Source of the DNA: a virus
Virus record (IMG/VR): IMGVR_UViG_3300027541_000218
Location: 9,824 to 73,823 of that record
DNA length: 64,000 bases
Reading direction: 5' to 3' (one strand)
The position numbers and the translations under genes were made by a program. The notes beneath the pieces are model-generated. The model searched no databases. It worked only from the letters and a program-made list of their open reading frames with translations, and was not told the origin of the DNA. How positions within the stretch are numbered: the first letter of the stretch is position 1; each line of letters opens with the position of its first letter. Shown one piece after another: positions 1 through 64,000 of this stretch.

Positions 1-2
1 AT

Positions 3-116
3 CCTAGCCATGCAATTTCAATTGAATTAAATGGAAGAGATGCTTTGTATGCCCTTGGTTCTACCAGTGGATTATCTGCTTCTATTCTTATGACTAATCT
101 AGAACAAGGAATGTAA
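3..116 (+). CDS. 3' end of a gene truncated by the window edge
   Basis: Open frame PSHAISIEL...LEQGM*; the TAA overlaps the ATG at 116 (TAATG). Confidence 0.7.
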   Translation, partial: PSHAISIELNGRDALYALGSTSGLSASILMTNLEQGM

Positions 117-685
117 TGGCACGTTTTTATAATCCACCAGATGTTGGCGTACCTGGTCCACAAGGTCCACAAGGTCCTACTGGTCCGCAAGGTCCACAAG
201 GAGATCCTGGTCCTGCTGGAGGATTTGGATATTCAGCATCATATTGGAGCACTGTAGATCAAACTGGAACAAGTGGATCTATTCAAGCACATACATTAAA
301 TAATATTGATTGGGAAGATGGAATTCAGTTAGTAGATAATTCTAAAATTACCTTTTTATATGCTGGTAAATACAATATTGCATTTTCTGATCAGTGGCAC
401 CACACTGGCGGTGGAGGATCTGGTAGCACAGTAAATATTTGGCTTGCAAAAAACGGTACAGCAATAGAGGATACAAATACAAAAGTAATTGTTAACACTA
501 ATAATCCTTATTATGTTGCAGCATGGAACTTTTTTGTTAATGCTAGTACAAATGATTATTATCAAATAATGTGGTCTGCTGATACTACAACTATAAAATT
601 AGAAGCAGAGCCTGGAACTGGCAGTGGTGCAAATCGCCATCCGTCAATTCCTTCTGTTATTGTAACTGTTAACCAAGTAGGTTAA
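116..685 (+). CDS. Collagen-like protein with short Gly-Pro-X repeat and C-terminal beta-rich (C1q/BclA-like) domain
   Basis: GPQGPQGPTGPQGPQGDPGP; C-terminal motifs AGKYNIAFS and NIWLAKNG. Confidence 0.75.
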   Translation: MARFYNPPDVGVPGPQGPQGPTGPQGPQGDPGPAGGFGYSASYWSTVDQTGTSGSIQAHTLNNIDWEDGIQLVDNSKITFLYAGKYNIAFSDQWHHTGGGGSGSTVNIWLAKNGTAIEDTNTKVIVNTNNPYYVAAWNFFVNASTNDYYQIMWSADTTTIKLEAEPGTGSGANRHPSIPSVIVTVNQVG

Positions 686-686
686 T

Positions 687-715
687 TTGACAAAACCTAG
701 GGGTAGGTATATAAT
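687..715 (+). promoter_or_regulatory. Consensus housekeeping-sigma promoter, leaderless
   Basis: TTGACA 687-692, 17-bp spacer, TATAAT 710-715, ATG at 722. Confidence 0.85.
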
Positions 716-721
716 AGAAGT

Positions 722-835
722 ATGGAAAAGGGTAGAGTAGTTATTTGTGATTTATGCAATAAAACTATAGAAGTTCGTTGGGGTATTTTTGCTCATCAAT
801 CTTTATACCGCCATAAAAAGGCTGATCATAAATGA
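722..835 (+). CDS. 37-aa C2H2 zinc-finger-like microprotein (not in ORF track)
   Basis: MEKGRVVICDLCNKTIEVRWGIFAHQSLYRHKKADHK*; starts at predicted +1; stop overlaps next ATG (ATGA). Confidence 0.75.
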   Translation: MEKGRVVICDLCNKTIEVRWGIFAHQSLYRHKKADHK

Positions 836-1524
836 AACAAAGAATCATTGAGTTTGCTGCAGATGGTACAGCAATTCCAGATATAAAACCTTCTAAAAAC
901 TCTATACCCACATGGTATAAAGATATACCAACTTTTAACAAAAAGAATATAGTCTTTAATGATGGCATAGAGCCATTTAAAAATGTCAAATCATGTGTAC
1001 CATTTTTAGATGCAATGAACACTGGTTATACCGTTACACTATGGTCAGACGTTTATTGTAATCTTGGTGATACTGGTAATCATAATTTTAGATGGACAAT
1101 CGGACCAGATCCTATTTTATACCGTGGTAAAAATAAACATTTTTTAACTACAACAGATGAGTTTACTGATGATAGTTTTGCATGGCAGTCTCCATACTGC
1201 TTTAAATTACCAGATGGTTACAGTGCTATTGTAACTCACCCATTTAATAGGCATGACTTGCCCTTTGTTACACTTACAGGAATTGTAGATGCCGATGATA
1301 TTATGACTTCTGGTAATGTACCGTTTTTGCTTAAAAAGGACTTTAGTGGTATCATTGAAATAGGAACTCCTTTATTTCAGATTATTCCATTCAAAAGAGA
1401 AACTTGGAAAGCAGAAAGAAATGAAGAACTTCTCAAAATTGCTAATGATCAAAAAATTTCATCACAAAGAAAGTTTTTTAATTATTACAGAGATAAAATT
1501 TGGAAAAAGAAAGAATATCTATAG
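832..1524 (+). CDS. Hypothetical protein, degenerate dUTPase-like fold (paralog 1 of 3)
   Basis: KSCVPFLDAM, TGIVDAD, GTPLFQIIPFKRETW; clearly similar to 11722..12423. Confidence 0.55.
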   Translation: MKQRIIEFAADGTAIPDIKPSKNSIPTWYKDIPTFNKKNIVFNDGIEPFKNVKSCVPFLDAMNTGYTVTLWSDVYCNLGDTGNHNFRWTIGPDPILYRGKNKHFLTTTDEFTDDSFAWQSPYCFKLPDGYSAIVTHPFNRHDLPFVTLTGIVDADDIMTSGNVPFLLKKDFSGIIEIGTPLFQIIPFKRETWKAERNEELLKIANDQKISSQRKFFNYYRDKIWKKKEYL

Positions 1525-1532
1525 GAGATAAT

Positions 1533-2258
1533 ATGCCACACAGCGTAAAAGAAAGAATAACAATTGGATGGTGCGATAACGGAGTTGTAGAAGGACGTTT
1601 TGCAAGCGGTATTGTTAATACTGTCATTCAAGGAAAAGAATTTGGATTAAATATTATTAACACTATTCGTGTTAATGGTAATCAGATTGCACGTCAAAGA
1701 CAATCTTTATGGGATTTTTGGGCAGACCTATCTGATAGTGAATGGTTGTTATGGGTTGATTCTGATATTATCATTACCCCACAAGTTGTAAAAATGCTTT
1801 GGGAAGTTGCAGATAAAAAGACTAAGCCAGTTGTAACGGGGACATATTTTGTTTCTGCAGAAAACGAACAAACTCTTATGAGACCAATGCCAGCGTTGTA
1901 TTTAGAAACAGGTGATATTTATCAAACACAAGTTTTACATCCTTTGCCAGAAAATCAGGTTGTTCCAGTAGATGTGGCTGGGTTTGGACTTATGCTAATG
2001 CACCGCTCAATTATTGATCCAGTAAAGGCTGTTGCTGGTGATATTTCTGTGTTTGGAGAAAACCAACAGGCTGCTAATAAGTTTGTTAGTGAAGATGTTT
2101 CATTCTGTCGCAATCTTAAGAAAGCAGGATTCCAATTGTACGCACATACTGGTGCAACTGTTCAGCATATGAAAACATTTTCATTTGATAAAAACTATTA
2201 CAACATATATTGGGATGCTATGACTAGCGGAAAGATTAAGAAGCCCGAAAATGGCTGA
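1533..2258 (+). CDS. GT-A fold (GT2-like) glycosyltransferase
   Basis: WVDSD DxD motif, GFGLMLMHR, SEDVSFC; AGGAG SD supports the start at 1533. Confidence 0.8.
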   Translation: MPHSVKERITIGWCDNGVVEGRFASGIVNTVIQGKEFGLNIINTIRVNGNQIARQRQSLWDFWADLSDSEWLLWVDSDIIITPQVVKMLWEVADKKTKPVVTGTYFVSAENEQTLMRPMPALYLETGDIYQTQVLHPLPENQVVPVDVAGFGLMLMHRSIIDPVKAVAGDISVFGENQQAANKFVSEDVSFCRNLKKAGFQLYAHTGATVQHMKTFSFDKNYYNIYWDAMTSGKIKKPENG

Positions 2259-2508
2259 TCCAAATCAAACTCCACAAAGAGGTGATTGGGCTTGTCCATG
2301 CAATGGCTGTAAAAAGGCTGTTGCTTTTGAACGCAAACAACTTTTAGAACTACTTGAAGTAACCAAAGTTGAATATCAGATTTATCGTGGGTCAAGTTTT
2401 GATAAAGATGGCAATCTTCTTTGGATGAAAGATGATGTTGAAGCATATTCTGAAGGAATAGATGTTGCAATTAATTTAATAAAAAGCAGAATGGATAAAA
2501 AGAAATGA
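2251..2508 (+). CDS. Hypothetical protein with CxCxxC motif
   Basis: WACPCNGC; overlaps both neighbours. Confidence 0.6.
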   Translation: MADPNQTPQRGDWACPCNGCKKAVAFERKQLLELLEVTKVEYQIYRGSSFDKDGNLLWMKDDVEAYSEGIDVAINLIKSRMDKKK

Positions 2509-4034
2509 AACTATTGGCAATAGGTATGCAACATCACGATCATAATGCAGCATATTTTGATGGAGAAAAACTACACTATCATAAATTTGAAAGAACAAAA
2601 CAAATTAAACACTTTGAATATGAAAATAGATGGGAAATATTTAAAGATGTTCAAGAACTATGGAACTTTAAATTAGATGAAATAGATGATATTGTTATTG
2701 ATTATGACTATGCTACCTTTTTTCAAAACATAGACCCAGAGTTTGATTTAACAAGACCAGAAGTGTTATTTTATAGAATACCAAAAAAATACAATCCTTT
2801 TGAATCTTTTGGTATAAAAAATGCATGGCATATAAGCCATCATTATTCTCACGCCTTATCCACATGGATGCTAGAAGATAAGAATAATTCTCCAAGAGTT
2901 AGAGTTGTTATAGATGGCATGGGAAATAATAAAACATGTACAATTTTTGAAAATAATGTTGTTATAAAGAGTGTATATGAGGCTGACGCTGGATCAATTG
3001 GGTTTCATATGAACAATGCTGCTATGTGGCTTGGTGTAAACAAAGTGAGTTCGCTTGACAATGCTGGCAAAGTTATGGGCTTACAGTCATACGGAAGGGT
3101 TCATGACCAATACTTAAAAGAAATTAATGAGTTTGGAATTGATAATGCTAATGCCATATTTGACTTGACTAGATGGAATAACTACATGAAAGATCCATTG
3201 TTAACTAATCTTACCCCTCTTGACTGGATTAGAACTGTGCATGAAAGAGTTGGGGATCTTTTAGTAGAACTATTTAGTAAGTATATTAATAAAGAAGAAA
3301 GTGTTTCGTACTCTGGAGGAGTAGCACAAAATGTTGTATGGAATACAAAACTAATTCATAATTTTCCTAATATAATTATTCCACCACATTCTAGTGATGA
3401 AGGATGTAGTTTAGGTGCAATTGAATGGTTAAGAAAATATCACGATCTTCCTGAGTTTAAACTTGAAAACTTTCCATATTGTCAAAATGATTATGCTCCA
3501 AGCACAGAGCCTACAGATGAAACAATTAAGTATGCAGCCAAAATGTTGGCAGAAAATAAGATTGTAGGTTGGTATCAGGGACATGGGGAAGTTGGTCCTA
3601 GAGCGTTGGGTCATAGGTCTATATTAATGAATCCTGCTATACCGCTTGGAAAAGAAATTATTAATTCTGTTAAAAAACGAGAAAACTATAGACCATTTGG
3701 AGCATCTGTTTTATCTGAGCATGTACTAGATTATTTTAAATATGATATAAAAGATCCACACATGCTATTTACTAATGACTTTAAGGTTGATACGTTCCCA
3801 GCAATTACTCACGTTGATGGCACTTGTAGAACTCAAACGGTAGAAAATGATGGATCTGCATACAGAAAACTAATTGAAGAATTTTATAAGTTGACTGGAC
3901 ATGCATTAATTCTGAATACTAGTTTAAACATTAATGGAAAACCAATTGCAGGATATCCTGAGAATGCTATTGACTTGTTTGAGTTTTCTATGATAGACTG
4001 TATGATAATTGGAAATACAATATTAAATAAATAA
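2505..4034 (+). CDS. Carbamoyltransferase (NodU/CmcH/TobZ family)
   Basis: HHDHNAA, HHYSHA, VIDGMG, GKVMGL, SGGVAQN, GPRALGHRS, RPFGAS, HVDGTCRTQTV, LNTSLN. Confidence 0.93.
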   Translation: MKLLAIGMQHHDHNAAYFDGEKLHYHKFERTKQIKHFEYENRWEIFKDVQELWNFKLDEIDDIVIDYDYATFFQNIDPEFDLTRPEVLFYRIPKKYNPFESFGIKNAWHISHHYSHALSTWMLEDKNNSPRVRVVIDGMGNNKTCTIFENNVVIKSVYEADAGSIGFHMNNAAMWLGVNKVSSLDNAGKVMGLQSYGRVHDQYLKEINEFGIDNANAIFDLTRWNNYMKDPLLTNLTPLDWIRTVHERVGDLLVELFSKYINKEESVSYSGGVAQNVVWNTKLIHNFPNIIIPPHSSDEGCSLGAIEWLRKYHDLPEFKLENFPYCQNDYAPSTEPTDETIKYAAKMLAENKIVGWYQGHGEVGPRALGHRSILMNPAIPLGKEIINSVKKRENYRPFGASVLSEHVLDYFKYDIKDPHMLFTNDFKVDTFPAITHVDGTCRTQTVENDGSAYRKLIEEFYKLTGHALILNTSLNINGKPIAGYPENAIDLFEFSMIDCMIIGNTILNK

Positions 4035-4110
4035 TGGTCTGTAGTTCAGTTGGCAGAACAAGGCACTGTTAATGCCTGGGTCGTAGGTTCGAGTCCTACC
4101 AGACCAGCCA
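4035..4110 (+). tRNA. tRNA-Asn(GTT)
   Basis: Cloverleaf; acceptor TGGTCTG/CAGACCA; anticodon loop CTGTTAA; encoded CCA. Confidence 0.95.
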
Positions 4111-4111
4111 A

Positions 4112-4185
4112 GCGAATATTGCATAGTGGTAGTGCGTAACCTTGCCAAGGTTAATGTGCGAGTTCGATTCTCGCTATTCGCTCCA
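4112..4185 (+). tRNA. tRNA-Gly(GCC)
   Basis: Acceptor GCGAATA/TATTCGC; loop TTGCCAA; encoded CCA. Confidence 0.93.
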
Positions 4186-4186
4186 A

Positions 4187-4260
4187 GGTCCGTTAGTTCA
4201 GTTGGTTAGAACGCCACCCTGTCACGGTGGAGGTCGTGAGTTCAAGTCTCATACGGATCG
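4187..4260 (+). tRNA. tRNA-Asp(GTC)
   Basis: Acceptor GGTCCGT/ACGGATC; loop CTGTCAC; no encoded CCA. Confidence 0.93.
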
Positions 4261-4264
4261 CTAA

Positions 4265-4336
4265 GTCTCCATCGTCTAGTGGTTAGGACAACACCCTTTC
4301 ACGGTGTAAACGAGAGTTCAATTCTCTCTGGAGATA
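4265..4336 (+). tRNA. tRNA-Glu(TTC)
   Basis: Acceptor GTCTCCA/TGGAGAT; loop CTTTCAC; no encoded CCA. Confidence 0.92.
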
Positions 4337-4342
4337 CTCGAA

Positions 4343-4482
4343 ATAACATCTGAACAATGTTATGGAGATCGTTATTACTGAAACTGAGTTCGTGGGCGCA
4401 TCATACGAAGGTGTTCAGACCGAAGGAGATTGCTCTGCTACCCCACTAGGTAATAACAGCCAGCGGAGACTTTGTGGCTGGC
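4343..4482 (+). ncRNA. Candidate structured (pseudoknotted) ncRNA inside the tRNA array
   Basis: Several complementary segments and a 7-bp loop pseudoknot; not a cloverleaf. Confidence 0.65.
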
Positions 4483-4486
4483 ATTT

Positions 4487-4558
4487 GCCTCCTTAACTCA
4501 GGGGTAGAGTACCCGCCTTGTAAGCGGGTTGTCGTAGGTTCAAATCCTACAGGAGGCT
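4487..4558 (+). tRNA. tRNA-Thr(TGT)
   Basis: Acceptor GCCTCCT/AGGAGGC; loop CTTGTAA; no encoded CCA. Confidence 0.93.
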
Positions 4559-4559
4559 C

Positions 4560-5483
4560 GTGGCACACTTATCAATTAAAGAATTGTCTAAGCGCAATAA
4601 CTTTCAGACCTTTGTCTATAGAATAGGCATTGGTCAAGGGTTTTATCTTGTTAATACAGATATACTTGTTAAGTTAAATAAATCTATTTTAGAAAATATT
4701 TTATCAGTTGACGATTTAAATAATTATAAAGTTGGTAGATCAATACAATTACCAACTGAAACTAATGATTTAGTTCCATTAAGTATGCTTTATAAAGACT
4801 CAGATTTTTCTACTAGAACACAAAATACAACAGCAAAACAAGATGAACAGATATTTAATATTGCATGTTTAATGGATAGTATTAAAAATGAAAGTGGCTT
4901 AGAATATGTGCCAATTAAAATTATAGATAATATATATAATGTAAGGTCAATAAAATCTTTAGAAGATAAATCCAAGGCTGATTTTTGTTTCATAGACTTA
5001 GATGGTAAAGAAGTAGGTTTTGTATCACATAAAGATGGTATAAGCCCTAGAGACTTCCAACAGTGGTCTGGTACATCAAAAAGATTTCAAGAAGAAATAT
5101 TTTTACATCCTGAGACTCAAGATTTTATTTCTGTTTTGAAAGAAAATTTTAATGACAGTCTTCCACCAGCGTCAACAGTAGCAAGAAAAATATCAGATCA
5201 AAGACTAAAACATCTTGCCGTATTTGGTAATGATTTTGGTCAAGTGCTTGGTAGAAACAATGTTGAGGCTGTAATGCAAGGAGATTTACAACTTATATTT
5301 AAGAATGAATACTGTGAATTGGTTGGATCTCACTATACTATTAAGAATGGAGAGATACCTGTTTACGGATATGAGCCAGTGCTTATGGCAGTACACAAAA
5401 GAGATAGAAGCGATCATTGGATTAAAAACTGTAGGCTTACTATAAATCCATTAGGTACTAGAACTATTAAGTTGTTCATATAG
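4560..5483 (+). CDS. Putative PD-(D/E)XK (restriction-endonuclease-like) nuclease
   Basis: KADF...FVSHK followed by FQQWSG; GTG start abuts the tRNA. Confidence 0.5.
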   Translation: MAHLSIKELSKRNNFQTFVYRIGIGQGFYLVNTDILVKLNKSILENILSVDDLNNYKVGRSIQLPTETNDLVPLSMLYKDSDFSTRTQNTTAKQDEQIFNIACLMDSIKNESGLEYVPIKIIDNIYNVRSIKSLEDKSKADFCFIDLDGKEVGFVSHKDGISPRDFQQWSGTSKRFQEEIFLHPETQDFISVLKENFNDSLPPASTVARKISDQRLKHLAVFGNDFGQVLGRNNVEAVMQGDLQLIFKNEYCELVGSHYTIKNGEIPVYGYEPVLMAVHKRDRSDHWIKNCRLTINPLGTRTIKLFI

Positions 5484-5514
5484 TTGATGCTATAATTATA
5501 TAAAAGGGGTAATA

Positions 5515-6468
5515 TTGGCTAAAATTGTATTCTTAGGTAACTTTAGTGTTGACTACAGTAGTGAAACGCATCATGCTAAATCATTAGAGGCTCTTGGGCA
5601 TACCGTCGTTAAAATGCAGGAGCAAAAGGCTAAGAGCAATGTTATTCTTGCTGAAGCATTACAAAGCGATTTATTTGTATGGGTTCATACTCATGGCTGG
5701 AAGACTCCAGGATCACCTTCTATGGATGTAGTTTTAACTGAATTAAAGAAGGCTGGCATACCAACAATGACCTATCATCTTGATCTTTGGTTTGGACTAA
5801 AACGACAAAAAGATTTAGAAAATGATAATTTTTATAGAACAATTGGTCACTTCTTTACTGTAGATAAACTTATGGCTGATTGGTTTAATGATAATACATC
5901 AGTAAAAGGACACTACCTTCCTGCTGGGGTATATGGAGAAGAGTGTTATTTAGATAGTTCTTATGGAAATGGTTACGAGCATGACATTATATTTGTTGGA
6001 AGTAAGGGTTATCACCCAGAATATCCATATCGCCCAATGTTAATTGACTATCTAAGACAAACCTATGGCAAAAGATTTTTACATGTTGGTGGAGATGGCG
6101 ATACTGGAACTGTGCGTGGAGAAAAGTTAAATAGGATTTATGCTAAAAGTAAGATTGCAATTGGAGATAGTTTAAATTTAAATTTTGACTATCCGTATTA
6201 TACAAGTGATAGACTATTTGAAAGTACTGGTCGTGGTGGGTTCACAATCTACCCTGATATTAAAGGACTAAGAGATTTATTTGTAGATAAAGAAGAAATT
6301 GTTTTTTATGAACATGGTAACTTTAAAGATCTAAAAAACAAAATAGATTATTATCTTGAGCATGATGAAGAACGTGAAAAGATAAGGGTCGCTGGACATG
6401 AAAGAACTAAAAAAGAACATACATATGTTCATAGATGGGCAACAATAATAAGGGAGTTAAACCTATGA
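5515..6468 (+). CDS. GT-B glycosyltransferase (CgeB/Glyco_trans_1_2-like)
   Basis: DIIFVGS, SDRLFESTGRGGF, EREKIRVAGHERTKKEHTY; TGCTATAAT promoter upstream. Confidence 0.85.
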   Translation: MAKIVFLGNFSVDYSSETHHAKSLEALGHTVVKMQEQKAKSNVILAEALQSDLFVWVHTHGWKTPGSPSMDVVLTELKKAGIPTMTYHLDLWFGLKRQKDLENDNFYRTIGHFFTVDKLMADWFNDNTSVKGHYLPAGVYGEECYLDSSYGNGYEHDIIFVGSKGYHPEYPYRPMLIDYLRQTYGKRFLHVGGDGDTGTVRGEKLNRIYAKSKIAIGDSLNLNFDYPYYTSDRLFESTGRGGFTIYPDIKGLRDLFVDKEEIVFYEHGNFKDLKNKIDYYLEHDEEREKIRVAGHERTKKEHTYVHRWATIIRELNL

Positions 6469-7178
6469 CAGAGATGGTTAAAGCCGTTATAAACGGAGAG
6501 TTTGAAATAACATTACCAAAGCATAGGGCAGATAGACCAGACTGGTATCAACCACAAGGTTGGGAGAAACCAAGATTAAAGTCTATGCATGAAAATATTG
6601 GTGAAAACGATGTTGTTTACTATGTTGGTGCTGAAGAAGGAGAGATGCCAGCATTATGTCAGATGTGGGGTGCTGAGGTTGTTTTATTTGAGCCTAACCC
6701 AAAAGTTTGGTCACACTTTCCATTACTTTGGAGTGCTAATAATTTAAAAATGCCACTTGCCTGTATTCCTGGATTTGCATCAGATAAAGATAATAAGTTA
6801 GCAAGAATTTATTACAGCGAGTTTCCACCAGAGGCTGATTCTCCTATTGAGGCAGCGCATGGATTTAAAGAACTTCAGTATGAAGCAGATAAATATGGAC
6901 AAACTAAAATTGATACTCTTGTTTATGAAAAAGGATTAAAGCCACCAACAGTAATCTCTCTTGATGTTGAGGGAAGTGAATGGCGTGTTCTTGGTGGTGC
7001 AGAAAAAACAATGAGAGAATTTAGACCAAAAATTTGGTTATCTGGTCATCCAGAATTTATGATGATGTATTGGAAAGAATATCTATATGATTTAAGACAG
7101 TTTATTAAAGGCATTGGATATAAAGAATATCTTTTAGATTATCAACATGAGGTTCATTTTTATTATGAACCAGCCTAA
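6465..7178 (+). CDS. FkbM-family methyltransferase
   Basis: VGAEEG, FEPNP, SLDVEGSEWRVLGGA. Confidence 0.85.
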   Translation: MTEMVKAVINGEFEITLPKHRADRPDWYQPQGWEKPRLKSMHENIGENDVVYYVGAEEGEMPALCQMWGAEVVLFEPNPKVWSHFPLLWSANNLKMPLACIPGFASDKDNKLARIYYSEFPPEADSPIEAAHGFKELQYEADKYGQTKIDTLVYEKGLKPPTVISLDVEGSEWRVLGGAEKTMREFRPKIWLSGHPEFMMMYWKEYLYDLRQFIKGIGYKEYLLDYQHEVHFYYEPA

Positions 7179-8025
7179 AGCATATATATTTTCTATTGAT
7201 CCTTTAGATGCTGCTGATGGTAAATGGGATTACGGTTTGCTTAAAGAAACTTTTGAACGTCATCACATTGATCAATTAGTTGTAAAAAATATACCAAAAG
7301 ATGAAAGAGCATTTGTAGTAATTCCTGGTCAAGGTAATGCGGGTAAAGAAGAACTAATTAATAAGGAACTTAGTAATCTTGATAGAGTAGTATTATTTAT
7401 TACTGGAGACGAGTCTGCTACATTTAATGTAGATCTTATTAGTCATCCTAATATTAAGATATGGGTTCAATACCCCCACAAAAAACATGAAAAATATCAA
7501 AAGTTTTTTATTGGTGTTCCACAGCATTTAAAGGCTGAAAAGCCAGATTATCCTAGCAAAGATTATGACGTTTATTTTGGTGGACAGGTTACACATCAAC
7601 GTAGAAAGCAACTAGGAGAGGTCATGCAAACCCTTCCAAATGCCCTTTATAAGCCCACAAAAGGCTTTGCACAGGGTGATACACCAAAGGAATACTATAA
7701 GACGCTCTCAAAGGCAAAGATAGCCCCTGCGCCAGCGGGTGCTGTAGTAGTTGATTCTTTTAGATTTTTTGAGGCTATAGAAATGTTATGTATGCCTGTT
7801 GGAGATGGAAGAAACTCTCAAGGAGAAGTTGATAGTTATTTTAAATATATTTATCCTAAAGATCTACCTTTTCCAATAGTAGATAATTGGAATGAATTAA
7901 ATGAACTTCTACCAGATCTTATTTCTAACTATCCTAATAATATGCATCAAGTAGTTTGTTGGTGGTTAAAATATAAAAGAGATTTTGGTTTTAAGGTTAT
8001 GAGGCAACTTCATGAACAAGAGTGA
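7165..8025 (+). CDS. Glycosyltransferase, exostosin/GT47-like
   Basis: YDVYFGGQ, SKAKIAPAPAG, DSFRFFEAIEMLCMPV. Confidence 0.7.
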   Translation: MNQPKAYIFSIDPLDAADGKWDYGLLKETFERHHIDQLVVKNIPKDERAFVVIPGQGNAGKEELINKELSNLDRVVLFITGDESATFNVDLISHPNIKIWVQYPHKKHEKYQKFFIGVPQHLKAEKPDYPSKDYDVYFGGQVTHQRRKQLGEVMQTLPNALYKPTKGFAQGDTPKEYYKTLSKAKIAPAPAGAVVVDSFRFFEAIEMLCMPVGDGRNSQGEVDSYFKYIYPKDLPFPIVDNWNELNELLPDLISNYPNNMHQVVCWWLKYKRDFGFKVMRQLHEQE

Positions 8026-8743
8026 TATTACGGCTATACTTGTTACCTCTGTATTGCCAAGTCATCCAGATACCCGCATACTTGATGAAACACTTGCTTC
8101 TATTCGTACCCATTTGCCAGAGAATGAGGTTATCCTTCAAATTGATGGGCTTAGAGAAGAAAGAGCAAGCCGCAAAGAAGATTACAATGAGTTTAAAAAT
8201 CGTGTACTTTGGAAATGCATACATGAATGGAAAAATGTTTTACCAGTAATATTTGACGAACATTGTCATCAGACTACAATGATGAAAAGAACTATTGATA
8301 TGGTGAACACTTCAGCACTTTTATATGTTGAGGGAGATGCACCGCTTACATCAGATCAGCCAATTGATTGGCAGAAATGTTTAGACATGATGGAATACAA
8401 TAGTGCCAATACTATTAGGTTTCATTTTGAAGCATCCATTCCTAAAGAACACGAACATTTAATGTTTGGTATTGAAAACGGTTTTATGAAAACAAATCAA
8501 TGGAGCCAAAGACCACATCTTAGTTTAGCAAAATATTATAGAGAAATAGTTCTACCCTTCTCTGATGAAAAAACTTTTATTGAAGATAGATTTCATGGAA
8601 AAGTTCAAGACGACCCATGGTGGAAACATAAACTATGGATCTATCATCCTGAAGGTAACATAAAAAGATCTTATCATTTAGACGGACGTGAGGGAACAAG
8701 AAAATTTACTGCAGATGATGAAGTCTGGGGATATAAAGAGTGA
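8012..8743 (+). CDS. Putative GT-A glycosyltransferase
   Basis: TSVLPSHPDTRIL, LYVEGD, WSQRPHL, HLDGR; lies in the GT operon. Confidence 0.55.
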   Translation: MNKSDITAILVTSVLPSHPDTRILDETLASIRTHLPENEVILQIDGLREERASRKEDYNEFKNRVLWKCIHEWKNVLPVIFDEHCHQTTMMKRTIDMVNTSALLYVEGDAPLTSDQPIDWQKCLDMMEYNSANTIRFHFEASIPKEHEHLMFGIENGFMKTNQWSQRPHLSLAKYYREIVLPFSDEKTFIEDRFHGKVQDDPWWKHKLWIYHPEGNIKRSYHLDGREGTRKFTADDEVWGYKE

Positions 8744-9771
8744 ACCTAGGAATAATTGTAAGATCAGATAATACTGGTCTTGGGAATCAAACAAGAGAAT
8801 TAACTTATATGCTAAATCCTACAAAGGTTATGCTTATCAACTCTCATTCTTTTAATAAAAATAAACAGCACCCAGAGTGGTATGATAAATATAATATTTA
8901 TCCTGTAAGGGGTTTTCCAAAGGCTGGAGATATATCTGCATTTCTAAAAGGGCTTGATGTTGTTTTAACCTGTGAAACATTTTATAATAATCAGTTTGTA
9001 GATATTGCTAGAAAGATGGGCGTTAAAACAGTATTGCAATATAATTATGAGTTTTTAGATATGGTTGTTAATCCTAGAATATCTGTACCAGATATTTTGC
9101 TTGGTCCTAGCATGTGGTATTTTGATCATATGCAGGAGTTATTTTCAGATAAAGCAAAAGTTTTGCATTTACCGCCACCAATTGATCACACAAAATTTAA
9201 TGAGGTAAGAAAAGAAAACATGTCTAAAGATCATTTTAGAGTACTACATGTAGGTGGAAAGGCTGCATCTGAAGATAGAAACGGCACTCATTCAGTGCTG
9301 GAAATGTTAAGATACTCAAAAACAGATTACGAACTTGTTATCAAAACCCAAACACATATTAATATTTCTACCAAAGATTCTAGGATTAAGGTGGATCATA
9401 GTGATGAACCAGTTAGAGAAAATCTTTATAAAGGATTTGATTTAGTAATTATGCCAAGAAGATATGCAGGCTTATGCCTGCCAATGAATGAGGCATTAAT
9501 GAGTGGTTTGCCAGTGTTTATGACTAATATATCTCCTAATAACTATGTTTTACCAAAGGAGTGGCTTGCTAATTCTGAAAAAACTGGAACATTAAAAACT
9601 AGAATGATGCTTGATGTGTATTCTGCAGATCCAAAACATTTGGGCAAGATGGTTGATAAATTTATGAATCAAAGAAGTAGATACAAAGATAAAGAACATG
9701 CTTTTGAAATTGCTATGAATAACTTTTCTACTGAAAAACTTAAAGATAAATATATTGATATATTAAAATAA
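8740..9771 (+). CDS. GT-B (GT4-like) glycosyltransferase
   Basis: TGLGNQT; PRRYAGLCLPMNEALMSGLPV. Confidence 0.85.
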   Translation: MNLGIIVRSDNTGLGNQTRELTYMLNPTKVMLINSHSFNKNKQHPEWYDKYNIYPVRGFPKAGDISAFLKGLDVVLTCETFYNNQFVDIARKMGVKTVLQYNYEFLDMVVNPRISVPDILLGPSMWYFDHMQELFSDKAKVLHLPPPIDHTKFNEVRKENMSKDHFRVLHVGGKAASEDRNGTHSVLEMLRYSKTDYELVIKTQTHINISTKDSRIKVDHSDEPVRENLYKGFDLVIMPRRYAGLCLPMNEALMSGLPVFMTNISPNNYVLPKEWLANSEKTGTLKTRMMLDVYSADPKHLGKMVDKFMNQRSRYKDKEHAFEIAMNNFSTEKLKDKYIDILK

Positions 9772-9799
9772 GACGGGTCCATTGCTAGACCCGCCTTAT
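9769..9799. terminator. Hairpin between convergent transcription units
   Basis: AAGACGGGTC-loop-GACCCGCCTT at the strand switch. Confidence 0.65.
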
Positions 9800-9813
9800 A
9801 GTTACTAACTAAA

Positions 9814-10065
9814 TTACTTAGCAGTCTTCTTCTTTGGCTTTGCAGCCTTAAGAGCCTCTTCAACTACAGAAGCCTTTGGCAAACGACCAAATGCTGCATC
9901 GTTAGGATTAATTGCACGTGCTGCTACTGGAATGAGTGCACCAACAAGTGCTGCCCATAGATCCTTTGGATCTGTTACTCCTGCAACGTACAATGCTGCT
10001 ACTGCACCAACAATCGAACGACCATATGATGCAAGCATTGCTTTATGTTTCTTACTTAGTTCCAT
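9814..10065 (-). CDS. Holin-like small membrane protein
   Basis: Two hydrophobic segments, RAINPND..FG, basic tail; AGGAGG SD. Confidence 0.6.
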   Translation of the reverse strand: MELSKKHKAMLASYGRSIVGAVAALYVAGVTDPKDLWAALVGALIPVAARAINPNDAAFGRLPKASVVEEALKAAKPKKKTAK

Positions 10066-10074
10066 GTTTTCCTC

Positions 10075-10233
10075 CTAGGATAGAACCTTTATTAGTATAG
10101 CATAGCCAGCCCACAAGCCAATAATTCCTGCCACCCCTGCAAAAACTGGCGGTGCTGGAACTGGCAACTTGAATGCAGCAAATACTAAACCGCATCCAAA
10201 ACCTGTTAATGTTGATAATATAATATCTTTCAT
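10075..10233 (-). CDS. XapX/DUF1427-like membrane microprotein (not in ORF track)
   Basis: MKDIILSTLTGFGCGLVFAAFKLPVPAPPVFAGVAGIIGLWAGYAILIKVLS*. Confidence 0.75.
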   Translation of the reverse strand: MKDIILSTLTGFGCGLVFAAFKLPVPAPPVFAGVAGIIGLWAGYAILIKVLS

Positions 10234-10439
10234 CCCTTTACCCCCTTACCACTGTCTGGATTTTCTGGATGATCCAATGGAGTTGGTGCGGTACATAGCG
10301 CACCACAGTTATCGCACTGAATATCCAAATGATACATAGCAACCATATAAGTTTCTGGATCAAATGATATTAATGCCCTGAATAAATTTTGTCCACAATT
10401 TGGGCAATCGCAAGTTGGAATACCCCTAGCGTCTATCAT
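10230..10439 (-). CDS. Zinc-ribbon protein
   Basis: CPNCG and CDNCG. Confidence 0.7.
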   Translation of the reverse strand: MIDARGIPTCDCPNCGQNLFRALISFDPETYMVAMYHLDIQCDNCGALCTAPTPLDHPENPDSGKGVKG

Positions 10440-10788
10440 CTATGTTCTCTGGTAAAAGTGTAAGTAACTTATCTGATAGTTCTTTTTTATCAATACTATT
10501 TAACTCTTCAATAACTTCTTTTATAGTTTCTTGAGACCGCTCAATATAATCAAAAGCCCAATCACGAGAATCAGATAAAAATTTAATAAAGTTTTCTTTA
10601 TGAATATCTTGATCTTCTGGAGATGATGCAAAAGACTGGGTAGTTTCAAGTGCTGTTGACATTGAACTATAGGCAACAAGTAGTTGTGCAAATCCATCAC
10701 TTACAGTTTTAAGTTTTTTTACTACAGCAACATATGCAATCATAAAAGATAAAGAAATGATGCTAAGTACAGCCAGTGCGATTTCCAT
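10426..10788 (-). CDS. Membrane-anchored hypothetical protein
   Basis: N-terminal TM segment; FIKFLSDSRDWAFDYIE. Confidence 0.65.
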   Translation of the reverse strand: MEIALAVLSIISLSFMIAYVAVVKKLKTVSDGFAQLLVAYSSMSTALETTQSFASSPEDQDIHKENFIKFLSDSRDWAFDYIERSQETIKEVIEELNSIDKKELSDKLLTLLPENIDDRR

Positions 10789-10789
10789 A

Positions 10790-11722
10790 TTAATTCCTTT
10801 GTCCAAATACTATTGTATCACCAGAGTGGTTATACATTTTTTTAAAGTCTATACCTGTCATTTTTTCATAAAGTTTAATATGCCTATATTTTCCCACACC
10901 AAAAATACCCTCTTCAATTCCACACAACACCTTGCGCTGTTTATCTTTAGATATGTCTTCTAGTTCTTTCCAAGATACCTTACGTATATTACGATCTTTC
11001 CATATCTTGCTATACCCCTCACGAGTATAAAAATGATAAAGAATTGTTATGCAAGGAGAATAAATATCCCATCCTCGTGTCCATGCTCGTACTGCAAAAC
11101 ATAACTCTTCTCCAAAAAATGATATCTCTGGATCATACGGAACTTCTTGTACAATGTTACCTGTGGTAAAAATAAATCCACCTAATACTGTAGTAGATAA
11201 CTCAGGAACATTTTTATTAGTTAGTTCTAATCTTTCAGCAGTCCACTCATTACGCTTAGTAAGTTTTGGTATTTGTTTTGTTGGGTAGGGCAATTGAGTT
11301 TTATTATTTTTTATAATATTAATTGTTTTATTTGTCTCTACATAAAATGGTGGAGGAAAATAAGAAAGAATTATCTTATCATTGTTTGATAATAGTTTTG
11401 CTAACTCATGTTGTTTAATGCATAAGAGATCCCAATGTTTTTCAAACATTGTGTGTGAATCAATTTGTAAAAAATAATCTTGCCCATCATACGATTCCAT
11501 AGCCTTTGCTCTTGCAAAACCAGCACCTCTAGCATACTTAGGATGCATCTTTTGTAGAGAAAGTCTAGGTACCCAAGATAAATCTGGTTCAAACTTTTCA
11601 AACTCTTGAAGAACTACAGAGAAGTATAGTTCTTCTGGATGTGCGGCATTATCAATAGCAGATTTAATAGTTCTAACTAATTCTGGATCTCTATAACTTG
11701 CTATTGATATAAATATGCTCAC
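10790..11722 (-). CDS. GT60-like GlcNAc transferase (Skp1 GlcNAc-T family)
   Basis: IFISIASYRDPEL, LQIDSH, VPYDP, GEE, RAWTRGWDIY. Confidence 0.85.
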   Translation of the reverse strand: MSIFISIASYRDPELVRTIKSAIDNAAHPEELYFSVVLQEFEKFEPDLSWVPRLSLQKMHPKYARGAGFARAKAMESYDGQDYFLQIDSHTMFEKHWDLLCIKQHELAKLLSNNDKIILSYFPPPFYVETNKTINIIKNNKTQLPYPTKQIPKLTKRNEWTAERLELTNKNVPELSTTVLGGFIFTTGNIVQEVPYDPEISFFGEELCFAVRAWTRGWDIYSPCITILYHFYTREGYSKIWKDRNIRKVSWKELEDISKDKQRKVLCGIEEGIFGVGKYRHIKLYEKMTGIDFKKMYNHSGDTIVFGQRN

Positions 11723-12423
11723 TACTTATAAATTTTCTTTGCTCTTTTTGAAGCATAATAGCCATAAAGTTTAGTAAATAGTTTTTCTGACTCAAAGTAT
11801 GCTTTGTTTCTACCAGGATTAGTAAACTCTGATTCCCATGCATCTCGTCTAAATGGAATCATTTGTACCATAGGAGTACCTTTTTCAATAGTACCGCTAA
11901 ATCCTTCTTTAATAAAGAATGGACAATTAATTGATGTTGTTAAAATATCTGTATCAACAACGCCAGGAATTACACGTATTGGTAAATTTTGATATCCAAC
12001 TGGATGTATGAATAATGTTGACCAGCCAGGGGGAGTTATGATATTCCATCCATGATAATATTTAAAAGCGGATGGGCTATAACCATCTGGAACTTGAAAA
12101 CTACTTAACTGATCAGCAGACCATACACTTAATACTTCCTCATCTGTGGTCCACTGAACATATGGAATATTATTTTGTTGTGTAACATATAGGTCAGACC
12201 ATAATGGAAGAATGTATCCAGCAGTTAACATATCTATTGTAGGAGCACACTGCTTTACTGTAATACTTGCTTTTGGATCAAACTTTAACATGTTTTGGTC
12301 ATTTGCATACTTTGGAATGTCTTTCCACCAATCAGGAACCATCTTGGCTGCTGGCACTGGTCTTTCTCTGACCTCATATACATGCTCAGTTTGCGCTTCA
12401 AATGTTATGATATTATTTTTCAT
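11722..12423 (-). CDS. Hypothetical protein, dUTPase-like fold (paralog 2 of 3)
   Basis: KQCAPTIDML, PGVVDTD, GTPMVQMIPFRRDAW. Confidence 0.55.
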   Translation of the reverse strand: MKNNIITFEAQTEHVYEVRERPVPAAKMVPDWWKDIPKYANDQNMLKFDPKASITVKQCAPTIDMLTAGYILPLWSDLYVTQQNNIPYVQWTTDEEVLSVWSADQLSSFQVPDGYSPSAFKYYHGWNIITPPGWSTLFIHPVGYQNLPIRVIPGVVDTDILTTSINCPFFIKEGFSGTIEKGTPMVQMIPFRRDAWESEFTNPGRNKAYFESEKLFTKLYGYYASKRAKKIYK

Positions 12424-12904
12424 TATCTTCCTTTACATGTGTAACCCAATAGTATTTACACGTTGAGCAGCATGGAACATTATATGGACTAAATGTTGCT
12501 GGCTGAAACTGTGCATAATATAGTGGATCCTTATTAAATAAATTTGCTTTATGAGTAGTTACAACACGCATCATTGTATGCTCATTAGTTAACCAGTCTG
12601 GCATTCCTGATCCCCAAGAATCTCCCACTTTAGTAAAAAGTGCTTGTATATTTGCTTCGTTTTTATCTGTCTTGATACCTCTAAGTCTAGCCTCATGTAT
12701 CATTGCTTTAATGTAAATATGCAAAGTTTTCTCAAAACCACGCCACATTTTTACGGCTGGATGATTACGCCATCCACCAGTAGGAGATTGACCCGATAAA
12801 ACATTGAGTATTTGATAGCCTTCTAAAATCTGTTTATTAAGACGCTTAGAGTCTAACATTTGAGCACAGGTAATAAAATTACTAGACGGTAAAAAAGTTT
12901 GCAT
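12413..12904 (-). CDS. Pyrimidine-dimer DNA glycosylase-like protein (MSMEG_6728/DenV family)
   Basis: MQTFLP, LDSKRLNKQILE, WRNHPAVKMWRG, HKANLFNKDP. Confidence 0.85.
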   Translation of the reverse strand: MQTFLPSSNFITCAQMLDSKRLNKQILEGYQILNVLSGQSPTGGWRNHPAVKMWRGFEKTLHIYIKAMIHEARLRGIKTDKNEANIQALFTKVGDSWGSGMPDWLTNEHTMMRVVTTHKANLFNKDPLYYAQFQPATFSPYNVPCCSTCKYYWVTHVKEDNEK

Positions 12905-12910
12905 GATTCT

Positions 12911-12939
12911 AATATACCATTACTGCTTGGATTTGTCAA
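12911..12939 (-). promoter_or_regulatory. Leaderless promoter
   Basis: TTGACA-N17-TATATT, with TG extension, 6 nt before ATG 12904. Confidence 0.75.
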
Positions 12940-13066
12940 TAGGAAATGTAGTTGTACATACAATGCATACTTTATAACTTAATCCTGTAAAAGGGCAAGA
13001 TCCAGCATCTGCTAAATTATGACCCTTTATTTTACATTTAAAATAATTTATAAAATGTTTAATCAT
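12920..13066 (-). CDS. 48-aa Cys/His-rich microprotein (not in ORF track)
   Basis: MIKHFINYFKCKIKGH...CPFTG...CIVC; ATGA overlap with upstream gene. Confidence 0.6.
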   Translation of the reverse strand: MIKHFINYFKCKIKGHNLADAGSCPFTGLSYKVCIVCTTTFPIDKSKQ

Positions 13067-13293
13067 TTAATTACCTCTCTAGTAACTAGCACAATTGCCC
13101 CTTCCATTTCTAAAGCCTTCTTTACCATTGATACATACTTGACTGCATCTAACTTTTCATCATGAGTCATTCGTATAAATGATCTCTCATCTAATTTTAT
13201 CGTAATGAATGTCTCATTGTCAATAAGACTTACCCCAAAGTTTTTAGGAGCGGGTATAGAATGAAATGCCATACGCATTTTATCTGTATACAT
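13063..13293 (-). CDS. Hypothetical protein
   Basis: Start MYTDKM overlaps the WhiB stop (TAATG). Confidence 0.65.
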   Translation of the reverse strand: MYTDKMRMAFHSIPAPKNFGVSLIDNETFITIKLDERSFIRMTHDEKLDAVKYVSMVKKALEMEGAIVLVTREVIK

Positions 13294-13577
13294 TATTGCT
13301 CCATTGTTAGTGCTTGCCAGGTATAAGACCAATCTTTTTTAGTCTTATGATTATTAAATTCTTTAGAGATTTCTCCGCCCTCTAAATATATTCCACCCCA
13401 AATTCCCCACTCTTTGCCAGATACGCCTACTGCAAAACATTTATTAGCAACTGGACATGTTCTACAAAGAGAGTCTACAAATTCTCTTGTTTCAGTTTGT
13501 TCTTCGTAAATATCAAAGAATACATTAGTATCGGATCCTAGACAAAGAGCATCGTCTTTCCACAGATGCTGTTTCAT
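13293..13577 (-). CDS. whiB: WhiB-family transcription factor
   Basis: ALC...LCRTCPVANKC and EWGIWGG. Confidence 0.9.
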   Translation of the reverse strand: MKQHLWKDDALCLGSDTNVFFDIYEEQTETREFVDSLCRTCPVANKCFAVGVSGKEWGIWGGIYLEGGEISKEFNNHKTKKDWSYTWQALTMEQ

Positions 13578-13579
13578 AT

Positions 13580-13789
13580 CTATCCCCTATACTTATTTGG
13601 AATATCCCATCCATTGCGGTTAACTGGATAAATGCGCTGAAGGTACCAGACTCCATTTACTCTAACCCCATTGACGGCAGTACGTGCAGCATCTGATCTT
13701 TTACGATCTGCTACATCCCAACCAATCCAAGAAAGATTATTGTTACGAGCAACAATCTTTTCCATTTTTTCTAAATTTGTTACTATCAT
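13580..13789 (-). CDS. Hypothetical protein
   Basis: In-operon ORF with SD. Confidence 0.65.
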   Translation of the reverse strand: MIVTNLEKMEKIVARNNNLSWIGWDVADRKRSDAARTAVNGVRVNGVWYLQRIYPVNRNGWDIPNKYRG

Positions 13790-13797
13790 ATTTCCCC

Positions 13798-14148
13798 CTA
13801 GTATCTAAAAATTCCAACTTCAATGTTTTTTAGTTCTGCTTCTGCAACAAGTTTAGAAACTGGTTGTTTTGGTTTACTTAAGAATGCAAAATAATTAACA
13901 TAAGTCATATTTTCATAAACCCATTGAATAGGAACTTTATAGTATTTAATTCTTTTTCCTCTTGCCTTCATGCCACGTTCTGAAAGGTTACAGAATTCTG
14001 AGACCATAGAATTAATTCTTGCAGGTCCAGCGGAGTAGATAAAGAAGTCTTGATCATCTTCTTTCATGCTTGACATAGCAACGCCCATAGCACGAATGAA
14101 GACATTATAATCATTAAAGTCACTCGTTCCCTGTACTACTACTATCAT
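13798..14148 (-). CDS. SLOG/YspA-like protein
   Basis: N-terminal VVVQGTSDFNDY resembles the GSRxFxDY motif. Confidence 0.5.
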   Translation of the reverse strand: MIVVVQGTSDFNDYNVFIRAMGVAMSSMKEDDQDFFIYSAGPARINSMVSEFCNLSERGMKARGKRIKYYKVPIQWVYENMTYVNYFAFLSKPKQPVSKLVAEAELKNIEVGIFRY

Positions 14149-14542
14149 CTCTCTTCTTTCCCTTACCTAAATTATCCAATATAAAAAGCATTTTGTCAAT
14201 ATCTTTTTTAGACATATCTGCAGTGTCAACTGGCTTCACACTTTCTGGAATTATGTTTCCATATTGTGTTTCAGCCACATAAAAGATATTATCTTTAACC
14301 CAGTATGCCTTGTCCTCTATAACAATTATTTTTACCATATGTGCTTCTACATGTTTTCTAGACTGTGAAACCACTTCTGGTTTTTTATATAGATTTTTAG
14401 GCATAAAATGTTTTGTTCTCTCATGTATAGATGTTTGGCTATACGTGATACGACCAATATTTTTCATGCTTTTTCTTGTGCTAAGTTTAATTATAGCCAA
14501 AGACAATACAAAAGTCAAGCCTATGGCTAAAATGTATTCCAT
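14120..14542 (-). CDS. Membrane-anchored hypothetical protein
   Basis: N-terminal TM segment. Confidence 0.65.
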   Translation of the reverse strand: MEYILAIGLTFVLSLAIIKLSTRKSMKNIGRITYSQTSIHERTKHFMPKNLYKKPEVVSQSRKHVEAHMVKIIVIEDKAYWVKDNIFYVAETQYGNIIPESVKPVDTADMSKKDIDKMLFILDNLGKGKKRDDSSSTGNE

Positions 14543-14556
14543 CTTATTTCCTACTA

Positions 14557-14724
14557 TTAAGATTTAGTTTTTGTTATTTTTGTTGCAGGCACTGGTTCTG
14601 CTTGGCTGATCATAAGTTTATTAAACCTGATCTGTGTTTGTAGCAATTGAAATTCTGTATCAGATGCTTTCTGACGATAAAAATTAACTAATTGCTTTAG
14701 TTCCTCTACCCCAAGTTCTTCCAT
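14557..14724 (-). CDS. 55-aa coiled-coil microprotein (not in ORF track)
   Basis: MEELGVEELKQLVNFYRQKASD...TKS*; fills the gap and has an SD. Confidence 0.65.
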   Translation of the reverse strand: MEELGVEELKQLVNFYRQKASDTEFQLLQTQIRFNKLMISQAEPVPATKITKTKS

Positions 14725-14727
14725 GAC

Positions 14728-15132
14728 TTACCCCCTTTTTGGACTAAATGCGCTACCTTCCCAGACTTTCTGAGACTTTTTCTTTTCACGCTCTACAATT
14801 GCACGAGACCAAGAGAATCCTGCGTCTCCACCCCATGCATCCCACATAATTCTTCCATTAGATGGATTACTATTATTATAGAAGTCTTTTCCTTTTTTGT
14901 CAACTTCATGACGAGAAAAGAAAGAATACATGCGCTTAACTGTATCTAATGATAATGCACGACCAGCGACAATATCTGTTGCACGACCCCAACCTACTGG
15001 AGTTCCCGCACCTGTTGCTTTACCTTCTTCTTTCCAGCGCAAAGCACGACGTGCTGCTGCTTTCATACCAGAAGTTGGTGTGTATGTTTCTGCTTTGTAC
15101 ATATCTGAAGGCTGAATAATTTTACTTTTCAT
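14728..15132 (-). CDS. Putative head-associated protein; candidate capsid cargo
   Basis: GTPVGWGRA...VKRMYSFFSRHE...WGGDAG domain; ends KVWEGSAF; GGAGAG SD supports the start MKSKII. Confidence 0.65.
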   Translation of the reverse strand: MKSKIIQPSDMYKAETYTPTSGMKAAARRALRWKEEGKATGAGTPVGWGRATDIVAGRALSLDTVKRMYSFFSRHEVDKKGKDFYNNSNPSNGRIMWDAWGGDAGFSWSRAIVEREKKKSQKVWEGSAFSPKRG

Positions 15133-15262
15133 TTTTCTTATACTCTCCATATTTACCAAGAATTGATTTAACTGTTCCATTCTTATTAAGTCTAACAATC
15201 ATGCCATTTTTAATTTGAATGGGGTTAAAAGGATGTTTTGTTTTATATTTGCCAGAAGACAT
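15122..15262 (-). CDS. 46-aa basic microprotein (not in ORF track)
   Basis: MSSGKYKTKHPFNPIQIKNGMIVRLNKNGTVKSILGKYGEYKKNEK*; TAATG overlap. Confidence 0.65.
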   Translation of the reverse strand: MSSGKYKTKHPFNPIQIKNGMIVRLNKNGTVKSILGKYGEYKKNEK

Positions 15263-16479
15263 TATTTTACAAATGGATTTAGATCAAAAATTGATCCAGA
15301 CCAATCTCCCATACCCTTTGTTGCTTTATTACGCCAATCTTCAGGAAGCATATCCATTGCATTTAGTGCACGTGCACGACGAATAATATGTGCTCTTGCA
15401 GCACCATAATCTTTTGCACGTCCAACAGAACGAATTGCATTCATAAGATCTGCACGATTTCCAATTGGGAAAGAACCATCAGGCATTGCTGTTCCAGCCT
15501 CTGCCATTCTTTCACGTTGTCCTCCAGAGAATTCTCTCTTGTCCATGTCAACTCCTTTGTATGTACCACCACGACGTTTGTATTCTTGAACTACCCAGCC
15601 ATTTGCAACTGCAGAAGGATAAACGTCAAATTTATCTTTTGCTGCTTGCACAACTGAAGCATATAGTCTTGGATTTGCTGGTGTTGAACCACTTCTGCGT
15701 GGCTTAATCATATCTTCATAGTTAGGTTTAGCAGCCAATTCTATATCTGCACTATCTTGTCTATCTAATTCAGCATCTTGATATGGTGCATTAGCCATCT
15801 GCGCTTTATTTACAGGCACACAGTTAGGAACCATTCTTCCATCTTTTTCTTTCATGCCTCTTTGCTCATATCCTACCCAACAGGCTTTTGTCATATTATC
15901 CCATTTATCTTCATCTTCATTGTCGGATTGATAAGATTTGCCAATTGAATTATCATAAGCATCCATTGAAGACTGCATTGTTTCTTCTGGAGAAGAACTT
16001 GAAGACATTTCTTCAACAACGTCTCTTGATACCATTAATGATTCAATTTTTACTACTTCAGATGCTCTGTGTGCATGAATATCTTCAGTTGCTTCCCAAG
16101 CACCGTCTTCTTCTTCAAAAATACGAATAGATAATACTGGATCTTCTGGCGTTGCTTCCATTGCATATTCTGAACCTGTTAGTCCATAAGTACCTTCAGT
16201 CATTACAAACTCTACTTGACCAACTTTAATTTCATCTTCTTCGCAAAGAAACATAACATAATCACCTTCAGTGACCATTGCTTTTTCTACACCATTTATA
16301 AATTTTTTAGCCGTACTTGCCCAAATAGCACGAGCCTGTGCTTGAGCCTTAGCCTTAGTTGGATGGCATCCATGTACTGTGCCGTCAGCACTTACAGTTG
16401 GAAATCCTGCACAACCATAAGATCCTTTTTTACCAGCACGGTACCCGCCTGCTGGCTTTCCTTTACCACCTACTGGCAT
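15262..16479 (-). CDS. Modular polyprotein-like protein; candidate capsid cargo
   Basis: Short modules (CWVGY...VPNCVP, YPSAVANGW...YKRRGG, MPDGSFPI) separated by xxK-A/S sites; ends DWSGSIF. Confidence 0.7.
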   Translation of the reverse strand: MPVGGKGKPAGGYRAGKKGSYGCAGFPTVSADGTVHGCHPTKAKAQAQARAIWASTAKKFINGVEKAMVTEGDYVMFLCEEDEIKVGQVEFVMTEGTYGLTGSEYAMEATPEDPVLSIRIFEEEDGAWEATEDIHAHRASEVVKIESLMVSRDVVEEMSSSSSPEETMQSSMDAYDNSIGKSYQSDNEDEDKWDNMTKACWVGYEQRGMKEKDGRMVPNCVPVNKAQMANAPYQDAELDRQDSADIELAAKPNYEDMIKPRRSGSTPANPRLYASVVQAAKDKFDVYPSAVANGWVVQEYKRRGGTYKGVDMDKREFSGGQRERMAEAGTAMPDGSFPIGNRADLMNAIRSVGRAKDYGAARAHIIRRARALNAMDMLPEDWRNKATKGMGDWSGSIFDLNPFVK

Positions 16480-16508
16480 ATAATCCTCCTAGATATACAT
16501 AGATTATA

Positions 16509-16892
16509 TCAGAAGTTTCGCCTCTTCATGAGGCGCTTCATTTCATCCAAAGCCCAGCGGTGATCCTGAGATAATTTAGCCACTTCATTTTTATCAAATG
16601 CTTTATCTGTTAGGGTAACTATAGGCTCATCAGATAACAAATCTACATTTACAAACCCTTTTTCCCACATAGTCATTATCTCAGAATTAACGTGGTTTAA
16701 ATGCTCCCTATATAATTCTGGCATTATGTCCTTTATTTTAGGAGTAAATCCATACAGAAGTTCTCCTGTTGTTGAATCTACCCCAACAACTTCAAGAGCC
16801 TTATTTAAGATAAGATAGTCTATAGCATTTTGATCTTCTGGTATCATATTTTTCCCATCAGGATTGAATATCAGTTTCAGTATTTTTTTCAT
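16509..16892 (-). CDS. Hypothetical protein
   Basis: In-operon ORF. Confidence 0.65.
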   Translation of the reverse strand: MKKILKLIFNPDGKNMIPEDQNAIDYLILNKALEVVGVDSTTGELLYGFTPKIKDIMPELYREHLNHVNSEIMTMWEKGFVNVDLLSDEPIVTLTDKAFDKNEVAKLSQDHRWALDEMKRLMKRRNF

Positions 16893-17142
16893 AATTAATT
16901 AGATCCACCAACTGCTCTCTTGTTTTTCCACCTATTTCTCTTTTTATTTCTATTCCATCATCAAATAAAATAAAAGTTGGAACAGATTTAATGTTAAAAT
17001 TTGCTACAAGTTCTGGATTATAATCTACATCTATAATTTGAAAACCAGCAACTGTTTGATCACGATTTAACTCTTCAACAATTGGTCTTGTACGCTTGCA
17101 TGGTTGGCACCATTCGGCGGTAAAATAATAAATCGTTTTCAT
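16858..17142 (-). CDS. Thioredoxin
   Basis: WCQPC and VPT. Confidence 0.92.
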   Translation of the reverse strand: MKTIYYFTAEWCQPCKRTRPIVEELNRDQTVAGFQIIDVDYNPELVANFNIKSVPTFILFDDGIEIKREIGGKTREQLVDLINYEKNTETDIQS

Positions 17143-17546
17143 TTTCCAGACTTTGCTCTAGCCTTTTTAAGTACATCAAAGTCTTTAATTTTTGTTTCGC
17201 CAAGATATCCCCAAGCATATCCATCATTAATCATCTTATTATTTAATGATTCAGACTCTCCGTTTACATATACCCAGCCAAGAATACGACCATACTTTTC
17301 AGATGAGTCCATCTTTTCTGTACGAATAACTACAGACTTTGCATCTTTTAAATGCTTCTTTAAATATTCTTTTGCTTCTAAACCTAAAGCCTTCTCTGCT
17401 TTGTCTGTTGTACGAGATTCTGGCGTATCAATACCAGCAAGTCTTACACGAGACGCAAACATAATATCAAACCCTAAATCAATAATAACGTCAATGGTGT
17501 CTCCATCAACAACATTTTTTACTTCTCTTACAAAATACTCATACAT
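17139..17546 (-). CDS. Thermonuclease (SNase family)
   Basis: VVDGDT, VRLAGIDTPE, KYGRILG. Confidence 0.92.
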   Translation of the reverse strand: MYEYFVREVKNVVDGDTIDVIIDLGFDIMFASRVRLAGIDTPESRTTDKAEKALGLEAKEYLKKHLKDAKSVVIRTEKMDSSEKYGRILGWVYVNGESESLNNKMINDGYAWGYLGETKIKDFDVLKKARAKSGK

Positions 17547-17806
17547 TAGTTAGCACTTCCTATCAGTCTATTTTCTATCAATCGTTCACGCTCATCTATA
17601 ATTTCAAGCATAAAAGCCATCATCTTGGTATAAGAGTTTGGATCATTCATAATTTTTTCATAATGATGACCACAAAAAAGAAGATCACCAGTAGAACCTT
17701 TGACTTGAACATATGCCTGTGCCCCACATCTATCACAGCGATCTATAGCCTTTAAAATATATTCTTTTGGCTTTACACTTGGATGATCTTCTACTATGTT
17801 TGTCAT
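17546..17806 (-). CDS. Small zinc-binding protein
   Basis: DRCDRCGAQA...FCGHH; TATAAT lies 6 nt upstream of ATG 17806. Confidence 0.7.
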   Translation of the reverse strand: MTNIVEDHPSVKPKEYILKAIDRCDRCGAQAYVQVKGSTGDLLFCGHHYEKIMNDPNSYTKMMAFMLEIIDERERLIENRLIGSAN

Positions 17807-17821
17807 AATTTGATTATACAT

Positions 17822-17995
17822 CTACTTTCTATTATCTGTTGAATAAAACCCTGAACCATTAAATAAAACGCCAGGAGATGACCACTGTCTTTGCATTGTA
17901 TTTCCACAGCAAACTGGTTCTCTATCTTCACCAAAACCACGCTGAAATTCAATGCTAGAAGAACACTGCAAACACTTATAATCGTATACTGGCAT
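17822..17995 (-). CDS. FmdB-family zinc-ribbon protein (not in ORF track)
   Basis: MPVYDYKCLQC...CCG...FNGSGFYSTD; leaderless (TATACT-N6-ATG). Confidence 0.85.
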   Translation of the reverse strand: MPVYDYKCLQCSSSIEFQRGFGEDREPVCCGNTMQRQWSSPGVLFNGSGFYSTDNRK

Positions 17996-18009
17996 AACTT
18001 AAGTATACC

Positions 18010-18285
18010 TTATGCTGTCTTAGTTGTCAATCTAGCATATGTACGTATTCTATGACAATTGGCACATACAACTTCACACTTTTGTACTTCTTTCATGATT
18101 GCCTTCCACGAAAAACCGTCATGAATCATTCTAGAAACATTATATTTTTTATCTCTAACATGATCAAAATCAAGAACTATATGATTATTTTCTCCGCAGT
18201 CAACACATCCGCTGGCTTGCTTTATCTCTACCAGCCTTTTTTTGTATTGCTGTTTTTGTCTATGTACTAATTCTTTTTCAGTCAT
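18010..18285 (-). CDS. HNH endonuclease
   Basis: CVDCG, LDFDH, VCANCHRIR. Confidence 0.85.
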   Translation of the reverse strand: MTEKELVHRQKQQYKKRLVEIKQASGCVDCGENNHIVLDFDHVRDKKYNVSRMIHDGFSWKAIMKEVQKCEVVCANCHRIRTYARLTTKTA

Positions 18286-18312
18286 AGCACTTAATATTAT
18301 ATCAAAATATAC

Positions 18313-18395
18313 AAGCCCCACACAGGGAAATCCAGGCACAATAGCCACGGAATATAAAGTAGGTAACTAATCCACCCTAAGTCCTGTGTGGGGTT
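18313..18395 (-). ncRNA. Candidate ~83-nt three-way-junction small RNA
   Basis: Closing stem CCCCACACAGG/CCTGTGTGGGG, two internal hairpins, TACAAT just upstream. Confidence 0.5.
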
Positions 18396-18408
18396 CTACT
18401 ATTGTATA

Positions 18409-18840
18409 TTACTTTTTAGCAACTTTGATTGCAATTTCCTTTGGCTTTTTTTCTTCTGGAACAATGCGATCAATGTCAATATGAAGCATTCCATCTTTCA
18501 TCTCTGCCCCAGTTACTTCCATATATTCACCAAGAGCAAATGTGCGGGTAAACTTTCGTGTTGCAATACCCTTATGAATTGCTTCGCCTTCAGTTTCTGT
18601 AGTAATTTCACCCTTTACAATAAGAGTTCCATCTTCAACAGTTACCTTTACATCATCTTTTGTAAAGCCAGCAACTGCTACAGACAACTTATAGGTATCT
18701 TCATCAACCTTAATTAAATCATAAGGTGGATAAGATTGACGTGTTGCTACGTTATGTACTGTATTAAAACGGTCCAACTCACGGTTGAAACCAATAAAAA
18801 ATGGATCCTTAAAAAGATCCAATGTAAATGAACTTACCAT
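18409..18840 (-). CDS. Small heat-shock protein (Hsp20/IbpA-like)
   Basis: YPPYDL, AVAGF, HKGIATRKFTRTF, DGMLHI; AAGGAG SD before MVSSF. Confidence 0.93.
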   Translation of the reverse strand: MVSSFTLDLFKDPFFIGFNRELDRFNTVHNVATRQSYPPYDLIKVDEDTYKLSVAVAGFTKDDVKVTVEDGTLIVKGEITTETEGEAIHKGIATRKFTRTFALGEYMEVTGAEMKDGMLHIDIDRIVPEEKKPKEIAIKVAKK

Positions 18841-18864
18841 TTTGTTCTCCTTTTCAGCGAGTAA

Positions 18865-18895
18865 GTAGTGCACCCCCATTTGGCAGGTGCACTAC
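18865..18895. promoter_or_regulatory. 10-bp inverted repeat overlapping the predicted hsp20 transcription start
   Basis: GTAGTGCACC-N11-GGTGCACTAC, adjacent to TGGTATAAT. Confidence 0.55.
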
Positions 18896-18906
18896 CTATT
18901 ATACCA

Positions 18907-19725
18907 CTACCCTACATTTACTGCAAGTTGAGAAGAATTATTTTTAAGAAAATCATATGTTGGCTGATATGCTCCCTGATATGATTTAGCCCAAAATGCT
19001 GCTAGTGCTGCCGTAGCACCAGAAGTTCCAATAATACGTCTTCCAACTACATCATGGGTGCCAAGAGCATAAAAATCTAATTCTGCACCAGTATTACTAT
19101 AGTTTTCAATGTTTCCACGCTCTCCAATTGCTCCAACTGCTACAGCCTCCGAGATACAGGCTGGGTAGTCTACACGAGTTTTATCATAACGATTTCCAGC
19201 AGCAAATAAAGATGCTACTCCCATTGACTGCAATGTAACAATTGTATTACGAAGATTTTGATTTACAGGACAATAGTGCCCCTTCTTTGTAAATCTATTT
19301 GATCCAAATGAAATAGATGTTGCAACAATATTAAACTTAGTTTTATTTGCAATAACCCACTTCATTGCTTCATTAATAGTATTGTCTGTATAAATACCAA
19401 GAGTTCCACTATTTGTTGCTGGAACAATACGAATAAAAATAATATCCATATTTGGATTTACCTTTTGTGCAATAGCAGACATATGTGTACCATGCTCAAA
19501 TCCATTGATTGGATTGATCATTGTTGCAGATCCAGGACCTTCCTGAAAAGTCTGCTTATTTGGGCAACGCTTTTCTTCCATAATACATACTTCATATGCA
19601 ACATTTACTTTGGTTGTATCTACTGCTGTATCTAGAATTGCAATTGCTGGTTTTTGGTTTGCACTTACCGCTGGCAAAAACGCAGCAGTAAATAGAATTA
19701 CTAGTAGCCCCACTACCTTTTTCAT
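18907..19725 (-). CDS. Secreted subtilisin-like (S8) protease
   Basis: Signal peptide; AILDT, HGTHM, AAGN, GTSGA. Confidence 0.88.
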   Translation of the reverse strand: MKKVVGLLVILFTAAFLPAVSANQKPAIAILDTAVDTTKVNVAYEVCIMEEKRCPNKQTFQEGPGSATMINPINGFEHGTHMSAIAQKVNPNMDIIFIRIVPATNSGTLGIYTDNTINEAMKWVIANKTKFNIVATSISFGSNRFTKKGHYCPVNQNLRNTIVTLQSMGVASLFAAGNRYDKTRVDYPACISEAVAVGAIGERGNIENYSNTGAELDFYALGTHDVVGRRIIGTSGATAALAAFWAKSYQGAYQPTYDFLKNNSSQLAVNVG

Positions 19726-19740
19726 TTTTCTCCTTTTATA

Positions 19741-19944
19741 TTAGATGAATATTCTAATAACGTGTTCGCATGGGTCGCCTCCTGCTTCCCATTCTTCTAT
19801 CTCTTCTTCACTCATATACTGATATCCACCGTCATGTGTATGACAGTATGGCTCACTAATCCAACCTTTTTCAATGCCGTTAGATAGCCAAATACCAAAC
19901 TCCTGTTCTTCAGGAGAAAGATTTTCTTCACTAATATGATTCAT
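19741..19944 (-). CDS. Hypothetical acidic protein
   Basis: CHTHDG...DPC; leaderless (TATACT-N6-ATG). Confidence 0.65.
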   Translation of the reverse strand: MNHISEENLSPEEQEFGIWLSNGIEKGWISEPYCHTHDGGYQYMSEEEIEEWEAGGDPCEHVIRIFI

Positions 19945-19959
19945 ATATAAAGTATATCC

Positions 19960-20481
19960 CTACTTGCTAAGAAAGTCAATTGGATATAAACAATGTGGAC
20001 TATATAAAATAGCAGCATCTAATGCTTGAGTCAGCCTACGCTTTGGATCTTTATAGTTTTGGGTGGCATGTAAAGAACCCATTGCGTAGGCTGAACCTGA
20101 ACCTATGGCAGCAAAATTTGTGTCATAGGATATCATGGTTAAATTGGCAGATTCATGTTCATACATTCTGCCTTTAACACATATAAGTAATGTTAAATCA
20201 GACTCTTTTTCAGCAGGCATACCCCACTTATCATAAAATAACTTAATTGATTCAAGAAATTTACCACGCATAAATTTATCTATATTACCTTCAACTTTAG
20301 GTGGTATAAAATTATTTTGAATTATTTGACCTTCTAAGGTGCCACAATAGCCAAATAAATAATCTCCAGACTTCCATATTTTAGGAATGTCTGATTTCAT
20401 TTGTTGTGATTCATCTACAACGGCTCTTTCTCCAGCCATATAAGACTTTCCATCTTTAATTATTGCAGCAATACAAGTCAT
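19960..20481 (-). CDS. HslV/proteasome-beta-like Ntn hydrolase
   Basis: N-terminal MTCIAA; AIGSGS.YAMG. Confidence 0.8.
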   Translation of the reverse strand: MTCIAAIIKDGKSYMAGERAVVDESQQMKSDIPKIWKSGDYLFGYCGTLEGQIIQNNFIPPKVEGNIDKFMRGKFLESIKLFYDKWGMPAEKESDLTLLICVKGRMYEHESANLTMISYDTNFAAIGSGSAYAMGSLHATQNYKDPKRRLTQALDAAILYSPHCLYPIDFLSK

Positions 20482-20544
20482 GCCAACCCCTTAGTTTTCT
20501 TGTCTTTCTAGTATAGCAGACAGATTTTTATACGTCAAATACCG

Positions 20545-21126
20545 TTATTTTACAGTTTGTCCGCAGGTTGGGCAGGTTTTTGTATTTTTAGCAGTACTAT
20601 CAGTCTTTACCTTAGCCTTAGTGTCACCTTTAAATTTTGGACGACCAAAACCTACGATAGAAATCATTTCGCCTTGTTTATTTTTTCTAAATGCACGAAG
20701 TTTTTTTGAAACCTGTCCACCATTACGCTGGCTACCCTTTTTATCTGGGCTAGTATTTCCTTCAATGCACCAAACAGTTCCGTCTTCATTATCTTTAATA
20801 ACAATTCCAACGTGAGAAATTCTATCGACACCATCTGAGGGGAAATCGAAATAGGCAATATCTCCTGGTTCTGGATCTGCTAAATCTCCATCGATCCATG
20901 CTCCAGCCTTCTTAAATGCTTGTGCTCCACCTGGAGTATAAACAGTATTAGGAACTTTTACACCCGCTTCATTTGCACACCACATAACAAACGAACCACA
21001 CCATGGTTGAAAGTTTGCTTTAGTAAAAGCACCGTACTTTGTTTCGTTATCTTTTGGACCCTCAATGGTTCCTAGTTCTGCTGTAGCAACCTCAATTAAA
21101 CGTGCTGCCGTACCTTGCTCTGCCAT
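20545..21126 (-). CDS. CHAP-domain cell-wall hydrolase (endolysin candidate)
   Basis: PWCGSFV, SHVGIV, IEGNT. Confidence 0.9.
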   Translation of the reverse strand: MAEQGTAARLIEVATAELGTIEGPKDNETKYGAFTKANFQPWCGSFVMWCANEAGVKVPNTVYTPGGAQAFKKAGAWIDGDLADPEPGDIAYFDFPSDGVDRISHVGIVIKDNEDGTVWCIEGNTSPDKKGSQRNGGQVSKKLRAFRKNKQGEMISIVGFGRPKFKGDTKAKVKTDSTAKNTKTCPTCGQTVK

Positions 21127-21128
21127 AA

Positions 21129-21539
21129 TTAATCCTTATCCCAATCTGTATCTACTGGTTGTGGCTCTGGCATCTGACCATCTGGTTTTGCTGCAAGCCT
21201 TGCCATAGTAGCATCAATTTCTGCTTCAAGTTTTTTATCTGCTTGAGTGTTCTTTGCATCCATCTCTTTATTATCAAGTTGTGCCTTCATAATATCTTTA
21301 GCACCAGATTGACCAATCAATAGACCAGCAAGTGTTCCTGTAATAAATGTTGCAACTGATCCAAGCACGTTGAAGAACATTTTGTCATTCTCTGACTGTG
21401 CTCCAATTGGTTGAGTTACAAACAGTAGTCCATAAAGAATTCCTACTGCTGTTAAAAATAAAATTGATCCAAGTGTAATGCCTAGAATAAATTTTAATCT
21501 AGCATCTAGTTCTTGTGGAGTTAATCGTTCTTTGCTCAT
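21129..21539 (-). CDS. Two-TM membrane protein (holin-like)
   Basis: Two hydrophobic helices; adjacent to the CHAP gene. Confidence 0.55.
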   Translation of the reverse strand: MSKERLTPQELDARLKFILGITLGSILFLTAVGILYGLLFVTQPIGAQSENDKMFFNVLGSVATFITGTLAGLLIGQSGAKDIMKAQLDNKEMDAKNTQADKKLEAEIDATMARLAAKPDGQMPEPQPVDTDWDKD

Positions 21540-21542
21540 TCT

Positions 21543-21746
21543 CTACCCTTTACTTTTTTGATATTCTTCCCATGTTGTTTTGCTAACTAGGTCTTTTGAG
21601 CATGTTCCACTTGTTTCACAAACAGGTGGATTACATTCTGCTTTATCCCAATTGGCTGAATCTTGACAAGGATAACGATAGTGACCATCATAGCCACATC
21701 CTGTTAACAATAGCCCTAGGAGGGCTACTCCAATTATCCTGATCAT
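21543..21746 (-). CDS. Small Cys-rich lipoprotein
   Basis: Lipobox LTGC plus four further Cys. Confidence 0.7.
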   Translation of the reverse strand: MIRIIGVALLGLLLTGCGYDGHYRYPCQDSANWDKAECNPPVCETSGTCSKDLVSKTTWEEYQKSKG

Positions 21747-21763
21747 ACCCACCATTATATCAG

Positions 21764-21973
21764 TTATTCCTTTTCTTCACGAAGGGGAATTGTAACCAGC
21801 CATAGCACTATAGATACTAGTGTGGCTAATCCCACGATTTGTTGAGCAGTACCTGTAAGGGTAAGCCAAGCAATAAAAAAGCCCAAAATGGTAAATACCT
21901 GAGCAATACTTTCAATAATTGCAGCCTTAAACCATTTAAGTAGACCTTTAACTATCTTACCTATCATGTTCAT
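21764..21973 (-). CDS. Two-TM membrane protein
   Basis: Hydrophobic segments. Confidence 0.65.
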   Translation of the reverse strand: MNMIGKIVKGLLKWFKAAIIESIAQVFTILGFFIAWLTLTGTAQQIVGLATLVSIVLWLVTIPLREEKE

Positions 21974-21974
21974 A

Positions 21975-23588
21975 TTATAACCTCCTTATTGACATAACAG
22001 AACTAACTATATTTCCTACTAAAATAACAGGGACTACCACCTCTTGAACCTTTTCTCTTTGGTCATCTGTCATATCTTTACCCCATTCAGATGGGCTAAA
22101 TACCTTATCAAAATCTATATTTGTTAATGTTCCTAACGGATCAGATAAAAATTGATCAGCCTGTGCTTCTGTAATAGCATCTGCTACAGTGTATGGCATT
22201 GGAGCATCTGCATTTTGTTCTGCCTTGTCAGCAAATGTTGCAATAGCAATAGCAACTGCTGGGTTATCTTTTGCTGATTTTGCAAGAATTTCTACTTCAT
22301 TTGACTTTACACCAAGATTTTTTGCAACCTCAGCCTTTGCTTCTTCTGTTAATGCCAACAATGTATTTCCAATTGCAGCCATTTGATCCGCTGTTAGTTT
22401 AACTATCTTGTTATCTTTGCTTGTAAGATTAGCAATAACTCTGCTTAAATCTTCAGTGGTACCCTCGCCTTGTTCTGGAACAAGATTTATGATAGTATCT
22501 TCTTGTGATGGTTCTTCAGAAGGTTCGTCAAGAGTTGGCTCTGGTTCAGGAGTTGAATTTAGATCTGTATCCGTTGGCTGAGGTAAAGGCTCTTGTGAAG
22601 GCTCTGGAGTTGGATCAGTCTCTTCATCTACCCCATCTGTTATATCAGGGCTTGGAGAAGGATTGGGATTTTCTGGTTCAGTTTGTTCTATATCATCAGG
22701 GAATCTTGGATCCTCTGGAGTAATTATTTCTGGCTCAATCTCTATATCTGGTTCTTGTGTTGGTTCTGGAGTTGGTTCTGGTGTTGGAATTATAACCTCT
22801 GGAGTTGGATCTGGCTCAGGCACTACAGTTGACTGAGCAGCAGCAATAGCATTTGCAATTAATGATGCAGTTACTCTAGCCTCTTCTTGAAATGCTATTT
22901 CTTCTTGAGTTGGTCCAGTTGGTGTTGGGCTAGGCTCTGGAATAGGTTCTGCAGACAAAGTTGGGATTGGTTCTCCTGCTTGTATTTGTGTAGCACCCCA
23001 CTCTTCAAGAGAAACTATTTGACCACTATGAAGCCTTACTCCTGTTCTTAAGTTAGGATATTCTGGACCTTGATAACTATAGGCTACAGAAATACCACCA
23101 GTATTTGTAATAGCAACAATAATATTAATATTACTTGGAGTAGGGGCAGACCATTGTCCAAATGGAATTACTTCTAGATCTAATTGAAATCCGCCTTCAG
23201 AATAAGATATGTTAAGAGTGTCTGGTGCGTTATACCATCCTGAAACCCAATCCATAGAATAAAGAGATATAGATGGGGTATTTGGATACTGCCAATACGT
23301 ATTGTCTGGTTGTCCAAATGTAATTACAGAATTAGTTGTTGCATAAATATTTGAGTATTGAACTCCATCAAACGTAATTGTTGTTGCTATAGGTATTTGA
23401 TAAGAGGTATCATCTCCACCGCAAGTATCCATTGTGTGTACAGTCGGAACTTCATCACCATTATACGCTGCTGCAATAGTTTGTGATTCAATATAATTTA
23501 CACAGGTTGCATATGCGTTTTCTGGAAATGTTAGCAAACCACTTAAAGCAATCCCTGCCACTGCAATTATGCGTAGGAATTTATTTAT
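21975..23588 (-). CDS. Secreted/surface protein with beta domain, Pro/Glu/Thr-rich linker and C-terminal hydrophobic segment
   Basis: Signal peptide ending AYA; PEPTP repeats; probable ATA start at 23588. Confidence 0.7.
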   Translation of the reverse strand: MNKFLRIIAVAGIALSGLLTFPENAYATCVNYIESQTIAAAYNGDEVPTVHTMDTCGGDDTSYQIPIATTITFDGVQYSNIYATTNSVITFGQPDNTYWQYPNTPSISLYSMDWVSGWYNAPDTLNISYSEGGFQLDLEVIPFGQWSAPTPSNINIIVAITNTGGISVAYSYQGPEYPNLRTGVRLHSGQIVSLEEWGATQIQAGEPIPTLSAEPIPEPSPTPTGPTQEEIAFQEEARVTASLIANAIAAAQSTVVPEPDPTPEVIIPTPEPTPEPTQEPDIEIEPEIITPEDPRFPDDIEQTEPENPNPSPSPDITDGVDEETDPTPEPSQEPLPQPTDTDLNSTPEPEPTLDEPSEEPSQEDTIINLVPEQGEGTTEDLSRVIANLTSKDNKIVKLTADQMAAIGNTLLALTEEAKAEVAKNLGVKSNEVEILAKSAKDNPAVAIAIATFADKAEQNADAPMPYTVADAITEAQADQFLSDPLGTLTNIDFDKVFSPSEWGKDMTDDQREKVQEVVVPVILVGNIVSSVMSIRRL

Positions 23589-23635
23589 GGGGGCACTCCT
23601 ATTTAATTGTTTAATTATACATATTATATCATGAT

Positions 23636-23670
23636 AAAAGAAAAGAGCGCAGATTTCTCTGCGCCCTAAT
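23636..23670 (-). terminator. Intrinsic terminator
   Basis: GCGCAGA/TCTGCGC stem followed by a U-rich tract on the - strand. Confidence 0.75.
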
Positions 23671-23686
23671 CTTTTTTAATTGTTAA

Positions 23687-24817
23687 TTACTTAACAAGTG
23701 CAACTTTTGCTTTTGGATTAGCCTTATTCCACTTAACAATAAGTGCATTGAATGACTTCTTTAGTGCAGCAAGAGCCTTAGCGTTTTCTGCCTTAACTGC
23801 ATCTAGTTCTGTCTTAGCAGCAGCCTGTGCATCAGCAAGAGCCTTGTCTGAAGCAACCTTAGCGGTTACGGCTTCAGCCTTTAACTTTGCAATTTCTGCG
23901 TTAGCCTTCAATAGTTCTGCATCAGAAAGAGCCTTTGCATCAGCAAGAGCCTTTGCAGAAGCAGCCTTTTCTGCAGTAAGTGCAGCATTAGCAGCATCAC
24001 GAGCAGCAGTCATTGATGCAAGTTCAGTTGCAAGATCACGATTTGCAACTACCTTTGATGCTGTTAGAACTGGAGTAGCAAAACCTGCAATTGCAGACTG
24101 TGCTGTAACAGAAGAACCAAGACCAAAAATAGCAACAGCATTGCCAGAGGCAGCCATTGTTACCTTAAAGTCAGCAGTTCCAAAGTTTGTTAGTCCAGAA
24201 CCAGTTGTTGCAGTTACTGTATCAAGTGTTCCATTAGAAACAGTTGCAGTAAGAGCAACGCCAGTTACTTTATTACCAAACACGTCAGTAGTTGTAACTG
24301 TATAAGTTTTTTGTGTTCCTGATGCAGCGGTATCATCACCAGCAACAGATACTGTATTTACGTTACCAGCAGTACCCTGAACATAATATGTTGTAGTTGT
24401 ACCCTGATTTGTAATTACAACAGTACCAACAGCAGTAGTCTTTGTAAAAACAAAGAATGTTGCAGTTGTGCCTGTACCAGTTGCAATGGTTGCAGAAGCA
24501 GAACCAGCAGATGCTGTTACTGGAGCAGCAGATGTTGCAGTAGCAAGAATGATTGAAGCATTAGTTGCTGAAACTGTAACTACTGTGCCAGTATCTACTG
24601 TAGCAACAAACTTAAGAGCGTCTGTTGCATCTACAGAGTTATCTGAAGGAACTGGAAGTGCTACGGCTGCTGTTGTTGACAAACCATTGTTTGTCGGAGC
24701 AGAACCATTAACCGTGATTGCCACTGTCATTGGGGCAGCACTTGCAGGTGTTGCGACAATTGTGCTCAGTGACAGGGCTGCAACCACGCCAAGAGCGATC
24801 TTCTTAAATGAATTCAT
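23687..24817 (-). CDS. Secreted Thr/Ala-rich Ig-like surface protein with C-terminal coiled coil
   Basis: Signal peptide MNSFKKIALG...ASA; TDVFGNKV Ig-type motif; KALADA repeats. Confidence 0.7.
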   Translation of the reverse strand: MNSFKKIALGVVAALSLSTIVATPASAAPMTVAITVNGSAPTNNGLSTTAAVALPVPSDNSVDATDALKFVATVDTGTVVTVSATNASIILATATSAAPVTASAGSASATIATGTGTTATFFVFTKTTAVGTVVITNQGTTTTYYVQGTAGNVNTVSVAGDDTAASGTQKTYTVTTTDVFGNKVTGVALTATVSNGTLDTVTATTGSGLTNFGTADFKVTMAASGNAVAIFGLGSSVTAQSAIAGFATPVLTASKVVANRDLATELASMTAARDAANAALTAEKAASAKALADAKALSDAELLKANAEIAKLKAEAVTAKVASDKALADAQAAAKTELDAVKAENAKALAALKKSFNALIVKWNKANPKAKVALVK

Positions 24818-24841
24818 TTTTCTCCTTATAATTCATCGTAT

Positions 24842-26623
24842 TTATATTAGTTTATATTGATTAAGGTAATCCTCAACCTCGTCGGGGATTTCCTTAGTAT
24901 CTAATTCTACCATAGCCCTTTGCTTCTCTGCAAGTCGGGTAGCAGAACTCCATGTATGAACCTCAATCTCAAGATTAGAGTCCCTACTGGTGTGAGATAT
25001 TGCTCCAAATACCGCCCCACAAACGGCATCTGCCAAGTCCTTAGATTTTTTTCTTGGGTGATCTACACGATTATTTTTCATAATCTTTAGTTCACTCATT
25101 TCCTCAAGAAGTAAAGGAATCATAGGCATTGCAATTCTTTCTTCATATATCATCATTGCTAGGTCTTCATAATGTTTTTTAGCAACAGAAACAGTATCAG
25201 TTCTCATTCCTACCGCTTTTAACTCCTGCTGAATATCAAATGATTGCCAACGGTCAAAAGAAACTGTACCAATATTAAATCCTTCTCTGCGTAAATTCAT
25301 AATCCATTTTTTAACTTCAGATAGGTCTACTGGACCTTCAACCTTTGGTTCCCACCATGCAACTGCGTCCACAACAACAATTGGGGCAACCTGTTCGTAA
25401 TCTTTAATTACCTGAATGTTCACCCAGCGTTCAACATGTGCAATTGCTACTGCACACTTATCGTGCTTTTGTGCAAGGTCAGCATGAATATAATAAGTTT
25501 TTTCTGGATCTGGCTTAAAAGCAGGATCAAACCTCCTGTGAGAATCCAGTGGATTTCTCAATGTCATACATTTTTCTAACTTCTCTTTTTGTTTGAAGAA
25601 AGCATCAGATGAATATGTTGGGGTACATAGGAAACGCATCATGGCATCTCCTAAATCTGTTAAAAATGCAATCTTAAAATCATCAATCTTTCTAGTAGGA
25701 TTTACTTCCCATGTAGGTCTTTTAAGGGCAAACATTCTAGGATATTTATAGGATAAAATATGATCTTCTTCCCATACTATTTCAAACTCATTGTCTGGTC
25801 CTTCTGGTAACTCTTCATTAATAACAAACTTATGTCGTCTTTCTATTACTTCTTTGTCCATGATTACATCGTCATACCGTTTTGAAATAAAGTCACCGTT
25901 ATAGCGGGGGAATGAAAGAAGAACTACCTTTCCTAAATCTGGAAAACGAGAATCTACTGTACCTCTAAATGCTTTGTATATATTGTCAGCAGTTTTACCT
26001 TGATCGTTTCCTGTTCCTACTTCTGTGGCAAAACCAGAAATTTCATCCAGTACCGCCATGAATAAATTAAGACCTTCATGTGATTCACGCTCAGAGTGAC
26101 CTGAGTAAACAGTAATAGACTTATCAAAACTAATAGAATTTACTTTTGGATCATATTTACCAGCAAACCATGGAGACTTTTCAATCTTGGTTTTAAAGCC
26201 TTTAAAGAAAACATTTTTAGCCTGCTCTGCGTTAATTGCTACGTTAATAATGTCTATGGCATCTCCACTGGGTTTACCGTAATATCTTGCTGGGTCCTTA
26301 AGGCATAATAACTTATACACAACGTAAGCACAAGCAACAGTACTAACAAAATCTTTTCCACTGCCTTTGCCAAGTTGGAGGATAATTTCATTTTTGGTAT
26401 ATTTAGCATAGTGTTTATCTCCTTGCTCTGTACCCATTAGCATTTGTAAATCTTCTTTGCGATATATCTGACTCATTGCCTCAACAATGTCATACTGGAT
26501 ATTAGACAATGGTGGTTGACCTAAATAATCTAGAGACTCAACAAATGTTTTTACATCTACAGGTGTTTGTTCAAACTGATTATCCTGTAATGCCTCTAAA
26601 AAATCATTGAACATTGTGGACAA
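24842..26623 (-). CDS. terL: Terminase large subunit
   Basis: Walker A GKGSGKD, Walker B AVLDE, nuclease motifs HADLA and KDLADA. Confidence 0.9.
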   Translation of the reverse strand: MSTMFNDFLEALQDNQFEQTPVDVKTFVESLDYLGQPPLSNIQYDIVEAMSQIYRKEDLQMLMGTEQGDKHYAKYTKNEIILQLGKGSGKDFVSTVACAYVVYKLLCLKDPARYYGKPSGDAIDIINVAINAEQAKNVFFKGFKTKIEKSPWFAGKYDPKVNSISFDKSITVYSGHSERESHEGLNLFMAVLDEISGFATEVGTGNDQGKTADNIYKAFRGTVDSRFPDLGKVVLLSFPRYNGDFISKRYDDVIMDKEVIERRHKFVINEELPEGPDNEFEIVWEEDHILSYKYPRMFALKRPTWEVNPTRKIDDFKIAFLTDLGDAMMRFLCTPTYSSDAFFKQKEKLEKCMTLRNPLDSHRRFDPAFKPDPEKTYYIHADLAQKHDKCAVAIAHVERWVNIQVIKDYEQVAPIVVVDAVAWWEPKVEGPVDLSEVKKWIMNLRREGFNIGTVSFDRWQSFDIQQELKAVGMRTDTVSVAKKHYEDLAMMIYEERIAMPMIPLLLEEMSELKIMKNNRVDHPRKKSKDLADAVCGAVFGAISHTSRDSNLEIEVHTWSSATRLAEKQRAMVELDTKEIPDEVEDYLNQYKLI

Positions 26624-27140
26624 CAGTAATCACTTCTCCATCTTTTGCAATTGCAGATAGTCTTTGCATAATAAGATCTCTAATTTCTGGATGTTCAGAT
26701 GCAATGTCTCTTAATATATTCATTAAAACTTCTTGTCTCTTTTCAATCTCAACCATCTCTTCTGCAAGTTCTTTATTTTCTAACAATCCAGCCTTCTGCA
26801 ACATATCAATTCTTTTTGCCTCAATATCCATAACAAGTTTAATTGCTGTTGTTTTTGCATTAAGATTGGCTGTGGTGGTTGCATCTTCAATAACCTCATA
26901 AGCCTGCTGAATTAGTTTTGTATAGTGTGCGTCTGCACCAACCAAAGCATCTTTTGCACGAGCACGAATAGCATCATTAGCAGATGCCATAACTTTCCAC
27001 TCATTAAGAAGTTCAACAACTTTTGTTCGTGGCATAGTAAGTTGTTTAGCAATTTTTGTAGGATCATTACCCTTTAAATATTCAGTAACAACATTATTCA
27101 TTTCATCAAGATGTTTAACTAAATCTATTTCAGTTGACAT
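26604..27140 (-). CDS. Probable terminase small subunit
   Basis: N-terminal HTH, helical; directly upstream of terL. Confidence 0.6.
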   Translation of the reverse strand: MSTEIDLVKHLDEMNNVVTEYLKGNDPTKIAKQLTMPRTKVVELLNEWKVMASANDAIRARAKDALVGADAHYTKLIQQAYEVIEDATTTANLNAKTTAIKLVMDIEAKRIDMLQKAGLLENKELAEEMVEIEKRQEVLMNILRDIASEHPEIRDLIMQRLSAIAKDGEVITVVHNVQ

Positions 27141-27468
27141 TATCTTTTCCTTTAGCAATTTTAAGCAAGACTAGGTATCCAATAAGATCATCAATATCAT
27201 TGTCACCTGGATAATCTGTACCCTTCATAAGTCTATTTAGTTTATCATCAATACGGACATGAAGTTGCTCTCTTGGTCCTGCCTTTGAAAATATGCGAAC
27301 AGGATCCAGTGCTGAATTACCATAAGCAATATTCTTCTTAACAAGCATATGTGCAATTTCGTGGCAAGTTTCCCAAATTTCTTTACCCGCCTCTGTACCT
27401 ACGGTTAAAAGATATAGGTCTTCACACCTAAAATCTTCTACATCTGGAAATACTGGATTAAGACTCAT
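27130..27468 (-). CDS. DUF1599/nucleotide-modification-associated domain protein
   Basis: KKNIAYGNS, RIDDKLNRL, DLIGY. Confidence 0.7.
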   Translation of the reverse strand: MSLNPVFPDVEDFRCEDLYLLTVGTEAGKEIWETCHEIAHMLVKKNIAYGNSALDPVRIFSKAGPREQLHVRIDDKLNRLMKGTDYPGDNDIDDLIGYLVLLKIAKGKDNVN

Positions 27469-28228
27469 TGGTTCCCCCTACAACATTCTTTTTAATTTCT
27501 GTTAATATTGTATCAGCAAGGCGTGACTGCTTAAATTTATTGTATCGTTCGGCAAGTGGTTTAATTGGTCCAAACAAAACTTTATAAGCAATACAATGAT
27601 CTATATATCCCCATAAATCATCATTTAAATTAAACCTATGTAACCTAATTTCTTTGTCTGTATTAAATTTAACATAAACAAGTGGTTCATTTTCTTTTAA
27701 TTCAAAGGTACCTTTTTTATCCCACATTTGCATTTCCATAGTATATGGTCTAAACCACTGCCCAATATCAAACTCACCTGGAACTGGGGTACCATATTTA
27801 GTATATTCTGGCTTACTAAAAGTTGGATTTGTAAAGGTAGTAAGTAGTGGTTGGTCAGCAAATAAAACATAAGAAAGAGCAATCCTAATTAAAGGACCAG
27901 TAGTTATACTTGGTTCCCTATTAACAAATGAATGTAAAAATTCTTCTGTAAGAGGAGTAATAATATTATTGTTACCGCTAAAATCATATTCATATTTACA
28001 GTTAATTACATTTTTAAATACGTAGGTTTTTTTAAACAAATCTTTTGTTGCTGGACAAACTAAAAAAGAATCTGTTTTAGCAGCAAGATTTCTGCTTTTG
28101 GTTAAATCAGTATATAGATTAACTGGATCTGGATAAAGCATAGACCAGTCCTCTGGATTTTCAAATGTCTTTTTATATCCTGGCGCCCAGTAAACATTAA
28201 TTATATCTTTATCTTTTTTATTTTTCAT
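27458..28228 (-). CDS. Hypothetical protein, dUTPase-like fold (divergent paralog 3 of 3)
   Basis: CPATKD, PGEFDIGQWFRP, NEPLVYVKF. Confidence 0.5.
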   Translation of the reverse strand: MKNKKDKDIINVYWAPGYKKTFENPEDWSMLYPDPVNLYTDLTKSRNLAAKTDSFLVCPATKDLFKKTYVFKNVINCKYEYDFSGNNNIITPLTEEFLHSFVNREPSITTGPLIRIALSYVLFADQPLLTTFTNPTFSKPEYTKYGTPVPGEFDIGQWFRPYTMEMQMWDKKGTFELKENEPLVYVKFNTDKEIRLHRFNLNDDLWGYIDHCIAYKVLFGPIKPLAERYNKFKQSRLADTILTEIKKNVVGGTNES

Positions 28229-28380
28229 CGCTTTGACTTTCTTAATCCAAATTTAGCAAGGTACACATAGATGGTTTCCACGCTTACCCCACACTCCTTA
28301 GCAATATCTTCTGGAGATTTTTTATCTAAAGTATAACGCTTACGAAGCCAAATCTCATTTGTATATAGTTTACCAGCCAT
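28225..28380 (-). CDS. 51-aa HTH DNA-binding protein (not in ORF track)
   Basis: WLRKRY...SPEDIAKECGVSVETIYVYLAKFGL. Confidence 0.8.
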   Translation of the reverse strand: MAGKLYTNEIWLRKRYTLDKKSPEDIAKECGVSVETIYVYLAKFGLRKSKR

Positions 28381-28384
28381 GATG

Positions 28385-28975
28385 TTATTTGTCAACTCCT
28401 ATAGCCTTGTCCCAGTTATGGATAGCCCAATGTCCAATACCACAGGCATCTGCTACATCATTATCATCTATCGATCTATCATAGTTTATATTAATAAACT
28501 TAATAGTTCTTTGTTTACGAATACCACGTTCATATCCTTTATACCATGCTTGAGATTTTCCAGGATTTTGACTTCTAACAAGCAACTGTTCTTCTTTGGT
28601 TAATTTCTTATTGCCTATATAGTTTTGCCATGTTATAGGTGATACCTTGCCTATTACCTTTGTACCGCTTTGACCAGCAGCACCTAAGATAGCCCCTTGC
28701 ACTAAAGCAAGATCTGCAGCAGTCTTTGGACTATTCATAAACACTGTATGCTCAATTACGATTGCTTCAAAACCACCATAATAATCAAAAAATGCCTTAG
28801 TCTTTTGACCAGCGTCCATTACCTTTTCATAAATATTAGAACCTTCAAAATTAATTTTGCCTACTGTTCCTAAATCATTTTTAAATTTGCCTGAATCTGT
28901 AGTAAATAAAGCAAAGGCAAGACTATTGGTGCTGGCATCAATAGCACATAATACTTTTGGTTTAGTCTTGCTCAT
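28385..28975 (-). CDS. RuvC-like Holliday junction resolvase
   Basis: AIDAS, IVIEH, DVADACGI. Confidence 0.8.
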   Translation of the reverse strand: MSKTKPKVLCAIDASTNSLAFALFTTDSGKFKNDLGTVGKINFEGSNIYEKVMDAGQKTKAFFDYYGGFEAIVIEHTVFMNSPKTAADLALVQGAILGAAGQSGTKVIGKVSPITWQNYIGNKKLTKEEQLLVRSQNPGKSQAWYKGYERGIRKQRTIKFININYDRSIDDNDVADACGIGHWAIHNWDKAIGVDK

Positions 28976-29258
28976 AATCAAAATACCCCTTAAGTTCTTT
29001 TAACATTTTATCTACTGCTTTTTTACTAACATTACAGTTAGAGCAAAATCCAGAATCATTGTAGATAGAAAGTTTTACTCCACATCCACCAAGACACTTT
29101 CTATCTTTACCTTTTCGTTTTTGTCTGCGTGTTAATTGATATCTTTCAGCAATCTTTTCTTTTGTAGCCTCATCTCTACAAAATTCGCTGCAATATATCT
29201 GATAACTTACTTTTGGTTCAAAGTATGTATTACAGTCAAAACGACTACAAAGTTTCAC
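28962..29258 (-). CDS. Cys-rich zinc-finger protein
   Basis: Four Cys pairs. Confidence 0.7.
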   Translation of the reverse strand: MKLCSRFDCNTYFEPKVSYQIYCSEFCRDEATKEKIAERYQLTRRQKRKGKDRKCLGGCGVKLSIYNDSGFCSNCNVSKKAVDKMLKELKGYFDYEQD

Positions 29259-30033
29259 TCAATTCCTCCAGAGAAGCAATCTTTATTACTCCTGGTTCGG
29301 CTTTTGCACAGTCAGCCTGTAGCGGACAGTGCTTACAGATCTTAGCATTTGATCTATAATTTTTCATAGGAAGTTGCTTATCTTCCCAAGCCTTACGAAC
29401 TTGTCGCATCCATTCAAACGCATTGTCAATCCATTGAATGTAATTATCATTAATGTTTACTGGTATTGCTAACAACTCATGATTATTTTTATTTTCATAA
29501 ACAATAACACCCTTAGCCTTCTTAAGAACTTTCATATATATTAATGTTTGAATAATATGACCAGTCTTAGCCTTACCAGTTTTCTTACGATATTCAAATA
29601 CTTGTTCGTTGGTAGTCTTTACTTCAACTACAACCTCATCATCTTTCCAGTTAACTAGCCCATCAACCTTGCCATAGATTGGTGGATCTTCATGCTTTAG
29701 TTCAAACTCATAGTCAATAAGAATTCCTGAGTTTTTAAATGCTGTTCCCAAAATTCTTTCATGCGAGAGCGTACCATTATCCATATTTGCAACATCATAT
29801 GGACTAGCGTTATCTTCAAAGTTAGCCCCCTCAAATGCTAGATACCAGTATCTTGGACATTCTCCTTCACCATAGGCAATCTTTGAAGGGCTGAACATCT
29901 TCTTTTTTTGAAACTTAGTACCACGTTCTGATACATATCCGCTTTCTACAGTTTTGATAAAGTCTGCTGCACCAAATTCATCATTTTCTTCTGTAGGCTT
30001 AAGCATTATCTGCTTTAGTAAATTTTTAGTCAT
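29245..30033 (-). CDS. Cas4-like PD-(D/E)XK exonuclease
   Basis: ECPRY, GKVDG, VEVKT, Q...Y, CKHCPLQADC. Confidence 0.85.
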   Translation of the reverse strand: MTKNLLKQIMLKPTEENDEFGAADFIKTVESGYVSERGTKFQKKKMFSPSKIAYGEGECPRYWYLAFEGANFEDNASPYDVANMDNGTLSHERILGTAFKNSGILIDYEFELKHEDPPIYGKVDGLVNWKDDEVVVEVKTTNEQVFEYRKKTGKAKTGHIIQTLIYMKVLKKAKGVIVYENKNNHELLAIPVNINDNYIQWIDNAFEWMRQVRKAWEDKQLPMKNYRSNAKICKHCPLQADCAKAEPGVIKIASLEELSETL

Positions 30034-30067
30034 TTGTCCGTTTTATCCTTTTTATCTATTATATCAG

Positions 30068-30385
30068 TTATCGCATTATGTACTTAAGCGCTGAAACTAA
30101 ATTGTTGATTGCCTCTGCTGCAGTATAGTAAATATTTTTCTTTGATCTATCACTTTTATCAACATTGGTTAACCATGTTGCTTTAAATGACATTTTGGCT
30201 GCTATAGCCTGTAATCTTACAATTTCAAGACTTGCTACTTGTGGAGGAATATCTGGTTTAATAATTAACTTAGCAATCATTGTAAGTGCTGTAGTCAATT
30301 CCTCATCTTTCATAAATTCTGCAATCTCAGATAGCCCATTGACCATCTCAAGCGTTGTCTGTTGTGGCTGTGCTTGTTCCGCCAT
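30068..30385 (-). CDS. Hypothetical protein
   Basis: ORF with GGAGG SD. Confidence 0.7.
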   Translation of the reverse strand: MAEQAQPQQTTLEMVNGLSEIAEFMKDEELTTALTMIAKLIIKPDIPPQVASLEIVRLQAIAAKMSFKATWLTNVDKSDRSKKNIYYTAAEAINNLVSALKYIMR

Positions 30386-30677
30386 GATTTGCCTCCCATG
30401 TTAATTGATCTAATAAGTCAAACTCTATAATTGCTAAACGAGTCTTTTTATTACCTTCACCAAGTATTACTACAATAGCAGGAGATTTATCTGTGCCAGA
30501 TTTTATAGAATCTGTTACAGCCTTAGCCCAAACATCTTGATTCAATGTAAATGATTTAGCAGACTCTTTAAAATCAACCACAAAGTCTCTCCAGGTAGCA
30601 TCACCTTTTTGAGTATTTCTACCTGAATTTTTGTGCTGTTTGGCACCTATTCTTTTACTCTCGTTCTTTTCGCTCAT
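30348..30677 (-). CDS. Small PD-(D/E)XK resolvase-like protein
   Basis: NSGR, KGDA, VVDFKE. Confidence 0.65.
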   Translation of the reverse strand: MSEKNESKRIGAKQHKNSGRNTQKGDATWRDFVVDFKESAKSFTLNQDVWAKAVTDSIKSGTDKSPAIVVILGEGNKKTRLAIIEFDLLDQLTWEANHGGTSTATTDNA

Positions 30678-30849
30678 AATCCTTTTTTGTTTTCTTTTGT
30701 GGTATTAAATTAACTTTTGATAAATGCTTTTTACTACACATCCAAGTTGCATCCCCTGTTTCAATCCATAGTCTTAAAGAAGTGGCTTCTTCTCCACATT
30801 CCTTACATGGAAACTTGCCAGAGTAAGTAGAGAATCTACTATCCGCCAT
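30655..30849 (-). CDS. Small zinc-binding protein
   Basis: CKEC...CSKKH. Confidence 0.65.
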   Translation of the reverse strand: MADSRFSTYSGKFPCKECGEEATSLRLWIETGDATWMCSKKHLSKVNLIPQKKTKKDYERKERE

Positions 30850-31858
30850 TAGATAATTTGGTCTTTAAAGTTTCTTGCAAGTCCAAATCCTCTCTTACTC
30901 TATTGATAAATCCTTCACGACCCTGTACCTTTGTGCCATCTTCTAATTGATACCATGCTCCAGTTCTTGTAACAAGACCTGCTAATTCTGCAGTATCAAC
31001 AAGATCACCAATAGAATCAATACCTACTTGGTCTCCTCTAAAATAAAAATCATATTCACCTGATTGAAATGCTGGAGAAGTTTTAGAGAACTGTAGTTCC
31101 CATCTAACCTTTCTACCAATCTTTTCTTCAATTAACTTATCGCCAACATGGATCTTACCTTTGATAGCCTGATTATCTGACTCAGATGAAAATAATTTAA
31201 TAACTGTAGATGAATAAAATTTAGTAGCCTGACCACCAGTAGGTTGCTGACTGGTGTACATAGCACTAATATTATTACGAGATTGGCTGATAAGAACAAG
31301 CATAGTTGGCTTAACTTTGTTATTTGCATAATTAAGCATTTTCCAAGCATTGCTAAAATCTCTAGACTCTGCACCAATCTGCTTTGTATTTTCTAATTGT
31401 TTAAGTTCATCTGAATCTTTTTCAAAATAAATTGCTGGCAATAGGGATGTAATTGAGTCTACTACAATCATGTCTACCCCTGCTTCCATTAGATTTACCC
31501 CAACATCTACCATCTCATTAATAGTACGAGCCTTTGATACTATAAGTTTACTTGTATCAACCCCCATATGCTCTGCCCATTTTTTATCGTATGACATTTC
31601 TGCATCAATCCAAGCACATACTTTTCCTTCTTTTTGTGCTAGTCCAATCATCTGAAGACATAAAGATGATTTAGCAGATGACTTAGAACCCCATATAAGT
31701 ACCTGACGACCATATGGAAGTCCACCATTTAGTGCACGGTTTAATCCAAAACTTGGGGTAGCAGCATATTCAGTATCTGGAACAGAATCTCCAGACATAA
31801 TTGCTTTACGTAGTTTTGGATCTAGTTGAGATAAAACATCTTCAATTGTCATTGTCAT
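30839..31858 (-). CDS. recA: RecA-like recombinase
   Basis: GGLPYGR, WIDAE, IVVDSI, PTGGQATKFYSS, TGAWY. Confidence 0.92.
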   Translation of the reverse strand: MTMTIEDVLSQLDPKLRKAIMSGDSVPDTEYAATPSFGLNRALNGGLPYGRQVLIWGSKSSAKSSLCLQMIGLAQKEGKVCAWIDAEMSYDKKWAEHMGVDTSKLIVSKARTINEMVDVGVNLMEAGVDMIVVDSITSLLPAIYFEKDSDELKQLENTKQIGAESRDFSNAWKMLNYANNKVKPTMLVLISQSRNNISAMYTSQQPTGGQATKFYSSTVIKLFSSESDNQAIKGKIHVGDKLIEEKIGRKVRWELQFSKTSPAFQSGEYDFYFRGDQVGIDSIGDLVDTAELAGLVTRTGAWYQLEDGTKVQGREGFINRVREDLDLQETLKTKLSNGG

Positions 31859-32175
31859 TAGAATCTTACCCCATGCTTCTTTGGTCTATGAGAGTTTTTT
31901 TCCATCTTTTCTTTTACAGCATAATCAAGAGATTTTACAACATATCCTGCTTTTGCAATACCAGCATAAAGATCAAGTGTACGAATAATAATATCTGCAA
32001 ACTCGTCTGATATTTCATCTGGATGCATATCTTTACGAAGTGCTTCCATAGCCTCAGATACTTCTGAGACAATCATCATCATCTGCTTTGCTATAAATAT
32101 AGGGTCTACAGTCTTATCCCAAAATCCTTTATCTACCGCATTTTTATGTATTTCTTCTGCTATTTCATCAAACAT
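31858..32175 (-). CDS. MazG-like nucleotide pyrophosphohydrolase
   Basis: SEVSEAMEA, DEFADIIIR, KMEKN. Confidence 0.85.
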   Translation of the reverse strand: MFDEIAEEIHKNAVDKGFWDKTVDPIFIAKQMMMIVSEVSEAMEALRKDMHPDEISDEFADIIIRTLDLYAGIAKAGYVVKSLDYAVKEKMEKNSHRPKKHGVRF

Positions 32176-35100
32176 TTACTACATCCTCCATTATCACTGT
32201 TCCATCTTTTGTTTTACCAAATTTAAATTTATATATGTTGCCTGCTTCAATATTCATATATGCTCTAGCAAAAGCGGTTGGAAACACAGTTACAGCATGT
32301 AGTTCTCTGCCAGCATCTGCTAATGTAAGAGATGCCATCTTTTTGCCAGTTTTTGTTACTCTAGGTTTAAAAGATACTACAAACATTTCATCATCTTTAA
32401 ATGGAAGCATTTTATAATTTAAAAACTTAATAAATGCATCTTTAGAATCTTTTATTTCATCAGCAGGAACTGCAGATACAATCCTGTTATCATTTGCAAG
32501 AATAATATAAGTACGACCAGCCTCAATAGAGGTATTTTCTTCATCAAATATACCCACGCTTCCTGTCTTATCTAGCAACTCTACCCTTGACCATCCTTTT
32601 GATCTCTTAATTGATTTTACCATACCCATCAAAATGAATGCGCCCTTTTCTTCATATTCTTCAATATCATTTATATATGCATAATAATGTTGTGGTACTG
32701 GCATATTAAATTCAGGGAGGTTAAGATACTCATATAAGTTTTCTTTAACCTTTTCTGCATCTGCTGGATTATCTGGGAATGTAAGTGCGCCAATAGCATT
32801 CATTGCTTGTAGTGCACGAGAATTTACTCCATTGCCTTTAGTAAATGTAAACTCTTCTACTTCTTTGAAAGAAGCAAATGGTCTAGCAGCAATATAACGA
32901 TCAGCAATGGTATCAGAAATAAACTTAATAGCGGAGAGTCCAAACCTGATGCCTTTACCTTCAATTTTAAAATCTTTATCCGAATCATTAATATGAGGCA
33001 ATTTAATTGGAATGCCCATTCTTTTCGCTTCAATCAAATACTCCGTTCTAGTATCTTTATCTTTTTCATTCTTAAGAAGAGCAAACATAAACTCTAGCGG
33101 ATAGTGGTATTTGAGCCACGCCGTCCAATACGAGAGAGTACTGTAAGCAACGGCATGTGATTTGTTAAATGAGTAACCCGCATGAGCCTCAAAGTCATGC
33201 CATAGATCAAGCGCATCATTAGGAGCAATATACTGAGAGGCACCCTTAATAAACTTGTCTTTGAATACATCAAACTCTTTAGCATCTTTTTTCTTTCCAA
33301 TGATTTTTCTAACTTTATCTGCTTCCGACATGGACATACCGCCAAGGTGTACGCATGTTTGCATAACTTGTTCCTGGTAAAGAACGCAACCATAAGTGTC
33401 CTCCGTAAATGGTTTCATGATTTGGTGCTTATAATTAATATTTTGACGACCATGCTTACGAGCAATATAGTCTTTACCAATTGTATTCATAGCACCAGGA
33501 CGAACTAGAGCATTTGATGCAGCCAATTCATCAAGATTTTTTACCCCCATTTTAACAAGCAAGTTAGTATATGGGGTTGCTTCACATTGAAATACACCTT
33601 TAGTATATCCATCTGAAAGCATTTGATAAACATTTTTGTCTTTCATATCAATACTTAATAGATCAATTTTTTTATCATGTCTTTGTTCAATAATGTCTAA
33701 TGTGTCTTTAAGAACGCTCAAAGTCTTTAAACCAAGAGCATCAATTTTAATTAGACCAATCTTCTCAGCCTCTTCCATATCGACTGCAACAACTGGAATC
33801 CTATCGTCACTTCCAGTAGAACTGCGAGTCTCCATCGGCGCATACCTAAAGATTGGATCTTTACTAGTAACAACTCCTGCAGCGTGAATACCAGTACCCC
33901 TAATTCGACCACGTAACTGTTCTCCATAAATTTCTACCTCTGGATATTTCTCTCTGAACCAAGCAGAGTTTTTAGAAGTACAGTAGTCATCCCATGTATC
34001 TACTGTCTTCAATACTTTATTCACATCTGGCAATGGTATATTTAACGCTCTTGCAACATCTCTAACAACACCCTTGTCTTTAAATTGTAAGAATGTAGCA
34101 ATAGAAGCAACATGTCTATATTGTCTTACTAAATAATCTTTTACTTCATCACGACGAGAATCTTGAATATCTGTATCAATATCAGGAAAATCATTACGCT
34201 CAGGATTAATAAAGCGAAAGAACAAAAGTCCATGCTCAATTGGATCAATATCAGTAATACCTAAAGTATAACAAAGAAGTGAGCCTGCGGATGATCCACG
34301 ACCTGGACCAACCATAATTCCTTCTTTCTTTGCCCAGTTAAGCATGTTACGAACAACTAGAAAATATGGTGCAAACTTTTTATCACGAATAATTTCTAAC
34401 TCTTCCATTAATCTATTATCATATATGTCATTACCAAGCCAATTAGAGTTTAGCCTTTTTTCTTCTAATCCTGCAAATGCTAAGTTTGCTAACTCTTGGT
34501 CTGGATTTCTATATTGAACTGGAAGCAGATTCATGCCAGACTTAATATCGTATTCTTCAACTTTGTTTGCAATCTCTATAGTATGATCATAAATATCAGT
34601 GCGTGTAATACCGTGAGATTCCATGGCACTTTTCATTTCGTCAAATGATAAAAGATGAATATCAAACGATCTAAATGACATTTGTCTATCTGCACCATAA
34701 AGGTAATCTAATCTATCCATCATATCTTTATGCTTTTTAGATTTATCATATGTTGCGTCTTTTTGTAATTTAGCATGGGTATTTAAAATTAGCATCATTT
34801 CTTGAATAACCTTTTGGTCTTCATTAGAATGGTGGCAGTCTGGCGTTACTACAAGTTTTACATTAAGAGAATCTGCAATATCACAAATAGTTTTATTTAC
34901 CTCTGGAGGATTATGTGGCATAATTTCTACATAATAATCATCGCCAAACTCATCAGCAAACCACTGTATATACTTCTTTGCTACTGCTAGTTCTCCAAGT
35001 TCTACCGCTTTTGCTACCCAACCACTCAGACATGCTGATGTAACAATTAAACCTTCTTTATATTTTTTTAATGTGTCAAAATCAAATCTTGGCTTGCTAA

Positions 35101-35458
35101 AAAATCCTTCAGTCCAAGCAATTTCATTAATTTTATTTAAGTTGTCTAGACCAACTTGATTCTTAGCAAGAAGGACTATATGATGATAATTTTGATCAAG
35201 AGGATCAGTACGATCTGCCTTTGCTCTCTTATCAGCCATATCTGTAGTCATATAGCCTTCTACGCCAAGTATTGGCTTAATACCCTTTGCTTTTGCAATA
35301 CGGTGCAGTTCCCTATGCCCAGATAAAGTACCGTGATCTGTGATTGCCAATGCAGGCATTCCCAGTTCAACTGCACGGTTCACGTATTCTTCTGGAGTAG
35401 CAACACCATCCATTAAGGAATAGTGTGTATGGACATGTAAGCCAACGTAGTTCATCAA
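32168..35458 (-). CDS. dnaE: DNA polymerase III alpha subunit
   Basis: PHP motifs HVHTHYS and TDHG; GRGSSAGS, PDIDTD, HAAGVV, YSFNKSHA. Confidence 0.97.
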   Translation of the reverse strand: MMNYVGLHVHTHYSLMDGVATPEEYVNRAVELGMPALAITDHGTLSGHRELHRIAKAKGIKPILGVEGYMTTDMADKRAKADRTDPLDQNYHHIVLLAKNQVGLDNLNKINEIAWTEGFFSKPRFDFDTLKKYKEGLIVTSACLSGWVAKAVELGELAVAKKYIQWFADEFGDDYYVEIMPHNPPEVNKTICDIADSLNVKLVVTPDCHHSNEDQKVIQEMMLILNTHAKLQKDATYDKSKKHKDMMDRLDYLYGADRQMSFRSFDIHLLSFDEMKSAMESHGITRTDIYDHTIEIANKVEEYDIKSGMNLLPVQYRNPDQELANLAFAGLEEKRLNSNWLGNDIYDNRLMEELEIIRDKKFAPYFLVVRNMLNWAKKEGIMVGPGRGSSAGSLLCYTLGITDIDPIEHGLLFFRFINPERNDFPDIDTDIQDSRRDEVKDYLVRQYRHVASIATFLQFKDKGVVRDVARALNIPLPDVNKVLKTVDTWDDYCTSKNSAWFREKYPEVEIYGEQLRGRIRGTGIHAAGVVTSKDPIFRYAPMETRSSTGSDDRIPVVAVDMEEAEKIGLIKIDALGLKTLSVLKDTLDIIEQRHDKKIDLLSIDMKDKNVYQMLSDGYTKGVFQCEATPYTNLLVKMGVKNLDELAASNALVRPGAMNTIGKDYIARKHGRQNINYKHQIMKPFTEDTYGCVLYQEQVMQTCVHLGGMSMSEADKVRKIIGKKKDAKEFDVFKDKFIKGASQYIAPNDALDLWHDFEAHAGYSFNKSHAVAYSTLSYWTAWLKYHYPLEFMFALLKNEKDKDTRTEYLIEAKRMGIPIKLPHINDSDKDFKIEGKGIRFGLSAIKFISDTIADRYIAARPFASFKEVEEFTFTKGNGVNSRALQAMNAIGALTFPDNPADAEKVKENLYEYLNLPEFNMPVPQHYYAYINDIEEYEEKGAFILMGMVKSIKRSKGWSRVELLDKTGSVGIFDEENTSIEAGRTYIILANDNRIVSAVPADEIKDSKDAFIKFLNYKMLPFKDDEMFVVSFKPRVTKTGKKMASLTLADAGRELHAVTVFPTAFARAYMNIEAGNIYKFKFGKTKDGTVIMEDVVNV

Positions 35459-36112
35459 TTACCAGTCAATATTAGTTGCTGTTACTGATGGAGTGTCAAA
35501 CCCAAAGTAGAATGCTTCTTGCTCTGGATATGGAACTTCACGAACTACCTTTTCTAGATTAAAGAACTCACGACCATCCCACTTGAATGGTTCTGAGTCT
35601 GGAGTGCTTGGAATAAGTGTGTAATTAGTTTCAGTTCCCTGACCATTACGCTTTAGTTTCCAAGTCAAATTTGAGATGCTTCCTGTTTCAAGTGCATACT
35701 CACGAATTGTATTAAATGCAGATTGCTTGCTGATACCTTGTGACCATACTGCAATGTATGGATCTTCTGTGCCATCATCAACTAGTACATTTGTATAGAA
35801 GCGAAGACGTGCTCTCCAACCACTCTTTGGTTCTTTACGAGCCATCTCACAGCCAAAGCAACGACCTTCTGATTCTTGAGTACAAGCAGCCTTACGCTTG
35901 TAGTCTTTTGGATTAGTATGTTCAGAAACAACTACAGCCATACCACGATCTTCATTATAGTTTGCTGAGTCAGAATCTAATTCGTTAACAAAACGAATCT
36001 TTGCTGCTTGTCCATCTGCTAGTTTAACCCAGCGGACTTTTGTTCCTGTGCTTTCGTATTTTGGTTTTTCGACTAGGGCGTTAATATTTTTTAGTCCCTT
36101 TACAATAGTCAT
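35459..36112 (-). CDS. Single-stranded DNA-binding protein (gp32-like)
   Basis: H...C...CFGC zinc site, KRNGQGTETNY; located between primase and polymerase. Confidence 0.7.
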   Translation of the reverse strand: MTIVKGLKNINALVEKPKYESTGTKVRWVKLADGQAAKIRFVNELDSDSANYNEDRGMAVVVSEHTNPKDYKRKAACTQESEGRCFGCEMARKEPKSGWRARLRFYTNVLVDDGTEDPYIAVWSQGISKQSAFNTIREYALETGSISNLTWKLKRNGQGTETNYTLIPSTPDSEPFKWDGREFFNLEKVVREVPYPEQEAFYFGFDTPSVTATNIDW

Positions 36113-36138
36113 ATTTTCTCCTTATATATAAGTTTTAT

Positions 36139-37062
36139 CTATTTTAGCATAGCATCAATAACATTGTCAAATGAAAGTTTTAGTTGCCTAATTTCATCAT
36201 CTGTCATATCACCAATGTCTTTATATTTTTTATCAGGTCGGATAACTGTAACTAAGTTTCCTAATTTTTCAATTAGTCTATCAGCCATAATTGATCCAGC
36301 CTCATCGTTGTCTGCTACAAGTACAATACTATTAAAGTATTTTTTCAAAAGTCCCATCTGGCTTGATGAAACATTTGCCCCTAGGGTAGCAACCGCAGGG
36401 AAACCTACTTGATCTAATCGAATTGCATCAAAAGATGATTCAACAACATAGATAGTCTTTGATGCTTTTACTCTATGCAAATTAAAAAGTATTTTACTCT
36501 TAGGTAAGCCTGGTGTATTTTTAAACTCTTTACCCTCAATAGTTCTAGCAACAAATCCAATAGTCATACCTTCTGGAGACTGCATTGGAATTACCACTGA
36601 ATCTTGTTTTTCTGAATATCCTAAATCAAACTTGGTAACAGAATCTTTTGTAATTCTTCTACCTTCAAAATATGTCATTGCCCTAGGAGATTCTAGTGCC
36701 TGCTTATTCAATCTTTTAATCAATAATTCATCATATTGAACAAAGTCAGGTGCTGCATATAAAGTTTTATTAACAAGAGATTCAATATCTGTTTCTACTT
36801 CTTTGCTTTTAATATATCTAACAGATTCAAAATATGTTCTACCTGTCATATGCATAATTAATTCTATAAGGTTCTTAGTAGTTTGACAGCCAAAACAAAA
36901 GAATAGCCCAGAGTCTTTAGAAACTTCTCCAGCAGGAGTTCTATTATTGTTATGGTATGGACAAAATATAATATAGTCAGTGCCGTATTCTGCCTCTATA
37001 TCTATTCCTGCGCCTGTTAGTACTCTATGTATCTGTTGTGTTGTATATATCTCTTTAAGCAT
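36139..37062 (-). CDS. DNA primase (zinc finger + TOPRIM)
   Basis: CPYH...CFGC, VVESSFD, DNDEAG, KDIGD. Confidence 0.9.
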   Translation of the reverse strand: MLKEIYTTQQIHRVLTGAGIDIEAEYGTDYIIFCPYHNNNRTPAGEVSKDSGLFFCFGCQTTKNLIELIMHMTGRTYFESVRYIKSKEVETDIESLVNKTLYAAPDFVQYDELLIKRLNKQALESPRAMTYFEGRRITKDSVTKFDLGYSEKQDSVVIPMQSPEGMTIGFVARTIEGKEFKNTPGLPKSKILFNLHRVKASKTIYVVESSFDAIRLDQVGFPAVATLGANVSSSQMGLLKKYFNSIVLVADNDEAGSIMADRLIEKLGNLVTVIRPDKKYKDIGDMTDDEIRQLKLSFDNVIDAMLK

Positions 37063-38281
37063 TTTTATCTTCGAAATCTTTATATCTGTAATATCCTTTA
37101 TCAAAATCTACTTGTATTAAAAAGTCTCCCATAAATCCGTTACGATTTTTTCTGAATGCACATTCAATTATATCACTGTTGGATGCACGACCCAATGCTA
37201 ATACCCAGTCAGCATCGTAGGCAATCTGTCTTGACCATGCTGTTTGACCAAGTGTAGGTACAGTAGAAAGATCTTTTACATCATCTGGAGTTGCAGAAGA
37301 AATTGCAATAATGGGCATTTCTTCACTAATAGCCATAAGTTTAAGTTCTCGTGAAAGGTTCTTCATTCTAACTGTTTCATTATCTGCTTTTTGATTTGGA
37401 GACATAAGTTGTAAATAGTCAACAATAACAAAGTCTGGTTTATATTGATCTATCTTTCCACGAATAACTGATGGTGTAATCTCTCCGCCCTGATCGTTAG
37501 AAATAATATGAAAGTGTGGTCTACCTTCTACCTTATTTGAATGCCACTTCTTAAGCATATCTGTTTCAACTTCACCATTGCTAAGTTTACGATGAGACCA
37601 TAATCCCTCACCCATAATTGCAAATACACGGTTACGAACTTCTGTTTCAGACATTTCAAGACTGATAATCATAGGCGTTTTGCCTTGCTTCCATGCCTGT
37701 ACCGCAAAATAAAGAGCAAGCCATGATTTACCAATACCTGGATAAGCAAGGAAAATACCTAGTTGACCTGCCGTAATACCAGAAGGTAGGTAGTTATCAA
37801 AACCTGGAAGACCAGTTTTAATTCCTATAGATCCAAGTTCTTGTTGCTTTCTTACATTTTCAAAATATGCAATTGCTGATTCTAAATCTGTAGCATCAAC
37901 ATCTCTAATTGTAGATGTATTTTTCTTTAATTCTGAAGTTTTAGTAATTAATTGCTCTAGTGCCTTTTGACCTTCTCCACCTTGAATTTCAGATGCAGCG
38001 TTACGAATAATATCTTTAAGGCTATCGTTTAAATATTCAACTTGAAGTTCATCTAAATGGTGCTTTGTTGCACCTACCTCTTGAACTGGAGTAAAATCTC
38101 TAAACTTTTCTACAACTAATGATAGTGGAGGAACTGTGCCATTATGCTCTGCGTAGTTTCTAATGAAAAGCCAAACATCATTATGCGTTCTAAGAATATT
38201 ATCTACATTGGCTTGCAGGAGTACGTGAACCTGTTTATCTTGCAATACTGCTGATATTAGTTTTGCCTCTGTGTTATTCAC
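37055..38281 (-). CDS. dnaB: Replicative DnaB-like helicase
   Basis: AYPGIGKS, SLEMS, IVDYLQLM, KNRNG. Confidence 0.93.
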   Translation of the reverse strand: MNNTEAKLISAVLQDKQVHVLLQANVDNILRTHNDVWLFIRNYAEHNGTVPPLSLVVEKFRDFTPVQEVGATKHHLDELQVEYLNDSLKDIIRNAASEIQGGEGQKALEQLITKTSELKKNTSTIRDVDATDLESAIAYFENVRKQQELGSIGIKTGLPGFDNYLPSGITAGQLGIFLAYPGIGKSWLALYFAVQAWKQGKTPMIISLEMSETEVRNRVFAIMGEGLWSHRKLSNGEVETDMLKKWHSNKVEGRPHFHIISNDQGGEITPSVIRGKIDQYKPDFVIVDYLQLMSPNQKADNETVRMKNLSRELKLMAISEEMPIIAISSATPDDVKDLSTVPTLGQTAWSRQIAYDADWVLALGRASNSDIIECAFRKNRNGFMGDFLIQVDFDKGYYRYKDFEDKNA

Positions 38282-38582
38282 TTAGCCACTCCCTTGCTAA
38301 TTTTCTACGCTCTTCTCGTTCTTTAATATCTGCCTGCACTTCTAGTTTACCATTAAGAATTTTTTCTGCATTATATGCAAAGAAGTTCCAATTTGGATCT
38401 TGAGCAACTAAAAAATAATAATCTAATAAATCATAACAGTCTTTTATCCCATAGGATTCAACAAGGGCATCTGCAGCCCATTGCTCAACATTAAGATTGA
38501 GATTAGACTTTTGCTCATATCTTTGCAAATATAATTTGTTGTATCGACTGAGCAAAGCCATTCGGTCTTTGCGGTCAGCCAT
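38274..38582 (-). CDS. Hypothetical protein (possible helicase loader)
   Basis: Position upstream of dnaB only. Confidence 0.5.
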   Translation of the reverse strand: MADRKDRMALLSRYNKLYLQRYEQKSNLNLNVEQWAADALVESYGIKDCYDLLDYYFLVAQDPNWNFFAYNAEKILNGKLEVQADIKEREERRKLAREWLSE

Positions 38583-38583
38583 A

Positions 38584-38811
38584 CTATTCTTCTACTAACT
38601 CTGTCTTTGCTTCTTGAACCTTTTCTACCACTTTGCTTTCAACAAAGGAGTAAACACGGTCCATAGCCTCATTTGTAGTTTCTCCATCACGGGTATAATC
38701 AACTACCCCAAGATCAACTCTTAAAGACTGGAAATTACCCAGATTAAGGGTATATCCAAGTGTTACTGATACTTTTGTGTCATTACGTTCTTCCACCACT
38801 GCCTCCTTCAA
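38584..38811 (-). CDS. Hypothetical protein
   Basis: TLNLGNFQSLRVD motif. Confidence 0.65.
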   Translation of the reverse strand: MKEAVVEERNDTKVSVTLGYTLNLGNFQSLRVDLGVVDYTRDGETTNEAMDRVYSFVESKVVEKVQEAKTELVEE

Positions 38812-38814
38812 AGG

Positions 38815-39360
38815 CTAATTAATGCTCTCTCCCCAAACAGGAATAAATCTACCATCTTCAGTTTTTGTATAAACCAGTATACCATCGCCAGTTCTTCGTG
38901 TCAACTCCTGAGATGTAGGAGTCATATTGTTTGTTATTAAATTATCTTTTCTTGGTCTACCAATATGTATGCTTGCAAGTATATCACGTATCTCTTTTAA
39001 TTGCGATTCAGAGTAGTACGCTCTTACTTGCCAATCTCTTGTACCGCCAACCTGTGCTCCTATTGGAGGCGGAATAACTCCACGTTTAATTAGATATGGA
39101 ATATATTTACGATGCCTATTGACAAGTCTTGCAGTTTCTGCTACAGTATATGCCCTTTGTCTATTTTTTCTGAAGTCATTACGAAAACAAGTTTCTAGTC
39201 TATCTTTTGTAATATTGTAAAATGTAACCATACCAGTTGATCTAGAACTATGATATAGTCTAACTAAATCATTATTTAAAAACCAAATTTTTTGGTTACC
39301 TTTAATTATAGGCTGACTATTGTAGTCTTTGCTCTCAAGTTTTCTTGGTCCAAAAGCCAT
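38815..39360 (-). CDS. MerR-like HTH DNA-binding protein
   Basis: YTVAETARLVNRH...GVIP...RAYYSE. Confidence 0.65.
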   Translation of the reverse strand: MAFGPRKLESKDYNSQPIIKGNQKIWFLNNDLVRLYHSSRSTGMVTFYNITKDRLETCFRNDFRKNRQRAYTVAETARLVNRHRKYIPYLIKRGVIPPPIGAQVGGTRDWQVRAYYSESQLKEIRDILASIHIGRPRKDNLITNNMTPTSQELTRRTGDGILVYTKTEDGRFIPVWGESIN

Positions 39361-39497
39361 TTTCCCTCCTTGCTATCTGAAGGTGGATGATAAAAATTTC
39401 TAGATCCACAACGGATGCAATAGGTCTCTAAGTGTATTTGGCTAGAATATTGTCTATCAACAAACATTCTACCTTTGCAGCGTCTGCAATGGATCAT
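39306..39497 (-). CDS. Zinc-ribbon protein
   Basis: CRRCKG...CIRCG. Confidence 0.7.
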   Translation of the reverse strand: MIHCRRCKGRMFVDRQYSSQIHLETYCIRCGSRNFYHPPSDSKEGKWLLDQENLRAKTTIVSL

Positions 39498-39513
39498 GTA
39501 CCCAATTCCCCTT

Positions 39514-39957
39514 TTAGTTTGGAATTCCAATAATAATTAGGTGAACAGCCAAGGACAGATCTCCTGACGCTCCAAACCTAACCACTCCTTCTACTCTTGA
39601 TGTAGTAACAGATTTTAAAATAACATTTACATTTTGTCCTGCTGGAGTATTTCCAATATTAACTGCAGTAGCAGATGCTATTGGTGCATATTTAAAATCA
39701 GATGGGAAGTCATATGAAAATGTCTTTTCGTTTCCTGCGCTAACTGTTGAGTTATTTGCTACTTCAACATACCCACCAACTACTCTAGCCTCTGATGTTT
39801 TTACACTCTGCTTACCTGCAGAAACAGTATCTACAGTAGTATAGTTGTAGGTTGCAGATGAAACCTGCGTAGAAATATCATTAATTGTATCTGCCAACTG
39901 ATAAATGTATGTAACATCTAACGGTTGACCTCGTTCTGGTAGTGGTACTTTTGCCAT
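39514..39957 (-). CDS. Putative minor tail protein
   Basis: End of tail operon; beta-rich C-terminus. Confidence 0.55.
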   Translation of the reverse strand: MAKVPLPERGQPLDVTYIYQLADTINDISTQVSSATYNYTTVDTVSAGKQSVKTSEARVVGGYVEVANNSTVSAGNEKTFSYDFPSDFKYAPIASATAVNIGNTPAGQNVNVILKSVTTSRVEGVVRFGASGDLSLAVHLIIIGIPN

Positions 39958-39975
39958 TATCTCTCCATTATATCA

Positions 39976-40509
39976 TTAAACAGTCTCATTGAGCAGTCTA
40001 TAAACTTTTAAAAATGGTGTTCCTGGAGCGCCATCTGCTCTTTCAATTGGTTCTCCTTTTAAATAAATCTCAACACTCATTCTATTTGGCGTGGTTGGTT
40101 GCACAACTCCATTAATTGTCCATGTATTTGGAATTGGTAAAGCAAGAGATGTTGTATCAATTCTTTCTTTATATAGCCAATCACCATTTCCACCACCACG
40201 ATCCCATCTTACCCAAATATCATATTCATGTGTTTTAGTTATTGAATAAGTATTTCCACCATCAACTTTGGTTACTTCTACAGCATCCCAAACAATAGTA
40301 GCAATTGATCCTGCTTTATTAAATACAATATTTCCAGGCACAAATGTATAACCTGGTTGTATTAAATAGACAGGAGACCAATGAGATGTTCTGTTTCTAT
40401 CTGAAGAAATAATCCTATATCTTACAGAATATCCCTCTGTATTAGAGTCAATGGCTGGTAAATTATTTGGAGAAGTTTTAAACTTTTTAATTGTTTCAGA
40501 AGTAGCCAT
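39976..40509 (-). CDS. Putative minor tail protein
   Basis: Tail operon; FN3-like composition. Confidence 0.55.
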   Translation of the reverse strand: MATSETIKKFKTSPNNLPAIDSNTEGYSVRYRIISSDRNRTSHWSPVYLIQPGYTFVPGNIVFNKAGSIATIVWDAVEVTKVDGGNTYSITKTHEYDIWVRWDRGGGNGDWLYKERIDTTSLALPIPNTWTINGVVQPTTPNRMSVEIYLKGEPIERADGAPGTPFLKVYRLLNETV

Positions 40510-41660
40510 TATGTTACTCCAACTGAAAATCTAAATTCAATATAATTACTTGTATTGGGAGACTTGACAACTGTTTCTGCATTAGTAGTTTTGATAACTG
40601 AATAACCAGTAAGACCATATAATGGATTTGTAGTAGCAATATTTTCTAGTCTCATTGCATCAAGTGCAACATAATAATCATCAGACGGAACATCTGAAAC
40701 TAAAACACATGCATATATTTTTACAACTGTTACAGCATTCCACGTAAATCCTTGTGTCTGATATAGTTCTTGTAGTTGTTTTGTTATTACAAAATAGCGG
40801 TTAGTAGAAAAATCATATGTTCCTCCAGTACCGCTTCCATTATCAAGTTCAGCCTCAAATCTAGCAAATTCTCCAGAACCTTCTGCATCTGTACTTGCAA
40901 AATCTACAAGAATGCGAACGGTGTCAGGAACTGCAGAAGAATCTCCATCCTTACTTACAAGAGAAAATGCAAGACGCAATTCGTCAATTGGAGAGTTACG
41001 TGTAAAATTAACATCAGCACCAGTTAAATGTATATGATTTGATCCAGCCTCAACAACAAAATGTCCTTCAGCACTACCTGTTGATGAGTCAATAGTTAGG
41101 TCTGAATCATTTCCACGAATTAAAATAATATTATTTAAAAATCTACAACGCTCATATCTTTCTGGGCGTGGTGATTTATAAAATATAGAGTTATCTGCAT
41201 TTGTTTGAAATACTGGGTCTGTAGTAGCAATTACGTTATCGTCTAGCGGATCATCCAACGGAGTTGTAATAGTTGGAATAGATGTTGCAGCAGATGCTGT
41301 ATGATATTGCCAGTTTTCACCTTGAGTAAAAGCAAACACAGTTTTGCTATCATAGGCTCCAGCAGAAGGATTTGATCCTGCAGAGTACAAGCCAATCTCT
41401 GAAATTTCATATCTTTCTTCTGTTGGTAGTTCTGCTGTTAATACAATTTTTTCTGTACCAGCATCATTAACAAAGCCCCTAGATGAAATAGGCACTCTGA
41501 ACATTTCAAAATCTAGGTTGTCTTTAGTTGAGTAGTCTCCATATGGATCAGTAGTATCTAGTGGCTGTGCTCCACATCCTATGGCAATATAAGAAGCATA
41601 GGCTGGTGCCTGACCAAGAAGATACTTACCAATGATAGATTTTCCAGTGTTTGTAATCAT
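40509..41660 (-). CDS. Putative tail tip protein
   Basis: MITNTGK...YIAIGCG...ISEIGLYS, a fibre-base-type N-terminus. Confidence 0.6.
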   Translation of the reverse strand: MITNTGKSIIGKYLLGQAPAYASYIAIGCGAQPLDTTDPYGDYSTKDNLDFEMFRVPISSRGFVNDAGTEKIVLTAELPTEERYEISEIGLYSAGSNPSAGAYDSKTVFAFTQGENWQYHTASAATSIPTITTPLDDPLDDNVIATTDPVFQTNADNSIFYKSPRPERYERCRFLNNIILIRGNDSDLTIDSSTGSAEGHFVVEAGSNHIHLTGADVNFTRNSPIDELRLAFSLVSKDGDSSAVPDTVRILVDFASTDAEGSGEFARFEAELDNGSGTGGTYDFSTNRYFVITKQLQELYQTQGFTWNAVTVVKIYACVLVSDVPSDDYYVALDAMRLENIATTNPLYGLTGYSVIKTTNAETVVKSPNTSNYIEFRFSVGVT

Positions 41661-42586
41661 AATTCCGCCTCATATATTGTACCACCTGTGGTAATTTCTA
41701 CCTCTATCTGCTCATCTAGTTCTAAATTTACAGCCTCTACTACCAGTTCTCCAGTTTCTGGGTCTATATATACATGCGATCCATCTGGACCTGTTCCTTC
41801 TGTTGGAACTTTATTATCAAATCTAATAGAAAAATTTTGAAAATATTTATCGGAAGTAGCCTGTAAACTAACAATATTATTAGCGTTATATTGTTGTTGA
41901 ATCTGTGTCAAATTTTTAATAGGCTGATAAATAATTTGTTGACCATTAACCGTATCATTTCTAGCAATATTAATTAACTCTTGTCCACCAATATTTTCAA
42001 AAATAAGGTCAGACATAATTTGAATTGGAACGGCGTCTTCGTCAAATAAAATAGTGTCAATTGGAGCAGTTTTTACTGGTGGTGGCGGCGGCGCTTGTGT
42101 AACTGGGCTTATGTTAGACGGGGTAGAAGAGAGAGTAGAGGGTGTTAAAGGAATAGGGTTTGGAGAAGACTGTTGGTTAGATCCACTACCATTATTTGGT
42201 GATTGAGAACTTGCTTGAACAACACTCTGCGTTGTTGGTATGACTATTTGATTATTTTTATCATATTCTGCTGCTTTTGCTGCTGATGCAGCATTAATTG
42301 CAGCACCTAAGTCTGTTCCTCTTCCTCCTGCTGCTTTTGCTGCATTAAGAGTATCAAAATATTCTTTATCTGTTAAAGTTTTTCCAGGTGTATAAGAATC
42401 TCCGTAGTACCCTGCCTTATTAACTCCACCACGTAGATCATAGTATTGTTCTGGTGTTGGTCTTTCAAAAGTTTTTGTTTCAGGGTTAAATACACTATAT
42501 CCAGCAGCGTTTGCCTGTATAACTCTTTTTGTTGTTGCATCTAATTGTTCAAATGGAATTTTATTAAATGATTGATCGTCAGCCAT
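41657..42586 (-). CDS. Putative tail protein with Ser/Pro/Gln-rich linker
   Basis: Tail operon; low-complexity segment including PPPPP. Confidence 0.55.
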   Translation of the reverse strand: MADDQSFNKIPFEQLDATTKRVIQANAAGYSVFNPETKTFERPTPEQYYDLRGGVNKAGYYGDSYTPGKTLTDKEYFDTLNAAKAAGGRGTDLGAAINAASAAKAAEYDKNNQIVIPTTQSVVQASSQSPNNGSGSNQQSSPNPIPLTPSTLSSTPSNISPVTQAPPPPPVKTAPIDTILFDEDAVPIQIMSDLIFENIGGQELINIARNDTVNGQQIIYQPIKNLTQIQQQYNANNIVSLQATSDKYFQNFSIRFDNKVPTEGTGPDGSHVYIDPETGELVVEAVNLELDEQIEVEITTGGTIYEAEL

Positions 42587-42587
42587 T

Positions 42588-45500
42588 TTATACCTCGCTT
42601 AAATAAATAGTCATTTGTGGACCATTATTTCCTCTAGAATAGTCTATATTATACACAACAAACCTATCTGTATCTTCTGTAACTAAATCTAAATTTTCAT
42701 TATTTTTATAATTAATTGTAACAATATCGCCTAGTTGTAACGTAGGAATGGAATATACATTAAGACCAATTACCTTTTTAGGAATCATGACTTTATTAAT
42801 AATCCAACCCATTAAAGCATCTGCATCATCTTGAGTTTGTATATATGGGGTATCTAGGCTAAACTCATTTTTTCCATAAATAAGTCTGCTTAGTTTAATG
42901 TCATCATATTTTGCTTTTTCTACCAAAGGAGAATAGATTAGTGCACTACCACTAAATGGTGGGTCGGACAGGTTGCTCTTTTTGCTAAAGTATTCATCTA
43001 CTGTTAATTCATATGTTGTGTCTTGTGTAAAAGCAACACCCTGTATTCTTAAATAGTTACCACTTGTTTCATCCAAAACAAGAGCCTTATCTGAAGCATT
43101 AAATATTAAGAATTCAGCACCATACGAGTCTGCTTGGAATCCAGATACTGAGTAGCCCTTGATACGATTAAATGTAGGAGAAAGTTGTGAATATAGTGCT
43201 GGATATGCACGATCATATCTAATATCAAAATAGGCACATTCACGCATAATTGTTCCAAACTCATCAAAATACATATTATATTTTGGTGGTTGCTCTGAAC
43301 TAATACCAGTTAAATAGGTACCTTGAATAATGCCATTCATTGCATATTTTCTAAATGATTCATTTGCGTCAATTTGTTTATCACCAAATACTGCAGACAA
43401 TGTTTCACCTGTTGTAAATACTGTATTTTGAGAATAGTTTTCAGACAAAGCATATACATGTTCAAACATACAACGAGATGATCCACGAATAAACAAAGCC
43501 ATATTATTATATATTGGAAGCGGATCTGGGTCATCAACAATTTTAATTAACTTATTATTAATATATAAATAAAATCTACGAGTCTTACCAATGTCTTGAT
43601 ATTCTACGGATAGATCATATACGGTAGGCTTGTCTTCTCCAGCCATTCTATATTGACCAGTAAAACGACCATCGTCAACAATAACATTTGTTATACCGCC
43701 CCATAATTTAATTGGAATAGCATTATCATTAGCAGATTCTTTTTTAACTTTATAAAAAACAACATTATTAATGTTTACCGCAGCCTGTCCATTTTTATCT
43801 AATTTAAGATATGATTCTACATTAGTTTCAGTTAGTGCAACAATCTCAAAATAGTATCCATTATTTGTTTCTGGATTAAGTAATACCGCTATACCGCCAG
43901 ATCCTCCACCTATGCTAACATTTTGATTTGGCTGAACATTATTAACTTGATAGTATGCACTAGATCCAATTGGAGTTTGTCCACGGGTTTCATTATTTTC
44001 AATTTTACCAATAATACGAATACGTGTACCAAAATTTTTATAAGCGCCATTTAAGTTTTTATAAACATATGAAACAAAGTTAAGTGGTGTTTCTGTAGTT
44101 TTAAATGACGGTCCATTCATAACTAGAGCAGAAGATTGAACAGTTCCTGTTTGTGTAGATTTTAAGTTATTGATAGCAGTTTCAGTTAAATAGTTTGCAG
44201 ACATGAAGTTTTTAATAATACCATTACGAGTTGTTTGACGAGCCAAAGTATTATTTACTCCAGCAGCGCCTACAGTGGTTGCTGGTCTTGTTACATCTTC
44301 ATCTAGTGTTGTAGTAAATAAATATTGAGTTTGCATATTGCAGCCACGAACATAAGTATTATCTGCCCAGTAGTCGCTGATCCCTGCAGTATGAGTAGTT
44401 ACAGGTGTTCCAAATTGTCCTCTACCATGTTCATATACGGCACCTGGCTGCAATCTTGCTATACCATCAACTGTTTCATAAAAAGGCACTGAAAAAATTC
44501 TAACAAGACCTGTTGGATATATTTTTCCATTAAACGGAATAGACGCAAAGTATCTTTGATATTCTTGATTGCTGCTAATCCAAACATTACCAGTGCCAGT
44601 TACGTTAAACTCTGCAGCATCATATTTAATAATTTCACCATTTGAATATAAAAATCCTTGATATCTTGTAAGCCAGTAAATATTTTCTCCAAGATCTAGC
44701 GTATTATTTACAACAACTCCGTTAACTACAGTTGGCAAATCTGCTGAAAGCGTTGCATTTAAAGGCATTGCACCTAAAACATAGTTACCCTGTTTTGCTG
44801 CTACTTCATTAATAGTTTTTGTTGCTTCATCTCCTGCAACTTCCCACAAAAGAACAGGTTTATAAATCCATGTTTTATCACGATCAACCATGCTTGCTTC
44901 TCTAATACTTCCATATGAACGCTGAATATATCTAGTTGTATAATTAATTTTTCCATCATTATAAACACGCTTGTCTTCAGACGCAATAGATATAATATTA
45001 GGTAGGTTACCAGAGGATTGGTTTTCAATAACGCCTTCATCTGTTTGATTATTATTTCCCAATAGAACAAAATCTGTTGTTCTAGTATCTGCATCTGGCA
45101 TTAAATAGTTTTTACTCATTACAATAAAATTATTGTATTCATCAAAAAACATTGCGCTTTGTGTTGATATTGCAAGTTGATTAAGTATTTCTGCAACATT
45201 TTGATCTGGTGCAACAAAGAAATACGGAATGATTGGGTCTGACTCTCCATCTATTCTTCTGAAAGAATAGTTTGTAAAACCAATATAATCAAGAATAGTA
45301 CTTATAGCCATGCTTAAAGATGTTTGAGTCATCAATAATCTTGGAGCAGGCATTGATTCGAAAAAGAAATAAAAATCTCTTAGATTAATAGAGATTGTTC
45401 CAGCGGTAACGTCTGCTTGCGGAAAACCTTCTGAATATAAAGTTTTAAGAGGAATAAAATAGTCAAACCCATCAACATCAATAATTGTTTCATAAAAATT

Positions 45501-46898
45501 AAATTTAATATTTTTTCTTGTATATCCTGCAATAATACTATTTGTATTATTAGGATTAAAAGCCTGATCATCATCAAAAATATTAATCTGACCCGTAGAT
45601 GCAAGAAGTTGACCTACTGGTAAAGATGTAATTCCAACATCAGATAAAATTTTAGTAACCTTATAATCAATTACTTTATCAGAAATATCTCCGACTAGCC
45701 TTGGAGAAATCTCAATTAAATCAAAAGTAGTATCAAACTTATTCATTGTTTCTACTACTACTCTTAATCCTTGAATATATGCAAACTCTCTATATTCTGT
45801 ACCGCCATTAATTTCGTCAGTAAATTGCTCTGGGTTTGTAAAATCAGTAACAAAACTTGTATTATTATCTATTTCTTCTGAACCTAAAGTCCATCCATAT
45901 GTTGGAGAAAATGTTTCATAATCACTTCCAGTCCAAATATAAAATGTTCCACGGCTTCCTTCGTTTGCAATTACTAAATATGCATAGCCAGTTACAGATG
46001 TGTCTGGCAATAAAGTTGATGAAGAAAGTGTTTCTGCAAATATAAAAATATCTCTGTAGGCTTCTGGAACTATAAGTCCATAGTGAATTTCAACATATCC
46101 ATCAGTGCCAATAATTGGAGTTCCGTCTGCTCTTGTTGTATTTTCATTAAATGAAATTGCATTAGACCAATTATTATTATAAAGATATTGTATCTTCCAT
46201 CTTGCTGGAGTTGTCTTATTTGCAGTTCCGTATAGCGGATCTGGTATAGACCCAGACGCTGTTGTAAAGGGTCCAAGATCTACAGAGCCAACATTAGTTT
46301 GCATTTTAACAATAATTCTATTTGTTGGAACTTGATTTTTATATACAACAAAAGGAACTGCATCATCTATATAATTTAGTCCATTAGATAATTTATTTGA
46401 TACGCCATATTCAACATTATCTTCTGTTCTATAAGAAGTCCAATATCTAAACTCATCATATCGTGATGGCATATAATATCTTGGTCGTTCTGCTATTGAT
46501 GCACCAGAATTTGCTAAATATCGTCCGCCAAAATATAAAGGTTTATTAATTCCTGATCTTGGTCTAAATGGTTTTAAACAATCTTCTAAAGAATAAATCA
46601 TCTTCATTTTGTCTTTTTGTAAAGTAAATTGTTGAGGGATGCCAGAATCAGTAAACCCATTATCAATAACTACGTCTGCATCTGTAGCACCTGTATAATA
46701 ATTTCCAGCATCTAAATTATCAAATGTATTTGGCAAAGTATAATATGTAGAGCCTGGGGTACTTGGACGATATCTATAGTTTCCTACTAAAAAAATATTA
46801 TCTGGCATATTCATATTCCATTCAGCAAGAACTAGTGACTTTAACTGAACTGTTGCCGATGTTTCTAAATGAGTCTTTAATGCTTCACTAACAAACAC
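42588..46898 (-). CDS. Large tail hub/central tail protein
   Basis: 1436 aa, second gene after tape measure; C-terminal PTLQLGDIVTI. Confidence 0.7.
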   Translation of the reverse strand: MFVSEALKTHLETSATVQLKSLVLAEWNMNMPDNIFLVGNYRYRPSTPGSTYYTLPNTFDNLDAGNYYTGATDADVVIDNGFTDSGIPQQFTLQKDKMKMIYSLEDCLKPFRPRSGINKPLYFGGRYLANSGASIAERPRYYMPSRYDEFRYWTSYRTEDNVEYGVSNKLSNGLNYIDDAVPFVVYKNQVPTNRIIVKMQTNVGSVDLGPFTTASGSIPDPLYGTANKTTPARWKIQYLYNNNWSNAISFNENTTRADGTPIIGTDGYVEIHYGLIVPEAYRDIFIFAETLSSSTLLPDTSVTGYAYLVIANEGSRGTFYIWTGSDYETFSPTYGWTLGSEEIDNNTSFVTDFTNPEQFTDEINGGTEYREFAYIQGLRVVVETMNKFDTTFDLIEISPRLVGDISDKVIDYKVTKILSDVGITSLPVGQLLASTGQINIFDDDQAFNPNNTNSIIAGYTRKNIKFNFYETIIDVDGFDYFIPLKTLYSEGFPQADVTAGTISINLRDFYFFFESMPAPRLLMTQTSLSMAISTILDYIGFTNYSFRRIDGESDPIIPYFFVAPDQNVAEILNQLAISTQSAMFFDEYNNFIVMSKNYLMPDADTRTTDFVLLGNNNQTDEGVIENQSSGNLPNIISIASEDKRVYNDGKINYTTRYIQRSYGSIREASMVDRDKTWIYKPVLLWEVAGDEATKTINEVAAKQGNYVLGAMPLNATLSADLPTVVNGVVVNNTLDLGENIYWLTRYQGFLYSNGEIIKYDAAEFNVTGTGNVWISSNQEYQRYFASIPFNGKIYPTGLVRIFSVPFYETVDGIARLQPGAVYEHGRGQFGTPVTTHTAGISDYWADNTYVRGCNMQTQYLFTTTLDEDVTRPATTVGAAGVNNTLARQTTRNGIIKNFMSANYLTETAINNLKSTQTGTVQSSALVMNGPSFKTTETPLNFVSYVYKNLNGAYKNFGTRIRIIGKIENNETRGQTPIGSSAYYQVNNVQPNQNVSIGGGSGGIAVLLNPETNNGYYFEIVALTETNVESYLKLDKNGQAAVNINNVVFYKVKKESANDNAIPIKLWGGITNVIVDDGRFTGQYRMAGEDKPTVYDLSVEYQDIGKTRRFYLYINNKLIKIVDDPDPLPIYNNMALFIRGSSRCMFEHVYALSENYSQNTVFTTGETLSAVFGDKQIDANESFRKYAMNGIIQGTYLTGISSEQPPKYNMYFDEFGTIMRECAYFDIRYDRAYPALYSQLSPTFNRIKGYSVSGFQADSYGAEFLIFNASDKALVLDETSGNYLRIQGVAFTQDTTYELTVDEYFSKKSNLSDPPFSGSALIYSPLVEKAKYDDIKLSRLIYGKNEFSLDTPYIQTQDDADALMGWIINKVMIPKKVIGLNVYSIPTLQLGDIVTINYKNNENLDLVTEDTDRFVVYNIDYSRGNNGPQMTIYLSEV

Positions 46899-46899
46899 T

Positions 46900-47538
46900 T
46901 TAGACCTCTTCCAGGCTTACCGATATATTCCAAAGGTCAAAATTATTGCCACCACGTTTTACAACAGAATAATTAAAGTCAGCAAAGTAAACTTCAACAA
47001 TTTGGTTATACTGTGCTAGATGACCAAATGCAGCATTATCTGTACCAAAATTAGAATATTTGTCATATGCTAAATACATCCAAAATGGACCTGTATGATT
47101 TTGATACCAATCTAAAATTTCTACACCTCCAGCACCACCGTCTGCTGTAAACTCTTGTGTATTATTTTGATATGGAGAAATTCCAGTATCTGGATCAAAT
47201 TCTGCATTTTGATAAAATGCTCTTGATGGAAGTAAATTCCAAGACCAAGTAAAAATTAACTTGTCAGCAATGTGGTACGATCTCATTCTTCCATTAATTG
47301 TTCTTTGACGCTGTTCTATTCTCTGTGGTGTAATAGAAATATCTCCACGATTATGGTCAGACAGAATTAAAAATTGATCAATTAAACTGGAATCAGTTCC
47401 TTCAGGAACATCTGCTCCAACTTCATAACCATTAGGAACATATAGCCCATTGCTCAGTGTTCCAGCATTATCGGACCATAAGACTGCTTGAGGACGCTGA
47501 TATCTTTTTCTACCAGTTATATAACCAGACGTAGCCAT
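46900..47538 (-). CDS. Distal tail protein candidate
   Basis: Directly after tape measure; RTINGRMR...WNISVSLEEV. Confidence 0.65.
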   Translation of the reverse strand: MATSGYITGRKRYQRPQAVLWSDNAGTLSNGLYVPNGYEVGADVPEGTDSSLIDQFLILSDHNRGDISITPQRIEQRQRTINGRMRSYHIADKLIFTWSWNLLPSRAFYQNAEFDPDTGISPYQNNTQEFTADGGAGGVEILDWYQNHTGPFWMYLAYDKYSNFGTDNAAFGHLAQYNQIVEVYFADFNYSVVKRGGNNFDLWNISVSLEEV

Positions 47539-50500
47539 TATGCTCTCTGACTCCTAATTCTTTGTGAATCAATATATTTAATTTCATTTATTACTGCTCT
47601 TGCAATTCCATTTGGATTAGAGTTTGTACCGCCAACTGTAATACCAACATTATAATTATACACTGTGCTTGAGTTATCTGATACAGGGGCAACTACTGTG
47701 GCGGTAGGCATAGAAGAAATATTTACAGGATTAGAAACTGCATAAACTGGCTGATTCATTTTATCCTTAATCATTGATGGATAAACAGCATCATTAATTG
47801 ACCTTAAAAATGGACGAAAAGCCTTTGCACTATTTTTATTAACTACAAATTCTCCAGGAGTAAGCATTGCTGGGACTGTATCTGAACCTTTTGCTACAAA
47901 ACCTCCATTAGGGAAATATCTAGGAACCATTCCACCAGAACTTAAATATCCTAGTATTTGCTTTCTAGCAGCAACTACCTGTGTAGAACTTAATTGAGTA
48001 CCAGGTATTTTTGGATTTGCATCAACAGTTTGTTTTGCTGCTAAATCTTTCATTGCTTGAACCGCAATTGCTTCAGATCCTCCAGAACCCATTACGTTGC
48101 CTTTTGCTGCTTGCGTTGATGCCTTACTTGCTGCTGTATTTATAATAGATTGTTGCTGTGTACTGAATGAACCAGTTACGTTTCCACCACCGCCACCACC
48201 TCCGCCTCCTCCGCCCCCTGTAGAAGCAAGAGCAGCGGCAAGTTGCATAGCAGCCTGAATAGCAGCCTGAATCTTAGAAATAATAGTATCAATTTTTCCA
48301 GCAGTACCAACTAATAAATCATTTGTCATTGTAATCACATCATTAAATTCACCCTGTTTAATTTTTTCTAAATCAAGGGCACGTTGTGCATCTGACCAAG
48401 CCTCACGCTGAACTCTAATCTTTTCCATTTCAGCAGCCTTCTGGTCGTTAATTTTTTGAAGATTAGCCTCATGTACAAGTTTTTGTTGTTCAAGATTATA
48501 AATTTGATTATTTTGAATATTATATATTAAATCTTCTGTATTTCTAATACTCAAAAGTCTTGCTTCACGCTGCTCTTCAAGAGCATAAATTTGATCTTCT
48601 TTAATGCGTATTTCTTCCTGCTTTAATGCCCTGGCTTGCTCTAATTGATAAATTTGATCTTGCTTAATAAGCATTCTTGCTTGTACCGCTTCACGCTGCT
48701 CTTCTAGGGCAAAAACTTGTTGACTAATCTGGAACTGTCTTGCTTCTACTTGTTCTCTTGTCAGACCACCTGCTGTACGTAATCCGCCTAGTTCTGCTTG
48801 ACGTGCTGCATCTAATACTCCACTAGCACGTTGTGAAGCAGCCTCTGCTGACTGTGCCCTCATTTCTTGTGCAGCCTGTGCTGCTGCAGAAATATCACCT
48901 TGTGTTAAAGCATCTGCAAGACCAATTTGTTGTTTTTGTTGTGCAATAATTTGCTGATTAATTTCAGATACTTTATTAAGTGCCTCAGCCTGAGCATCAT
49001 ACTTTTGATTAATTCCTTCAGCAACCTTATCCATCAAGGTCATTTCATTAGCAAGATCTGAAGACTCTTCTTGAAGTGCTGCTATAGGACGTTCAAAATC
49101 AACTTCAATTCCACGCTGTAGGTCATCAATTGTCTTTTGAATATCTTCAATTGGACGAGTAAATTGCATTTCAATTTCTCTTGCAGCATCATTAACTTCT
49201 TCTTGCAATGCTTCAATTGGTCTTGTTAGTTCTAACTCAATTGATCTTTGTGCTAAATCAATGCTACGTTGATATCCATCAATTTCTTTTTGTGCTGCTT
49301 GAATTGAACGCTCAATACCATTAATTGCTGTTTCTTCAACACGAATAGCATCTTCATATCTATCATTAATTTCTTCTTCAAGAATACTAAAATACTGTTC
49401 AGCCTTGTTTTGAAGATTATCAAAGAAATCACGTCTGCCTTCAGGGGTAGCCATTTGAATTTGAATCTTAATAGCCTTTTCTTGTCTAAATGAATCAAGA
49501 AGTTTCTTTACCTTTTCAGCATCTACCTTACCATCTTTAAGACCTTCTGTTAAGTATGTCATTAAGTCAGGATTGTCTAGGATAGTATTAATATCTTCTA
49601 TTTTTGCACCCATGGCTGTTAATTGTGGTATTGCTTTTGCAAAACTTTCATTTAGTTTATTTTCAGTATTGATCTTTGTAAAGAACTCTGTAATGGCTGC
49701 AGCCTTAGATTTCTTTTCAATCTGCTCCATAAGTTTTGTAAGTTTTTCTAGGTTCTCTGGTTTAATATTTCCAGTAGCAATTCCAAGCGCAACAGTTGAA
49801 TCGCTTGCATACTTTAGTGCTGTGGCTGCATCAAATCCTGCTTTTTTAAGAATATTAAATGCTTTTGCTTGTGCCCAAAGTTCTTCGTTTTGTCCTTGTA
49901 GTGCTTCAAGAGCCTTTTGGAATGGAGATTTTTCACCAGTGCCAGTGCCCTGTCCTTCTTTGTTTTTCTTTTCTGCTTCTGTTACTTTATTAACTGATTC
50001 AAAATATTTATCATATAATTTAGTTAATTGTAAAATACCTCTAGATCTAGTTTTAGAATCATTAGAAGATAAAGCCTTTAATATTCCACTTTCTTTATCT
50101 AATAAACCAGCGCTAATGAGTGCTAGAGCCATCATCTGTTGTTTAGCAGAATAAAGATTCTTTAAAAATGCTCCTGCATCAACATTTAACTCTTTAAAGA
50201 CTTTAGTCAAAATAAGTTGTCTTTGTGCTGCATCAAGACTATAAATTCTTTGATTTACTGAACTTAACATATTTTGATACTGTTCTCCAGTAATAATTCC
50301 AGATTCAAACATAGTTGCTGCAGACTTGCTTGTAGTTGCTATAAATGATGATAGGTTTGCCGTTTGTCTTTCTAATTCTTTTGTAGGAACTAGTTTTTCT
50401 ACTAATTCTATGCCACCTGATGCAGATGGGGCATATGTAAATACTTTATCAAATCCCTTTTTATATTTATCCTGAAATACTTTTAGGTTGGCATCTAAAG

Positions 50501-53500
50501 CAGTGCCCATTTCCTTAAGTCCAGCCTCATCAAACTTAAGAGATTTAACATCAATCTTTATATCAGTTTGACCAGACTCTTCACGTAGAGCATCGATAAT
50601 TGTTTGAACTTGTTCTTTTGCAAATCCCCTAGACTGTAAATCTATAGCAAGAGACTGAAATGCAAGTTTTGCTTCTTCATTGCTTGCAGTTCTAAATGAT
50701 TCAATTTGAGTTTTAAACTCTTTTTGGAATCCTTCATCCTGTCTTAATCTATCACGCTCAGATCTAGTTTGTGCTCCTACAACTTCACGATTACGTAAAT
50801 CTGCACGAGATTCAAAGGCAGACCTTCCAGCAACTACTCCAAAGAAATCTCCAAGAGTTTTTGCCTGTTCTGCAGTAACACGCATAGCCTCAGAAAGACC
50901 ATATGTTGCTAATCTTTCCTTTTCTTTTTCAGCATTAAGTTTCTTTACAATAGCATATAAACCAGTAACTACTGTAATTCCTATACCTATTGGACCTAAG
51001 AATCTTGCAATAATACCGCCAAATCTTAATAGGTTAGGAATAATTTTTTTAAGTCCACCAGCAAATAATCCTGGAACCATACTAAACTTCTTTGTACTAA
51101 TATTTTGAACAAGAAGACCTGCTGTTGCTGCTCTAGTAGCAGCCAATTCTAATATTTTTTGCTGTGTTAGTAGTTGGGTTACAGACATTAATGCAAATAG
51201 TAGACCAGAGTATTTAAATACTGCTTGAGATAATTCTCCAAGTTTACCGCCAGCCATTGATCCAGCACCTGCAAGACTTGTTAGAGCAAATGTTCCAGTC
51301 ATAAGAACTCTATTCATTGAGTCCATACGCTGTTGCATTGTTTTACGTGCTGCTATTTCCCCTTCAATTGCCTTCTTTGTTTCTTGATTAATAGCAGAAC
51401 CTTGCGTTACGTTAGATATTGGGGCACTTGGTGTAACTGGTACACGAAGTGGTTTGCCTCCTGGACCCAAGAGACCAGTGTCTCTCATTTGTGTAACTGC
51501 ACCCTGTGTAACTGCTCCTGCAGCCATTGCAACATCGTCAGCCTGATTCATCATTCCAACAGAAAGACCACGAGCAATATCTTCTCCAATTGGAATAGTT
51601 CTCTTAGATGGAGATTGTGTTTGTGCAGCCTGCGCTGTTGCCATTACTGTTTGATTTACAATATCTTGCGCTGCTGCTGTAACTGGAGCAAATGACTGCT
51701 GACCTCTAAATCTTGCCTGTGTAAGCGTTTGTCTAGCAGTTTGTCTTTGCTGTTCTGTTCTATATCCAACACCAGCCTGTTGTGCAGGATTTTGCATTAA
51801 ATAATCTGTAGCAGCAATGGCTCCCTTTGCCTGTGGAATAAATGATGTAGATAGTTTTGCCATTGAGTCTGTTGATGAAAGCATACGCTCAAGGACTTGT
51901 TTTTGAACCATTAATTCTTGTTCAGTTAAAGCGATATTATTAGTAATTTTTTCTCTAATAGATTTAACAATTGTTTCATCAGCATTTATCTCTTCAAGAT
52001 TTTTTAAATATTCATTGCGAGTAGATGTTGAAGAATCTAGAATATTGCTTACTTGATTTAAAGTTGATGATTGTGCAATCCAAGCATTTGGATCCCATGC
52101 TTCATCAAACATTTTATCAATATTATCTTGCATTTCAATAACATGTGCTCTATGAACTTCTCCAGACTGAGCAATAGCATTTAAAACATTTTGTGTTTTC
52201 TTATCTGTTTTTGTTAAATCTATACCAAGTTCTGTATAGTATTCACGAATTGCTTCTTGTGCTACACGGCTAGATTCTTTTGCTCTAACTAATTCTTCTT
52301 CTAGAGCAGCATTTCCTGCTACTTGCTGCTCCATTGTGCCAACATTAGTTTGTCCAGCACTAAACTTTCTTTCTCCTCTGCCAGCAGCAAGAAATACTTC
52401 TTTTGGAATAACAGATCCAGTTAATTCTTTTGTAACAAGGTCTAGTTCTCTGGTAAATGATCCAATACTAATCTTAGTATCATTTGCCATTCTTGATAAA
52501 GTTTCTTGAACAATTTCTAATGCATTTTCAATACCCATACCCTCTGCAAGCATTGCATCAATAAGTTTTTGTGCTTTAGCAGCAGTATCTCGTCTAGCAA
52601 AGTCTAATCCTGTTGAACTTCCACCAACACTAACAGTACCTGCCATAAATCCTGGAATATTTCCAGCAATCATTCCTTGAATTAGTGGTGCATATTGTTT
52701 TGCTCTATCTTTTGGAATAATTGCTTCTCCAGGAGTAAGCATTGCGGGAACTGTATCCCTATTGCCACTTCCAGGAACTACTGTTATACCATTATTATAT
52801 TTCCTTGGTGGTATCATCATTCCAGGATTTTGCATTGCAAACTGTGCCCCAGCATTTGCAGCAGCACGATAAGCCTGGATTAATTGATTAATTGCTCCAA
52901 CTTCAGCGGTAAATGTTTGTGTTAGTCTTGCGTGTGACTGATCAAGGGAGTGTGAAGCAGCAGCAGCGTTAACCTGCTCCATTGTCAAATAATCTGTTTG
53001 TTCTCCAAGTATTTGTGTTTGACCAGTTAATCTTAAATATCCATTACGAAGAATCATTGCACCCTTGACAATGTTTGCAAGTCCGTTTGCAAGCAAACCA
53101 AATGTCATAAGTGCAACTGGACCAATAGCACCAATAGCAACTGTTAGTACTACAATTGCTTTCTTTACTCCAGATGAAAGGTTGTTAAACTTCTCTAATA
53201 TGCCACCAATAAATTCTACAATTGGTGTGACTGCTTCTAAAAATGTTTGACCAACTGGAATCAAAGACATTTTTAAGTCTTCTACAGACTTACGGAATTT
53301 ATTCATAGCAGAGTCAGCAGTCATTCCTAATTCTGACTCAGATAGTGCAGCAAGATCTTCAATTGATGTACCTGCTAAATCAAGTACACGAGCAGCCTGA
53401 CCAGTCTGATTTGTAACATTATCAAACAAAGTAGATAGACGAGCAAACTGGAATTTACCAAATAACTGTTCAATAGCACGAGCACGAGTTAATGGATCAA

Positions 53501-54785
53501 GTGTGTCTAGAGCCTGTGCAAAAGCAATTACTGTTCCTTTAAGATCTCCCTTATTTGCCTCAACAATTTTTTTAATATTAATACCCATACTTGCAAGCAT
53601 TTCTGCTGCTTTTTCAGTTGGATTAATAAGAGATGCAAGACCAGACTTGAGTGCGTTTGCACCTTCTGATGCATTAACACCGCCTTCTTTCATGGCTGCC
53701 ATAAAGAATGCTAAATCTTTTACATCTCCGCCAAGTTGTTGAATAACTGGAGCAACTTTAGGAATAGCAGTTGTAATATCATCAAGAGATACGACTGTTT
53801 GGTTTTCTACTGCGTTAAGAAAGTCAATGGATCCAGCAAGATCTTCAGACGACATTTTAAATGCATTTTGCAAAGAAATTGTAGTCTCAAGAGCCTTCTG
53901 GTTTTCAATTTGACCAAGAACAGAAAGTCGTGTTGCTTGTGTAGTCTGTCGCTGTAAATCTATACCCTGGAAACCTGCTGCTGCTGCTTCTGCTGCTAAA
54001 CCAACAGTATCAGATACAGCAATTCCATATTTTGTAAACATTTCCCCAAGGGCAGTAATATCAGCAAGCGCTTGTTGTGTTTCTGCTTTTGGTGTAAATA
54101 AATCTCCATATACTTTTCTAAACTTAAGTGCTGCTGCTTCCATTTCCATAAATGTTCTTGCAGCAGTTGTTCCCAAAGTAGCAAGAGGTAAAGTAAAACC
54201 AACCATCAACTGGCGACCAGCCCATTGCGTATTCTTACCAAAGTTTAGAAGATTTGTAGATCCTTGTCTGACTAACTGATTAAATAAAGCCTGTCTTTGT
54301 GCTGCAATTTGGGTCTGTGTAGACCAATTCTTCATATCTAATTCGTTTGGAATTACTGCGATAGCCTTCATCGCACCAGTAGTATCACGACCTAGTTTAA
54401 TGTATTGTGTTTGTAGTTTCTTAACACGATCTTCGGCTACCTTGCCGATTGTGTCAAATTCAGACCTGAATAATTTGCCAAATGTTTTTGTTGCGCCTCC
54501 CGCATAGCGGAAGTATTCACGCATTGAAAACTTATTTTTTTCTAATGAATCAGTAAATGACTCCGAAGTAGTTTTAACAGTACGGAGTTCTGCAGAGAAG
54601 GCACCAAGAGAATTTACACTATTGATGAAGTTTCTCTGCAGATCCCGCTGTGCTAATGCAGCAGTTTCACTGCTTTTTGCAATAGAACTGTGAAATTGAG
54701 ATATCTGACGTTGTAACGACTTAAGTTGCGCTAATGCTTGCGTCGTATCAATATTAACGCCAATATTAGCATTAACGTCAGCCAT
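47538..54785 (-). CDS. Tape measure protein
   Basis: 2415 aa, helical and Ala-rich, TP901-type core, hydrophobic segments, internal repeats. Confidence 0.93.
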   Translation of the reverse strand: MADVNANIGVNIDTTQALAQLKSLQRQISQFHSSIAKSSETAALAQRDLQRNFINSVNSLGAFSAELRTVKTTSESFTDSLEKNKFSMREYFRYAGGATKTFGKLFRSEFDTIGKVAEDRVKKLQTQYIKLGRDTTGAMKAIAVIPNELDMKNWSTQTQIAAQRQALFNQLVRQGSTNLLNFGKNTQWAGRQLMVGFTLPLATLGTTAARTFMEMEAAALKFRKVYGDLFTPKAETQQALADITALGEMFTKYGIAVSDTVGLAAEAAAAGFQGIDLQRQTTQATRLSVLGQIENQKALETTISLQNAFKMSSEDLAGSIDFLNAVENQTVVSLDDITTAIPKVAPVIQQLGGDVKDLAFFMAAMKEGGVNASEGANALKSGLASLINPTEKAAEMLASMGINIKKIVEANKGDLKGTVIAFAQALDTLDPLTRARAIEQLFGKFQFARLSTLFDNVTNQTGQAARVLDLAGTSIEDLAALSESELGMTADSAMNKFRKSVEDLKMSLIPVGQTFLEAVTPIVEFIGGILEKFNNLSSGVKKAIVVLTVAIGAIGPVALMTFGLLANGLANIVKGAMILRNGYLRLTGQTQILGEQTDYLTMEQVNAAAASHSLDQSHARLTQTFTAEVGAINQLIQAYRAAANAGAQFAMQNPGMMIPPRKYNNGITVVPGSGNRDTVPAMLTPGEAIIPKDRAKQYAPLIQGMIAGNIPGFMAGTVSVGGSSTGLDFARRDTAAKAQKLIDAMLAEGMGIENALEIVQETLSRMANDTKISIGSFTRELDLVTKELTGSVIPKEVFLAAGRGERKFSAGQTNVGTMEQQVAGNAALEEELVRAKESSRVAQEAIREYYTELGIDLTKTDKKTQNVLNAIAQSGEVHRAHVIEMQDNIDKMFDEAWDPNAWIAQSSTLNQVSNILDSSTSTRNEYLKNLEEINADETIVKSIREKITNNIALTEQELMVQKQVLERMLSSTDSMAKLSTSFIPQAKGAIAATDYLMQNPAQQAGVGYRTEQQRQTARQTLTQARFRGQQSFAPVTAAAQDIVNQTVMATAQAAQTQSPSKRTIPIGEDIARGLSVGMMNQADDVAMAAGAVTQGAVTQMRDTGLLGPGGKPLRVPVTPSAPISNVTQGSAINQETKKAIEGEIAARKTMQQRMDSMNRVLMTGTFALTSLAGAGSMAGGKLGELSQAVFKYSGLLFALMSVTQLLTQQKILELAATRAATAGLLVQNISTKKFSMVPGLFAGGLKKIIPNLLRFGGIIARFLGPIGIGITVVTGLYAIVKKLNAEKEKERLATYGLSEAMRVTAEQAKTLGDFFGVVAGRSAFESRADLRNREVVGAQTRSERDRLRQDEGFQKEFKTQIESFRTASNEEAKLAFQSLAIDLQSRGFAKEQVQTIIDALREESGQTDIKIDVKSLKFDEAGLKEMGTALDANLKVFQDKYKKGFDKVFTYAPSASGGIELVEKLVPTKELERQTANLSSFIATTSKSAATMFESGIITGEQYQNMLSSVNQRIYSLDAAQRQLILTKVFKELNVDAGAFLKNLYSAKQQMMALALISAGLLDKESGILKALSSNDSKTRSRGILQLTKLYDKYFESVNKVTEAEKKNKEGQGTGTGEKSPFQKALEALQGQNEELWAQAKAFNILKKAGFDAATALKYASDSTVALGIATGNIKPENLEKLTKLMEQIEKKSKAAAITEFFTKINTENKLNESFAKAIPQLTAMGAKIEDINTILDNPDLMTYLTEGLKDGKVDAEKVKKLLDSFRQEKAIKIQIQMATPEGRRDFFDNLQNKAEQYFSILEEEINDRYEDAIRVEETAINGIERSIQAAQKEIDGYQRSIDLAQRSIELELTRPIEALQEEVNDAAREIEMQFTRPIEDIQKTIDDLQRGIEVDFERPIAALQEESSDLANEMTLMDKVAEGINQKYDAQAEALNKVSEINQQIIAQQKQQIGLADALTQGDISAAAQAAQEMRAQSAEAASQRASGVLDAARQAELGGLRTAGGLTREQVEARQFQISQQVFALEEQREAVQARMLIKQDQIYQLEQARALKQEEIRIKEDQIYALEEQREARLLSIRNTEDLIYNIQNNQIYNLEQQKLVHEANLQKINDQKAAEMEKIRVQREAWSDAQRALDLEKIKQGEFNDVITMTNDLLVGTAGKIDTIISKIQAAIQAAMQLAAALASTGGGGGGGGGGGGNVTGSFSTQQQSIINTAASKASTQAAKGNVMGSGGSEAIAVQAMKDLAAKQTVDANPKIPGTQLSSTQVVAARKQILGYLSSGGMVPRYFPNGGFVAKGSDTVPAMLTPGEFVVNKNSAKAFRPFLRSINDAVYPSMIKDKMNQPVYAVSNPVNISSMPTATVVAPVSDNSSTVYNYNVGITVGGTNSNPNGIARAVINEIKYIDSQRIRSQRA

Positions 54786-54809
54786 TTATTTACACCTCGT
54801 TCTTAAGTT

Positions 54810-55130
54810 TTATTCTGTTGCTGAAAGAGCGTCAGCGACTGTAGCAAGTGTTACACCTGATGCAGCCTCTACGATCTTATAGACAGTTGGCAAATCTAGA
54901 ACCTCTTCTAGTTTTGCAGTATCTGCCAATTCTGGCTTATACTGTTCCATAGCGATTTTTACACATTCAATAAGAAGAGTCATTGACTTTTCATTATCAT
55001 CCGCCACTGCCGCAACACCCTCAAACTTCTTCATAAAAGGACGAAGAAGAGAGATTTTTAAAGGACGAACTTCGATTTTTGTACCATCCATCAGTACTAG
55101 TTCTTGAGTTTCGTGCTTAGTCGTTGCCAT
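54810..55130 (-). CDS. Tail assembly chaperone, short form (G-like)
   Basis: Directly upstream of tape measure; paralog of the N-half of 55177..55860. Confidence 0.75.
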   Translation of the reverse strand: MATTKHETQELVLMDGTKIEVRPLKISLLRPFMKKFEGVAAVADDNEKSMTLLIECVKIAMEQYKPELADTAKLEEVLDLPTVYKIVEAASGVTLATVADALSATE

Positions 55131-55176
55131 TTTACCTCCTAATTAGGTTATGTTAATTATATCAGATAAGGGCTTA

Positions 55177-55860
55177 TTACGTTAAATTTTCGTAATCTAA
55201 TCCCATACCAATTCCAAAACCATATTTTTTTGCATTTTGTCCTTGTAAGGCTAATACATCATTACTATCACTTGTAGCACCCTTACTAAATACCCTGGCT
55301 TTCATGTCTTCCCACTCTTTTTGACCACGTTGTGGGTCAGATGCTCCATCTAAATCTATGCCCTGAATTGCTGCTAAAAATTTTCTTTCCTCATAGTCTA
55401 GTTCTCTTTTACTTCCAAGAGTAGCCATAAGTTCTGGCATAGATAATGAAGACTCTAGTTCCTGATAATCTTTCCAAATACCCAGCACAAATACTTCAGC
55501 CTCTAACTTTGCTAAATCTAACTCTTGCCAGGTAGATCCTTTTTGTATGGCTTGATCTTTAACAGAATCATCAACTTCTTTATTTATTTTAATACCAGCA
55601 GCAATATCAATAATTTTATAAACAGTAGGAAGATCTAAATAGTCATCTGCATTTTTTGCTATTTCAGGATAGTATTGTTTCATACAAATACAGGCACACT
55701 TAGTTAAGACTTCTATAGCCTCATCATCATTTGTTGCATTTTTCATTGACTGAAACTCTAACATAAATTCTCTTAGATATTTAATCTTAAGAGGAATTAT
55801 TTCTAACTCTCTACCGTCAATCAAAAATATATTATCTTTACCATATACTTCTGTAGCCAT
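55177..55860 (-). CDS. Tail assembly chaperone, long form (GT-like)
   Basis: Between tail tube and tape measure; G-like domain plus ~120-aa extension. Confidence 0.75.
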   Translation of the reverse strand: MATEVYGKDNIFLIDGRELEIIPLKIKYLREFMLEFQSMKNATNDDEAIEVLTKCACICMKQYYPEIAKNADDYLDLPTVYKIIDIAAGIKINKEVDDSVKDQAIQKGSTWQELDLAKLEAEVFVLGIWKDYQELESSLSMPELMATLGSKRELDYEERKFLAAIQGIDLDGASDPQRGQKEWEDMKARVFSKGATSDSNDVLALQGQNAKKYGFGIGMGLDYENLT

Positions 55861-55884
55861 TTTATCTATTCTATCACAACAACA

Positions 55885-55907
55885 AAGCCCACCGCATGGG
55901 TGGGCTT
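55885..55907 (-). terminator. Terminator after the major tail gene
   Basis: AAGCCCACC-loop-GGTGGGCTT. Confidence 0.7.
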
Positions 55908-55930
55908 GTCGTTAATCTAATTTAAGATTA

Positions 55931-56566
55931 TTATGATGCTGGGGTCCAAGTACGATCTACGATCTTACCGTATGACGCTGAAGCATCTTCAGGAAGAAGA
56001 CGGAAGGAAACTTCGAACATCGAAGGTTCATCACGCTTTGCGGATACTGTTACATTCTCAATTGAGAGTGCACGATATGCTGCGTAAACACGCTCTACAT
56101 ATGCAGAGTCAGCGCAGTCTCCAGTTCCAGGTCCAACAGCAACAATTCCACGCTCAACTGGACATTCTCCAATGTCACCTGCTGAGAGGTTAAGAGTTTG
56201 TCCTGCTGAAGTGGACTTTGTTCCTGATAGATCATCAGAATTGTAAGCAAGAGCCAAGAGAAGGTTCTCAAGGGTAGCCTCAGCAAAAGCAGTTGCAAGA
56301 TTTACTTGCATACCCTGCTTGTACAACTTAGCAACGTCAAGAATCTGGTCAACCTGTACTTCACCGAAGTCTGGTTGGAACTGCAATTCAAGACCGTTCA
56401 TGGTATAACCTACGTTTGTAAAATCTACATCATCAGCAAGGGTTTCCTTGTATGATTCAGATGATACGAATGCAGGCAATGTACCTGCTGTCAATGTTGT
56501 ATCAGCAACAAAGAGAGCGGCTGCACCAACGATAATGTTGGTCGATGTACCACGAGTATATGCCAT
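55931..56566 (-). CDS. Major tail (tube) protein
   Basis: NVGYTMNGLE, AEATLENL; position, strong SD and downstream terminator. Confidence 0.85.
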   Translation of the reverse strand: MAYTRGTSTNIIVGAAALFVADTTLTAGTLPAFVSSESYKETLADDVDFTNVGYTMNGLELQFQPDFGEVQVDQILDVAKLYKQGMQVNLATAFAEATLENLLLALAYNSDDLSGTKSTSAGQTLNLSAGDIGECPVERGIVAVGPGTGDCADSAYVERVYAAYRALSIENVTVSAKRDEPSMFEVSFRLLPEDASASYGKIVDRTWTPAS

Positions 56567-56643
56567 ATTTTTTCACCTCTACTTTCAATAGAATCTATAT
56601 GAAGTTTTTGGCGGGTTTCCTCACCATAAGTATAACAGCATTT

Positions 56644-57183
56644 TTAATTATAGTAGGATTGGGAAGAGTGATAATCATACTCAATAATCAGTTTATTTGA
56701 ATATACCGTCCTGGCTGAGGCTAGTTCTAGGATATCTCTAGTCTCATCTGCCTGATAAACACGGCTATTGTGAAAAAATACATTTCGTCCATCTGGAAAT
56801 TCGGCTGGATTGTTATTTATCCATTTATTTAAGTCCTGAGCAGAAGCGTCCTCACGATCCATGCAGTCAGTTATAATTCTATGTGCGTCAGATACTTTGC
56901 TTAAGTCTGTGCAATATAAATAATAGATTAGTTGTTCACGTTTGCGGGGATAAAAAGGACCAACCCTAAATCTTACAAGACGCTCATATTGAATAAGCAG
57001 AGGATCTCCAACTCCAGGCGCTCCGATATAATTTTTAAAAACATCCTCTATATTTGTTGGACTTGTTGGAAAAATAGGAATCATTTGTTCATATCCACTC
57101 AAGATACCGAAGTCTGTAAGTTGACCATTAATATATTTATTAACATAATATGGAGGAAACGCTGTTTGATTTACATTTGCCAT
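56644..57183 (-). CDS. Tail terminator candidate
   Basis: Synteny upstream of the tail tube gene. Confidence 0.55.
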   Translation of the reverse strand: MANVNQTAFPPYYVNKYINGQLTDFGILSGYEQMIPIFPTSPTNIEDVFKNYIGAPGVGDPLLIQYERLVRFRVGPFYPRKREQLIYYLYCTDLSKVSDAHRIITDCMDREDASAQDLNKWINNNPAEFPDGRNVFFHNSRVYQADETRDILELASARTVYSNKLIIEYDYHSSQSYYN

Positions 57184-57187
57184 AATC

Positions 57188-57862
57188 TTATTCTACCTCA
57201 ACCTTTGCATTTGTAATCCATTTAAATCCAGTAGATACTCCAACGCTCTTACCGCCTTTTGCTCCAGCGGCAAAATTCTTTTTGTATATTCTAGGATTAG
57301 ATATATAATCAATTAGACCGCTTGCTCTTAAAAATCCTTGTGTAAAATAATTTCTCATAAATTCATCAAATGTTCTTTCAAATGAACCCTGAACTTCTTC
57401 TCCTCCAGGATTACGAACATTAACTGGTCTCCGTGTAAAAACTTCTTCCCCGCCTGCTCTGAATCTTAATGCAGTTCTTTTTGGTTTAATTAAAACAGGA
57501 ATACCATTTTCCATAATTGATGCCTTGTTATAAAATGGAACAGTTCCGTCTTCAGCAACAGTTCTTGATTGTCTAAATGTAGAATTAATTGATAATCCAA
57601 GATTGCTTACGGTATAGTCAATATCAAATAATCTTGCTGACGGGCTGCCAGTTTGATACCATTCATAAACATGGTGTAAAGCGCTACTATTTGCTTTTGC
57701 TTCAACATCTATATATCTACCTAAAGTATATATAACGCCTTTGCCCATATTATCTAAAAATATTTTTTTACCCTTATTAACCCCATCAAGAAAGCCAATA
57801 GAATAATTAGCAATATTTAAAATCTGTTTTTCAAAATCGTTAGTAGTCAGTGATACTCTCAT
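57188..57862 (-). CDS. Neck/tail completion protein candidate
   Basis: Synteny; motifs ENG and VRNPGG. Confidence 0.55.
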   Translation of the reverse strand: MRVSLTTNDFEKQILNIANYSIGFLDGVNKGKKIFLDNMGKGVIYTLGRYIDVEAKANSSALHHVYEWYQTGSPSARLFDIDYTVSNLGLSINSTFRQSRTVAEDGTVPFYNKASIMENGIPVLIKPKRTALRFRAGGEEVFTRRPVNVRNPGGEEVQGSFERTFDEFMRNYFTQGFLRASGLIDYISNPRIYKKNFAAGAKGGKSVGVSTGFKWITNAKVEVE

Positions 57863-58311
57863 TAGTCATTAACATCCTGATTATCTGATCTACGCCACAT
57901 CATTTTATAATACTCAATGTCTCCAAATGGACCAATAAAAGGTTCTAGCGTTCCAACCTCATAGATAGTTCCTTTACCTGTTCTTGGACCTGCTGTTTCT
58001 TTATAAATAATAAGATCGTTAGAACTTCTAATGTTAGTAATCAGTATATTTGTTTCTGCATAAGGTTCATTAGTTGATGATACTCTAAGATCATTTTTTG
58101 TTCTAGATACTAGTTTATCTTTATATTGAATAAATATTTCAGGCTTGATTTCTTCTGTACCTGCCCCGCCAACTGGCGTAGCATTGCAGACAACAGTTCT
58201 GTCAAATACCCAATTTTTGTTAGCCTGACCGTATTGATTTTGCGTAATAATAGGATAATAAATATCAGCCTTCATTGGGTATAAAAAATCTGTTGTCTCG
58301 CAAGAGTTCAT
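57862..58311 (-). CDS. Head closure protein candidate
   Basis: Synteny; NQYGQ motif. Confidence 0.55.
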   Translation of the reverse strand: MNSCETTDFLYPMKADIYYPIITQNQYGQANKNWVFDRTVVCNATPVGGAGTEEIKPEIFIQYKDKLVSRTKNDLRVSSTNEPYAETNILITNIRSSNDLIIYKETAGPRTGKGTIYEVGTLEPFIGPFGDIEYYKMMWRRSDNQDVND

Positions 58312-59303
58312 TATAAAACTCCTGGAGTGCCAAAGTTTGTTATGTATTTCTGTAGAATTTTATCTACTAATATATTTCCAGTGCCTTCTAACGCAGACTT
58401 ATCAATTTGAATTTTATATTGATCAGTAGAGTAGTTAGTAATATACCTCTTATGGTATTCCATCTTACCGCACTTGATATCTTCAATTAACATTTTTGTA
58501 GCATCTTGAATTTCATATGGAACAACCTTATAGCCAGTTTCTAAATGAAATAGATAATTAAATGTTACTGGAAATGTTACTCCAGGTGCGACTGCTAAAG
58601 TTACTGTGCTATCTTCTGTATCATAAAGATAGATTGAGTCTGATTCTCCAAGTGGAACTCCTTTTGGTGTTCCTATTTGACGAATATATGATTGATCGCC
58701 CATCTGGGTCCACTCTTTAAGAATGGATGTTTTATCTTTGCTAAGTAGATAAATCCATTGGCTATCGTTTTGTGTTTGTGGGGTAGCATCATAATCCCAA
58801 ACAAGTTGATTATTTTCGTATGCTTTTAAAATTGTGTATGTTCTGTCCCAAATAGGCATGTAATCTGATCCATTACCATTTGTTTCATACCAAGAGCGCT
58901 CATAATAAAATCCGCCAGGTACTATAGAGTCAATAATTGCTCTTGCTATATTTTCCCACTCTGTATAGTTTGCAATATCTGTTGCTGTTCCATCTGCATT
59001 GGTCTGAGCCAATCTAATTGGATTAACATATGGTCTAGCAATATCTAGATTGTCTTCTACTACAATTTCTGCCTGTTCCCCATCAACAATAGAATAAATT
59101 GCTAAATAGTATGACTCATCATACGAGTTAAACATATTAGAAAGAGTATAACTAATTTGAGCATTGGCATCTGATGTTATATTTTCTTCTACTTCATTAA
59201 CATTTCTTGTACCCTGATTAATAATTAATAGATACTCTGTATTAGCATCTGGCACATCATATGTGATGGTCAGTGGGTATGGGGGTAAACGTAGAATCTG
59301 CAT
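58311..59303 (-). CDS. Head-tail adaptor
   Basis: GYKVVPYEIQDATKML, TGNILVDKILQKY. Confidence 0.65.
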   Translation of the reverse strand: MQILRLPPYPLTITYDVPDANTEYLLIINQGTRNVNEVEENITSDANAQISYTLSNMFNSYDESYYLAIYSIVDGEQAEIVVEDNLDIARPYVNPIRLAQTNADGTATDIANYTEWENIARAIIDSIVPGGFYYERSWYETNGNGSDYMPIWDRTYTILKAYENNQLVWDYDATPQTQNDSQWIYLLSKDKTSILKEWTQMGDQSYIRQIGTPKGVPLGESDSIYLYDTEDSTVTLAVAPGVTFPVTFNYLFHLETGYKVVPYEIQDATKMLIEDIKCGKMEYHKRYITNYSTDQYKIQIDKSALEGTGNILVDKILQKYITNFGTPGVL

Positions 59304-59659
59304 TAGATCTTACCGTAGTGTTTGGCTACCTCTGCTGGAGTTGCTTCACGAACAGATTTCTTGGTAAGCCACTTTACGGATGCCTCCTTTGTGACAATAT
59401 TATATCCTTTTTCAAGGCTACCCACACCGTTCCAATAAATGTTTCCTTTTGAGAAAAGTGCTACCTTTTCTTTTGGAGTCATTGCTGCTGCTTTTCTTTC
59501 TTCTTCATCTTGTCTAGGAACAAAAGGAAGAATTGCCTCTAACAATTCCTGCTTTGTAGTTGCTCCAAGAGTATCAATTTTGTTCTTTTTTGCATATGAC
59601 TTTAATTCAAGAACAGTTTTCTTTGAAAATTCTTCTACTACTTCTTTTGTTGTTGCCAT
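59303..59659 (-). CDS. Head-associated protein with Rho-N/HeH-like domain
   Basis: TVLELKSYAKKNKI...TKQELLEAI. Confidence 0.6.
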   Translation of the reverse strand: MATTKEVVEEFSKKTVLELKSYAKKNKIDTLGATTKQELLEAILPFVPRQDEEERKAAAMTPKEKVALFSKGNIYWNGVGSLEKGYNIVTKEASVKWLTKKSVREATPAEVAKHYGKI

Positions 59660-59689
59660 AAATCCTCCACTGCTATTATATCAGAATTA

Positions 59690-59914
59690 CTATTTTCTAC
59701 TTGCTCTTAATGTTTGTGGTTTTCTTATTCCTGCTGGAGTACCAGATATTGTTATATTTTCACCAAATATAGGTGTTGGAATATTACCTAATACATTTGT
59801 TTGCATAATCATACCTTGTGGACCCATTACCATTACCCCACCAACTCCACCTACTGCAATTGCTCCATCGCCATCGTGTTGATGTGAGACTGTTGGATTT
59901 CCTGGATATGACAT
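59690..59914 (-). CDS. Stand-alone paralog of the major capsid N-terminal arm
   Basis: YPGNPTVSHQHDGDGA versus MCP YPGSPTVSHNHQGDGA. Confidence 0.8.
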   Translation of the reverse strand: MSYPGNPTVSHQHDGDGAIAVGGVGGVMVMGPQGMIMQTNVLGNIPTPIFGENITISGTPAGIRKPQTLRASRK

Positions 59915-59929
59915 TTTATTTCCTTAAGT

Positions 59930-59967
59930 GATAAGGGAGGACAGATTTTTTGTCTGCCCTCCCTATC
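59930..59967 (-). terminator. Hairpin after the major capsid gene
   Basis: GGGAGG...CAGA/TCTG...CCTCCC stem. Confidence 0.65.
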
Positions 59968-59985
59968 GGTTAGTTTTTTAAACTA

Positions 59986-61125
59986 TTATGCGGTTGGATC
60001 AACTGCTGCATCTGCGTAAGCAACTGCATCAAGTTCTTCCCATTGAATACCAAAGCGTACAAAGACGGTATACTCAATTGTATCCTTCTTTGGCTTGTAT
60101 TCACGGTTTACAGTGATATCACGCTGGAAACCCCATACACGGTTTGCAGGGAATGTCAAGTCGACATAATCTGCTGGGTAGTAAGGAACTTCCATAACAT
60201 CCACTCCGAGAACACGAGTTGTACGTGCTCCACCGAATGTCTGTCCCATACCATCAAGATAGTCTTGACGGTTACGCTCTGTACCACCAGTACGTGGAGC
60301 AAATGCTTCAGCAATAGCGTCAGCGAGTGTTCCGTTGTTCTTAACAATACCTGCGAATGCATCAGTACCTGCGTAGAACTTTAGGTTCTGCTTTAGGGCA
60401 CGATACTTACGTGGCATTGCAAGGATAATGTCCTGCATTACCTCTGTAGTCCAGTTGTCATCTGTAACTGTAACGGCTGCTTCGTGAGCATCTCCGTCAT
60501 TTTCAACTTTGTGAACGAAACCTTCCATGATTGAAAGGAAGTCGCCAGTTGAACCATCACCGTTGATAGCGAGGTCTTCGATATCGTTAGCGAATGCGTT
60601 TGTCATCAAGCGAACTAGATGATCTTCAAGCGCACCACCTTCAATATTGTCTTCAAGTGCTTCAGTTGAAACTTCCCAATCAAGACGAATCTTCTTGGTT
60701 GTGAGTTCTACCTTAGTAAATGTAGCACCAGCGTTTGTATAATTGTTGTTTGCCTGTGCAGCAGCACGAATTACACGTTCACCCACGTTAACTTTTTCAA
60801 GTTCCATGGTGTTTGCTCGCATAGTAACTCTACGACCATCTTTGGCGAGAACTGTTGCATCCCACACATAGTCGATGAAGCGGCGAGCCTGCTCTGGAAG
60901 GAGAATACCTCCTGGTGTACCAGTTGGATTAACTGCGTTTGGACCAGAAGTTACACCCCATTCAGGAGTAGCAATGTTACCCAAGTTTGCACCAATATCA
61001 GATGTGGATGGGTTGGTTGCTGTTGCACCACCGATATCACCTGAAGCGAAAGCACCATCACCTTGGTGGTTGTGCGATACTGTTGGAGAACCTGGATAGT
61101 TCTTTACGATTTCTTGTTCCGACAT
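59986..61125 (-). CDS. Major capsid protein (HK97 fold)
   Basis: GGILLPEQARRFID, EALEDNIEG, EDLAINGD; AGGAGG SD; follows protease-scaffold. Confidence 0.92.
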   Translation of the reverse strand: MSEQEIVKNYPGSPTVSHNHQGDGAFASGDIGGATATNPSTSDIGANLGNIATPEWGVTSGPNAVNPTGTPGGILLPEQARRFIDYVWDATVLAKDGRRVTMRANTMELEKVNVGERVIRAAAQANNNYTNAGATFTKVELTTKKIRLDWEVSTEALEDNIEGGALEDHLVRLMTNAFANDIEDLAINGDGSTGDFLSIMEGFVHKVENDGDAHEAAVTVTDDNWTTEVMQDIILAMPRKYRALKQNLKFYAGTDAFAGIVKNNGTLADAIAEAFAPRTGGTERNRQDYLDGMGQTFGGARTTRVLGVDVMEVPYYPADYVDLTFPANRVWGFQRDITVNREYKPKKDTIEYTVFVRFGIQWEELDAVAYADAAVDPTA

Positions 61126-61152
61126 ATTGTTCACCTCCTAAGTGAATATACC

Positions 61153-62475
61153 TTAACTAAATAGGTCGGCATTTGTGAGGAAACGACCGCCCCATAGGGA
61201 TTTTTGAACCTGACGTACAGGTTCCTGCACGATCTCGCCTAGATCGCCAGACTTGCGGAAAGCAGTATCTTTTTCTACAAGATCTACTCGCTTTCCAAAC
61301 TCATTAAAAGTGCTCTTTACTTGGCTTACCTCACTTGCTACAGACTTTACTTCGCCTGTAACTGTTTCAAGAGACTTTGTAATTGCTTCAACATTGGCTT
61401 GCATAGCCTTTACTGTATCAGCAAGATTGCTCAAGGCATTAGTTAGAGAGTTATTAATTTCTTCCACAGACTTTGCAACTTCTGCTGTTGCATTAACAAC
61501 TGCTTCTACTGCATCATCTGCTTCTTCAGCAACAGGAGCGTCTGCAACAACTGCATCTGCTTCTGCCACTGCCTCTGCTACTGGCTCTTCCGCTGCTGCT
61601 TCTTCAGCAACAACTTCAGTAGCCTCTGCTACAGCATTATCTGCTGGAGCCTCGGGAGCAACCTCAACATTTTCAACTTTTGTTGCATCTGCGACAACTA
61701 GTGTCTCTTCTGCAATAACAGTTTCTTCTGTCATAGGATTTTCCTCCTTTGTAATCTTAATTGTCCTAATGCCTTTTGCACTATCAACTAAGAACTTTAC
61801 GGTATCAATATCATTCTGATCTTCAACAAAGCCAATGTTTTTCATTGACCCGCTGCATGTTGGACATGATTCATCAGATTCTTTAGAGAGTCTTACAATA
61901 TCATCAGTGTTGCACCAATAAACTGTATCAACTACAGTCTTTGCAAGGAATCCACCAATTTGTCCCTTTTCAATAGAAACAACATTAGCAAATTGATTTG
62001 CAGGATTATCTACAAGAGATAATTCATGCAATTCATATTCCTTAACAATTCTTATTGCCTTTTCTAGTTCTTCATCGTAAGAGTCCATTGACTTTGTAAT
62101 ATTCCCTCCGATAGAAAAACCAGTTAGTGTGCCATCAAGAACTTTTTCCCAAGTATCTTGTGCACCCTTTGAAACATATGCAGAAACATAAACACCGCTA
62201 TAAAAGTTTTTTGACTTTGGATCAAAATAACGATCTTCCTTAAATGAAACTACTTTGCCTACTGCTGTAGGTTGATGCATTTCACGTAAGTTACCACGGA
62301 ATTTCTTAAATGCTTCAAGGCTGGCTTCTGTTGTAACAATGTCGTTTTGCTTATCAATATTATCTAGTGTCGCAAAGCCAGAAACAATTCTGCGTTCTTT
62401 GTCGACTTTTCCGATAGGCATCGAAAAGCGAACATTGTCGCCATCAGTAGTCCAGTGTGCTTTATTTATAGTCAT
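61153..62475 (-). CDS. Prohead protease fused to acidic/coiled-coil scaffold
   Basis: REMH, GFSIGG, ELSLVDNPAN; Glu/Ala-rich C-half. Confidence 0.9.
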   Translation of the reverse strand: MTINKAHWTTDGDNVRFSMPIGKVDKERRIVSGFATLDNIDKQNDIVTTEASLEAFKKFRGNLREMHQPTAVGKVVSFKEDRYFDPKSKNFYSGVYVSAYVSKGAQDTWEKVLDGTLTGFSIGGNITKSMDSYDEELEKAIRIVKEYELHELSLVDNPANQFANVVSIEKGQIGGFLAKTVVDTVYWCNTDDIVRLSKESDESCPTCSGSMKNIGFVEDQNDIDTVKFLVDSAKGIRTIKITKEENPMTEETVIAEETLVVADATKVENVEVAPEAPADNAVAEATEVVAEEAAAEEPVAEAVAEADAVVADAPVAEEADDAVEAVVNATAEVAKSVEEINNSLTNALSNLADTVKAMQANVEAITKSLETVTGEVKSVASEVSQVKSTFNEFGKRVDLVEKDTAFRKSGDLGEIVQEPVRQVQKSLWGGRFLTNADLFS

Positions 62476-62516
62476 GGCAGTATTATTATAGCAAACCTTT
62501 TGACATGTTTTCTCAA

Positions 62517-64000
62517 TTATTGAGACGCTCTACCTTCACCTTGTGGATTTCTTCCATCAATGGTTGCAGGAGAGTCAGATACGTTATTTGCTCTTTCGGC
62601 ATCTCTTTCACGGTTACCCGCTAAATTTGCACGAGCATCTGTTGCTTGTCTTGGAGTCATAGTAAATGGAGTGCTACCGTCACCGTCTGGTCTTGGTGGC
62701 AAATCTAACATTTCACGAGCCTCGTCAGGCGTAATAACCTGAGTCTTGACATATCTTTCAATAATTTGAGACTGAGCAATTTCATCCGTTAAGGTCATTT
62801 CATTAAACTTTAACTGAAGAATATCTGTTTTTTCTTTAATAATCTTATTGACCATTTTTTCAAGTTGTGCTTGTGCTGGTCTAGCAACCTGTTCTTTAAA
62901 TGTTCTATCTTGAGACATTGCTGCAGCAATAGCAGCAGAATCTGAACCTCCAAGTTTAGAAATAGGAACTTGGTGTGCTACAAGAATATCATCACGGTTT
63001 TGTTTACGATATTTTTCAAACGATGCTTCTTGTACAGAAGTCTCAACTGGATCCATCTTAAACTCAACCTTATTGTTGTCAGTATCTCCAGGAAGTGGGA
63101 TATATAGGGTTCTATGGTTCTGACCCTTTAGACCTGTCTGCAAGAATCTAAACATCTTATCTTCTGCGTCTGCAGAAAGTTTGGCACCTTTGACCGTAAT
63201 GATATAACGTGGTGCACCCTTGTTTTGGAAATAATCAATATTATATTGAGCAGCCAAAGAGTCTCCAATAAGAGAAGAAACTGCAGAAATAATATCTGGA
63301 ATTCCATAATAGGTGTTTAAAGGAGAATACTCTTTGATATGAATAATTTCATTTGGACGTGTATCTGTAGTCATTGGGTTTGGATTAGTTGCTCCAAAAT
63401 TACGGAAATAAACAACCTTCTGTCCAATGATCTGAACAAATCCATCACGAAGACGGCGTACACGAATAGTTGTAGATGGAATATGTCCTACATATCCAAT
63501 CTCTCCAGATACTGTTCTTCCTATTTCTAAAAAGCCATTACCTGTAGCCTGAAGATCTGTATAAATTTTTTCCATTGTATTTGTAAATGAATCATCATCA
63601 TTAAGTGACTCTAGCCACTCACGAATTTCTAGTTTCATTCTTTCAATACGACGACGTGCTCTATCTACCGCTCCTGAATCACCATTAGTTTCAAAGCGAA
63701 GCATTGTGCGGTCTGTAATATCAAAACGATATCCAAGACCAACAACATTTTCTACTTTAGCATCAATGGCTGCGTGATTGGCAAAAGATGTATCATAATA
63801 ACTTGCTAACTCATACATGTTGTATGGTGGTGTAATTACATCAAATAGTCCATAACCATTTCGGTATACCGTTCCAGGATTAATCTGCTTAGAACCACTA
63901 CCGTCTTGTCCCATTGGAATAGCGTTAGCATTTTCCAAATAACGGGCTGTTGGTTCTACCGCATTGTATCCGTAAACCTTAGAAACATTTCTTGTAGTTC
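62517..64000 (-). CDS. Portal protein (5' end beyond window)
   Basis: TGNGFLE, YYGIPD, FQNKGAP, ITPDEAREML; frame open to the window edge. Confidence 0.92.
   Translation of the reverse strand, partial: TTRNVSKVYGYNAVEPTARYLENANAIPMGQDGSGSKQINPGTVYRNGYGLFDVITPPYNMYELASYYDTSFANHAAIDAKVENVVGLGYRFDITDRTMLRFETNGDSGAVDRARRRIERMKLEIREWLESLNDDDSFTNTMEKIYTDLQATGNGFLEIGRTVSGEIGYVGHIPSTTIRVRRLRDGFVQIIGQKVVYFRNFGATNPNPMTTDTRPNEIIHIKEYSPLNTYYGIPDIISAVSSLIGDSLAAQYNIDYFQNKGAPRYIITVKGAKLSADAEDKMFRFLQTGLKGQNHRTLYIPLPGDTDNNKVEFKMDPVETSVQEASFEKYRKQNRDDILVAHQVPISKLGGSDSAAIAAAMSQDRTFKEQVARPAQAQLEKMVNKIIKEKTDILQLKFNEMTLTDEIAQSQIIERYVKTQVITPDEAREMLDLPPRPDGDGSTPFTMTPRQATDARANLAGNRERDAERANNVSDSPATIDGRNPQGEGRASQ

What the first reader, a model, noticed from the sequence alone, without database searches (positions are those of the whole stretch)
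4343..4482. Pseudoknotted ~140-nt non-tRNA element embedded in the tRNA array
Seen: the other tRNAs are 1-4 nt apart, but Glu and Thr are separated by 150 nt rich in pairings. Hairpin ATAACAT(4343-49)/ATGTTAT(4357-63) has a loop, CTGAACA, fully complementary to TGTTCAG(4412-18), giving a pseudoknot. A long-range helix GTTATTAC(4371-78)/GTAATAAC(4450-57) encloses hairpins TTCGTG/TACGAA and GGAG/CTCT. GTGGG(4392-96)/CCCAC(4442-46) is an alternative pairing, and GCCAGC/GCTGGC forms a 3' hairpin. GGAGAY recurs at 4364, 4425 and 4465. Known: phage tRNA arrays host structured RNAs (GOLLD, ROOL, manA, theta ribozymes, YrlA). Inference: tRNA processing would release this as a discrete RNA. I do not recognise its family.
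Basis: partly seen in the sequence, partly recalled or inferred. Interest (0 to 1): 0.75.

Follow-up and report, generated by a model that had tools for sequence, protein, structure and literature searches.

The report
New folded RNA in phage tRNA arrays
The 150-base gap between two tRNA genes of this river phage is a real gene for a small, intricately folded RNA that matches no catalogued RNA family; it recurs as a movable cassette in the tRNA arrays of related phages, and its job is unknown.

Summary
Window 4337-4486 (+) sits flush between tRNA-Glu and tRNA-Thr.

- **No known family.** It matches no Rfam 15 family even at E<=10, and nothing in GenBank phages.
- **Comparative evidence.** I found about 25 distinct homologues in viral and metagenome contigs. 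All lie between two same-strand tRNAs, in 12 different neighbour combinations.
- **Covariation.** On a model-based alignment, 99.3% of cells pair and 15 base pairs change on both sides; slid controls give 0-4 such pairs and 31-40% pairing. Five helices are supported: H1, P2, P3, H4 and H6. A sixth, H0, is swapped whole in one member.
- **Invariant parts.** A 43-nt core is identical in every member, although carrier phages share proteins at only 28-65% identity. Two hairpin loops (CUGAAC and GUUCAG) are complementary and invariant apart from one wobble-compatible change.
- **Presence/absence.** A phage 90-94% identical in the flanks lacks exactly these 151 nt.
The TTCGTG/TACGAA hairpin and the "GGAGAY repeat" are not conserved. 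The fold of the window sequence alone is no more stable than shuffles.
- **Not shown.** Release by RNase P and tRNA 3'-end processing is inferred. Function is unknown.

The scan's earlier notes hold this family only on this genome. They do list other, unrelated structured RNAs in phage tRNA arrays.

The parts
4265..4336 (+). Upstream tRNA-Glu(UUC), ending at discriminator A4336.
   Evidence: ARAGORN, Rfam tRNA 64.6 bits, acceptor-stem check.
4337..4486 (+). The whole RNA element (150 nt). It starts at the first base after the discriminator and ends one base before tRNA-Thr.
   Evidence: Model R1 scores 171.4 bits, E 9e-39, full length. L002 lacks exactly 4336-4486.
4337..4339 (+). H0 5' strand (CUC). 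It pairs with GAG at 4365-4367.
   Evidence: Invariant in 24 of 25 distinct rows. L067 has GCU/AGC at the same place, with all three pairs swapped.
4343..4363 (+). H1 hairpin: stem 4343-4349 / 4357-4363, loop L1 (CUGAACA) at 4350-4356.
   Evidence: Five of 8 model pairs change on both sides and 100% of cells are paired. The loop is invariant except C to U in L018.
4365..4367 (+).
4371..4379 (+). P2 5' strand of the long-range helix (9 bp here, 8 bp in other members).
   Evidence: Four pairs change on both sides and 99.4% of cells are paired. Strand variants are listed.
4392..4396 (+). P3 5' strand (GUGGG).
   Evidence: Pair 61/111 is A-U in 12 sequences and G-C in 12. Pair 62/110 is G-C in 19 and A-U in 4. 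The rival partners at 4407-4410 and 4434-4438 vary on one side only.
4398..4440 (+). Invariant 43-nt core. Only two positions vary widely, and they pair with each other. It contains H4 and a possible 3-bp helix, 4398-4400 / 4431-4433.
   Evidence: Alignments A4 and A5. The 3-bp helix is predicted in 4 of 5 single-sequence folds (not L023), and one U-G change is compatible with it.
4410..4421 (+). H4 hairpin: stem 4410-4412 / 4419-4421, loop L4 (GUUCAG) at 4413-4418, complementary to L1.
   Evidence: The closing pair takes the forms U-A, C-G, G-C and U-G. The L1-L4 duplex has 6 bp and -7.0 kcal/mol. The loop never varies, even in a scan that left it free.
4442..4446 (+). P3 3' strand (CCCAC).
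4449..4457 (+). P2 3' strand.
4459..4482 (+). H6 3' hairpin: stem 4459-4464 / 4477-4482. The interior varies in length and is 23 nt longer in the 'long' members.
   Evidence: Three pairs change on both sides and 100% of cells are paired. Length variants are shown.
4483..4486 (+). 3' tail (AUUU), with U at -1 of the next tRNA.
   Evidence: The -1 base is U in 22 of 24 members.
4487..4558 (+). Downstream tRNA-Thr(UGU).

Best explanation
This is a gene for a small, stable, compactly folded non-coding RNA of a family not yet catalogued. The family is carried as a cassette in the tRNA arrays of a clade of river and lake tailed phages.

Shown:
- Selection acts on an RNA fold of the tRNA strand. The fold is a 5' hairpin (H0/H1), a long-range stalk (P2 then P3) enclosing an invariant 43-nt core with a small hairpin (H4), and a 3' hairpin of variable length (H6).
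- The loops of H1 and H4 are complementary over 6 nt and essentially invariant.
- The element is present or absent as a precise unit between closely related phages, and it sits between many different tRNA pairs.

Inferred:
- It is transcribed with the tRNAs.
- It is cut out by tRNA 3'-end processing (an RNase Z-type cut after the discriminator, or RNase E in the A-rich loop) and by RNase P at the 5' end of the next tRNA.
- The two loops pair and lock the 5' hairpin onto the core.
- The invariant junctions form a binding pocket through which the free RNA acts in trans during infection. The most likely action is to bind or sequester a conserved host component, plausibly one tied to tRNA or translation.
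For: - Covariation: 99.3% of cells paired, 15 pairs with changes on both sides, 0 of 500 shuffles as high, slid controls 0-4 pairs. G-U pairs fix the strand.
- H0 is swapped whole in L067.
- Independent MFE folds of five diverged members recover H0, H1, P2 and H6 in all five, and H4 in MFE or MEA.
- About 25 distinct members exist, all flush between same-strand tRNAs, in 12 neighbour combinations.
- The element starts at discriminator+1 with C in all members, and the base before the next tRNA is U in 22 of 24.
- L002 is 93.5% and 90.2% identical in the two flanks and lacks exactly 4336-4486. R1 finds nothing in L002-L006.
- The core is 100% identical while carrier phages share proteins at 28-65% identity.
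- There is no internal terminator and no above-chance promoter. The array abuts the upstream stop codon and the downstream start codon.
- Known precedent: T4 rnaC and rnaD are annotated as small stable RNAs in its tRNA cluster.
Against: - No direct evidence of a discrete RNA. Contigs from RNA libraries cover the element at 100% identity, but at the same low depth as the flanking coding DNA, so DNA carry-over cannot be excluded.
- The loop-loop pairing has no compensatory change, only one wobble-compatible change.
- No partner is known. No protein family co-occurs with the element in the loci, and the 71%-complete genome has no Ro60 or RtcB.
- The family is narrow, so some covariation events are shared by descent.
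Confidence: 0.6

Rival explanations
1. The element is a self-cleaving ribozyme of a new class. It cuts at its own 5' edge, or elsewhere, and so trims the 3' trailer of the upstream tRNA. This is the role proposed for HDV-like theta ribozymes in gut phages.
For: - It begins exactly one base after the discriminator in 23 of 24 members.
- Helices vary while junctions and loops are invariant, and it has a tertiary loop-loop contact. This pattern is typical of ribozymes.
- Theta ribozymes set a precedent for ribozymes directly 3' of phage tRNAs (PMC10879173).
Against: - No match to any Rfam ribozyme model at E<=10.
- The order of the supported helices does not fit the nested HDV double pseudoknot. 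A P2-like pairing of the A-rich loop with the 3' tail does not hold across members, because the tails vary without partner changes.
- The hammerhead core is not met: CUGAACA has C where the essential G8 stands.
- tRNA-tRNA junctions without the element in the same arrays are evidently processed anyway.
Confidence: 0.12
Comparable cases are phi29 prohead RNA and, on a larger scale, the ROOL and GOLLD RNA cages, whose covariation-predicted 'tertiary' kissing loops proved to be intermolecular.
For: - L1 and L4 are complementary to each other but not to themselves, and are invariant.
- H1 length plus P2 length is constant: 7+9 bp in 8 members and 8+8 bp in 13 members. This suggests a fixed end-to-end distance rather than a side-by-side reach.
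- ROOL and GOLLD are phage RNAs near tRNA islands that multimerise through kissing loops (PMC12286853).
Against: - No structural or biophysical data exist.
- The length compensation may rest on only one or two evolutionary events.
- No Rfam match to pRNA, ROOL or GOLLD.
- An intramolecular contact is not excluded by the geometry.
Confidence: 0.12
3. The element acts in cis within the precursor. It would serve as a processing, stability or attenuation signal for the neighbouring tRNAs or the downstream ORF, and has no role as a free RNA.
For: - It is always inside a polycistronic array.
- H0 abuts the acceptor stem of the upstream tRNA.
- The GURGG segment has three mutually exclusive partners, which could form a switch.
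Against: - Neighbours differ in 12 ways and the position within the array is not fixed, so no particular tRNA or ORF is served.
- H6 is not followed by a U-run (tails include GCUU, ACAC and ACAU), and the terminator scan finds none.
- Close relatives do without it.
Confidence: 0.08
4. It has no RNA function. It would be a decayed pair of tRNA genes, a small protein gene (the 44-codon ORF at 4362-4496), or a DNA-level mobile element or recombination scar.
For: - 150 nt is about two tRNA lengths.
- An ATG-started 44-codon ORF exists in the window.
- The element shows presence/absence polymorphism.
Against: - No tRNA signal inside it at E<=10 and none from ARAGORN.
- The ATG is absent in 13 of 24 members, and the reading frames and their ends differ.
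- Compensatory changes, including G-U pairs, show selection on RNA pairing.
- There is no second copy in the genome, and no inverted or direct terminal repeats are visible at the junctions.
Confidence: 0.03

Closest known systems
Phage T4 species 1 and species 2 RNAs (rnaC, rnaD)
   Same: Both are small RNAs (139 and 119 nt) encoded on the tRNA strand inside a phage tRNA cluster. T4 annotates them as small stable RNAs and names no function. By textbook knowledge they are matured with the tRNAs.
   Different: There is no homology: model R1 gives no hit on them with filters off, and blastn of the element finds nothing in GenBank phages. The T4 RNAs end in tRNA-like features, a T-arm-like GGUUCGAAUCC and a CCA, visible. 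This element has none.
HDV-like theta ribozymes of gut phages (PMC10879173)
   Same: Both lie directly 3' of phage tRNA genes and could define the tRNA 3' end.
   Different: The helix order supported by covariation is not the nested HDV fold, and no Rfam HDV-type match appears at E<=10. The size also differs: about 150-175 nt against a minimal ribozyme.
ROOL and GOLLD RNAs (PMC12286853)
   Same: Both are phage-encoded, often beside tRNA genes (GOLLD env-38 follows a tRNA-Met). Both have ornate folds with conserved kissing loops, and their function is unknown.
   Different: ROOL and GOLLD are several-fold larger (GOLLD often above 800 nt) and have their own Rfam models, which do not match here. 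Multimerisation is shown for them and untested here.
phi29-type prohead RNA (pRNA)
   Same: Both are RNAs of 120-174 nt with two loops complementary to each other.
   Different: There is no match to the Rfam pRNA model. pRNA is encoded at the genome end of small protein-primed podoviruses, not in a tRNA array. This phage has an ordinary large terminase and portal.
Bacterial and phage Y RNAs (YrlA type)
   Same: Both are small structured RNAs that can sit near tRNA genes in phages.
   Different: Here the 5' and 3' ends do not pair into a Ro-binding stem, there is no tRNA-like module, there is no Rfam match, and the genome record has no TROVE/Ro60 gene.

Membership tests
Any Rfam 15 family (4227 models) | Score at or above the family's gathering threshold | tested here: not met
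   Only the five tRNAs pass in the window. Within 4337-4486 nothing better than E = 9.6 appears. Six related loci also give only tRNAs.
tRNA / tRNA pseudogene | Cloverleaf detectable by ARAGORN or RF00005 | tested here: not met
   No call inside 4337-4486. The supported helices do not form a cloverleaf.
HDV-like / theta ribozyme | Location immediately 3' of a tRNA | tested here: met
   The element starts at discriminator+1 in 23 of 24 members.
HDV-like / theta ribozyme | Nested double pseudoknot, with P1 from +1 and a P2 strand between P1 and P3 that pairs with the 3' end | tested here: not met
   The order is H0-H1-H1'-H0'-P2. The 3-4 nt between H0 and H1 do not covary with the variable 3' tails. 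No Rfam HDV-type hit.
Hammerhead ribozyme | Conserved core CUGANGA ... GAAA around three stems | tested here: not met
   The loop reads CUGAACA, with C at the G8 position. No Rfam hit.
T4 rnaC / rnaD | Homology in sequence or structure | tested here: not met
   R1 with filters off gives no hit at L087 2909-3172. blastn gives no match.
T4 rnaC / rnaD | Encoded within a phage tRNA cluster on the tRNA strand | tested here: met
phi29 pRNA | Two mutually complementary loops in one RNA | tested here: met
   L1 (CUGAAC) and L4 (GUUCAG) form 6 bp.
phi29 pRNA | Match to the pRNA model, and ring assembly on the portal | tested here: not met
   No Rfam match. Ring assembly cannot be tested with these tools.
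ROOL / GOLLD | Match to their Rfam models, and size above about 500 nt | tested here: not met
   No match. The element is 149-173 nt.
Y RNA (YrlA) | Terminal stem with a Ro site, a tRNA-like domain, and a Ro60 (TROVE) gene in the genome | tested here: not met
   The ends do not pair. There is no TROVE hit in G000, which is 71% complete, and no Rfam hit.
tmRNA-like message RNA | Conserved tag reading frame ending in a fixed stop, or an ARAGORN tmRNA call | tested here: not met
   ARAGORN finds none. Frames and their ends differ among members, and the last codons lie in covarying P3.

The most novel reading that the evidence does not exclude
The RNA is the first member of a new functional class. 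In either case it spreads among phages as a cassette the size of a tRNA gene.
Probability: 0.2. Interest if true: 0.85.

Novelty: new variant of a known kind. Interest (0 to 1): 0.6.

Why it matters
Phage tRNA arrays are turning out to hold orphan structured RNAs such as T4 rnaC/rnaD, GOLLD, ROOL and theta ribozymes, and the function of almost all of them is unknown.

This family is small enough (150 nt) for direct biochemistry and structure work. It has a clearly defined fold, an unusually rigid 43-nt core and a testable loop-loop contact. Natural isogenic-like pairs with and without it (the window against L002) also exist.

Three questions therefore become directly testable:
- whether tRNA-processing enzymes are used by phages as a general way to make small RNAs;
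- whether such RNAs act as decoys, catalysts or self-assembling particles;
- how cassettes move within tRNA arrays.

Tried and rejected
- **Rfam** at gathering threshold and at E<=10: nothing.
- **blastn** of the element and of the array against 50,697 GenBank phages: only the tRNAs match.
- **Second copy in the genome**: none by blastn-short or by model R1.
- **Single-sequence thermodynamics**: not significant.
- **Small ORF**: rejected.
- **tmRNA-like tag**: rejected.
- **T4 rnaC/rnaD homology**: rejected.
- **HDV-like, hammerhead and terminator readings**: rejected on topology or sequence.
- **Linked protein partner**: ORF clustering over 33 loci found no family specific to carriers. There is no TROVE or RtcB in the genome. 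PHROG/Pfam annotation of 30 window ORFs gave no RNA-handling protein.
- **Metatranscriptomes**: six riverine RNA libraries hold the sequence. The four laid give contigs that bridge element and tRNAs. Depth is 3-5, the same as over the neighbouring coding DNA, so neither transcription nor RNA ends can be read from them.
- **Search for loop variants or distant members**: a scan leaving L4 free found no new sequence. A scan requiring only the two loops gave 26 new loci, none of which matched R1.
- **Metagenome false positives**: about 30 metagenome hits to the 24-nt core pattern lie in a gut-bacterial protein gene and are coincidental.
- **The 2023 catalogue of 10,006 IMG/VR candidate RNAs** (PMC10690425): this could not be checked for the family because its supplements are not held.

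Full report
**What is in the window.** ARAGORN and Rfam agree on five same-strand tRNAs: Asn 4035, Gly 4112, Asp 4187, Glu 4265-4336 and Thr 4487. The first four are 1-4 nt apart. Between Glu and Thr lie 150 nt (4337-4486), with 46% G+C against 36% for the genome. The array is butted against the stop codon of a carbamoyltransferase gene (4034) and the start of a 307-codon ORF (4560). The record is an IMG/VR tailed-phage fragment of 73.8 kb, estimated 71% complete. It encodes a portal, a protease, a large terminase, a helicase, a primase and a UvsX-like recombinase.

The window sequence alone gives only weak support:
- The minimum free energy is no better than that of dinucleotide shuffles (z = -0.54 on +, -0.72 on -).
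- A perfect 7-mer complement of the first hairpin loop elsewhere in the element has a chance of about 0.009.
- No Rfam 15 family matches, even at E<=10, and GenBank phages hold nothing similar outside the tRNAs.

**Relatives.** The closest relative, L002, has a carbamoyltransferase 97% identical in protein. Its flanks are 93.5% and 90.2% identical in DNA. It has tRNA-Glu and tRNA-Thr 2 nt apart. The difference is a clean replacement of 'GC' by window 4336-4486. Four relatives at 60% protein identity also have Glu and Thr adjacent, and model R1 finds nothing in any of these five loci.

Pattern scans then recovered homologues of the element itself:
- from IMG/VR;
- from metagenome contigs;
- from one contig binned into a Methylococcus MAG.

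After removing duplicates and about 30 coincidental hits in a gut-bacterial protein gene, there are 24 distinct full-length members plus L088 and three truncated ones. Members are 149-173 nt long; five carry a further 57-nt hairpin module.

All lie between two same-strand tRNAs. Upstream neighbours are Met, Asn, Glu(UUC), Glu(CUC), Asp, Gly or Ile. Downstream neighbours are Thr, Leu(UAA), Leu(UAG), Gly(UCC) or Trp. That makes 12 combinations. Near-identical elements (window, L007, L069, L088) have different neighbours.

**Structure.** I built a covariance model from a 22-sequence alignment with a hand-drawn structure (R1) and re-aligned all matches to it (A5). Pair counts on A5:
- 99.3% of 1008 cells form a standard pair.
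- 15 pairs change on both sides, in 100 cells.
- No shuffle of 500 reaches these values.
- Structures slid by 1-3 columns give 31-40% pairing and 0-4 such pairs.

Double-sided changes support five helices:

| Helix | Window coordinates | Pairs changed on both sides |
|---|---|---|
| H1 | 4343-49 / 4357-63 | 5 |
| P2 | 4371-79 / 4449-57 | 4 |
| P3 | 4392-96 / 4442-46 | 2 (one is 12 A-U against 12 G-C) |
| H4 | 4410-12 / 4419-21 | 1, in four pair types |
| H6 | 4459-64 / 4477-82 | 3 |

A 3-bp helix H0 (4337-39 / 4365-67) is invariant except in L067. There all three pairs are exchanged (GCU/AGC), which that sequence's own minimum-energy fold also shows. Independent folds of five diverged members recover H0, H1, P2 and H6 in all five. 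H4 appears in their MFE or MEA structures, and the small core helix in four of the five. The many G-U pairs would be C-A mismatches on the opposite strand, so the RNA is read on the tRNA strand.

- The TTCGTG/TACGAA hairpin is not conserved. Its outer pairs are broken in 16 and 22 of 24 sequences.
- The GURGG segment can also pair with UACG (4407-10) or with CUCUGC (4434-38), but with one-sided variation only. A conformational switch is possible but not shown.
- 'GGAGAY x3' is not a conserved motif. Copy 1 is the H0 strand, copy 3 lies in a variable loop, and only copy 2 belongs to the invariant core.

**The invariant parts.** Positions 4398-4440 are identical in all members, apart from the covarying H4 closing pair and rare single-base changes. 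Meanwhile carrier phages share proteins with the window phage at only 28-65% identity.

Loop L1 (CUGAACA) and loop L4 (GUUCAG) are complementary over 6 nt (-7.0 kcal/mol). They are also invariant. The single change, C to U in L018, keeps a wobble pair. A scan that left L4 free found no variant. The pseudoknot is therefore strongly suggested by complementarity plus conservation, but not proven by covariation. Whether the contact forms within one molecule or between molecules cannot be decided here. One oddity bears on this: H1 is 7 bp where P2 is 9 bp (8 members) and 8 bp where P2 is 8 bp (13 members). This may reflect few evolutionary events.

**What it is not.**
- Not a tRNA or tRNA remnant.
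- Not a protein gene: the ATG of the 44-codon ORF is missing in 13 of 24 members, and frames differ.
- Not a tmRNA-like tag RNA.
- Not T4 rnaC or rnaD.
- Not HDV-like or hammerhead by helix order or core sequence.
- Not a terminator.
- Not a repeat in its own genome.

No linked protein partner was found either. ORF clustering over 33 loci gave no protein family specific to carriers, and the genome record has no Ro60 or RtcB.

**How it most likely works.** The element begins with C immediately after the discriminator in every member (CUC in 23, C+GCU in L067). The base before the downstream tRNA is U in 22 of 24, which is the RNase P preference (enzyme preference from general knowledge). There is no room for a promoter or terminator of its own.

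I infer the following sequence of events:
- The element is co-transcribed with the tRNAs.
- tRNA 3'-end processing and RNase P release it.
- It folds into a compact RNA, clamped by the loop-loop contact.
- The rigid junction core acts in trans, most plausibly by binding a conserved host factor.

RNA-library contigs from four riverine metatranscriptomes contain the element at 100% identity, joined to both tRNAs. Their depth equals that over the neighbouring genes, so they neither prove transcription nor give RNA ends.

None of these is excluded. Each has a simple bench test, listed under next steps.

**Comparison and novelty.** In kind, it joins the orphan structured RNAs of phage tRNA clusters:
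- T4 rnaC and rnaD;
- GOLLD and ROOL (PMC12286853);
- theta ribozymes (PMC10879173).

It fails every membership test for those families. A sequence look-up in the scan's earlier notes found this family only on this genome. A word search showed several unrelated RNA families noted in other phage tRNA arrays. The general phenomenon is therefore known, while this family appears to be undescribed. The one caveat is the 2023 IMG/VR catalogue of unnamed candidates, which I could not check.

Noticed in passing
L040:1120-1176 (+); also L048, L060, L065, L069, L075, L081: A 57-nt module sits between the element and tRNA-Leu(UAA) in seven loci and is 98-100% identical among them. It is closed by a 10-bp stem (GUAUUCAGAG / CUCUGAAUAC). 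It looks like a second, separate small-RNA cassette. Rfam gives no match on L040 or L069.
   Followed up: partly
L009:922-1046 (-) and L009:443-604 (-): The same tRNA array holds two more non-tRNA inserts. One is 125 nt, closed by a 12-bp terminal stem, between Thr and Gly. The other is 162 nt, between Leu(UAG) and Gln. Neither has an Rfam match, and neither has a homologue in the other loci fetched.
   Followed up: partly
window 4560-5483 (+): A 307-codon ORF (phrog_13937, unknown function, no Pfam hit) starts right after tRNA-Thr. It is present in L002 (91% aa). L007 has about 420 unrelated bases in its place, although the DNA beyond it is 95.7% identical. This is another cassette-like polymorphism at the edge of the array, reminiscent of the segB homing endonuclease inside the T4 tRNA cluster.
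   Followed up: partly
window 4343-4363 with 4371-4379 / 4449-4457, and homologues: Stem lengths compensate across the family. H1 has 7 bp where P2 has 9 bp, and 8 bp where P2 has 8 bp, so the sum is constant. The cause is unexplained; it may be geometric coupling or shared ancestry.
   Followed up: partly
L058:250-399 (-): This member has the 5' half of the L007 type and the 3' half of the window type, which creates a C-A mismatch in P2. It is either a natural recombinant within the element or a chimeric assembly.
   Followed up: no
window 4108-4111, 4183-4186, 4261-4264, 4337-4339: The bases after the discriminators read CCA-A (Asn), CCA-A (Gly), CUA-A (Asp) and CUC (Glu, which is the first helix strand of the element). 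Every tRNA in the array is followed by C, but only two encode a full CCA.
   Followed up: no
L034-L037, L039, L042-L044 and about 20 other metagenome loci: The 24-nt core pattern also occurs in a conserved gut-bacterial protein-coding gene, apparently a membrane protein read on the opposite strand. The flanks are unrelated to the element, so the match is coincidental.
   Followed up: yes
window 1500-11722: The tRNA array is embedded in a block of sugar-modifying genes: several glycosyltransferases, a Nol-like carbamoyltransferase and a methyltransferase. A Cas4-like exonuclease lies at 29245-30033.
   Followed up: no

Follow-up and report, generated by a model that had tools for sequence, protein, structure and literature searches.

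Phage T4 loads its internal proteins into the prohead through a removable tag (PMC7411985). In HK97 the cut made by the prohead protease falls at K103/S104, where the chain is unstructured (PMC10275583), and the C-terminal segment of prohead proteases (HK97 gp4; the gp245 propeptide of SPN3US) has been proposed to direct the protease into the prohead (PMC7411985). The SaPI1 protein CpmB binds the capsid protein via a copy of the C-terminal motif (RIIK) of the phage 80alpha scaffold, and cryo-EM together with tail-swap experiments placed it where the scaffold itself binds (PMC5644958). Among the phage proteins predicted to be packaged and injected are the polyvalent proteins and the MuF polymorphic toxins, both of them shuffled chains of unrelated domains (PMC5512222, PMC5576092).

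The window analysed here, a 64,000-nt stretch of viral DNA, contains two genes located far from the head operon, the products of which (hereafter, the cargo proteins) end in a short peptide (the tag) resembling the tail of the phage's protease-scaffold. Since the cargo C-termini copy that tail and are conserved, they are most likely a capsid-loading address label, and we regard it as probable, judging from the sequence, that the scaffold anchor gave rise to a C-terminal tag for capsid loading and that the protease trims the tagged proteins at lysine sites. Such a tag system is a variation on known capsid-targeting systems. The cut-site rule of T4 is L/I-x-E, and the predicted rule here is [ILMV]-x-K, so both are of the hydrophobic-x-charged kind. 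As with the T4 CTS, which is carried by IPI-III and Alt and removed by gp21, a short removable peptide would load unrelated, distantly encoded proteins, with the cargo kept with the DNA (PMC7411985, PMC9024508 for T4). The T4 tag, however, is an N-terminal propeptide of about 10-20 residues, binds a separate scaffold core and is served by a T4-type protease, whereas the tag in the window is C-terminal and copies the scaffold tail, the protease is of the S78 (HK97) type and fused to the scaffold rather than being of the T4 gp21 type, and there are only two cargo genes. As with CpmB, unrelated proteins bear the scaffold C-terminal motif, but CpmB serves a satellite as an alternative, dimeric scaffold that alters capsid size, whereas here the bearers are the phage's own chains of globular modules with predicted release cuts. 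The targeting segment of HK97 and SPN3US is known only on the protease itself, while here a peptide resembling the protease-scaffold tail is also found on the separately encoded cargo proteins. The polyvalent and MuF proteins resemble the cargo in being module chains but have carrier or enzymatic domains, whereas the cargo has no MuF or portal carrier, which a 16-residue tag would replace.

The earlier note had likened the arrangement to an encapsulin cargo-loading signal, and this likeness holds for the mechanism only, namely a short C-terminal cargo peptide in a disordered tail and an HK97-fold shell, with binding to the interior presumed here; the peptide does not appear to be related to the loading peptides of encapsulins, nor do the genes adjoin the shell gene. 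Encapsulin cargo genes adjoin the shell gene and the encapsulin system has no protease trimming, portal, terminase or DNA, whereas the window belongs to a true virus in which 44.7 kb separate the cargo genes and the capsid gene. The encapsulin loading consensus is Gly/Ser/Leu-rich and is not known to include the W-x-G-x-F core.

Source genome and head genes

The window belongs to a fragment of a phage of roughly 105-110 kb of the freshwater Actinobacteria type. DNA searches for near and distant matches among cultured phages found no close relative, the sole match being a 70-base stretch to DSL-LC01. The genes coding for the portal, protease and capsid proteins stand together as a phage head module on the minus strand. 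The portal gene (62517..63998, minus strand; Phage_portal, E 2.6e-30) was delimited as an ORF whose open frame extends to within two bases of the window end, so its true start may lie past the contig end. Between the portal and capsid genes there is a gene coding for a prohead protease fused to a scaffold (61153..62475, minus strand; Peptidase_S78 and S78_2; phrog_9427 head maturation protease, E 2.6e-121), and the protease is of the same type as that of HK97. Its product possesses both an S78-type protease domain and a coiled-coil scaffold region, the layout being the protease domain, a Cys4 insertion, an acidic linker, the coiled coil (residues about 311-393) and the C-terminal anchor.

The HK97-fold major capsid protein is encoded next (59986..61134, minus strand; Phage_capsid; phrog_1623). 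Its residues 1-11 (MNNMSEQEIVK), ending in I-V-K, are a candidate propeptide, K11 being conserved in relatives in the context IVK, LIK, ITK or IEK, and a capsid paralog at 59690-59914 starts at the equivalent of capsid residue 12. PDB sequence searches with the protease-scaffold and the capsid protein returned coiled-coil noise only. The distance of 44.7 kb from the cargo genes to the head operon agrees with the value of about 45 kb given in the earlier note, and in complete relatives it is 47-49 kb.

The putative cargo proteins and their modules

The smaller cargo protein, of 134 aa (14728..15132, minus strand; phrog_2859, E 4.5e-33), consists of one five-helix domain followed by the tag, with a pLDDT of 87 in the AF2 model and a disordered tail. 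A start at TTG 15198, giving 156 aa, is less likely, as ATG 15132 has GGAGAG 10 nt upstream and fits the ortholog length of 122-144 aa. The domain has 3716 representative relatives, many of which are found inside MuF, portal or protease fusions. Fold searches with the model found nothing (best Foldseek E 1.4, best VIA-align Z 4.9), and a search of the ESM Atlas gave only viral clusters without names. A 46-aa ORF lying between the cargo genes and overlapping both (15122..15262, minus strand) carries no tag and belongs to a conserved cassette, with tblastn matches in 75 related loci and 73-83% identity in the best five. A scan for promoters and terminators around the cargo genes gave nothing above shuffled sequences.

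The larger cargo protein, of 405 aa (15262..16479, minus strand), was delimited as an ORF with 55 distinct orthologs. The AF2 map, together with module gain and loss in the orthologs, bears out the description of this protein in the earlier note as a string of modules. These are a Cys/His β-hairpin plus helix (aa 11-61), a Tudor/SH3-like β-barrel (aa 67-150), a CWxGY..VPNCVP knuckle (aa 199-223), a DUF5872-like module (aa about 251-311; Pfam DUF5872, 25 bits, which is below the cut-off) and a three-helix module with FPIxNxxDLxNAIxSVGRA (aa 330-388), followed by a disordered tail bearing the tag (aa 389-405). Relatives differ in the presence and the order of six module types (gain and loss being scored in the 55 distinct orthologs), and [I/L/M/V]-x-K is kept before each module in all the architectures seen. 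All the hydrophobic-x-K sites listed in the earlier note are present in the sequences, and the last residue of the junction sites is K rather than E. Of the seven [IMVL]-x-K sites, six are in or beside low-confidence segments of the AF2 model and five are exactly on module borders. The protease-scaffold is lysine-rich, with [ILMV]-x-K frequent and many of these sites inside the folded protease domain, so the motif alone is no marker of cleavage.

In other phages the same modules occur as parts of head proteins. The 134-aa domain is found inside MuF, portal-MuF and MuF-ADP-ribosyltransferase proteins and within a DSL-LC01 protein annotated as "capsid maturation protease"; in Roseobacter phage CRP-811 it is the N-terminal part of a protein of 816 aa that bears the annotation major capsid protein and, at a guess, also includes protease and scaffold, and in Vibrio phage 1.089.O it is likewise N-terminal, the C-terminal half of the protein being protease-like by eye. 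From the 405-aa protein, modules 4-5 recur at the C-terminus of a portal in GX15bay, and module 5 closes a protease of 1633 aa in Gordonia phage DalanDe. Being fused elsewhere to portal, MuF, prohead protease or capsid protein, the modules are expected to be located inside heads.

A location inside heads would also suit assembly helpers, i.e. an extra core or scaffold that is loaded, cut and then expelled or degraded before DNA packaging and hence undelivered. The cargo has the scaffold's tail and lysine sites; family searches with both cargo proteins and fold searches with the 134-aa model turned up no enzymatic or known anti-defence domain, the Pfam/PHROG-type searches giving no MuF, portal, toxin or enzyme family and no zincin peptidase; and the core proteins of T4 are also degraded after assembly. 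Still, we consider this explanation unlikely, because according to the AF2 models the cargo proteins are made of compact folded, globular modules and linkers without a coiled coil, and because the free shuffling and loss of modules among close relatives would be unusual for essential assembly parts. Moreover, the MuF-toxin and portal fusions in which the 134-aa domain occurs have been proposed to be packaged and injected (PMC5576092, PMC5512222).

The shared C-terminal peptide

The protease-scaffold ends in VQK-SLWGGRF-LTNADLFS (61156..61209, minus strand), which is presumed, by analogy, to be the capsid anchor and the model for the cargo tag. The 405-aa protein ends in ATK-GMGDWSGSIFDLNPFVK (15265..15324, minus strand; pLDDT under 50), reading ATK-GMGDWSGSIF-DLNPFVK, and the 134-aa protein in KSQK-VWEGSAF-SPKRG (14731..14778, minus strand); the translations of the three ORFs are as the earlier note had given them. 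In all three proteins the tag is confined to roughly the final 17 residues, the cargo versions following K-x(1-4)-W-x-G-x(1-2)-F, and both cargo tails come after the last folded module with pLDDT under 60.

Among the 361 ORFs of at least 40 aa in the whole 73.8-kb contig, W.G.{1,2}F occurs in the last 30 residues of only three, namely the protease-scaffold and the two cargo genes, and in five related records (G001-G005), scanned whole, the tag is confined to the same families. All the DNA compared in this count yielded 2358 distinct ORFs with 154 motif-bearing tails, 153 of them in the three families, versus 3-4 expected by chance from shuffles or from the internal motif rate. A functional peptide that is no capsid address but serves for docking to the protease domain, as a stability or degradation signal, or for binding a host or phage partner outside the head would be in keeping with a tail that is short and disordered, like many linear motifs. 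We hold this to be quite improbable, given that the only other peptide-bearing protein in the genome is the protease-scaffold, where the peptide occupies the usual capsid-binding position (PMC5644958, PMC7411985), and that the modules are head-associated through fusion in many other phages.

The tag was found in all the orthologs read, which come from uncultured freshwater relatives. In the 405-aa protein W393, G395, F398 and K405 are invariant across 24 aligned orthologs, including those without the preceding module; in orthologs of the 134-aa protein the tag reads K-[VIAT]-W-x-G-[ST]-[AP]-F. All 76 of 76 relatives have the scaffold's QKSLWGGRFL unchanged, with variable residues preceding it. 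Orthologs of the 405-aa protein without the last module end in RGGTYK-x(4-7)-TKSIWGGAF, the tag being joined straight to the DUF5872 module, and relatives with other module orders (P0078, P0081, P0119) are still tag-terminated. Some relatives of the 134-aa domain (P0070, P0085, P0089) have extra modules downstream and no terminal tag.

Within the window itself the likeness between the scaffold and cargo tails amounts to only about five positions, with ungapped scores of 18 and 12-16, the highest control score being 19, and a profile built from cargo tails only places the scaffold tail sixth among 2731 non-cargo tails with an E of about 8, which is not significant. With the scaffold 10-mer as the query, the tails of the short-variant orthologs score 27-37, versus a maximum of 19 for the 2731 other ORF tails (mean 2.7, sd 4.2), and comparison of KSIWGGAF from these short cargo orthologs with KSLWGGRF from the scaffold reveals the scaffold motif as common to unrelated proteins. 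The link between the scaffold and cargo tails, weak within the window, is thus unambiguous only via the orthologs, which uphold the proposed likeness and portability of the peptide. A short-sequence coincidence, with the cargo tails conserved for internal reasons, might account for the five-residue match and the non-significant profile in the window but is very improbable in view of the ortholog scores and of the tag staying terminal where domains have been lost and where the module order is unrelated.

Outside the freshwater relatives, the anchor of Streptomyces phage Wofford retains WGGHFL at about 50% identity; a whole-genome scan of this phage found no tagged extra gene despite the conserved anchor, nor were tagged extra genes found in the Streptomyces relatives sharing it. 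In S-CBS4, Vibrio phage 1.089.O, DSL-LC01 and CRP-811, the head-module proteins of each phage have no C-terminal peptide in common with one another.

A proposed loading route

For a capsid-loading tag derived from the scaffold anchor, the following route may be proposed, in which we infer the packaging, docking, cleavage and injection of the cargo as well as any effector role. The last ~16 residues of the protease-scaffold (K-S-L-W-G-G-R-F-L...) would, on the model of other scaffolds and proteases, anchor it to the inner side of the procapsid, and the cargo tails would dock at the same site during procapsid assembly, so that the cargo becomes enclosed. The S78 protease would then cut after the lysine of [I/L/M/V]-x-K at each border between modules and immediately ahead of the tag, as well as cutting the N-terminal propeptide of the capsid protein. 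Cleavage would release single modules of 5-12 kDa from the anchor, and the freed modules would remain associated with the DNA and probably pass into the next host.

The broader reading, for and against which we see about equal chances, is that a tailed phage whose protease is of the HK97 type has a natural, portable peptide for C-terminal loading, re-using the scaffold anchor for shuffled, separately encoded modules with lysine-specific release. It would be a viral counterpart of encapsulin loading and a third route to the capsid interior beside the MuF/portal and protease/capsid fusions. To our knowledge, mimicry of a scaffold C-terminus has until now been described for nothing but the size-redirecting scaffold of a satellite and engineered P22/encapsulin systems, and the phage would, if the reading is true, provide a case of natural cargo loading by such mimicry. 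The 134-aa five-helix domain is confidently modelled and has thousands of relatives, with no solved structural analogue found. A peptide of ~16 residues that includes its own release site would also be of practical use for bringing foreign proteins into capsids of the HK97 type. One pool of domains would then have three ways of delivery into heads, by MuF/portal fusion, by protease/capsid fusion and by a short tag, and the contents of the capsid in a widespread group of freshwater actinophages would follow a simple sequence-defined rule.

Genomic context and head module

The contig (73,823 bp, 36% G+C, terminal repeat absent), the larger part of which is the window, is a genome fragment, since the relatives judged complete are 104–110 kb long and possess direct terminal repeats. 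A gene coding for a small Cys-rich WhiB-like regulator (13293–13577, minus strand) suggests an actinobacterial host; thioredoxin-like and nuclease-like ORFs are located near it (16858–17546). The closest cultured head genes belong to Streptomyces phages of the Wofford type.

The head module consists of genes coding for the portal (Phage_portal), a 440-aa protease-scaffold fusion (61153–62475, minus strand) and the HK97-fold capsid protein, in that order. The fusion matches Peptidase_S78 and phrog_9427 (E 2.6e-121 for the latter) and includes a coiled coil at approximately residues 311–393, separated from the protease domain by an acidic Ala/Glu/Val-rich linker (residues ~245–320). It also carries a four-cysteine insertion of the C-x(17)-C-x2-C type (residues ~187–207) with a weak match to DUF7129. 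Another CDS of the module (59303–59659, minus strand) codes for a 118-aa protein with an N-terminal Rho_N/SAP-like domain (E 2.9e-05, narrowly missing the Pfam cut-off).

The shared C-terminal peptide

An earlier note had described a similar C-terminal peptide in the protease-scaffold and two putative cargo proteins, a large one of 405 aa (15262–16479, minus strand) and a small one of 134 aa (14728–15132, minus strand); on re-reading, all three C-termini were identical to those reported. The motif W-x-G-x(1,2)-F, hereafter the tag, is found within the last 30 residues of only these three of the 361 contig ORFs of at least 40 aa. In the relatives scanned (one complete, one nearly complete and three partial) it is confined to the same families, apart from junk ORFs, namely two short ones and one 90-aa opposite-strand ORF caught with a looser F/L version of the pattern. 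Among 2358 distinct ORFs from all the DNA analysed, 154 tails carry the motif, 153 of them from the three families, versus about 4 expected from shuffled termini and about 3 from the motif's internal rate. In IMG/VR the 405-aa protein is represented by 236 loci and the protease-scaffold by 483.

Within the window itself the likeness between scaffold and cargo tails is thin. When the scaffold 10-mer was compared with the last 35 residues of each ORF (ungapped, BLOSUM62), the 2731 other ORFs scored 2.7 on average (sd 4.2, maximum 19), the small protein family 12–16, and the window's large protein only 18, because of a three-residue insertion. Short-variant cargo tails of orthologs (NKSIWGGSLL, TKSIWGGAFN) score 27–37 against that control maximum of 19, so that, as judged from sequence, the three families are connected through intermediates and it is the orthologs that settle the likeness to the scaffold tail. 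With a profile built from cargo tails only, the scaffold tail scored about 4 bits and ranked sixth among 2731 non-cargo tails.

The scaffold tail QKSLWGGRFL, the presumed capsid anchor, is identical in all 76 relatives compared, the residues immediately preceding it being variable, and the anchor thus shows no variation inside the clade. The tag terminates every ortholog of both cargo proteins that was read. An alignment of 24 large-protein orthologs has invariant W, G and F columns. Many orthologs lack its last helical module and end right after the DUF5872 module, retaining the tag (...TKSIWGGAFDP... or ...TKSIWDGSFNP...), and in three more distant relatives (P0078, P0081 and P0119) the modules follow other orders with the tag still terminal. 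The tag behaves like a signal rather than a part of a domain, because it keeps its terminal place while the preceding domains are exchanged.

Five relatives of the 134-aa domain (P0070, P0085, P0089, P0129 and P0177) have more modules after the five-helix domain and no terminal tag; an internal K-ALFADFG or K-ILFEGFG stretch occupies its position, which may be a degenerate internal tag or else an unrelated linker. Tagged extra genes were not found in the Streptomyces relatives, although these keep the anchor (…SKWGGHFL…). Only two cargo genes use the tag, so the system is a small one.

Modules and lysine sites of the cargo proteins

AlphaFold2 models the 405-aa protein as discrete folded pieces (residues 11–61, 67–150, 199–223 and 330–388) with weak helices in the DUF5872 part, low-confidence linkers and a disordered tail (389–405). 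The 55 distinct orthologs compared show many different combinations of present and missing modules. Some of the orthologs (L002, L006, L011, L016 and L078) include an optional Cys-rich module (CGCPTC...CxxC; EYEGCGCPTCKELNV-C-x2-CPVC), which is probably a zinc ribbon, lies between hydrophobic-x-K sites and is absent from the window protein. For the 134-aa protein a single five-helix domain is predicted with confidence (pLDDT 87), followed by a disordered tail; no solved structure was found to match it (best Foldseek E 1.4, best VIA-align Z 4.9). Family profile searches detected no enzyme, toxin or known anti-defence family in either protein.

The genes appear to form a conserved cassette, p127–large cargo–p46–small cargo–p55 (16892 down to 14557). 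The 46-aa ORF (15122–15262, minus strand) overlaps the stop of one cargo gene and the start of the other and has matches in 75 related loci. The product of the 127-aa gene upstream of the large cargo gene (16509–16892) may belong to the same module pool, since in one relative (L021:3683–4915, plus strand) its homolog is fused in frame to the Tudor-like module of the large cargo protein, with an IGK junction between them and a total length of 410 aa; a sequencing error is a possible source of that fusion.

Representative relatives of the 134-aa domain number 3716. The domain forms the N-terminus of an 816-aa 'major capsid protein' directly after the portal gene in Roseobacter phage CRP-811, which we take to be a protease-scaffold-capsid fusion, and of a 331-aa protein just before the scaffold and capsid genes in Vibrio phage 1.089.O, whose C-terminal half looks XkdF-protease-like by eye. 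It also lies within a 'capsid maturation protease' of Actinomycetia phage DSL-LC01 and inside MuF, portal-MuF and MuF-ADP-ribosyltransferase proteins. The portal of phage GX15bay has at its C-terminal end a sequence matched by residues 257–382 of the large protein, and the 1633-aa 'capsid maturation protease' of Gordonia phage DalanDe ends in one matched by residues 304–382. Portal, MuF, protease and scaffold are all procapsid-interior, and the modules are placed in the head interior because of these fusions. Here the cargo proteins have no carrier domain, and the tag is the sole candidate for that role.

An [I/L/M/V]-x-K site stands ahead of every module in each architecture observed, and the residue after its lysine is mostly A, S, E, K or R (IGK/S, VEK/A, MDK/E, MSK/S, MTK/A, MDK/A, MDK/R, ITK/A). 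Six of the seven such sites of the 405-aa protein fall in or beside low-confidence segments, which make up 44% of its AlphaFold2 model, and five lie exactly at module borders. All three families retain the lysine ahead of the tag. At the start of the capsid protein (MNNMSEQEIVK/NYPG), relatives likewise retain the lysine (LIK/A, ITK/S, IEK/A). Orthologs of the small protein start with M-A-D/E-T-Y..., at the point where a cut at MYK/A would leave the start of the window protein. Immediately downstream of the capsid gene, a 74-aa ORF (59690–59914, minus strand; matches in 65 related loci) codes for a paralog of capsid residues 12–84 (45% identity, E 2e-17), whose first residue corresponds exactly to capsid residue 12. 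This product could serve as a decoration protein, imitate the N-arm or be a substrate for glycosylation. Capsid residues 12–84 are rich in Gly, Ser, Thr and Pro and lie between the candidate propeptide and the HK97 fold. In HK97, which has a protease of the same type, the capsid protein is cleaved at K103/S104, within an unstructured segment (PMC10275583). These features fit lysine-specific trimming, short of proof, and the presence of [I/L/M/V]-x-K inside the folded protease domain, where it is also common, weakens it as a mark of cut sites.

Proposed loading and known systems

The earlier note's capsid-loading reading is partly supported: the three C-termini and their conservation stand, and loading and cleavage are argued from analogy. 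The cargo tail would dock at the site of the scaffold tail, by analogy with 80alpha, whose scaffold shares a C-terminal motif and one capsid-protein site with SaPI1 CpmB (PMC5644958), and with SPN3US, whose protease is proposed to be directed into the prohead by its C-terminal propeptide (PMC7411985). As with T4 internal proteins, the cargo would then be enclosed, and the protease would cut before the tag and at the junction lysines, so freeing the modules with loss of the anchor peptide.

The T4 CTS works alike, but here the tag is at the opposite protein end and, unlike the CTS, derives from the scaffold's own anchor and goes with an HK97-type protease-scaffold. CpmB mimicry is also alike, but CpmB is an alternative scaffold whereas the carriers here would be cargo; encapsulin loading resembles the proposed system in logic only. 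Within incomplete literature coverage, no paper was found on separately encoded phage proteins sharing a scaffold or protease C-terminal peptide. The reading of the peptide as a cargo tag is worth a bench test.

Follow-up and report, generated by a model that had tools for sequence, protein, structure and literature searches.

We found that the 74-aa open reading frame that follows the major capsid protein (MCP) gene of this phage, called S here, is a true gene and a true paralog of the N-terminal segment of the MCP, and that it is selectively maintained. The protein may best be understood as an accessory component of head assembly that would be sub-stoichiometric to the MCP, remain associated with the head and mimic the capsid arm by using the arm contacts. 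We give this reading a probability of about 45%. The window, i.e., the whole stretch of 64,000 nucleotides that was analysed, is part of an IMG/VR record of 73.8 kb, which is estimated to be 71% complete; complete genomes of relatives are about 101–114 kb long.

S is located on the minus strand at 59690..59914, begins with ATG and is a paralog of the N-terminal extension of the MCP that stands as a gene of its own. An AAGGA Shine-Dalgarno sequence was read from the sequence 6 nt 5' of this ATG (59921..59925, minus strand), and sites of the AAGGA/TAGGAG type also precede S in the relatives displayed. Using BLASTP, we aligned residues 2–70 of S with residues 12–84 of the MCP in GTG numbering (residues 9–81 when counted from ATG); 33 of 74 positions were identical (45%), with an E value of 1e-15. 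This confirms the alignment with MCP residues ~10–80 that was claimed in the preliminary description, and the motifs quoted there (YPGnPTVSHqHdGDGA, LGNIpTP and GTPaGI) were all found in S. When the record itself was searched with S by tblastn, the same two places were returned, namely S and the start of the MCP. The anchor motifs kept in S are YPG, HxH-x-GDG, LGNI-T-x-FG and GTPxGI-x-P. Across relatives, S and the MCP extension have in common YPG, G-x-G-A, LG-x-I, F/W-G and GTP-x-GI-x-P; the shared motifs were present in all 41 aligned genome pairs and also in a wider set.

The head module of the window runs on the minus strand and begins with the portal gene (62517–63938). It is followed by the upstream neighbour of the MCP gene (61153..62475; PF04586/PF14550, phrog_9427), whose product is a prohead protease with an acidic, scaffold-like part fused to it at the C-terminal end. 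The MCP gene (59986..61125, minus strand; 379 aa) encodes a protein of the HK97 fold and the XkdG/PF05065 type, with matches to PF05065 and phrog_1623. Then come S, the gene of a 118-aa protein with a Rho_N/SAP-like N-terminus (59303..59659, minus strand) and further head-tail genes. S is thus encoded within the head module, with the MCP gene on one side and the head-tail genes on the other. As for the start of the MCP, the most likely codon is the ATG at 61125, which has AGGAGG 7 nt before it. The GTG at 61134, which opens the longest ORF (59986–61134), is not the likely start and sits within this AGGAGG ribosome-binding site.

According to the alignment with S, the copied N-terminal extension (residues 9–81) is encoded by 60883..61101 of the MCP gene, on the minus strand. 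The HK97 body (A and P domains) is absent from S, and PF05065 in the MCP begins after the shared part; the PF05065 and phrog_1623 matches begin only at about residue 73–75. The nearest named MCPs are those of Streptomyces phages (Stanwilliamsviridae) and of the Rhodococcus phage Weasels2, with 38–43% identity. They align from residue 72 onward only and have ~19 residues before that point, as does the Circinus MCP. Since the named MCPs start aligning at residue 72, the copied segment is an extension of ~50 residues specific to the freshwater group and not the classical N-arm alone. In a profile search, all 120 longer matches listed were proteins of 358–396 aa with the segment at the start, nearly all of them with PF05065, and among the matches listed the segment occurred at MCP N-termini or as free S only. 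In one contig (L166:3497-5699), two overlapping tandem MCP-like ORFs of 373 and 388 aa lie ahead of S. This is either a tandem duplication of the MCP or an assembly artefact caused by a mixture of strains.

S and the arm also begin at the same place. S opens with M-S-YPG, and the corresponding part of the MCP reads ...IVK-N-YPG. The Lys before the arm was invariant in 61 MCPs, and the leader preceding it varied both in length and in sequence. The C-terminal peptide of the protease-scaffold protein, DTAFRKSGDLGEIVQE...(Q/H)K-SLWGGRFL...DLF, is near-invariant across relatives and has a Lys just before SLWGGRFL. In HK97, a lysine precedes the mature part of the MCP. The invariant Lys and the conserved K-SLWGGRFL are consistent with a putative processing site after IVK.

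S differs in three ways, which are the lack of the HK97 body, a more hydrophobic middle and an Arg/Lys tail. The best 19-residue hydropathy was 1.34 in the middle of S and 0.56 in the MCP extension, and the mean net charge was +4.3 for the last 14 residues of S and −3.8 for the extension. In the window, the basic tail at the C-terminus of S is RKPQTLRASRK. We also considered S as a membrane protein and rejected this, as family members have best 19-residue hydropathy values between 0.72 and 1.87, which are not consistently in the transmembrane range. Many S variants (e.g., L056:4508-4720, L072:3440-3664 and L076:6001-6225) carry two cysteines, in G-x-G-C-I-A and G-C-I-P, besides HxH. These residues could form a metal site of the His2Cys2 type in those variants; the S of the window has neither cysteine.

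S had no match in Pfam or PHROGs, decoration and scaffold families included, and tblastn found no homolog of S in named phages. Sequence searches of the PDB with the MCP and S profiles gave no matches. In a search of a representative library, the FG-GAP repeat proteins P0018 and P0022 were taken as chance matches due to repeats or composition and were rejected as relatives of S; otherwise, only small relatives and MCP fragments were returned. The best score in the ESM Atlas was 0.85, which is below the lead level. The composition of S is Gly/Pro-rich. An AF2 model of S built on an alignment of 50 rows reached a pLDDT of 46 with short strands only, and a model of the MCP built on 61 rows reached a mean pLDDT of 36; both alignments were low in diversity, and both models are unusable. 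Prediction of the MCP and S complex gave a score of 0.00, which is no verdict and counts as evidence for neither side.

In order to compare S across relatives, we scanned IMG/VR with the S alignment. Of the 119 relatives that this yielded, we fetched 80, and S was extracted in 79 loci. It turned out that S always begins with ATG and MSYPG in these loci and is 69–75 aa long, save for one copy clipped by a contig end. Across all loci bearing S, its length is 69–92 aa, the start is fixed and the frame is always intact. The distance from the MCP stop codon to S is 63–71 nt in the 79 loci, and the gene order (protease, MCP, S, Rho_N-like gene, 330-aa gene) is constant. Distant forms of S, of ~80 aa, keep a six-residue SGPNAVNP-like stretch that is lost in the window type, and at their end QNNF precedes an Arg run. 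The preliminary description had proposed pairwise alignment and dN/dS across related phages as a check. The pairwise dN/dS is lowest in the MCP body (0.09), intermediate in the MCP extension (0.16) and highest in S (about 0.26), so S is conserved under purifying selection. Although S is constrained, its rate of evolution exceeds that of the MCP.

A tree of 73 unique S and 101 unique MCP extensions splits cleanly into the two groups with a support of 0.988. Therefore, S arose once, by partial duplication of the MCP. The longest nucleotide tract common to S and the MCP gene has a mean length of 9.0 nt within the same genome and 9.4 nt between different genomes, which rules out recent gene conversion as the source of the shared motifs. 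Thus, these motifs are maintained by selection on both copies. Fusion of the MCP with S by read-through or frameshift was also ruled out, given the gap of 63–71 nt and the lack of a fixed frame between the two genes.

We then determined how S is distributed. The MCP gene was complete in 177 of the fetched loci; of these, S was present in 115 and absent in 59, and 3 were not classifiable. The loci without S have enough downstream sequence to judge; the sample is biased by fetching, and these numbers are counts, not frequencies. In all 115 S-bearing loci, S is intact and lies in the same slot. The 59 S-less relatives have very similar MCPs in which the arm is still present, and S-bearing and S-less clades interleave in the MCP tree. 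Two S-less genomes of 114 kb and 109 kb are rated 100% complete, and in them the S profile matches the MCP extension alone. Since 59 relatives, including two complete genomes, lack S, it is dispensable. Many close relatives build their heads without it; therefore, any structural contribution of S is optional. The preliminary description had named absence or decay of the ORF in relatives as grounds for giving up a capsid role. Absence was indeed found, in these 59 relatives, and decay was not, as S is never decayed where it is present.

The sequence around S suggests how its expression may be limited. A GC-rich hairpin with an 11-bp stem and a 7-nt loop lies just 3' of the MCP stop codon (59935..59963, minus strand). 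Its folding energy is −25.5 kcal/mol, with z −6.3 compared to shuffles, so the hairpin that had been noticed near 59930–59967 is real. All lineages have a hairpin 3' of the MCP stop codon, whether or not they carry S. For 8 of 10 pairs, comparison of 40 related loci revealed changes on both sides that preserve the pairing. At one stem position, the mRNA has a G-U pair where the opposite strand would have an A-C mismatch, which fits a function of the hairpin in the mRNA. A scan of the window for intrinsic terminators did not call this hairpin; the T-run is weak and the tail is UUAUCACUU. Of the features of an intrinsic terminator, the GC-rich stem is present in the window and a U-tract directly 3' of the stem is absent. 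The U-tract is better in some relatives, e.g., UUUUCU in L001. The hairpin is a candidate for a terminator-like attenuator or for a 3' stabiliser of the MCP mRNA.

The sequence TGATATAAT, an extended −10-like promoter motif, is located at 59675..59683 on the minus strand, between the stop codon of S and the next gene. It occurs nine times in the window, at sites between 16503 and 59683, always on the minus strand, which is the coding strand; 2.1 occurrences are expected, and none of 100 shuffles reached nine. Apparently, this is the likely extended −10 promoter motif of the phage. The general form TGnTAnAAT was present within 80 nt 3' of S in 114 of 115 loci, and it was found between the MCP gene and S in none of the 115. 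In S-less genomes, it lies directly 3' of the hairpin (58 of 59), and the Rho_N/SAP-like gene comes directly after the hairpin and the promoter motif. Because S has its own ribosome-binding site, a hairpin upstream and no such motif upstream, transcripts that continue past the hairpin are probably the only source of the protein. Judging from the gene layout, the level of S is most likely much lower than that of the MCP. The suggestion that the hairpin keeps S scarce is therefore plausible, given the compensatory changes in the hairpin and the absence of a promoter-like motif from the stretch separating S from the MCP gene in all 115 loci.

Three metatranscriptome libraries of riverine origin contain contigs that cover S and extend across the hairpin; these indicate presence only, and library DNA is a possible source. 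In the RNA libraries, the depth of the MCP contigs was about 350–450 and that of the S contig was 15–31, although contig depths cannot rank genes. Contig depth across the region in a DNA run was flat, at about 15–17. One contig of a DNA run and one of an RNA library join 59687 to 60004 and omit S, the hairpin and the 3' end of the MCP gene. The shorter side of this junction has 25 letters only, and the junction may represent a co-occurring S-less relative that shares the promoter region.

We also assessed whether S and the arm change together. Among unique pairs of arm and S, the HxH motif near the start was present in both members of 68 pairs and absent from both in 10, with no discordant pair. 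Since S is monophyletic, this concordance represents a parallel change in two paralogs. At the same time, the pairs without HxH form a single basal clade, so it amounts essentially to one coordinated event. Among crown lineages, HxH was lost from the MCP in three of five S-less lineages and in none of four S-bearing ones. This pattern is suggestive only.

The position of S in the head module, its anchor motifs, its coupling to the arm, its probably low expression and its dispensability together fit best with an accessory, sub-stoichiometric role in the head. The following course of events may be proposed. Duplication of the MCP part that encodes the extra N-terminal segment produced S once. 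Transcripts reading through the hairpin would yield far less S than MCP. The protein could then enter the assembling head via the contacts of the MCP extension, whose partners may be other arms, the shell or the scaffold. As a low-copy mimic of the arm, it may tune the assembly or the stability of the head, and it may either remain in the particle or have a transient role. In HK97-fold proteins, the N-termini are found on the inner face. Since they face inward, our guess is that S is inside the head, probably on its inner face, and that its basic tail points to DNA or to acidic partners. S would be helpful, not required. The contacts of N-arms are treated in bioRxiv 10.1101/2022.09.09.507160.

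It is also conceivable, although we consider it unlikely, that S regulates assembly from outside the mature virion as a transient occupant of the arm site on the MCP or the scaffold. In this role, it would govern nucleation or timing as a chaperone or competitor and would later be released or degraded by the prohead protease. The paralogy of S and the arm with their conserved motifs, the low-level layout behind the hairpin and the dispensability of S are all compatible with this, and the basic tail of S could be matched by the acidic arm and the acidic linker of the scaffold. However, when we compared the C-terminal peptide of the protease-scaffold protein in genomes with and without S, there was no difference, i.e., the scaffold peptide carries no change matching the presence of S.

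The preliminary description proposed another role, in which S supplies an N-arm in trans at sites left vacant by symmetry, for example at the portal vertex. Pentons would be further sites of this kind, and S would make the sets of arms complete, possibly around a metal ion bound by HxH. HxH motifs bind metal in trimeric phage fibres. S retains the anchor motifs and the starting point of the arm, HxH is concordant between the two, and the gene layout suggests that S is scarce. Nevertheless, S-less relatives have arm-bearing MCPs, some of which keep HxH, and complete genomes are among them; a filler required by the geometry of the lattice should not be dispensable. In addition, S has a hydrophobic middle and a basic tail, unlike the arm, so it is not a simple replacement arm. 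The filling of arms at the portal vertex is thus not supported by the 59 S-less relatives that keep the arm, two of them with complete genomes, and we regard supply of an arm in trans as improbable.

Even less probable is that S serves as a decoy, which imitates the N-terminal segment of the MCP and soaks up or misleads an immune sensor of the host. Major capsid proteins are known triggers of several bacterial defence systems. Such a role would agree with the patchy, accessory-like occurrence of S, which is gained or lost among near-identical phages, with its faster evolution compared to the MCP and with the fact that S follows the motif state of the arm. Yet S belongs to the late head operon and follows a hairpin, an arrangement that fits neither early nor abundant expression; its middle is systematically unlike the arm, and no defence or anti-defence family was matched in the Pfam and PHROGs searches. 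Finally, a functionless relic of the partial MCP duplication, or an ORF translated only for the expression of the downstream genes, might explain why S is often absent and has no family match, but it is very improbable given that S is intact with a fixed start and 69–92 aa in every bearing locus, has a dN/dS of 0.26 and keeps its motifs despite the old split from the arm, and that the next gene has its own promoter-like motif.

A head-associated arm mimic can be compared with several known systems. Decoration or cement proteins (lambda gpD, T4 Soc, phage L Dec, P74-26 Dec) are small, encoded in the head module and often dispensable, and they bind the MCP lattice (PMC7602432). S is likewise small, accessory, dispensable and encoded in the head module, and it may be located in the capsid. 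None of the decoration proteins copies a part of the MCP, as S does, and S matches no decoration family. The vertex protein gp24 of T4 is a paralog of the MCP gp23 that arose by duplication, is used at special sites and can be bypassed. In contrast to S, which copies the N-terminal extension without the HK97 body, gp24 is a full-length copy of the HK97 fold.

The delta domain of HK97 is an N-terminal extension of the MCP that can also take the form of a free protein, and its N-terminus points into the procapsid. Delta domains and separate scaffolds are either fused or free, whereas here fused and free forms occur in one genome, and a scaffold-like domain is already present on the protease. Furthermore, the delta domain is helical, and the S segment is Gly/Pro-rich, its weak AF2 models having short strands only. 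The tail chaperones G/GT and the T7 proteins 10A/10B are short and long products with a common N-terminus, made by programmed frameshifting and identical in the shared sequence. S and the MCP also form a short and long pair that shares an N-terminal part. Unlike these pairs, S is a separate old gene, is 45% identical and has no fixed frame to the MCP. To our knowledge, a free-standing copy of the capsid N-terminal extension alone has not been described as a class of head protein, and we found no family or paper on such an arm copy in the literature searched.

Phages of this group abound in lakes and rivers, as more than 3,300 MCP relatives were scored in one search. None of them has been cultured, and no solved structure matches the MCP by sequence. 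Near-identical phage contigs (L231–L239) have been binned into unrelated MAGs (Actinomycetota, Flavobacterium, Polynucleobacter, Methylococcus, Aquiluna and others). Binning across so many phyla is evidently mis-binning, and therefore we made no host assignment from these contigs. If S joins the head, it would represent a new route to capsid accessory proteins, in which an arm is copied instead of a foreign fold being recruited. In that case, the S-bearing and S-less genomes would be a natural pair for probing the function of such extensions. In some S-less relatives (L218–L222 and L229; e.g., L219:3794-4114), the slot of S is occupied by a different small gene, whose product of 102–106 aa is a paralog of the Rho_N-like protein's C-terminal half. 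This position between the MCP and Rho_N-like genes is a hot spot for small accessory genes that arise by partial duplication.
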